Counted from the stretch's first letter, positions 1-32,000 are shown. The stretch is DNA of 32,000 bases from Mesoplasma florum L1 (GCF_000008305.1 NC_006055.1:540001-572000), one strand, 5' to 3'. Notes: generated by a model from the sequence alone, not told the origin. Numbers and translations are program-made.

Positions 1-1943
1 AATAAATCAGTTGAAATACCAAAAGTTAAAGCTGAATTATTTCTTGTAGACATTGATAAACCACTCATTAACATTGTTCCATTGTTACCTGTATATGATG
101 AATCTGCAATTGTTGCGCTTCTTACACCTCTATAATTTGATTGAGATGAATTTCTGTTTACATCTGAATAAGTTAAGTTTAAATAAGTTAAACCTTCGAT
201 TTTTGAAATTAAGTTTTGTTCTTTAATTTGTTGAGCTTCAACTCCTGTGTTTAAACTTAATGCATTTGCAAAATTAGTTCCATTAATTGTTCCATTCATT
301 GCGCCTGTTTCTTTTCAGTAATCTCAAATATTAAAATCTGTTCCATCTTCTTTTTTGACACCTGTTTTACCTGACATTTTAAATTTATTTTGTTTTTGTT
401 GCAATGAGGCATTTGGTGATGATCAAATATCACTTTCAGAAATACCATAGAACTTGTGGAATGTATTTAACATTTGTTCAATTCCTTTATAGTATGCACT
501 AAATATTTTTGATGTTTGGGGGCTATTTACTTCAGAAGCTGATGTTGCTTTATTGTCAATAGCGATTGAATATGTGAAACCAACATCACTTAATCTTTGA
601 GTATATCCATTTCGTAAAGAAATAGTTAAACCTTTATTTGTAATTGTTTCACTTGAAATTGACATTGCTAATAAATCAGGAGTTCTTTCATTTTCTTGAA
701 TCACTGATGTTTGAACTCTTCTGTCATATTCACTTTTTAATTTATTATTATAATTTTGTAAAACTTGTTGTCATTGATTTTCAAGAGATTTATATAATAC
801 TTGATCTCCATTAACTCTTGAACCGTCTAATTGAATTTGATCTGTTGTCTTAACTTTTCCAAAGAAAGTATTTCATTCAGGTCATGCGCCTTGATCAAAC
901 TCAACACTAATTTTTCCTGTGTTGCTGAAATGATTTGTTTGCTCTTGTCTAATAATATCATTTTCATTATAGTAACTTACATTTATTGCGTTAACAACAG
1001 CAGAGCTAGTATTTCTAAAGTATTTGTTTTCAATAGTTGAAGTCATAGATTTTGCAAAGCTTTGATTGTACTTATTAATTGCTGATTTATAAGTTGTTGT
1101 ATTAGCAGTTAATACATCTTGAATTGTTAAGCTTGGCTCTAGAGCTTTTAATGTTTCAAAATCAATGTAAACTTTTGAATTTGCTTCTTTTAACATGTCT
1201 CCTGCTAATTCATTACTAATTTTGTTAATTGCAGCAATAATTTCACCATTATCAGAAACAGTAATAACAACTGTTCCTCTTACAGTATTTGTCACAGTAG
1301 CTTGTTCAGCATCTCTGTATCTATAAGTTGATGAGAAGTTTAGGTTCATACCTGATATAAATCCTTCACCATCAGCTCCTGTATTACCATAAGTCATTTC
1401 TGCATTTTCATAGTCGAATTTAATATCATCAATTCATCTTGAACCAAAGCTTCCAATTAAAACGCTATATGTTGAAGTACTAATAGCATTTCTTAAATCT
1501 ACCATTGCTTTAGCAGGACTTAATAGTGATTCAACATTTGAAGTTAAATCTTTTTGTTGATCAGGTGTTAAAACATCATAAAACTTAACTGATTGTTCAT
1601 TTGCATATGTTGAAGTTTCAGGCCCTGTTTCTCCACCACCTGTTCCAGCTGATGCTTGATCATAAATTGATTTTAAATTATCTTTTTGGAAGAAAATTAA
1701 ACCATTATTTGAGGCTTCTGTATCTAATAGAGTTGATCTTGTTGCCATTGGAGATGAAACAATTGTTGAAAATTTAGTTTGAACTTCAGATTCAAATTGT
1801 CTTATTAATTGTCTTATTGCTTCTTTTTCTTTTTCTGCTGGATCAACTGGTGGCTCAACTGGATCTTTTGAACATGAAATCACAGCCATTGATGAAGTAC
1901 CAACTACAGCGAATGATGATAATATTAATAATAATTTTTTCAT
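1..1943 (-). CDS. Surface lipoprotein, partial; the C-terminus lies beyond the left window edge and at least 647 aa are visible
   Basis: ATG at 1943-1941. The N-terminus [24 protein letters not shown] has a lipobox (VISC) followed by SKD. Track ORFs 1434..1943, 882..1397 and 423..704 share one frame and are separated only by TGA codons (1434, 882, 423 and others). I checked every codon down to base 3 and found no TAA or TAG. The protein is paralogous to the lipoprotein at 3846..5717. Confidence 0.8.
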
Positions 1944-1995
1944 TTTTATTTTTTTCCTTTTCTTTCTTAATTGTGTGTATTTTTAAAATTTTATT

Positions 1996-3810
1996 TTAAA
2001 AATCAAACTTTCTAAATTTATATAAAGCTATTGAAAAACTAAATGTGCTTATTCCAAATAAAATAACCAAATAATATCAAGGCTTAATATAGTTTGATGT
2101 GGTATTTTTTTCAATCATATTAGTAGAAGTAAGTTTTATATCATACTCTGGATATCCTAAAAATAAATTCTTTTGATCTTCTAAATAAATCTTTGAAAAA
2201 GAATTTGGAGAAAATCAAATATCATTATTGTAAAATCCTAAGTTTTTGGTATAAACCATTCACAACCCACTATACAAGTTGAAATAGGATAGGCCACGCA
2301 TCATGCTTCTGCCTTTAGTATAACTATTTCAGTCTCCTGAAGTTTTAGATACCGCATTTGAAGACATAATTATGTAATTGCTTGAATATTTAATAAAGTA
2401 TTCTTCAATGACTCTAGCTGAGTACATTAAATTAAAGTTTAATTGATTTCTAACTAAATCATTTGCATTTGTAAATCTGAATCCATCATTACGGATTCCC
2501 GCAACTGAATATTCATAGAACGAAACAACATCTTGTTTTTTCAAAGCATAAGTTACTTTATTTTCTTCTATTTCTTCTTCAGATGGATTAAGTTTTTCTA
2601 AATAGCTTTTCTCAATACCTGAATCTAAAAATAAGAAATCATAAAATAAATCATATTTTTCAAATTGAAGATCATTGTTGAAGTATTTGTTAATTTCATT
2701 TGTGAAATTTCTAAATTCAACTAAAATATTTTTTGTATTTTGATCAACTGTTTTATTAATTAGTTCATCTAATTGATCGTTTGTTATAAAAGTGTCTTTT
2801 AAAGTTATTTGAATATTAAATTTATCATAGATTGCTCAAGTATTTGGAACAGATGTATCTCTAAGGGGTTTTGAGAATAAATCTAAATTTGTTTCTGTTA
2901 TAACAACTGGATTAGGATTTATAAGTCCTAAATCTTTTCACATTTGCGTTCTATAATTTATATTTGTTGTGTTACGAAATTGATCAGTGACCATTTCTTT
3001 TGAAAGAAAATAGTTGTAAACGTATTTGGATAAATGGGGATATTTAATATTTCCATCGTTTACATGATCATATAAGCTGTATGCATCATATATATCATTT
3101 AACTGAAAAATGTCACCGCTTGTAAATTGTACATAATAACTTTTTTCATTTGCTTTTATAAACGACATGGGGATGTTTGCTATAAATGATAATGCTAATA
3201 ATAATGTACATATAATTGTAGTTGTTTGTAACGTAAATATAAAAATTAAAAACGAAATAAAGTTAATTAAAAAGAATGTTGCAAGTAAACAATATATAAC
3301 ATACATTGATGTCATTCTAAGTATAAATACATCATAATGAAACAATGTAAATACTGCATAGAATATATTAATAACAATAAAGCTCATTAAAATATTTACA
3401 GCACAAATTAAAATAATTAATAAATATTGAGCTATAAAAAACTTTGTTCTACTTACTTGATTAGTTAAAACAATATATGTTGTTTTATCTTCAAAATTCT
3501 TACTGAAGAAAAATTGAATCATTCTTAAAATAAATACAAACATTAAACAACAAACAAAAAATAATATATAAAAGTTGAATATTACAACTTGAGAACTTCC
3601 AGATTTTACAAAAGCTAATATAATTCCCATTAAAATAGAAATAATAATAGTTGCTAAATTTAAAATATAAAATAATTTTTCTTTTAATAAACTTTTAAAA
3701 CTAAATTTCATTAATTTAACAAACGGGATTCTTCTATATTTAATAAGCTTTTGCTTTATAAAATTTTGCAAAGGGTTTGTTTTCTTTTTTTCATAATTTT
3801 CTTCTACCAT
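1996..3810 (-). CDS. Integral membrane protein, putative permease of the adjacent ABC ATPase (604 aa): about 5 N-terminal TM helices, a roughly 330-aa extracytoplasmic domain, and one C-terminal TM helix
   Basis: ATG at 3810 lies 7 nt after a strong SD (AAGGAGGTGAAGGTACT ATG). The track's MKGGEGT extension starts at a TTG inside that SD. Track ORFs 2938..3831 and 2329..2544 share a frame and are joined by TGA codons. I checked codon by codon down to the TAA at 1996-1998. The hydrophobic stretches LFYILNLATIIISILMGIILAFV, VVIFNFYILFFVCCLMFVFIL, FFIAQYLLIILICAVNILMSFIVINIF, VIYCLLATFFLINFISFLIFIF, IICTLLLALSFIANIPMSF and the terminal WYYLVILFGISTFSFSIALY are visible. Confidence 0.7.
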
Positions 3811-3845
3811 AGTACCTTCACCTCCTTTCAATGTAATTCACTAAA

Positions 3846-5717
3846 TTAAATAGATTCAATTAGTGTTCTTTCAAATCAATAAAATTTTTCTGATTTAATT
3901 ACAAAGCTTAGGTTTAAAAATGATAGATTAAAATCGACTGAAAGATTACTTGAACCTTCTTTAAATTTTTTAAAAATAAGTTGATTATTATTCATTTCAA
4001 TTATTGGAATATTCTGCAATTCTTCACTATTGTTAAATTGAAAATGAAATGATGATGAGTTAGTTTTATTTAAAAAACTTTGGCGATCTGATTCTGCTGA
4101 ATAAGTTGAACTTTTATTATTAAGTAAACTTAGTTGAGCATTAACATCTGAGATACTTTTATCATTAGTAGTTGCAGCTCTTGATTGTAAAATATTTGAA
4201 CTTTTTAAACTAATTAATTGCTGATTGTCTGACAAAGACTTTCATGTTGTTTTAGATGTTCCATAACTTTCTTGAAAAATTTGTAAAGCACTCATTGTAT
4301 TTTGGTAAATTGCTTTAAAAATTGGATCTTGATCAGGTAAAACTATTTTATTTTTAACCATTTCACTTTCACCATTTAAATAACTGTCATTAAAGTTATT
4401 GGCTGATATTCCAACATAATATGAAATCGGGCTAATTGGGTGATAATAATTAAATTCATCAAAATATAGACAAAAGTTATTTAAAGTAACCTCTCCAAAA
4501 TTAACTAGTGAATCAGAATTAATATTAAGTTCTTCATTAACGTTAGATTGAAAATTGCTTACTCATGTTTTATATTCTTTGCTTAAATAAGCATAGATAT
4601 CTTGATTTCCTTTTACGAATTTATTTTCTAGAACAATTTGATCGTCTGTTATTAATTGACTAAAAATTATTTTGAATAAATTTATATTATTTGTATTTGT
4701 TGTAGAAACTGTATCATCAAGAATTAATTCATTAGACCCGTATTTATTTTGGCGCGGATCGAAATTACTAATTTTATCAATAGATTTAAAATGTTTAAAT
4801 CTATTTTCGTCTTTAAAAGCAAAATTATAACTTTGTGTTGGCTTACTTAAATTAGTATTATGTTCATAAATATAACTTAATAAACTTTTTTCAAATTTAT
4901 CAAATTTAAAGAGATTTTCAAAATCACTATTTGATAAATTAAATAATCTTGCATAATCATTTACTCTAAGATCATATGCATCAAACCATGCTCATTCAAA
5001 TTTATTTTTAATAAGATTTTCTCTTAGCTCACTTGTTGTAAACTTTAAGTTTTCAATTATGTCATTTTGATTAGAAATTGTAATTACTATATCTTCGTGG
5101 TAATTATTTTTAATTATATTTTTATTAATGTCAGTGTATTGGTAAGTAAAAACTAAACCTAAATTAACATTAGCTATATAATTTTTATTTTCTTTATCAA
5201 AATTTAAATAACCAAAATCTATGTTATTAAAATCATAAGACAATCCATCAAATCATTTTTGATCTACATTTTTAAAATCCAAAATACTTGAATAAAAATT
5301 AATTTCAGGTTTCATTGAATCTAAAATTGTTTCTTCTAATTTACTGTTTTTTGTAATCTTATTTAAATCATTATTTAAGGCGTCTTTTTCTCTTTGAGAT
5401 AAAAGTTCATAATTTGAAGATACATTTTGGTTTTGTTTACGCAAACTTATTTCTTGTAAATTAGACTGAGTGAAAAAATCTAGATTTTTATTTTGTTGCA
5501 TAGTTTGATCAATATAAATAATTTCATTTTGTTTTTTAGCTAATGCATTATGAAATTTTGTTTCAACTTCTTGTTCAAAAGATTCGCCAAGAACATAATA
5601 GTCATATATTGGTTTATATTCTTGTTTAAAATCTTTTGGTTTTTGGCCACAAGCAGTAGTTATTAAACCAAAACCTAGAACAAATACTGAGGCAATTGGT
5701 AATACTTTTTTTAACAT
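3846..5717 (-). CDS. Surface lipoprotein (623 aa), paralogous to the lipoprotein at 1..1943
   Basis: ATG at 5717. The signal peptide MLKKVLPIASVFVLGFGLITTAC carries a lipobox (TTAC) followed by GQ. Track ORFs 5253..5717, 4992..5243 and 3876..4235 share a frame. I read every intervening codon and found only TGA interruptions. The stop is the TAA at 3846-3848. Confidence 0.8.
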
Positions 5718-5732
5718 CTTATTTGGGGAAAT

Positions 5733-8600
5733 TTATTTGTTAAATTTTTGCATTAGCAATACTTCGTTTAATTTATTTTTCTCTTCTTGGATTTCACGTC
5801 TAATTCTTTCAAGTTCTAAAACATTTTCACGTTGTTTCATTTCACTATCAAATTTAGCTAACTTTTGATTCATTTCTTTTTCAAATGCCATTTCTTTTCT
5901 TAACTGTTCAAAATATTCTTTTTCTTTAATCAAATCAGATTTAATTTTTTCTAATTCTTGATCTTTTAGTGAAATTGCATTTTGTTGATGTCACATTGGT
6001 TGTTGCATATTATCTGAAAAATTATTTAAACCTTGATGTGAATTTACATATCTTTTCATATTTTGTTGTTCATTCATTTCATATTTTAATTTTTCTAATT
6101 CTTCTTTCAATTTTAAGATTTCAAAATTTGATTCTTTAATAGTTGTTGATTCTTCGTTAATTAAGTTAACTTTTGTAGCTATGTTGTTTTGAATTGTATT
6201 GATTTCACTATATTGGCTCTCTAATTGTTTTTGTTTTGATTGAGTTGAAATATTTTCAGCTTCAATTTTGGCTAGTATTGCACTTTGAGTTTCTTTCAAT
6301 TTTTTTAATTCTTCTTCAAGTTCAGCTTTTGATTGATTAACTTCACTTGATTCAATTTGAATCTGTGACATAAATTCTTTTAATTCAGAAATACTATTTT
6401 TAATTGATTCTTTTTCAGCAGATGCTGTTTTATTAAATTCATCATGATATTCCTTGAATTCTTTAATTTTTTCTAAGTATTCAGCTTTTGATTCTTGAAT
6501 AATTTGTGTTTCTGCACTAATGTTTTCAACATATGATTTTAAATCTATAAGTTTGCTTGTAAACTCAGCTTTAATTGAATCAATTTCTTCATATTCTGTA
6601 ATTGTTGCTACAGCAATATCTTCTTGTAATTTTTTCAATTCATCAAGTTTTATATTTAACTCAAGTTTCTTCATTTCAACTTCTTCTTGCTCTAAATCAA
6701 CTTCAGTCAAGAATTCTTCTCTGCTTTGTTTTAAAGCAGATAAATCTTTATCTAACGCATCTCTTGAATTATTAATTTCATCATTTTCAATTTGAATTTG
6801 AGTTAAATAACTCTTAAAGTCTTTAATTTCTTCTTGAATGATTTCTCTTTGAACAGCAACTAAGTCTTTGAATTGATTTTCAAATTCTTTAAATTCATTC
6901 ATTTTTAATTCAATTTCAGAAGTTAAAGAATTTTCAGATTCAATCTTAACTTTTTCAATATAAGTTTTTAAATCTTCAAGTTTATTCGAAAATTCAGTTT
7001 TTACTAGATTAATTTGTTCATACTCATTTGCTGAAGTTGAACTGATCTCATCTTGCAATGCCTTTAGTTCATCAATTTTAATTTGTAAATCTGTTTTCTT
7101 AAATTCTAATTCTTCTGTTTCAGCTTCAGTTTGTTGTAAAAGCGCTTTTAAATTAGTTGCTTCATCTTCAAATGAAGTTTTTACTTGATGAATGATTTCT
7201 GATTCTAATTTAATTTTTGCAAAGTAGTCTTTTAAATCATCAATGTTTAAATCAATTTCATTTTTTTGTTCTGTTACAATTTTGTTTATTTCTAATTTTA
7301 AATTTTTAAGTTCTTGCACTTTATCGAAAAAGTCATTTTTGATCATATTTATTTCTGATGCTGTTAAAACATGTTCACTTGCATAACTTGGATCATTTAA
7401 AACTAATGCTTCATGTGATTCGGTTGATGATTCAGGTGAGTTTTCACTTATTAATACAAGATCGCTTGATAAATCCACTTTAATTTCATCTTCTTTTAAA
7501 TTTAAAATGTTTTTATATTTATCTTCTATTTTGTTTAAGAAGTCTAATGCTCTGTCTAAATCAATCGATTTATTTGAACTATCAATTGCAAATTCTTTTA
7601 GTGCTTCATATTTTGGTTTATGTGGTTTTTCTTTATCTTCTAATGCTTTTGTAATTGCATCCATATTAATAGCTTGTGCTACAACATCTTTTGGTTGTAT
7701 ATGATTTTTTTCTAAAATAGCTAAAGCATCATTAAAAGTTTGGTATTGATTTAAACCAATAACTAATGAATTAGTACTTAAGTCAAAATTAAACGTCAAA
7801 ATATTATGTTGATTTAAAAGTTTTTCAACTTCTGCTAATACAACATCTTTTTCAAATGAAACATTTATTTTTTTATATAAATTCAATTCAGATTTTGATC
7901 CAGAAAATAATAATTTACCTTTTTCTAAAATTACAAAGTTTTCAATTATGTTATAAACTTCATCAATATTATGAACTGTTAATATAATTGTGCTATTGAA
8001 TTCTTCTTTAAATTCTTTTAGTATTTTGTAAGATTGCCCTCTTCATTTAGAGTCTAAGTTTGCACCTGGTTCATCTAAAATAAGAATTTCAGGTTCTTTA
8101 ATAAAGCATAAAATTAAATTCATACGGTTTTTCATTCCTCATGAAAATGCATTTAAAGGTTTATCTTTAGATGTTCATAAGTCAAATTTTTTTAATCAAT
8201 ATTCAATTCTTGATTTTACTAATGTTTTATCTAAACCCATAACATTACACATATTGTATAAAAAGTCATAAGCTGTAATTGAATATAATGAAAAATCCAT
8301 TTGAGAATAAAACCCTACATTAGAGTTATTTTCAATTGAACTGCTTTTTTTACGTTCTTTACCATTAATATAGATATTTCCATCATAATTTAGAGTAGCT
8401 CCAAGTAATGAGTTTAAAAATACACTCTTACCTGATCCACTACTTCCAAGTAATGCTGTAACTTTTCCTTTTTCAATATTAAAAGAAAATGGTCCTATAT
8501 TTATGTCTTTAAATTTTTTATGAAAATGGTCAACCATAACAGCATTATTATTAGAGTTTTCTAAAATAACACGCTTTGATTTCAAAATATTTTTTTCCAT
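5733..8600 (-). CDS. ABC transporter ATP-binding protein fused to a C-terminal extension of about 720 aa, most of it coiled coil (955 aa in total)
   Basis: ATG at 8600 follows the SD AGGAGAAAACGAA. The ATPase motifs are Walker A GSSGSGKS, signature-like FSWGMKNR (its W is a TGA), Walker B ILILDEPGANLD and H-loop TVHN. Track ORFs 8196..8600, 5991..7886 and 5733..5933 are all in one frame. I checked 7887-8195 and 5934-5990 codon by codon and found only TGA at 8196, 8175, 8139, 8043 and 5991. The stop is the TAA at 5733-5735. Downstream of the NBD the sequence is E/K/L/I/Q-rich and heptad-like. Confidence 0.85.
6252..7109 (-). repeat. Two tandem in-frame coding repeats of about 143 aa (429 nt) within the coiled-coil extension
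   Basis: Unit 1 reads LEFKKTDLQIKIDELKALQDEISSTSANEYEQINLVKTEFSNKLEDLKTYIEKVKIESE ... KDFKSYLTQIQIENDEINNSRDALDKDLSALKQSREEF. Unit 2 reads VEMKKLELNIKLDELKKLQEDIAVATITEYEEIDSIKAEFTSKLIDLKSYVENISAETQ ... SELKEFMSQIQIESSEVNQSKAELEEELKKLKETQSAI. The register is the same with an offset of 143 residues. The copies are diverged and are not recent. Confidence 0.7.
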
Positions 8601-8652
8601 TTCGTTTTCTCCTACATCATTTTAATAATTTGTTTGATTTGATTTGAGTTTC

Positions 8653-8681
8653 ATTTTTTCAAACCATGAGTTAATTGTCAC
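8653..8681 (-). promoter_or_regulatory. Candidate sigma-70-type promoter for the ABC/lipoprotein cassette
   Basis: The minus strand reads GTGACA (8681-8676), a 17-nt spacer, then AAAAAT (8658-8653), about 50 nt upstream of the ATG at 8600. The -10 match is weak (4/6) in a very AT-rich context. Confidence 0.3.
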
Positions 8682-8697
8682 AAAAAAAAAAAAAAAA
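8682..8697. repeat. Homopolymer: A16 on the plus strand, T16 on the minus strand
   Basis: The sequence reads directly as c a(16) c. It is the longest homopolymer I noticed in the window. It is intergenic and lies immediately 5' of the candidate -35 of the ABC cassette. Confidence 0.95.
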
Positions 8698-8759
8698 CAA
8701 GTCTTTCATGAATTTTGTTAAAAAACACTTAAATGTTAATCAGCCAGTAAGATCAAAAA

Positions 8760-8791
8760 AGCAAAAAAAAGAAAGCATTTATGCTTTCTTT
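8760..8791 (-). terminator. Rho-independent terminator downstream of hpt
   Basis: An 11-bp perfect stem (aaagaaagcat at 8768-8778 pairing with atgctttcttt at 8781-8791) has a 2-nt loop. On the minus strand it is followed by a T-run (the plus-strand A-run ending at 8770). Confidence 0.65.
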
Positions 8792-8822
8792 AATATTATT
8801 TATATATAGTTTAATAAATATT

Positions 8823-9392
8823 TTATCATTTTCAATCAGCTAATTTATCAGTATCACAAACAGCTACATAAGGTAAGTTTCTTAATTTTTCTTGATAATC
8901 TAAACCATAGCCTATTACAAAGTGTTTTGCAATTGAAAAACAAGTTCAATCTGGTTTAATATCTACTTTGCGTTCAGTTGGTTTATCTAACATAGTTAAA
9001 ATTTTAACTGATTTTGCACCTTTGTTTAATAAGTAATTTTGTACAAACTCTAGTGTTAGACCAGATTCAACAATGTCTTCAACTATTAATATATTGCGAT
9101 CTTTAACAGACATGTTAACGTCTAAATTAATTTTGGGTTCTCCAGAACTTTTTGTTCCACCCAAATATGAACTTACAACCATAAAATCCATATCAATTAA
9201 AAAGTCAAAATTCATACAGAATGTTTGATAAAAAGGAATACATCCTTTTAATAATCCTATAACCAATAATGATTGGTCTTCTTTATCATTTTGTTCGTAA
9301 AATGATTTAATTTCTTTTGCTACTTCAATTGTTCTTTCTTTTATTTGTTCTTCAGTAAATAATACATTTTTTACTAATGGGTGTAATTTCAT
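8823..9392 (-). CDS. hpt: Hypoxanthine(-guanine) phosphoribosyltransferase (189 aa)
   Basis: The PRPP-binding motif is ILIVEDIVESGLTL. The N-terminus (HPLVKNVLFTEEQIKERTIEVAKEI) and the C-terminus (FVIGYGLDYQEKLRNLPYVAV) are typical of Hpt. The gene continues through the TGA at 8946 to the TAA at 8823. The SD is AAAGGAGCACA. Confidence 0.9.
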
Positions 9393-9420
9393 TGTGCTCC
9401 TTTGTTTAAATTTTGTAATA

Positions 9421-9463
9421 TAAAAATAATACCTATTATTGATTTCTTAATCAATAGGTATTA
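9421..9463 (-). terminator. Hairpin with T-run between ruvX and hpt; a terminator or attenuator
   Basis: An 11-bp stem pairs taatacctatt (9427-9437) with aataggtatta (9453-9463). On the minus strand it is followed by TTTTTAT. Confidence 0.5.
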
Positions 9464-9467
9464 ACAA

Positions 9468-9896
9468 TTATTTCTTAATTTTTTCTAAATATGTTTCTAA
9501 AATTAATTGTGCAGCTAGTGTATCTTTGTTTTCTTTTTGTTTTTGACGAGATAACCCAGCTTCGATCATAATTGACTTAGCCATTTTAGTAGTTCTTCTT
9601 TCATCTATTCTAATTATTTGTTCTTCTTTAATTTCTGGATTATAAACCATAAATCCTTCAATAAAATAATCAACCATTTCAGCTCTTTCACCAATTGATC
9701 CATTCATGTTTTTAGGATAACCAAAAACAAATGTATCAAAAGATTTATCTTTTATGAATTCAGTTAATAAACTAACTCCTTCTTCAAAGTTTCATTCTTC
9801 AAATTTTAAGTTGATTTCTTTCTTTGCTACGTTACCTGTTGAAGAAGCTAAACCTATTGTTTTGCTCCCAACATCAAGACCTAGAATATTACTCAT
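9468..9896 (-). CDS. ruvX: Holliday-junction resolvase-like protein YqgF/RuvX (142 aa)
   Basis: The N-terminus MSNILGLDVGSKTIGLASS is the YqgF signature. The sequence continues ...FGYPKNMNGSIGERAEMV... and DERRTTKMA. The SD GGAGGAG lies upstream. There is one internal TGA. The stop is the TAA at 9468. Confidence 0.85.
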
Positions 9897-10788
9897 AATC
9901 TCCTCCAAGCTTTTTATTTAGCATTTTTAAAAAGACATTTTCGAATACTAAAAATCAAGTGACAGCCATAATACATGCGAATGTAATATCTGTTAAAAAA
10001 TGTTTTGCTAAAACCATTCTTGAGCTACCTACTAAAGCTGCAAATAAGAAAGCAATAGCTAATACACCATAATAATATAATGATTCTTTTTTAAATAATA
10101 AAGCTAAACCTAAAAAAGTTATAGCACTTGTTGTGTGACCAGATGGGAAAGATTTATTTTTACCAAATCCAAAAGCATAAGTTATATTTCATCATTCTCT
10201 ATATTCATACGTGCCATTAATAACTGAGCTTATTGGTCTTGGTCTTGAAAAAATATTCTTTAATAATTCTGTTGTTAGTGAAATTGTAATTATATATACA
10301 ATTACTAAACCTGCTTTTCATAAAAAATTTCTTTGTTCTACAAAAGTTGGGTTTAATTTATAAAATACATTTGTTGCTATAAACAATGAAACAAAAACTA
10401 AACTATTAAAAATATCTACACTAAGTTCATGAATGTGTTTTTCTTCTTTTGACATTAATGGAGCAAATAAGTAAATAATAGTTCCAGCATATATTAATGT
10501 GTAATAAACAGTTTTAAACATGAATAAATGTAAAGCTCAGTCTTTTTTCTTTCTTGTTAAGTAAATAAATATACCAACAATACAAAAATTGACTGGTATT
10601 AAGAAAGTAAGTTGTCCGAATTTATCAAAAGCATATCCAAATCAAGAATTTTCTTTATAAATATTTTCAGCTATTTGAGCATCTAAAAAAGTTCCCACCA
10701 TAAAAATGGTAAACAATACTATTCCGATTGATAAAAAAACATATAAGTATGGTTTTTTAATTTTTTCTTTGTCTATAAGTAGTTTCAT
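9889..10788 (-). CDS. PAP2-family membrane lipid phosphatase (299 aa)
   Basis: The PAP2 motifs SFPSGHT and SSRMVLAKHFLTD are present, together with several hydrophobic helices. The ATG is at 10788 and the TAA at 9889-9891. The 3' end overlaps the ruvX start by 8 nt. Several in-frame TGA codons are present (for example 10318, 10192 and 10189). Confidence 0.8.
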
Positions 10789-10861
10789 ACAATTAATTAT
10801 ACTTAAATTATTTCTTTTTTAATTTAACTAATGTTAAAATATAAATCCAAGAGGTATTTAT

Positions 10862-11266
10862 ATGAATTATGATAAATTATTAGAAATTGTTAAAAAAGAA
10901 GTTTATACAAGAGAATTTGAAACTGACAAAGTGACAGCTGGTGCTGTTGCATCAGTATTAGTAACAAAAGATAATAATTTTTACACAGGTGTTTGTGTTG
11001 TAATGGATTGTGCTTTAGGGACATGCGCTGAAAGATCTGCTGCTTTTCAAATGATTAAGAATAATGAAACTGAAATTAAAACAATTTTAACTATAGGTAG
11101 AAATGGATATATTTATCCTCCATGTGGTGCATGCTTAGAATTGATTAAGTTAATAAATCCTAATAACAAAAATACGCAATTTTATATTTCAAAAAATCAA
11201 ACATTAAATTTAAATCAGTTAATGATTAAAAACTGACAAGATAAAGAAAAAATGGAAAAATATTAA
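10862..11266 (+). CDS. cdd: Cytidine deaminase-family zinc enzyme (134 aa)
   Basis: The zinc and catalytic motifs CAERSA and PCGACLE sit about 30 residues apart, and the size fits a small tetrameric CDA. The SD is AGAGGT. The gene reads through the TGA at 11234 to the TAA at 11264-11266. I cannot exclude the related blasticidin-S-deaminase subgroup by eye. Confidence 0.7.
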
Positions 11267-11835
11267 TTCCATTTTTTTAATATATTATCCAAAATATTAT
11301 TTATTTTTTCAATTCTAATTGAAAAAAAATCTTCGTAAACTTTTTGTTTTATTTCATATCTTTTATTTTCTTCTTCAATTCAGTCTAAGTTATCATTATC
11401 TTCAATTTCATAAAGATGCCCAACAATATCTAAAATATTTTTTTCTAATTCATTTAAATCTTTGAAACTATTTTCCAAAATTTTTTTAAGTTCAAAAATA
11501 CTATTAATGTTGACATTAATAAATTTATTTATTTTTTTATTATTTAGATATTTCAAATTATTAATCGAATCTTCAATTAATTTAATGTTTAAAAAAGTTG
11601 TCAACATTTTATTATAAATAAATTCATGCAAATTTCTTTCTGATTTTAAAATTTCAACTTCTATAAGTGATATTTTAGATTCGTTCACTTTTCTTATAAA
11701 AGATTTTATTTCATTTCTTGTACTTTTTATTTTTGGAATAAGTAATGCAATAATTATAGTTATAACTAATGTTATAGATGTTAAAAAAACACCGAACCAT
11801 TCAGCTAATGTTCCAATTTCAATTGTATAAAACAT
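11263..11835 (-). CDS. Hypothetical membrane-anchored coiled-coil protein (190 aa)
   Basis: The ATG at 11835 follows the SD GGAGGT. One N-terminal TM helix is visible (WFGVFLTSITLVITIIIALLI). The remainder is K/E/N/I-rich. The gene reads through the TGA at 11380 to the TAA at 11263-11265. I recognised no family motif. Confidence 0.6.
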
Positions 11836-11873
11836 AATACCTCCATTATTTATTCTTATAAATCTAATTTTAA

Positions 11874-11903
11874 TATAAAAAAACTAAGCATAAAGCTTAG
11901 TTT
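11874..11903 (-). terminator. Rho-independent terminator downstream of eno
   Basis: A 9-bp stem pairs aaactaagc (11881-11889) with gcttagttt (11895-11903) around a 5-nt loop. A T-run follows on the minus strand. Confidence 0.7.
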
Positions 11904-11919
11904 GAATAATTATTTAAAA

Positions 11920-13281
<1,362 letters not shown>

Positions 13282-13411
13282 ATAATTTCCTCTCTTTATT
13301 TAAATTATGTATTTAACTCCTATATTATATTCTCTTTTTAAAAAAAATTAAATAGAAATTATCTCTTAAAATGTGATATCATTTAAAAGTTATATAAAAA
13401 AGGAGAAATAA

Positions 13412-15250
13412 ATGTCAAATCAAAAAATTATTAACATTGCGGTTATTGCTCACGTTGATGCAGGTAAGTCAACATTGGTTGATGCACTTTTAAAACAAGG
13501 TGGAGCTTTTAGAGATAACCAAGAAGTTGTAGAACAAATCATGGATTCAAACGATCAAGAAAGAGAACGTGGGATTACCATCTATTCAAAAAACTGTGCT
13601 ATTGAGTACAAAGGAACAAAAATTAACATCGTGGATACTCCAGGTCACGCCGACTTCTCAAGTGAAGTTGAACGTATTATGAAAACTGTTGATACTGTTA
13701 TTTTATTAGTTGATTCAAGTGAAGGGCCAATGCCTCAAACACGTTTTGTTTTATCTAAAGCATTAGAATTAGGATTGAACCCAATCTTAATGATTAATAA
13801 AATTGATAAAAAAGATCAAAGAGCTGAAGAAGTTGTTGAAGAAGTATTAGAGTTATTTATGGAATTAGATGCAACTGATGAACAATTAGAATTCAAAACA
13901 TTATATGGTATTGCTCGTGAAGGGATTGCTCAATTAAACTTAAGCGATCAAGGAGTCGATCTTTCACCAATGTTTGATACTATTATTGAGCAAGTTGGAA
14001 CATACCCAATTGAATTAGCTGAAAAACCATTAAAAATGCAAGTTAGTTCATTAGCTTATGATTCATTTATTGGAAGATTAGGAATTGGAAGAATCTTTGA
14101 AGGTAAAATTGCTGAAGGTCAAACAGTTAGTGTTGTTAAAAACAATGGTGAAGTTAAACAAGCCAAAATTTCTAAATTAACAGTTTACCAAGGATTAAAC
14201 AAAGTTGCTGTTAAAGAAGCATTCGCTGGAGATATTATTACATTCGCTGGTATTGAGCATATTTCAATTGGAGATACTATTAATGAATTAAATAATATTA
14301 ATCCAATGGAACCAATTACAATTGAAGAACCTACAATGAGTATGAACTTCTTAGTTAACACTTCTCCTTTTGCTGGTAAAGTTGGTAAATTTGTTACTTC
14401 AAGAAACATTAAAGAACGTTTAGAAAAAGAATTAGAAGTAAACGTTGGTTTAAAGGTTGAACCATTAGATAACCCAACAATTGAAGGATTCAAAGTTTTA
14501 GGACGTGGAGAACTTCACTTATCTGTTTTAATTGAACAAATGAGAAGAGAAGGTTTTGAATTAGCTATTTCTAAACCTGAGGTAATTTTTAGAAAAGGTG
14601 ATAATGGAACATTATTAGAACCTATGGAAAAAGTTATCTTAAACATTCCTACTGAATATTCAGGAACTGTTATTAATAAATTAAACCAACGTAAAGGTTT
14701 AATGACAGATATGGATTCTGATGGAGTTAGAGATAAAATTGTTTACAACATCCCATTAAGAGCTTTAATTGGATTTAGAAGTGAATTTACTAATGATACT
14801 CATGGTGAAGGAATCATGGTTAGAAGTTCAAATGGATTTGAACCATACAAAGGTGAAATTGAATCACGTAAAAACGGAGTTCTTATTTCAATGGCTTCAG
14901 GTAAAACATTACCTTACGCTTTAAATAACTTAGAAGAACGTGGAATTTTATTTGTAGGCCCTCAAGTTGAAGTTTATGATGGAATGATCGTTGGACAACA
15001 CTCAAGAGATAATGACTTAGAAGTTAACCCAACAACTGGTAAAAAATTAACTAACACTCGTGCTAGTGGTAGTGATGACTCAGTTAAATTAACTCCACCT
15101 AAATTAATGACTCTAGAAGAAGCATTAGAATACATCGAATGAGATGAATTAGTTGAAGTTACACCAGATGATATTCGTTTAAGAAAAAGATGATTATCAA
15201 ATACTGAAAGACGTCAACACAGAAACGATAATAAAAAAGTTTTTGATTAA
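13412..15250 (+). CDS. typA: Translational GTPase TypA/BipA (612 aa)
   Basis: The G-domain motifs are AHVDAGKST, DTPGH and NKID. The EF-G-like domains match the BipA pattern throughout. The SD is AAAAGGAGAAATAA. The gene reads through TGA codons at 15140 and 15191 to the TAA at 15248. Confidence 0.95.
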
Positions 15251-15253
15251 AAT

Positions 15254-15289
15254 AAAAATGAACTCAATATTCTGAGTTCATTTTTTTTA
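15254..15289. terminator. Bidirectional rho-independent terminator shared by the convergent typA and ASCH genes
   Basis: The stem pairs atgaactca (15258-15266) with tgagttcat (15273-15281). It is flanked by an A-run on the 5' side and a T8 run on the 3' side, so both strands give a hairpin followed by a U-tract. Confidence 0.75.
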
Positions 15290-15706
15290 CTCTTTCTCAA
15301 GTAAATCAATTATTTCATTTTTTACATAATTGTAGTTTTGTGGGGCATTAAAATTATAATTATCTTTTAATTCTTTATAAGGTATATAATTTTCAAATTC
15401 CTTAAATTCAGATATTGTTAATACAAAACAACCACATCTATGACTTATTCATTCTTCCATTATTTGGTATGCTGCTTCTTTATCTTTAAATTGATTAGAA
15501 TAAAATGTGCAAGCTTCATCTTTACTCATTCATTTAACATCTCTTATCTTAATGTAACCATAAATTCCAGCTTTGCTTTTTGGTATGTATAAATAAAGTT
15601 TGTCATTAATATTTAGTTCTGGCATTTTGAATCTATATTCGTATTTTTTCTTTCCAGTTTTAATTAAATCAAAATACTCTTTTTTCATTGATAAAATTAA
15701 ATCCAT
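15287..15706 (-). CDS. ASCH-domain protein (139 aa)
   Basis: The N-terminus MDLILSMKKEYFDLIKTGKKKYEYRF fits the ASCH beta-barrel opening (ISIKxxYxxLILxGxKxxExR pattern). The ATG at 15706 lies 1 nt after the Nudix stop (TAA T ATG). The track's upstream MSKVHIGLRNN extension overlaps the Nudix gene and I rejected it. Confidence 0.6.
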
Positions 15707-15707
15707 A

Positions 15708-16232
15708 TTATTTCTTAAACCTATATGAACCTTGCTCATCTTTCAATAAAAACATTAGATCAATGATTTCAAAATGAAATGGTAAAAATTCACCAGTTTT
15801 AATCATATCAATTATTTCTTGTTTTGTTGCTCATTTTACTTCTTCAACTTCTTCTTTTTGTAAAATTAGTTTTTCAATTTCTACTTCTTTTTTAATTAAA
15901 TAAAAATCATCAAATCCTTCAGTAAAATTAATTGTAAATGATGGCCTGATATTTGAAAAATCTATTTCCAATCCTAACTCTTCTTTTGCTTCTCTTGTTG
16001 CTGTTGATTGGCTATTTTCACCAGTTGAAACAGAACCACTAACTGATGGTGTTCACATTCCAGTTCAATACTTTCTTTCTTTTGAAACTTTTTGAATTAA
16101 CATTTCTTCTTTATTATTAAAAATTCCAATAGTTATTTTTCTTCTATAAAAACCTTTTGGAGGTTTAGTCCCTCTTATCATTGTTTGATCAGTTTTATTA
16201 CCTAATATGTCATATAAATCTAAAATTTCCAT
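15708..16232 (-). CDS. Nudix hydrolase (174 aa)
   Basis: A perfect Nudix box GSVSTGENSQSTATREAKEELGL (GX5EX7REUXEEXGU) is present. The SD is AGGGAGG. The gene is missing from the ORF track because of 4 in-frame TGA codons. I translated it codon by codon down to the TAA at 15708. Confidence 0.85.
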
Positions 16233-16261
16233 ACGCCTCCCTTTAATTAATAAAATGATAA

Positions 16262-16288
16262 CAAAAAATAACCCTATTGGGTTATTTT
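16262..16288 (-). terminator. Rho-independent terminator after the lepA-linked hypothetical gene
   Basis: A 10-bp stem pairs aaaataaccc (16265-16274) with gggttatttt (16279-16288) around a 4-nt loop. On the minus strand TTTTTTG follows. Confidence 0.65.
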
Positions 16289-17096
16289 AATCTTCTTCAT
16301 TCATGATTTTAAATGTTTCAATTTCTTTATATCTATCTAAAATATTCATTCTGTAAAAATTGTCAGGTAAGCCTTTTTGCTCTACGTATTGATATTCAAT
16401 ATGTTCCTTTAATAAAATTAATCTATCAAAAATTATTTCAAATTTAATTAATAAAGCTATAAAATTATTTGAACTTTCAATCATTTCATCGGTTAAATCA
16501 ATTGATAAATCATCAAAACCATCAATTGTTGTAGTTAGATAATCAAGCAATTGATAAGCTACATCTAACTTATCTTCTCTTGACTCATAACTATTAAATC
16601 TTTGTACTAATTCAATTAAATCTCTTCAACAATATTTAAATTCATCTGGAACTTCAGTGTTTCTAACTACTGTAATTAATTCTTCATAGTATTTTTCTGA
16701 TAATTCTAAAAATGCTTTATTAATCGCCACATCAACTCCACTTTCATCAACTGCGTTAAATGAATGTTCATTAATTTCGTTAAAAGCATTTACATAATCT
16801 GAAGCTATGTTGTACAAACCATCAATTCTTAAATGAAAAACACCACTAATGAAAGATTTAATGTATTCATCAGTTTTGCAAACTTCTTCGTTTTCTAAAA
16901 AACCAGGTAAGTTATCAATAGCAACTGCTTCTTGATTTTCTTTAATAAAATTATTATAATCTTGGGAATCTAATCATTTTTCATGTAATTGAATAACTTC
17001 ATCAAAAATAATGTTATTTTCTGATGTGTTAATTTGTATATATCAATCGTCATTAATAAATTGCATCAATCAATCTTCATATTTGAATTTTGTCAT
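16287..17096 (-). CDS. Hypothetical acidic cytoplasmic protein (269 aa)
   Basis: The ATG at 17096 follows the SD AGAAAGG, 14 nt after the lepA stop. Track ORFs 16626..16817 and 16287..16550 share a frame. I checked the gap between them and found only the TGA at 16626. The protein is D/E-rich with no TM helix, and I recognised no motif. Confidence 0.6.
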
Positions 17097-17110
17097 GTTA
17101 TTAAACCTTT

Positions 17111-18913
17111 CTAATCATCAAGTTTTAATACTGCAATGAATGCTTCTTGTGGTACTTCAACACTTCCGATTTCTTTCATTTTCTTTTTACCTTCTTTTTG
17201 TTTATTAAGAAGTTTTTTACGTCTTGATTTATCAGCTGCATGAAGTTTTCAAGTTACATCTTTACGATATGCTTTAATTGTTTCACGAGCTAAAACTTTA
17301 TTCCCAATAGTTGCTTGAACAGGAACCTCAAAGTTTTGACGAGGAATTAATTCTTTAAGTTTTTTAGTTAAAGCAGCCCCTCTTTGATATGCAAAGTGTT
17401 TATTTACTATCATTGAGAATGCATCAACCATATCCCCATTTAATAAAATATCCATTTTAACTAATTGAGATTCTTGATATCCAATCATTTCATATTCAAA
17501 TGAAGCATACCCTTTTGAAATAGATTTTAATTTATTAAAGAAATCAAAAATGATTTCAGCTAATGGCATGTCATAAACTAACATCATACGATTATCATCA
17601 ACAACTTGTAAGTCCTTATAAGTCCCTAGTTTGTTTTGACATAAACTCATTAAATCACCAACTGATTCTTTTGGTGTCATGATTTTTACATTAACAAATG
17701 GTTCTTCCATAAATTTGATCTTTTGTGGATCAGGTAACTTTGCAGGGTTATCAATTTCAATCATTGTTCCATCAGTTAAATGAATTTTATAAATTACAGA
17801 TGGAGCTGTTGCGATTAAATTTAGATTGTATTCTCTTTCTAATCTTTCTTGTACAACTTCCATGTGTAATAAACCTAAAAAACCAACTCTAAAACCAAAA
17901 CCTAATGCTTGAGAAGTTTCTGGTTCATAAACTAATGATGAATCTGATAATTCCATTTTTTCTAATGCTTCTTTAAAATCTTGATATTGATTTGTATCAA
18001 TTGGATAAATACCACAATAAACCATTGGTTTTAGTTTTTTATATCCATCAAGTGGATGCAAAGCTGAATTAGTAACTGTTGTTATAGTATCTCCAACATT
18101 TATGTCTTTAATAGTTTTAATTGAAGCAGCTACTCATCCTACTTCTCCAGCACTTAATTGATCTTTTTTAACTATCTTAGGATTTTTAACTCCTAGTTCA
18201 GTAACTTCATAGCTGCTACCATTTGCCATAAGTTTAATTCTATCTCCAACTTTAATAGAACCTTCTCTTACTCTAATTGACATAACAACACCTAAGTATT
18301 TGTCATAGTAACTATCAAAAATTAAAGCTCTTAATGGTTTTGCATCATCTGCATCATATGGTGCAGGAATTTTATTAACAATAGCTTCTAAAACATCTTC
18401 TACGTTTAAACCAGTTTTAGCACTAATTAATGGTGCATCACTACAATCAATTCCAATTGTATTTTCAATTTCTTCTTTTACTCTTTCTGCATCAGCACTT
18501 GGTAAATCAACTTTATTAATAACAGGGATAATTTCTAAATTATTTTCAATGGCTAAATAAACGTTAGCAAGTGTTTGTGCTTCAATACCTTGAGTTGCAT
18601 CAACAACAAGTATTGCTCCTTCACAAGCTGCTAAACTTCTTGATACTTCATATGCAAAGTCAACATGCCCAGGAGTATCAATTAAGTGGAAAGTATATTC
18701 TTGTCCATCTTTTGCTTTGTAATACAATTGAACAGAGTTTAGTTTAATTGTGATTCCACGTTCTCTCTCAATATCCATTGAATCAAGAAGTTGCTCTTGC
18801 ATTTCACGTTTTGTTACAGTATTAGTTAACTCTAAAATACGGTCAGCCAAAGTTGACTTACCGTGATCAATATGAGCAATAATACTAAAATTCCTAATTT
18901 TTGATTTATCCAT
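17111..18913 (-). CDS. lepA: Elongation factor 4 (LepA), 600 aa
   Basis: The N-terminus is [25 protein letters not shown], with DTPGHVDF and NKVD following. The C-terminal LepA domain is present (the ...[23 protein letters not shown]... region). Track ORFs 18134..18931 and 17249..18061 share a frame. The stop is the TAG at 17111. An alternative start 6 codons upstream at 18931 overlaps the upstream stop as TAATG. Confidence 0.95.
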
Positions 18914-18930
18914 GTGTTCTCTTTCTACCA

Positions 18931-19860
18931 TTAATAATTATCTTTGTATTTATCAATGAATTTTACAATATCATCAATAACAACTTCGTTAACTTCTTCT
19001 TCTAATAATTTATTTTTTAAATTTTGATAAATTTTAAGGTCAGTATCTAAACCTAACTTTGTAAATCTATAAAATAGTTTTTGTGAGTCTTTACCCATTT
19101 TTGTATAGTTATCTAATCCACCACTTTGAATTAATATTGGTAAGTCCTTAGTTATAAATTCATTATTTGAATTTTTAGAAATAAATTTATTACCAACAGC
19201 AATATCTTTAAAAGCTGATCAACTAAGTTTTAAATTACATAAAGGATCATTATTATATTTCTCTACAAATTTTCAATCACTTGATAATCATTGGTTATCA
19301 AATTTTAATAATGGGTTATGTCTTTTATTCATTCTTTTTGCTCTAATGTTATTAAGGAATTTTGCATCATTTCTTACATTAAAGATCATTTGACTTAAAT
19401 TCATATATTTTAAAAATATATTTGAAATGTGATAATTGTAATCACGTGTATTAATTAAAATTAATCCAGCCATTTCTTCTGAGTATTTAATTGAGAATGC
19501 TCTAGCTAAATTTCCACCTAATCCTTGCCCCATTACAAAAATAGGCAAGTCTGAATGGTATCTTTTAATTCATGTATTTATATTTTTAACATCTTCAACT
19601 AATTTACTTCAACCTTGTTTTTTATCAAAAATAATGTTTGAACCATCAGATTCATCTCTACTTTCACCAATTCCTCTTAAATCAGTTCCTACAACTAAAA
19701 TGTTATGTTCTTTCATGATTTTGGCAAATTTATCATACATTTCCATATGTTCATCAAAGTTAGGTACAACTTGAATAATGGCAATAGGTTTTTTAGAAGT
19801 TTTTCATTCAAAATTAATTAATTCTTTCCCATCAATCATTTGCAATTGAAATTTTCTCAT
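18931..19860 (-). CDS. Alpha/beta-hydrolase-fold protein of lysophospholipase/monoacylglycerol-lipase type (309 aa) with a degenerate catalytic triad
   Basis: The ATG at 19860 uses the SD AAGGAGG that lies inside the end of the RNase H gene. The nucleophile elbow reads GQGLGG instead of GHSMGG. At the expected His position near the C-terminus the sequence reads [13 protein letters not shown]. The stop is the TAA at 18931-18933. Confidence 0.7.
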
Positions 19861-19863
19861 GCT

Positions 19864-20484
19864 TTAAACCTCCTTAACGTATTCTTCAAATGTTGCATTA
19901 GCTGCTAATTGATCAGCTAAATCATTGTAATAATCATTACTATGACCTTTTACTCAAATAAATTCTAATTCTACTTTTGTTCTGATTTGATCAACAAATT
20001 TAATATATTCATTACCTTCATCAGATTTTGCTTTTCATTCATGGTTTGCTCACTTAGCGATACCTTCATAATCATGATATAAATATAATTTCTTAATGTT
20101 ATTAGCATACGCGAATAACATCACCCTTTTTGCTCCTTGTAGTTCTCCACTCACATTTCACATTGATTTTAATTCATCATCACGATATCTTTTTGAAAAA
20201 TGAAACTCTTTATTTTGTCACATTACAACTGCACCATATGAATAAGTATTATTGTCTTTAATAAAACTACCATCACTATATGCAACTGCAGCATTTTCTT
20301 CTATTTCAATTTTTTGTTTAGGTTTAGATAATGTTTGTCCGCCCTTAATAAAGGCTTCAGCATCTGCTTTGCTTGAAAAAGATTTATAAACAGCATTAGT
20401 ATATCCTTCAACTTGAATTTTACATTCTTCTCAAGTTTCATATACACCAATATTTCTTCCTTGTTTAACAGCGTAATATTTCAT
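19864..20484 (-). CDS. rnhA: Ribonuclease H1 with an N-terminal hybrid-binding domain (206 aa)
   Basis: The N-terminal HBD reads MKYYAVKQGRNIGVYETWEECKIQVEGYTNAVYKSFSSKADAEAFI. The RNase H carboxylates fall in AYSDGS, SGELQG, YHDYEG and NDLADQLA. The SD is a strong GTAAGGAGGT. The gene has several TGA-encoded Trp codons and so does not appear in the ORF track. Confidence 0.8.
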
Positions 20485-20509
20485 TTCTAAACCTCCTTAC
20501 TTTTATTAA

Positions 20510-21931
20510 TTAATAAGCTCTTGCAAAATAAACTTTTAATGTTGTGTCTTTGTTACAGTTAAAACATTTTTCAGTTTTGTTATCTTGATCAAATGGAATA
20601 CAACGTGAATTTGTAGAAGTTTGTTTTTTAACATCATCTTCACATTCAATTTCACCACAGAATGGAACTAATACAAAACCTTGGTTTTGAGCTAGTATGT
20701 TTTTGTATTCTTCAATTGAGTTAGCCCTTGAAGTTCTTTCTTCACGGTTTTTTAAAGCCTTAGCATATAAATTAGCATCATATTCTTTGATCATTTGATC
20801 TACTATATTTGTAACTTCATTTACATTAACTTGAATTTTTTCTCTAGTATCTCTTCTTGAAATGGTTACTTGATTATTTTCTAAATCTCTTGGTCCTATT
20901 TCAATTCTTAAAGGAATCCCTTTGATTTCAGCTTCACTTATTTTAAATCCAAATGATTTATCTGTTTTATCAATGTCAACACGATATTTATTTTTTAATG
21001 CTTCTTTAATATCTTCTGTTACTTTAATAACTTCATCAGTTTCTTTTATTTGAATTAATCTAACTTGAACTGGTGAAACCATTGATGGAAGTACTAAACC
21101 ATTATCATCAGAGTGAGTCATAATAATAGCACCAATTAATCTTGTTGAAACTCCTCAACTTGTTGAATAAGCATGCTCTAATTTACCTTCTTTATTTTGG
21201 AATTTAATTTCATATGGTTTAGAGAAGTTATCTGCAAAGTAATGTGATGTACCACATTGTAATGCTTGACCATCATGCATTAATGATTCAATAGTATATG
21301 TTGAATCAGCTCCCGCAAATTTTTCCTTTTCAGTTTTCTTACCTGGGATTACAGGTAACAATAATGCATTTTGAGCAAACTCAGTATATGTGTCTAATAT
21401 TTTTAAAGTTAAATCAGAAGCTTCTTTTCTTTCTGAATGTACAGTGTGTCCTTCTTGTCATAAGAATTCACTTGTTCTTAAAAATGGTCTAGTTGTTTTT
21501 TCTCAACGCATAACATTAGTTCATTGGTTAAAGATTAAAGGTAAGTCACGATATGATTTAACTTCATTTTTGAAAAAGTTTGCCATCAACACTTCACTAG
21601 TTGGTCTAATAAATAGTGGCTCAGGTAATGGAGTATCTCCAACTCTTGTTACAGTTGCTATCTCAGGTGAAAAACCTTCAATGTGGTCTTTTTCTTTTTG
21701 AAATAATGATTGTGGAATTAATAATGGGAAGTAAACATTTTGTACTTCAAGTTCTTTGAATTTTGCATCCAAATATTTTTGGATTAATTCTCAAATTGCA
21801 TATCCATAAGGTCTAAAGATAATTGTTCCTTTAACTGGACCATAGCTTGCTAATTTAGCATTAATAACTGTATCAGTATATCATTGTGAAAAATCAACGT
21901 CTCTTGGTGTTATTTTCTCTAATTGTTTCAT
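20510..21931 (-). CDS. proS: Prolyl-tRNA synthetase, archaeal/eukaryote-like type without an insertion editing domain (473 aa)
   Basis: The N-terminus is MKQLEKITPRDVDFSQWYTDTVINAKLASYGPVKGTIIFRPYGYAIWE. Class II motifs run through track ORFs 21521..21772, 21155..21361 and 20510..21121, which are all in one frame. A C-terminal Cys cluster is present and the protein ends in Tyr (...VYFARAY), as in that ProRS type. Confidence 0.93.
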
Positions 21932-21935
21932 TTTA

Positions 21936-22562
21936 TTACTCTCCTATTTTTACTAAGCCATCATGACTTAAATATAATTTTATTTCTAATCCTAATTCCT
22001 TGATAATGTTATTAGCATAGTTATAGTATTGTTCGTTTCTTATCAATATTCATTTGATTGTGTCAAAGTGAATTGTTTCAATAATGTTAATCATTCCAAA
22101 TGATCTATCAAAGATTCAATCTTTTGTAGTTGTTTTTGCTAGTTTTTCAGGATCAATTCCAATAACACAAAACTTACTTGTATCAATTGCTGCATCTGCT
22201 GATCATTTTCAAAAGTGTGCTCTTGATGAAATGTCAAAGTCTAAGTTACTTGAATCTTGTTTTTGGTGATAACCTCAAACATGATATAATTCGTCTTTAT
22301 TTAAAATTATTTCTTGGGTTGGTTGTATTCCATTTTTTAAAATATAACCAATGTTTCTTACATCAGTATAAAATAAAAAACTTTTAATTCCTCTTTTTTT
22401 AATTAAGTCTAGAACAATCTCTTTTTCAGAACCGGCATTAACGAATAATGATTTAAAAAAGTTATCTAATTCATTCTCATTCAAAATGTCATCTTTATCA
22501 GCTCTTCAAAATAAAAGTTTTTCTTTTCATGAGCTTTTAGTTCTTTTTTCTTTTGATTTCAC
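21936..22562 (-). CDS. Hypothetical protein (208 aa) with a putative GTG start
   Basis: The open frame runs from 22586 to the TAA at 21936 and has 8 in-frame TGA codons. The early part of the frame contains no ATG. The GTG at 22562 lies 5 nt after GGGGTG. The alternative is the TTG at 22484 chosen by the track. I could not assign a family with confidence. Confidence 0.55.
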
Positions 22563-22614
22563 TATAACACCCCAGACTATATAATATTATATAATTTTTT
22601 AACTATTTTTGATA

Positions 22615-22642
22615 TAAAAAAGCCACCTATTAAAGGCAGCTT
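22615..22642 (-). terminator. Terminator downstream of tRNA-Ser
   Basis: The minus-strand RNA forms AGCUGCCU-UUAAU-AGGUGGCU, an 8-bp stem with two G-U pairs, followed by a U6 tract. Confidence 0.55.
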
Positions 22643-22654
22643 TGTTGTTTTTAC

Positions 22655-22744
22655 TGGCGGGTTAAAAGAGACTCGAACTCTTGCGCCGGAAACCGACCTA
22701 ACACCTTAGCAGGGTGTCCTCTTCACCAACTTGAGTATTAACCC
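22655..22744 (-). tRNA. tRNA-Ser (anticodon GCU), 90 nt including an encoded CCA
   Basis: I folded the cloverleaf by hand. The acceptor stem is GGGTTAA/TTAACCC. The D arm is CTC...GAG with a GG loop. The anticodon stem ACACC/GGTGT carries the loop CT-GCT-AA. A long variable arm is present (GTCGG-TTT-CCGGC). The T arm is AAGAG-TTCGAGT-CTCTT. The discriminator is G and the 3' end is CCA. Confidence 0.93.
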
Positions 22745-22761
22745 AATAATTACACTTAATT

Positions 22762-22790
22762 ATTATAACAATTAAGTGTCACATATTCAA
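22762..22790 (-). promoter_or_regulatory. Near-consensus sigma-70 promoter for tRNA-Ser
   Basis: The minus strand reads TTGAAT (22790-22785), a 17-nt spacer, then TATAAT (22767-22762). The -10 element ends 17 nt upstream of the mature tRNA 5' end. Confidence 0.6.
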
Positions 22791-22794
22791 AAAA

Positions 22795-23262
22795 TTATTT
22801 ATGATATTTTTCATTATTCATTATTTTAAATGCACGATATATTTGTTCAGCTAAAATAATTCTAAATAATTGATGTGGTAACGTGATGTTACCAAAAGAA
22901 ACTTTTTTATAATTTTGTTGTAAAAATTTATCACTAAAACCATCACTTGGCCCTATTACAAAAACAATTTTTGCTTGCTTTAAATTTTTATTATTTTCAA
23001 TGATTGACATAAATTCTTCTGTTGAATAATTTTTAGAACTTACATCCATACAAATTATTTCATGATCTGAAAATGCTTTTAATTTATCTATTAATAAATC
23101 TGAATTAATATTTTTATTTACCACATCTTCTTTTTGGTATTCTTCTTTAAGTTCAATAACTTGTAAATTAGCATATTTTGATATTCTATTTGCGTATTCA
23201 TTAAATGAATCAATAAAGAATTTCTTATCTAATTTACCAAAACAAACTATTTTGATATTCAT
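22795..23262 (-). CDS. rlmH: 23S rRNA (pseudouridine1915-N3)-methyltransferase RlmH (155 aa)
   Basis: The length and SPOUT-family pattern fit RlmH: MNIKIVCFGKL...FIDSFNEYANRISKY...VIGPSDGFS...LSFGNITLPHQLFRIILAEQIYRAF. Confidence 0.88.
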   Translation of the reverse strand: MNIKIVCFGKLDKKFFIDSFNEYANRISKYANLQVIELKEEYQKEDVVNKNINSDLLIDKLKAFSDHEIICMDVSSKNYSTEEFMSIIENNKNLKQAKIVFVIGPSDGFSDKFLQQNYKKVSFGNITLPHQLFRIILAEQIYRAFKIMNNEKYHK

Positions 23263-23274
23263 GATGAGATTTGA

Positions 23275-24627
23275 TTAAAAACCAAATCCTCCTTTACCCA
23301 TTCCAGGCATTCCTGGCATACGTCCGCTTTTCATCATTTTAGCCATTTCAAGAACTTGTTTTTTACCTTTTTCAAATGAGTTAATTAACTCATTTAATTC
23401 TTTTTCTGTACGACCTGAACCACTAATAATTCTATTTTTTCTAGTAAGTGATTTTAATAGTTTAGGTTCTCTTCTTTCTTTTAATGTCATTGAATCCATT
23501 AAAATTGAGAATACAACTAATTTTCTTTGTGCATCTGAAATTTGATTATCTGATATTTTAGCATTTGGCATCATTTTCATAATTCCACCAATATTACCCA
23601 TTTTAGATACTTGAACTAATTGGTTTCTTAAATCTTCTAAATCAAATTGTCCCATGAACATACGTTTCATAGTTTTTTGCATTGAACGTTCATCAATATT
23701 ATCAACAACTTTTTCAAAAAGAGTTTCAATATCTCCCATTCCAAGAATTCTATCAGCCATTCTTTTTGGATAGAATGGAGCAAGAGCTGAAACTCCTTCT
23801 CCTTCACCAATAAATTTAATTGGTAATTTAGTCATGTATCTAATTGATAGTGTAGCTCCCCCACGAGCATCCCCATCTAATTTAGTTACAATAACCCCTG
23901 TTAATTTTAATTGATTGTTAAATTCATTAGTTACATTAATAATTTCTTGACCAATCATTCCATCAACAACTAATAAAGTTTCATTTGGTGATGTAATCTT
24001 TCTTAAGTCATTTAATTCATTCATTAAATCTTTATCAATTTGTAAACGACCTGCTGTATCTAAAATAACAACATCATGTCCATTTTTTTCAGCAAATTCT
24101 AATGCTTGTTTTGCTGTTTTTAAAGGTGATTGTTTTCCTTGCTCAAAAACTGGTATGTTATTTTTATTTCCTAATTCAACCAATTGGTCAATAGCCCCTG
24201 GTCTATAAATATCTAAACCAACTAGTAAAGGCTTTTTAGCTTCTTTTTTTGCTAAATAATGAGCTAGTTTAGATGATGAAGTAGTTTTCCCTGATCCTTG
24301 TAACCCAACCATCATAACAACAGAAGGTTTTTTAGAAAGATTTAAAGGTGCTTTTTCAGTTCCTAAAATGTCAATTAATTCTTCATGAACAATTTTCAAC
24401 ATTTGTTGGTGTGAAGTAACACCTTCTTGAATATATTCACCAACTGTTTTTTCTTTTATTTTACTTATTAATTCTTTTACAACTTCAACGTTAACGTCAG
24501 CTTCTAATAAAGCTAAACGTATCTCACGAAGTGTTTCTTGAATGTTTTCATCAGTCAATGTAGATTTTTTGATATTTTTCTCCATTGATTTTTTCATTCG
24601 TTTAGTTAAAAAATCTCCAAATGCCAT
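23275..24627 (-). CDS. ffh: Signal recognition particle protein Ffh (450 aa)
   Basis: The SRP54 N and G domains carry GLQGSGKTT, DTAGR and TKLDGD. The Met-rich M domain ends in MPGMPGMGKGGFGF. I prefer the second ATG at 24627 (MAFGDF...) because the SD GGAGGT directly abuts the first ATG at 24633. Confidence 0.95.
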   Translation of the reverse strand: MAFGDFLTKRMKKSMEKNIKKSTLTDENIQETLREIRLALLEADVNVEVVKELISKIKEKTVGEYIQEGVTSHQQMLKIVHEELIDILGTEKAPLNLSKKPSVVMMVGLQGSGKTTSSSKLAHYLAKKEAKKPLLVGLDIYRPGAIDQLVELGNKNNIPVFEQGKQSPLKTAKQALEFAEKNGHDVVILDTAGRLQIDKDLMNELNDLRKITSPNETLLVVDGMIGQEIINVTNEFNNQLKLTGVIVTKLDGDARGGATLSIRYMTKLPIKFIGEGEGVSALAPFYPKRMADRILGMGDIETLFEKVVDNIDERSMQKTMKRMFMGQFDLEDLRNQLVQVSKMGNIGGIMKMMPNAKISDNQISDAQRKLVVFSILMDSMTLKERREPKLLKSLTRKNRIISGSGRTEKELNELINSFEKGKKQVLEMAKMMKSGRMPGMPGMGKGGFGF

Positions 24628-24656
24628 ATGCATACCTCCAGTTTTAATCTTTATTT

Positions 24657-24665
24657 ATTATACCA
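24657..24665 (-). promoter_or_regulatory. Candidate extended -10 promoter element for ffh-rlmH
   Basis: The minus strand reads TGGTATAAT (TGnTATAAT) about 25 nt upstream of the ffh SD, just downstream of the asnS terminator. Confidence 0.4.
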
Positions 24666-24677
24666 AACTTAATATTC

Positions 24678-24704
24678 AAAATAAAAATGCCGCAAGGCAT
24701 TTTT
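24678..24704 (-). terminator. Rho-independent terminator downstream of asnS
   Basis: A 9-bp stem pairs aaaaatgcc with ggcattttt (24683-24704) around the loop gcaa. On the minus strand TTTTTATTTT follows. Confidence 0.7.
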
Positions 24705-24719
24705 GAATATATTTATATA

Positions 24720-26084
24720 TTAATACAATAATGTTTTAGGTGTTCTTGGGAATGGAATAACATCTCTAATGTTTGAAGCACCTGTAATGTACATAATTAA
24801 TCTTTCAAACCCTAAACCAAATCCAGCAGATTTGTAAAATCCATATTTTCTTAATCCAATGTATCAGTCTAATTCTTCAGGATTAATTCCATAGAATTCA
24901 CATCTCTCAAGAATCTTATCTAAGTTAGCTTCACGTTCACTTCCACCACATAATTCACCAATTCCTGGAACTAGTAAGTCTACAGCGGCAACTGTTTTAC
25001 CATCATCATTTTGTTTCATGTAAAATGATTTAATATCTTTTGGATAGTTGATAACAAATGTTGGACATTTGTTAACTTCTTCACAAATAAATCTTTCGTG
25101 TTCTGTACCTAAATCTAAACCAAAATGAATATTGTTTTCTTCAAATTTATGCCCTTTATCAATAGCATCTTGTAATGTTTTTAAAACTTCTTCATAAGTA
25201 TTAACTTTAAATTCAACATTAACAATTCCTGTTATTTTATCAATTAAACCAGGTTCTAATTGTTCTTGTAAAAATTCTAATTCAGTCATGTTTTTTTCTA
25301 AAACATAACCAACAACACTTTTTAACATATCTTGCATTAATTGAATGTTGTCATTAATATCTGCAAAAGCAACTTCTGGTTCTATCATTCAGAATTCTGA
25401 AGCATGTTTTGTTGTATGTGAGTTTTCAGCTCTGAATGTTGGTCCAAAAGTATAGATATTTTTAAATGCTTGAGCAAATGCTTCACCATTTAATTGTCCT
25501 GAAACTGTTAAACTAGCTTTTTTACCAAAAAAGTCATTTGCATAATCTTTATCTTCATTAACTGTAACTACGAATTGTTCACCAGCACCTTCAGCATCAT
25601 TTGAAGTTATGATTGGTGTTGTAACATAAACATAGTTATTTTCTTGAAAGAATTTATGAATTGCAAAAGCAGCTGTTGAGCGAATTCTAAAAATTGCTTG
25701 GAATGTTTTTGTTCTAGCTCTTAAGTGCGAAATTTCTCTTAAAAATTCAGGAGAATGTTCTTTTTTTTGTAATGGATATTCTTCAATTGCTTGATCAAGT
25801 AAAGTAATTGAAGTCGCATTAATTTCAAAAGGTTGTGGTCTTGTTGGTGTAGGAATTAAAATACCTTCGATTTCAACAATTGAACTAACTCTTGCTTTAC
25901 TTCCTTGTTCAAAACCAAATGTTTCTGGTTTATAAACAACTTGTAAGTCATTTAAAACAGTTCCATCATTTAAAACCATAAAGCTAACTGCTTTTCCTTG
26001 ACGATTTGATCTAACTCTACCAATGATTGTTACTTTTTGTTCTTTTAAAGTTTCATGGTTGTCATATAAAAATTTAATATCCAT
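24720..26084 (-). CDS. asnS: Asparaginyl-tRNA synthetase (454 aa)
   Basis: The N-terminal OB fold is [24 protein letters not shown]. Class IIb motifs are [21 protein letters not shown] (the W is the TGA at 25389-25391) and GSEREA. The C-terminus is [27 protein letters not shown]. Track ORFs 25389..26084 and 24864..25388 are contiguous. Confidence 0.96.
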
Positions 26085-26088
26085 ATCT

Positions 26089-26937
26089 TTATTCTCCTTT
26101 TAATACATATTTTTCTATAAATTTACCAACTCCACCATTAAGGTTTGTATCAGTTTCAAATTTTGCTATTTTTTTAATTGCTGGTACTGAGTTTCCCATA
26201 GCAACTGAATTTGGAACAACTTCAAACATGCTTATGTCATTCATATTGTCACCAAAGATTAATATTTCATCAAGTTTAATATTTAGTAATTCTGCTAATT
26301 TTAATACACCATTACCTTTACTTGCCTCAATGTTAATAAACTCATAAATTGGTGTTGATTCAACATTACTTCTCATTTTGTTTAACACTTTATTTTTATC
26401 AGTTTTTTCAAATCATTCTAACATTGCAGCTTCTTCTTTTTCCTCAACAAAAATCATAAACTGAATAACGTCTTGATAATTATTAAATGTTGATACATCA
26501 ATTGGTTCAACATCATATTTATCAACTCAATTTCTTTCTTTTAATGACTTAACATTAATATCAATTTTATTTCAATATGCATGCGCAGGGACTTTTGTAT
26601 ATGCTAATGTTGGAATATTCATTTCAAACATTTTTTGCATAAATTCTTTAACTAATTCAATATCGATTGTTTCACAATATGTTGGTTCAAATTTTGATAC
26701 TGTTGAAATAACAGATCCGTTTGAAAAAATAGAAACATCAGAATGTTTATCTACATCAAACATTTTTGCTCTTACTGAACCACTTGATCAACCTTGACCA
26801 GTAACAACAGCTACATGAACACCTTGCTCTGATACTTTTTTTAACATTTCTAAATCAAATGGATTTGATATTTTTCCATGTTCTAAAATCGTTCCATCTA
26901 AATCTGTTGCAATCAATTTAATATTAGTTAACTTCAT
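26089..26937 (-). CDS. Cof-type HAD-IIB phosphatase (282 aa)
   Basis: HAD motif I is IATDLDGTIL. The C-terminal motifs are FGDNMNDISMF and the ...GN... region. Track ORFs 26572..26763 and 26089..26388 share a frame. I checked the gap codon by codon and found only TGA codons. Confidence 0.85.
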
Positions 26938-26941
26938 TTAT

Positions 26942-28087
26942 TTATTTTCCTTTTTTTCTATTTTTTGTTGAATTTACATAGAAAGTATTAACTTCATATT
27001 TCTCTAAGAAATTATTGTCAATAATTTCAGAGTTAATACCTAGATTTTTCAAAGCTCTCTCAGTTGCTTCGTCATCTTTCATTATTTTATTTTCAAAAGT
27101 TAATCATCGATAAACTGTTTGATAATAATGATGTTTAAGAGATAAACAATGTGATGAATAGTCATAAATTAAAATTTCATCATCTCTTGAATGAATTGAT
27201 CTTTTAACAAATAATCTCATTGAATCATCAAATGGTGTTACATTATCATTTCTACAATGTAAGAAAAACATTGGGAATATCATTTTTAAATCTGATTCAT
27301 AGTATTTAAACACGTCTAAATCATTTCAATCTAAATCAGTATCTTGAATTTGGTTTTTAATAATTCTATTAATAGATTTACCAACTCTTTTGTGACTTAC
27401 TAAGTTTTTTAATCAAACATTTCTTGTATGCACTAATAATGTTTTAATGCTTCCATAATATGAGTCTGAAATTGCTCATTTAATATTATATTTAGAAAAT
27501 TCTTCGTTATATTTTACAATACCATATTGCATTGTAAATCCACCCATACTCATTCCAACTAAGCCAATTGTTTCTGGTTTGTGGTTTTCATGTAATCATT
27601 TCATTGCTGCTCTAAAGTCTTTAACTTCACTAGCACCCATAGTTACATATTCAGTACTTTCAGATTCACCATGATTTCTAAAATCAAAAACTAAAATGTT
27701 ATATCCTAGTTCAATGAATGGTCTTGCTTCATATAAAGCTCAATATTTATGTCCAGCAAATCAGTGTAATGATACAACTCATTTTTTAGAATTAGGATCA
27801 GTTATATATTTCATTCCTGAAATAACTACTCCATCTTCTGTTTCGAAATTAAAAGGGATTAAATTATCAGTTGCTTTTAATTGTAGTTGTGGTGTTTTAT
27901 AAAACTTACGCATGATTTTATTCATACGTCTTAATTCAGGATAATAGTATTTATTCTTATTAGAATCTCCCATTGTTCCTTCTAAAGCTTTATAAAAAAA
28001 TTTAAATCTAAGGTTAACAGTTTTAAAAATTTTGCTACCTAATCTAGATCTAGATTTTTTATTATTTTTTTTCTTTACTTTGGACAT
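26942..28087 (-). CDS. Alpha/beta hydrolase with an intact triad and a basic N-terminal extension (381 aa)
   Basis: The nucleophile elbow is GLVGMSMGG. Candidate Asp and His residues fall in CRNDNVTP and SSHCLS. The N-terminus is MSKVKKKNNKKSRSR. The SD is AAGGAG. Track ORFs 27779..28087 and 27104..27313 share a frame. I read all intervening codons and found only TGA codons. Confidence 0.8.
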
Positions 28088-28099
28088 ATATTAATCTCC

Positions 28100-28882
28100 T
28101 TATTTTTTCTCACTATTTAAGTAATGGTAAATTAATAAATCATTAAAGTAATGGAAAGGTAATGATTTTGAAATTAAAACATTATCATCATTTATTTCAA
28201 CACCATCAACAATTAATGTATGAACTAAACTGGCATTTTCTTCAACTTCTTTTGAAGGCACTTTACCTGAAATAAAAATTGATTTACCTTTTTGTTTTCT
28301 TATTGCTTCTATAACTTTTGATAAGTGTGTAGAAGTTCCGTATTTTGTTAAGAATATGTATAAATCATTTGTTTGTGTATTTTTAATTCTATTATTGATT
28401 GAGTCTCAATCTGAATCTAATAATGTTACATTAACACCGTGGTTATAGAAAAAGTTAGAAAGATCCATTGCTGGTCCTCTTAACACACCTTCTCAATAAC
28501 AAATAACAATTCTTGGTGATGAATCAATTAAATTAATTGTTTTAACTAAATTAGCTTTTTTAATTAAAGTGTAATTTTGTTTAATTAAATTAATATATCC
28601 ATTAGCTACGTTTTCATCGTTTTTTGCAATATTTAATTCTGCATGTTCAACGTCATTTGCTAAACAGATCATGAAATCTCGATATCCATCAATATTCATT
28701 TTTTTCAATAAATTATAAATTGCACTAAACCCTGTTTTTGCACGTCTTGCTAATTCATCAATTTTTATATTTTCTTCTACTATTTGTTTTGAATTGCTTT
28801 TAATGTAATCAACAATAATTAATTCACGTGTAGTTAAATTATTTTCCTCAATTGTTGAAAGTTTTGCTAAAAAAGATCTCAT
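28100..28882 (-). CDS. RpiR/MurR-family transcriptional regulator, HTH_6 plus SIS domain (260 aa)
   Basis: The N-terminal HTH region is LTTRELIIVDYIKSNSKQIVEENIKIDELARRAKTGFSAIYNLLKKMNIDGYRDF. The C-terminal half is SIS-like (...IFLTKYGTSTHLSKVIEAIRKQKGKSIFISG...). The SD is GGAGGAAAT. The gene reads through the TGA at 28493 to the TAA at 28100. Confidence 0.8.
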
Positions 28883-28902
28883 ATTTCCTCCGTTGTAAAA
28901 TT

Positions 28903-28916
28903 ATGCATTTTTGCAT
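28903..28916. promoter_or_regulatory. Inverted repeat ATGCA-N4-TGCAT in the rpiR-like promoter region; a candidate operator
   Basis: A perfect 5-4-5 palindrome lies between a minus-strand TATAAT (about 28927-28932) and the SD of the regulator gene. It is short and AT-rich, so it could occur by chance. Confidence 0.3.
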
Positions 28917-28948
28917 ATTTATTTATTATATTTTATCATTTTTGGAAA

Positions 28949-29902
28949 TTAATTACTACTTTTCAACTTTTCGTACGCTAATTTCGCTATCATTGCTGCA
29001 TTATCTGTGCAATATTCCATCTTTGGAACAAATGTGTTTGTTATATTATATTTTTTACCCAATGACATTATTATGTTTCTAATTTCACTATTAGCACTAA
29101 CACCACCAGCAACTGTTAATGTTTTTGGTTTAAATTGAATAATTGCTTTTTCTAGTTTTTTTTCAACTATTTTTGTTGCTGCATATTGAAAACTAGCAGC
29201 AATATCTGCAACCGGTATTTCCTCACCTTTTTGAGTTAAATTATGAATAATATTAATGACTGCTGTTTTTAATCCTGAATATGAAAAGTCATAACTATCA
29301 TCATTTTTAGATATAGGAAATATAAAAGCTTCTTTATTTCCTTTTTGAGCCAATTTGTCAATTTTTGGTCCACCCGGATAACCTAATCCCATTACTCTAG
29401 CTACCTTGTCATAACATTCACCAATAGCATCATCAAGAGTTGCACCAATTACCTCAAATTCATTAGGTGAGTTAACGATTTCAATTTGCGTATGTCCTCC
29501 ACTAACAACCATAGCTAGTACCGGATAAACAAACTCATTCTCAATTGATGCTCCATAAATGTGACCTTCAATATGATGTAATGGCATTAATGGTTTATCA
29601 ATATAACTAGCGATAGTTTCAGCAACTAATTTACCTATGATTAAAGAACCTATTAAACCAGGTTTTTCAGTATATGCAACATGATCAATTTCTTCAATTT
29701 TTGTATTTGAAGATTCAAGTGCAGATTTGATTACTCAAGATATATTTTCTAAATGTAGTCTTGCAGCTAGTTCAGGAACAACACCACCAAAATTAACGTG
29801 TTGATCTATTTGTGATGAAATAATATTTGTTAATATTTTTCCATCATCAATTATTGAAATTGAAAATTCATCACAACTTGATTCAATTGCTAATATTTTC
29901 AT
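28949..29902 (-). CDS. tsaD: tRNA N6-adenosine threonylcarbamoyltransferase TsaD (317 aa)
   Basis: The N-terminus is [18 protein letters not shown], followed by ...VPELAARLH... and HHIEGHIY (the metal-binding His pair), then ...VVSGGHTQ... and GGVSANS. The SD is AAAGGAGAACAC. There is one internal TGA-encoded Trp (ENISWV). Confidence 0.93.
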
Positions 29903-29914
29903 GTGTTCTCCTTT

Positions 29915-30319
29915 TTATAATGATTTAATAAACTCATCATACATTTTTGATATGTTATATCCGAATTTTTGTGCAACTTCAGTATGTAAGTAATCTATTT
30001 TAAAAATATTACCATTTTTAAAAATCATAGTTAAATCAGCAATATCTCCAAGAACTCCTAGTTTTACATCTTCTATTTGTTCTAAACCATATTGTTTAAT
30101 TTGACTTGCTGTTTGAATAAATTTGCTTATTGTAAATAATCTTTTATTTGTTAATAAAATCATATGCGCAAAAGCGTTTATTTCTCCAACAATAATATCA
30201 ATTACATATTCATCAGATAAAAAGTATTTTTCTACTTCATTAAATTCTTTTTTATCTATCAGTTGATATTTATCAAAATTATAAATCTCTAATTTACTTA
30301 AATACTCTTTATTGTTCAT
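29915..30319 (-). CDS. Small cytoplasmic protein (134 aa) with a bacterial PH-like (bPH) pattern
   Basis: The intact 134-aa ORF contains LSDEYVIDIIVGE...AHMILLTNKRLFTISK...IEDVKLG...LTMIFKNGNIFKI. This resembles the bPH pattern of strand-loop-'lvlTnkRl'. The assignment rests on the pattern only. Confidence 0.5.
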   Translation of the reverse strand: MNNKEYLSKLEIYNFDKYQLIDKKEFNEVEKYFLSDEYVIDIIVGEINAFAHMILLTNKRLFTISKFIQTASQIKQYGLEQIEDVKLGVLGDIADLTMIFKNGNIFKIDYLHTEVAQKFGYNISKMYDEFIKSL

Positions 30320-30336
30320 AAATAGATTATAACAAA

Positions 30337-30361
30337 TAAAAAAACCACATTAAGATATGGT
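30337..30361 (-). terminator. Rho-independent terminator after the small membrane protein pair
   Basis: The minus-strand RNA forms ACCAUAU-CUUA-AUGUGGU, a 7-bp stem with one G-U pair, followed by a U7 tract. Confidence 0.55.
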
Positions 30362-30384
30362 GTTTTTATTACAACAAATGTTTG

Positions 30385-30774
30385 TTAATTTAGCATTTCT
30401 TCAATTTCTTTTTCTAAAATTGATGCTTCCTTTTTAAATTTAATAATCATACTTTTATTGTTAGAATTTTTATTTATTGCTTTAATTTTATCTTCTAATT
30501 CTATTTGCTTTAACTTTAAAGATGTCATATTGCATTCATTAATTGAAATGTCATTTTTTTCTTTTTTATTATTTGAATTTTTGTTATATAAAATTCAAAA
30601 TGGAATTGCTCCCACAAATGGGAAAATGGCTAAAGTTGCTAATAAACCCAACCAAACACCAGATTGCTTTCCTTGCTTGCATTTTTTAATAGCTAAAAAA
30701 CTAAATGCAGTTACAAAAATTAAAATAAATAAATAACATGCTATGTAAATAAGTATAAAAGCTCAAGTTGGCAT
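30385..30774 (-). CDS. Small membrane protein (129 aa): 2 TM helices plus a C-terminal coiled coil
   Basis: The ATG at 30774 lies 1 nt after the upstream TAG, with the SD GGGAGAA. The sequence reads MPTWAFILIYIACYLFILIFVTAFSFLAI...GVWLGLLATLAIFPFVGAIPFWIL, then NKKEKNDISINECNMTSLKLKQIELEDKIKAINK...ILEKEIEEMLN. It has two TGA-encoded Trp codons, so the track misses it and shows only an antisense ORF at 30458..30736. Confidence 0.6.
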
Positions 30775-30775
30775 A

Positions 30776-31255
30776 CTAGTTTTCTCCCTTTAAAAAATTG
30801 ATTTTATTTTTGCAAGTAATTATTTCTACTTTTGTTATTTCTATTTCTTTTTTAAGATTGATAATTTCTTTATTCAATGTTGATAAATTTTCTTTGATGA
30901 CCCCAGATTTTTTATTATTCTTTAATTCTTCTCTTAATCTTAACTTTGAGTTTTGAAAAGAAAGTTTAGAATTTAACTTTTCTAATTCACTTAGTGCATT
31001 TTGTAAAAAAATATTGTCTATATTATTATTCTTACTATCAGGTAATTTATGTTTAACTATTTCACTTTTTTGGACGTTATCATTATTTTTTTTATATTTT
31101 TCATACATAATGAAACACAGTACAATACCAAGTAACGCACTACCTAAAAAACCAACTAAAAACCCTCATGGATTACCATTAAAACATAATTCGGCACCAT
31201 AATATGTCAGTCCTACAGCTAAAATTATTACAAATATTATTATAAATATACTCAT
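30776..31255 (-). CDS. Small membrane protein (159 aa): 2 TM helices plus a C-terminal coiled coil
   Basis: The ATG at 31255 follows the SD AAGGTGA. The sequence reads MSIFIIIFVIILAVGLTYYG...GNPWGFLVGFLGSALLGIVLCFIM, then a K/N/E/L-rich helix matching track ORF 30776..31108. There is one TGA-encoded Trp. The stop is the TAG at 30776. Confidence 0.65.
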
Positions 31256-31306
31256 TTTATCACCTTATCTTTTATCTTATTTTAGCAAAACCACATTATA
31301 TGTGGT

Positions 31307-32000
31307 CTATTCATTATCAATTATTATTTGATTTGCATCTTCAACAATTTGCATTGCTTCATCTAAACTGTTAATGATTGCTCCAGCAGCCATTTTGTGA
31401 CCACCTCCACCTCATTTAACAGCTAATTCATTAACTGCAATACCATTTGAACGGAATTCAACTCTTCATTTTCCATCTTCTCTGATTGAGAAAGTGATTC
31501 AAATGTCAATTCCTTCTAAGTCTTTTAATAAGTTTGAAAATTTACCATTTTCTTCATAACTTAAATTATATTTTTTCATTAACTCATCTGGTAAGATGAT
31601 ATATCCAACTTTGTGATCAGTAACTTTAGCTGATGCTATTAATTCTGATTGTAAAGCTAAAACTGGGAATGAACGTTTGTACATAGTTTTATACATTTCA
31701 AACACATCAAAACCTGTCTCAATTAATCTAGCACATACTTCAAAAGTTCTTGGTGTAATACCACCAAATAAAAATCTTCCACTGTCTGTACAAATTCCAT
31801 GATAAATTACTCTAGCTGCAACTGGTGTTATTTCTCAGTTATTATTAACAGCTAAATCTCCAACCATTTCACTTGCACTTGTATAATTTACATCAACTCA
31901 TGATAGATCTCCATATGGTGTTGCATCTGGGTGGTGATCAATTTTTAGTAAAAATGCACCCTTATCATAATTTTGATTATCAATTCTTTCAACATTACCA
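31307..32000 (-). CDS. nrnA: DHH/DHHA1 phosphoesterase, NrnA-like nanoRNase/pAp phosphatase; partial, with the N-terminus beyond the right window edge
   Basis: The DHH motif LKIDHHPDA is encoded near 31930-31960. The DHHA1 motif is WGGGGHKMAAGA. The gene reads through several TGA codons. The stop is the TAG at 31307-31309. Confidence 0.8.

Follow-up and report, generated by a model that had tools for sequence, protein, structure and literature searches.

The ATPases of ABC transporters count among the most closely studied motors, and several of them carry additional modules on the C-terminal side of the nucleotide-binding domain (NBD). The regulatory domains of MalK, MetN and ModC and the carbohydrate-binding domain of Wzt dimerise beneath the NBD pair and modulate its activity or bind ligands or partners, and all of them are compact, globular modules of 100-150 aa. 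In NosDFY, ATP drives conformational work on the NosD and NosL partners. A different use of a coiled coil is found in WbdD, from the ABC-transporter-dependent O9a antigen pathway, which contains a 'molecular ruler' whose evolvable length spaces the membrane anchor from the functional end. In the human transporter ABCD1 (ALDP), a C-terminal coiled coil placed after the NBD dimerises and is reported to hold the NBDs apart and to lower ATPase activity (PMC9944889).

Here we describe Mfl462, a transporter-type ABC ATPase of Mesoplasma florum L1 in which an intact NBD is followed by a tail of ~630 aa. M. florum is near-minimal and is being built up as a model organism in systems and synthetic biology. 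Our literature search, which included the locus tag and the 'Na+ ABC transporter' of syn3, found no work characterising Mfl462, its family or coiled-coil ABC ATPases of Mollicutes. A first-pass annotation of this DNA had not recognised the architecture from characterised ABC transporters, but the C-terminal coiled coil of ABCD1 is a small characterised precedent.

The window that we analysed, 32,000 nucleotides long, corresponds to positions 540,001-572,000 of the M. florum L1 genome, and coordinates below are those of the window. Under translation table 11 the frame of Mfl462 falls into pieces, and all five internal 'stops' are TGA (aa 135, 142, 154, 186 and 870). Under table 4, where TGA encodes Trp, it is a single 955-aa frame running from 8600 to 5733 on the minus strand. 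Four of the five TGA codons (aa 135, 142, 154 and 186) stand at a Trp that is invariant in an alignment of 12 orthologues, and a continuous frame of this type is kept in more than 10 strains and species. Published proteomics credits Mfl462 with 955 aa, 111 kDa and 9 validated unique peptides, which agrees with the single product of about 110 kDa and the unbroken frame joining NBD and tail that had been read at first pass. The entry 'GUAPRT [Mfl462]' in a draft-model supplement was disregarded; it looks like an off-by-one slip for the neighbouring hpt. The protein consists, in this order, of a transporter-type NBD, an ABC-2 C-terminal domain, an acidic disordered linker, a heptad rod of ~440 aa, a Q/N-rich break and an 80-aa terminal helix:

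5733..8600, minus strand: Mfl462 (peg.469, YP_053704.1), 955-aa reading frame under table 4, stop codon TAA at 5733-5735
7896..8600, minus strand: nucleotide-binding domain, aa 1-235 (Pfam, NCBIfam, alignment, structure matches)
8424-8447, minus strand: Walker A GSSGSGKS, aa 52-59, invariant in 12 orthologues
8301-8303, minus strand: Q100 of the Q-loop, invariant in 12 orthologues
8124-8147, minus strand: signature FSWGMKNR (alignment with ABCA3)
8070-8087, minus strand: Walker B ILILDE with the catalytic Glu, aa 172-177, invariant in 12 orthologues
7971-7973, minus strand: H210 of the H-loop, invariant in 12 orthologues
7608..7895, minus strand: C-terminal domain of ABC-2/DrrA/NosF-type ATPases plus a conserved helix, aa 236-331 (TIGR01188, AF2, Spiroplasma alignment, Foldseek)
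7362..7607, minus strand: acidic, mostly disordered linker, aa 332-413, net charge -12 (alignment, composition, AF2)
6042..7361, minus strand: heptad-repeat α-helical rod, aa 414-853, net charge -40, ~65 nm if continuous (heptad and helix analysis)
6645..7073, minus strand: tandem repeat copy 1, aa ~510-652 (local alignment)
6216..6644, minus strand: second copy of the tandem repeat, aa ~653-795, with 38% identity to the first (local alignment)
5976..6041, minus strand: Q/N-rich non-helical break, aa 854-875, dN/dS 0.90 over 22 codons, near-neutral (AF2, dN/dS)
5736..5975, minus strand: conserved C-terminal helical module, the tip, aa 876-955 (alignments, profile search, dN/dS)

The Pfam family PF00005 (ABC_tran) matches Mfl462 over aa 38-178 (E = 4.5e-24, 86.1 bits, above the cut-off of 25), and all ATPase motifs are contiguous within one domain, aa 52-210. 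This bears out the complete NBD seen earlier in the first ~235 aa, with one qualification in the signature. In FSWGMKNR, a Trp replaces the first Gly of LSGGQ/LSGGM, Trp154 being aligned with the first Gly of the ABCA3 SGGM. This residue, encoded by TGA, is invariant across the Mfl462 family, Spiroplasma included, while unrelated matches keep SGGQ or SGGM, and it raises the possibility that the ATPase is slow or atypical. The segment that follows, noted at first pass as ~80 aa of mixed alpha/beta character, is real and proves to be an ordinary DrrA/NosF-type C-terminal domain: in the AF2 model aa 243-309 adopt a beta-alpha-beta-beta-alpha-beta fold, the TIGR01188 match runs to aa 305, and Spiroplasma orthologues also have it. 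TIGR01188 (drrA) is the best NCBIfam match (aa 37-305), with 117.6 bits, below its cut-off of 312.45; Mfl462 is, judged by such profile matches, of the same broad class as DrrA and outside any curated equivalog. The solved NBDs nearest in sequence are those of ABCA3/1/4/7 and TM_1403, and a Foldseek search with the NBD and C-terminal domain matched PmtCD, NosF, TM_1403 and MetN over ~317 columns.

Mfl462 is the first gene of an operon-like module that also encodes a permease (Mfl460) and two lipoproteins (Mfl461 and Mfl459). The elements of the module and its upstream region are the following:

3846..5717, minus strand: Mfl461, 623-aa lipoprotein, partner in the module
1996..3810, minus strand: Mfl460, 604-aa permease with an interfacial helix, 5 TM helices, a ~350-aa external domain and a sixth TM helix; NosY/PmtCD-like TM fold
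1..1943, minus strand: Mfl459, lipoprotein paralogous to Mfl461; it runs past the end of the window and has a full length of 673 aa
8653..8681, minus strand: promoter region, with the transcription start site (TSS) at genome position 548,666/7 (window ~8666) and the -10 element GACAAT at 8673-8679 (Matteau 2020 supplement)
8768..8791, minus strand: hairpin resembling a terminator, placed between hpt (Mfl463) and the promoter of Mfl462; the sole one in window positions 1-9500

The one mapped TSS lies upstream of Mfl462, and terminators are absent between the genes of the module. Homologous permease and lipoprotein genes adjoin the ATPase in M. mycoides, a Logan contig, M. seiffertii and two Spiroplasma species, with shuffled gene order, and the genomic linkage of ATPase and permease extends to six loci. 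Mfl460 has six TM helices plus the N-terminal interfacial helix; its sequence had no match in Pfam, NCBIfam or PDB profile searches, and its fold agrees best with those of NosY and the PmtCD permease, at probability 1.0 and a target TM-score of 0.50-0.55 but with E ~0.2. For the external domain between TM5 and TM6 (~350 aa), no solved counterpart was found. Mfl459 and Mfl461 contain no Pfam or NCBIfam domain beyond the lipoprotein signal, belong to no known family in these collections and have no PDB-profile match. Together these results show that Mfl462 is the ATPase subunit of an ABC-2 (type V, NosFY/PmtCD-like) module with Mfl460, Mfl461 and Mfl459, and its ATP hydrolysis is predicted to be coupled to the Mfl460 permease.

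The tail begins with the linker, which holds one short conserved helix at aa 348-365 (...LNKIEDKYKNIL...). From there on the heptad pattern is pervasive: it exceeds the 95th percentile of the shuffled tail over 96% of aa 414-955 and 0% of aa 1-331, Fourier analysis also detects it, and Pro and Gly are absent from aa 405-856. Heptad statistics and the order of the motifs thus agree with the earlier description of a very long coiled-coil-like tail placed after, not inside, an intact NBD. The two diverged 143-aa tandem repeats described there are likewise real. The copies share 54 identical residues among 142 aligned, with a local score of 291 against 62 +/- 9 for shuffled sequences (z = 24.6) and offsets of 143-145 aa, and the offset scan and local alignment find a partial, weaker third copy upstream. 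At the DNA level, Tandem Repeats Finder (TRF) reported no long-period repeat at Mfl462, which indicates that the duplication within the rod is old; blastp of the protein against itself returned the trivial diagonal only, with no repeat signal.

The charges flanking the heptad core are distributed unevenly: position e carries 25 basic and 9 acidic residues and position g 30 acidic and 11 basic (p = 7e-5), a pattern that recurs in diverged orthologues and, with acidic g and basic e, favours a parallel pair. The full-length AF2 model is a monomer of low confidence (pLDDT 58, pTM 0.31) from which we took secondary structure alone, so that pairing and orientation rest on sequence statistics alone. 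In this model the rod helix is interrupted at aa 522-526 and 665-669, once per repeat; these breaks could be hairpin turns, giving a folded bundle and not an extended rod. The model also places a non-helical stretch at aa 854-867 and a final helix at aa 868-954, in keeping with the Q/N-rich break and final coiled coil of ~90 aa reported earlier.

The far end of the tail is its best conserved part. Identity between the tip of Mesoplasma and that of the M. mycoides cluster or P0011 is 41-52%, and 18 alignment columns are invariant; the tip can be aligned across genera while the rod that separates it from the NBD cannot. It is neutral in charge, against a net -40 in the rod. A profile of the tip searched against 1.84 billion representatives gave 6 matches, all from the Mfl462 family or fragments of it, and a search with the tail only (aa 332-955) returned nothing beyond Mfl462 orthologues. 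Estimates of dN/dS are 0.037 for the NBD, 0.107 for the rod, 0.055 for the tip and 0.90 for the Q/N break; by this measure the tail is under purifying selection.

We surveyed related genomes by protein searches and look-up of the encoding contigs. The module was detected solely in Apis-clade Spiroplasma, in Mesoplasma/Williamsoniiplasma and in the M. mycoides cluster. A contig scan with the Trp-containing peptide FSWGMKNR, limited by the use of TGA for Trp in these genomes, found only M. grammopterae, M. seiffertii and three unrelated ABC genes. Spiroplasma orthologues, of 309-312 aa, belong to the same module, are 48-50% identical, have SWGM as their signature and stop at the residue equivalent to aa ~325, without any tail, which makes the tail a lineage-specific addition. 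This shows that the ancestral ATPase had ~310 aa, NBD plus C-terminal domain, and that the tail was added after residue ~325 in the Mesoplasma/mycoides branch. The survey of related Mollicutes suggested at first pass thus yields fusions of NBD and tail, and within the clade the tail measures between 0 and ~690 aa: the lengths found are 0, ~85, ~200, ~270 and 570-690 aa, with block indels and, in the mycoides cluster, poly-Asn runs. The rod grew by internal duplication of 143-aa units, and its length and sequence change freely while the tip is conserved. M. seiffertii and W. luminosum either lost rod and tip or did not acquire them in the first place, and in several lineages of the mycoides cluster the gene as a whole is broken into fragments. 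A 739-aa variant of M. florum, considered as a case of varying repeat number, was rejected as such and is a frameshift truncation of rod and tip in one strain. These losses, the frameshift and the fragmentation indicate that the tail is easily dispensed with. The idea that tail gain tracks MreB loss was dropped, as Mfl003 of M. florum is annotated as MreB.

Published data put Mfl462 at ~29 copies per cell, in cells of ~550 nm (540-570 nm); it is non-essential in rich medium and absent from JCVI-syn3.0. Since the same module runs with a tail-less ATPase in Spiroplasma, the core job of the protein is that of a transporter and the tail is accessory. One ABC transporter has two NBDs side by side, which would bring two Mfl462 tails together, and with acidic g and basic e positions these would most probably pair in parallel as a two-stranded coiled coil. 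Flexible linkers would tie such a coil to the NBD pair, from which it would reach some 65-80 nm into the cell. It may keep the two ATPase subunits permanently paired, tune their ATP cycle in the manner of the short coiled coil at the C-terminus of ABCD1, or both, and it may present the conserved tip for self-association or to a putative cytoplasmic partner. The most plausible role for the tail, at low certainty, is an accessory one, in which it tethers or regulates the NBD pair. Direct steric control of NBD closure is less obvious, given the folded domain and the 82-aa disordered linker between NBD and coil. Taken as a whole, we think that Mfl462 is probably a transporter-module ATPase to which a selected coiled-coil tail was added, with an accessory role in pairing or tuning and in tip presentation.

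Other explanations deserve consideration. The tail could be a largely non-adaptive expansion, an E/K/N/I/L-rich helix yielded by an AT-rich genome and tolerated as a duplicating appendage that is constrained only to stay soluble and helical. Its range of lengths, from 0 to ~690 aa, the block indels and poly-Asn runs, its repeated loss and the non-essentiality of the gene are what such drift would produce, and other M. florum ABC ATPases are also abnormally long, with low-complexity-type domain matches (Mfl019, 604 aa; Mfl024, 785 aa). We nevertheless hold it unlikely, given dN/dS values of 0.11 in the rod and 0.055 in the tip against 0.90 in the Q/N break of the same gene, a tip that stays 41-52% identical across genera although the intervening rod is unalignable, an e/g charge asymmetry kept in diverged orthologues and a heptad phase held over ~540 residues. 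Purifying selection on the tail would also suit the suggestion of the first-pass annotation, a cytoskeletal, positioning or mechanotransmission device whose rod joins ATP hydrolysis at the membrane to a putative cytoplasmic scaffold, transport being secondary or absent. The rod is indeed long (~65 nm), the conserved and family-exclusive tip resembles a docking module, and the nearest structural relatives of the permease include NosDFY, whose solved structures 7o0y and 7znq pair NosY with the extracytoplasmic NosD and the lipoprotein NosL. Against this, a structural scaffold in a cell of 540-570 nm would take far more than ~29 molecules, the protein is non-essential and missing from JCVI-syn3.0, tail-less orthologues serve the same module in Spiroplasma, M. 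seiffertii and W. luminosum have lost the tail, and one M. florum strain has a truncated one. We therefore consider a bulk cytoskeletal role unlikely, and the permease and lipoprotein module, the tail-less orthologues, the copy number and the non-essentiality argue against the replacement of solute transport by such a role; we regard the device as a whole as distinctly unlikely. It is quite improbable, too, that the tail acts as a cytoplasmic tether in which a parallel coil of ~65-80 nm docks a lipoprotein-associated ABC machine to an intracellular partner or to the tips of other transporters. If true, this would be a transmembrane coupling or clustering device of a kind undescribed for ABC transporters, in which the evolvable length of the rod sets the reach.

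An ABC-type head with a long coiled coil recalls the chromosome-associated ATPases SMC, Rad50 and MukB, and published annotation tables do give the CDD label 'CcmA; SMC_N superfamily' for Mfl462. In those proteins, however, the coil interrupts the ATPase fold and runs back antiparallel via a hinge or hook; in Mfl462 it is C-terminal and its charge pattern favours a parallel arrangement. The motifs are contiguous (aa 52-210) and the coil begins further on, at aa ~414, leaving the NBD unsplit. Hinge and zinc-hook are absent, and no SMC family (e.g. SMC_N, SMC_hinge) appeared in the Pfam scan at E <= 0.1. Moreover, the NBD is nearest to the transporter NBDs of ABCA, NosF and PmtCD, the gene sits within a permease/lipoprotein module, and the rod is strongly acidic (net -40) with a neutral tip. 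A relationship of this sort is hardly credible, and the initial view that a coil appended to an unsplit transporter-type NBD is not the SMC/Rad50 design holds. As to an artefact, an error in the sequence or the misreading of two neighbouring genes as a single frame would account for the broken look under table 11, but we give practically no weight to it: the breaks are TGA without exception, mostly at invariant Trp, the frame recurs among strains and species, and the full 955-aa, 111-kDa protein is listed by proteomics.

Under the reading that we favour, a transporter-module ATPase with an accessory coiled-coil tail, four genes of a minimal-genome model that had counted as 'unknown' (Mfl459-462) can be named and placed in context; the analysis also draws attention to the invariant Trp of the ABC signature. 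The graded tail lengths on orthologous ATPases in otherwise equivalent modules provide a natural comparison series, and since Mfl462 is non-essential, deleting the tail or swapping the tip seems practicable. Binding of a partner by the tip would amount to a new wiring between a membrane transporter and the interior of the cell; a tail that does no more than tune NBD pairing would make the ABCD1 mechanism a more general one.

Among known systems, Mfl462 and its partners resemble the ABC-2/type V transporters (NosFY of NosDFYL, PmtCD, TM_1403, DrrAB, ABCA-type NBDs) in NBD sequence, in the fold of the C-terminal domain and in the TM bundle of the permease; they differ in the ~630-aa tail, the SWGM signature and the ~350-aa external domain of Mfl460. 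The likeness to NosDFYL is one of organisation only: extracytoplasmic/lipoprotein partners are co-encoded, but Mfl459 and Mfl461 have no NosD- or NosL-type match in Pfam or NCBIfam. ABCD1 shares with Mfl462 a helix appended after an intact transporter NBD. Its element, of ~40 residues, abuts the NBD of a fused type IV half-transporter, whereas that of Mfl462 comprises ~540 helical residues on a stand-alone type V ATPase, ends in a distinct terminal module and has no sequence relationship to it. Nor does the helix run directly from the NBD as in ABCD1, since a folded domain (aa 236-331) and the 82-aa linker intervene. WbdD, like Mfl462, combines conserved ends with a variable spacer, but it is a separate enzyme and not a transporter ATPase, and Mfl462 gives no sign of length measuring. 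Unlike the globular modules of MalK, MetN, ModC and Wzt, the tail of Mfl462 is an extended coiled coil with a distal module, even though MetN is among its fold matches. The known C-terminal additions of ABC ATPases are thus compact regulatory domains or the 40-residue coil of ABCD1, and a selected tail of ~600 residues with a distal module widens this repertoire.

Under translation table 4, positions 8600..5733 (-) of the window, which is AT-rich (GC ~0.20-0.34), form a single ORF of 955 aa ending in TAA, and the nucleotide-binding domain (NBD) and its downstream extension do share one frame, as the first-pass annotation had read them. All five internal stops of this frame are TGA, and four of the five (residues 135, 142, 154 and 186) fall in columns where all 12 aligned orthologues have Trp. 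A table-11 ORF listing cuts the frame into what could pass for pieces of a broken gene, but every break is a TGA and table 4 joins them. A protein search returned a 955-aa Mesoplasma florum entry with a reported identity of 100%, and a cluster look-up and published tables name the gene Mfl462 (peg.469, YP_053704.1, AAT75820.1; L1 genome 545,732-548,600 (-)), which sets the window at 540,001-572,000 of the L1 genome. Two table-4 ORFs antisense to the rod of its tail, 6181-6810 (+) (209 aa) and 7507-7956 (+) (149 aa), are rich in S, F, L and I, a composition that mirrors the E/K-rich codons of the sense strand, and can almost certainly be dismissed as genes. The sole RNA gene detected in the 32 kb is tRNA-Ser(GCT) at 22655-22744 (-), in a stretch of ~860 nt between proS (end 21,931) and the ORF 22,795-23,262.

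Pfam ABC_tran matches Mfl462 residues 38-178 (E = 4.5e-24). The protein has Walker A (52-59), Q100, Walker B (172-177) and H210, each of them invariant across the 12 orthologues. The signature is unusual:

8124-8147 (-), signature FSWGMKNR of Mfl462; W154 codon (TGA) at 8139-8141

In the alignment to ABCA3, Trp154 stands opposite the first Gly of SGGM. This Trp is invariant in the Mfl462 family, Spiroplasma included, and from Spiroplasma to Mycoplasma it is confined to that family, while unrelated ABC matches retain SGGQ or SGGM. Since a homodimer would carry the Trp in both ATP sites, the ATPase may be kinetically atypical. The segment behind the NBD had been described as mixed alpha/beta. 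The fold stands, as AF2 models residues 243-309 as beta-alpha-beta-beta-alpha-beta and 313-321 as a further helix, but it is nothing peculiar to this protein. The top NCBIfam match, the DrrA subfamily, reaches residue 305 (under its curated cut-off), and Foldseek alignments of ~317 columns were obtained with NosF, MetN, Thermotoga TM_1403 and the PmtCD ATPase; what was described is therefore the C-terminal domain that ABC-2-type ATPases ordinarily carry.

Mfl462 is followed by three further minus-strand genes at spacings of 15, 35 and 52 nt:

Mfl461, downstream (-), lipoprotein of 623 aa
Mfl460, downstream (-), polytopic membrane protein of 604 aa
Mfl459, downstream (-), second lipoprotein, a paralogue of Mfl461 (22% identical)

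We compared gene order between window positions 1-8600, Mycoplasma mycoides, the Logan contig SRR28034346 (L003) and two Spiroplasma loci. In M. mycoides and L003 the ATPase is accompanied by all four gene types, and in M. seiffertii ORFs with lipoprotein-type N-termini and a permease-like ORF, judged by eye and unaligned, lie 3' of the ATPase gene. The order varies (ATPase-lipoprotein-permease-lipoprotein, ATPase-permease-lipoprotein-lipoprotein, ATPase-lipoprotein-lipoprotein-permease, lipoprotein-permease-ATPase) and the content is kept, with permeases 57-64% identical between lineages. The S. cantharicola module is flanked by three near-identical lipoprotein copies of 617-618 aa. L003 (13,870 bp) is Mollicute-like and encodes a 934-aa orthologue, 41% identical to Mfl462 and of the same rod and tip design; the gene directly upstream belongs to Pfam PF28190 (MMSYN1_0478 family).

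A perfect hairpin with a 10-bp stem and T-runs on both strands (8768-8791) separates the Mfl462 promoter from hpt (Mfl463). It looks like a bidirectional terminator, and there is no other terminator-like hairpin in window 1-9500. In published 5'-RACE data Mfl462 has one gene-start TSS (window ~8666), Mfl461 and Mfl460 have none, and the only TSS of Mfl459 is internal. Because of this single gene-start TSS and the sole terminator-like hairpin upstream of Mfl462, the data fit one operon from Mfl462 to Mfl459.

In the AF2 model of Mfl460 (pLDDT 70) an interfacial helix precedes five TM helices, and a confident external domain of ~350 aa separates these from a sixth. The TM bundle has its best fold matches in NosY of NosDFY(L) and in the permease of PmtCD, at a probability of 1.0 and a target TM-score of ~0.5 but with weak E-values, and the published CDD annotation is likewise NosY (PMC5893858). 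Profile and fold searches matched the external domain to nothing known, and profile searches did no better with the lipoproteins. The module is thus predicted to be a transporter of the ABC-2 (type V exporter-fold) class that has lipoproteins as partners, and the names 'multidrug' and 'Na+ ABC transporter' given in databases are unspecific labels derived from homology.

The permease family extends to Spiroplasma floricola, S. culicicola, S. taiwanense and S. cantharicola. Both Spiroplasma loci fetched (S. floricola and S. cantharicola) have the order lipoprotein-permease-ATPase, and their ATPases, of 312 and 309 aa respectively, end near Mfl462 residue ~325. They are 48-50% identical to residues 35-324 and share the SWGM signature. 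These comparisons show the Mfl462 tail as a derived, lineage-specific addition.

Tail length by lineage
Spiroplasma: 0 aa
M. seiffertii: ~85 aa
W. luminosum: ~200 aa
M. mycoides cluster: ~270 aa
L003 organism: ~600 aa
M. florum group: 570-690 aa

Mesoplasma and mycoides-cluster tails are unalignable in their middle, and align over the last ~80 residues at 41-52% identity with 18 invariant columns. A profile of this terminal module retrieved six matches from 1.84 billion representatives, all of them Mfl462-family members or fragments, and a whole-tail search found nothing beyond Mesoplasma and Williamsoniiplasma orthologues. Published tables list other long ABC ATPases in L1, mfl019 (25,861-27,675; 604 aa, 'Neuromodulin_N' CDD match) and mfl024 ('PotA', 34,226-36,583; 785 aa, 'V_ATPase_I' CDD match), and this genome may be prone to adding long C-terminal extensions to its ABC NBDs.

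The tail opens with an acidic linker (332-413, net charge -12), mostly disordered in AF2. Its helix at residues 348-365 (window 7506-7559, ...LDFLNKIEDKYKNILNL...) has a counterpart, differently spaced from the NBD, in the 41%-identical orthologue P0011 (...YLEKIEDKYKDIMNF...), and could be a second short motif with a function. The long heptad-like region proposed beyond it is real: a register scan exceeds the shuffled-tail 95th percentile over 96% of residues 414-955, against 0% of 1-331, with register changes every 25-60 residues, and hydrophobic periodicity peaks at 3.5-3.6 residues. No Pro or Gly occurs from residue 405 to 856. The long AF2 helices span 414-521, 527-556, 560-664, 670-807, 825-853 and 868-954; the rod (414-853) is strongly acidic (net charge -40) and the terminal module neutral. 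The two diverged 143-aa tandem repeats were also recovered, at ~510-652 and ~653-795, with 54 of 142 aligned positions identical, offsets of 143-145 and an alignment score of 291 against 62 +/- 9 in shuffles (z = 24.6). A weaker, partial third copy lies upstream, and helix breaks at 522-526 and 665-669 occupy equivalent positions in both copies. TRF did not detect the repeat in the DNA, and the duplication is therefore old.

Orthologue tails vary through block insertions and deletions: M. chauliocola has an additional half unit of ~67 aa, and M. entomophilum and W. somnilux lack blocks of ~50 aa. A 739-aa M. florum variant (P0119, on a 792,347-bp contig) is no case of repeat-number variation; a frameshift after residue ~727 (window ~6420 onwards) deletes its last ~230 aa, conserved terminal module included. 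It is either a natural truncation or an assembly error, and probably explains the 'non-core' scoring of the gene. With M. grammopterae as reference (dS ~0.33), the regional dN/dS values indicate that the tail is maintained by selection.

dN/dS by region of Mfl462
NBD: 0.037
C-terminal domain: 0.084
Linker: 0.168
Rod: 0.107
Q/N break (22 codons): 0.90
Terminal module: 0.055

Heptad assignment gives a and d positions rich in I/L, with 25 K/R against 9 D/E at e and 30 D/E against 11 K/R at g (Fisher p = 7e-5), a result that is not circular because register assignment disregarded charge sign. The asymmetry recurs in the orthologues P0010 (p = 1e-5) and P0011 (p = 0.02) and in mycoides-cluster tails (p = 0.035-0.097). 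Complementary g-e' charges favour parallel in-register pairing, whereas an antiparallel hairpin opposes like charges; the charge pattern of the rod thus favours parallel pairing. Since each transporter has two ATPase subunits, we infer that their tails probably form a two-stranded coiled coil. The rod would measure ~65 nm if continuous, plus a terminal segment of ~13 nm, hung from flexible linkers; the most probable cell diameter of M. florum is 538-570 nm.

Mfl462 (111.1 kDa) is expressed, with moderate RNA levels, nine validated unique peptides (8.4% coverage of the 955 aa) and about 29 copies per cell, against ~119 for Mfl459; Mfl460 and Mfl461 went undetected in proteomics (Matteau et al. 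2020, PMC7745072). From Dataset EV6 of that study only numeric columns were used, as in the text version of the spreadsheet the columns for 'amino acid sequence' and 'conserved domains' mismatch their rows (the DnaA row holds a PTS-HPr sequence). Transposon mutagenesis scored Mfl459-462 as non-essential, with a miss probability of 3.9e-5 for Mfl462, and JCVI-syn3.0 lacks all four genes (Baby et al. 2018, PMC5893858). In Lachance et al. 2021 they have no assignment, and none has a reciprocal homologue in M. gallisepticum, M. pneumoniae, M. genitalium or syn3. Several mycoides-cluster lineages have the gene annotated as fragments only, and our literature search found no mention of Mfl462 in the running text of papers.

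We show, then, that Mfl462 supplies the ATPase to an ABC-2 transporter module confined to one clade, and that its tail is a derived, selected and expressed but dispensable appendage of linker, rod and conserved tip. The first-pass annotation is confirmed in its observation and partly supported in its interpretation. It had set the protein apart from SMC/Rad50-type ATPases, rightly, as the coiled coil is appended after the head and both a hinge and an SMC profile match are absent. The cytoskeletal role that it offered for the rod is unlikely, at least in bulk, because there are ~15 transporters per cell, the gene is non-essential and tail or gene has been lost repeatedly. A purely non-adaptive expansion is disfavoured by the dN/dS values of the tail and by the conservation of both the tip and the e/g asymmetry, but it keeps some probability, the more so as Mfl019 and Mfl024 are likewise unusually long ABC ATPases.

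The most economical reading is that the tail is accessory. It could act as a spacer presenting the conserved tip for self-association or to a partner, or, by analogy with ABCD1, it could keep the NBD pair permanently clamped or tune it. The mechanism is inferential and the protein rare and dispensable, which limits its interest; on the other hand, the architecture is unusual, its tail lengths form a natural series, and M. florum is near-minimal and amenable to genetics. Mfl462 is annotated in databases and uncharacterised. ABCD1 has a short C-terminal coiled coil reported to clamp or tune its NBD pair, whereas Mfl462 is a transporter ATPase whose C-terminal coiled-coil tail is exceptionally long.
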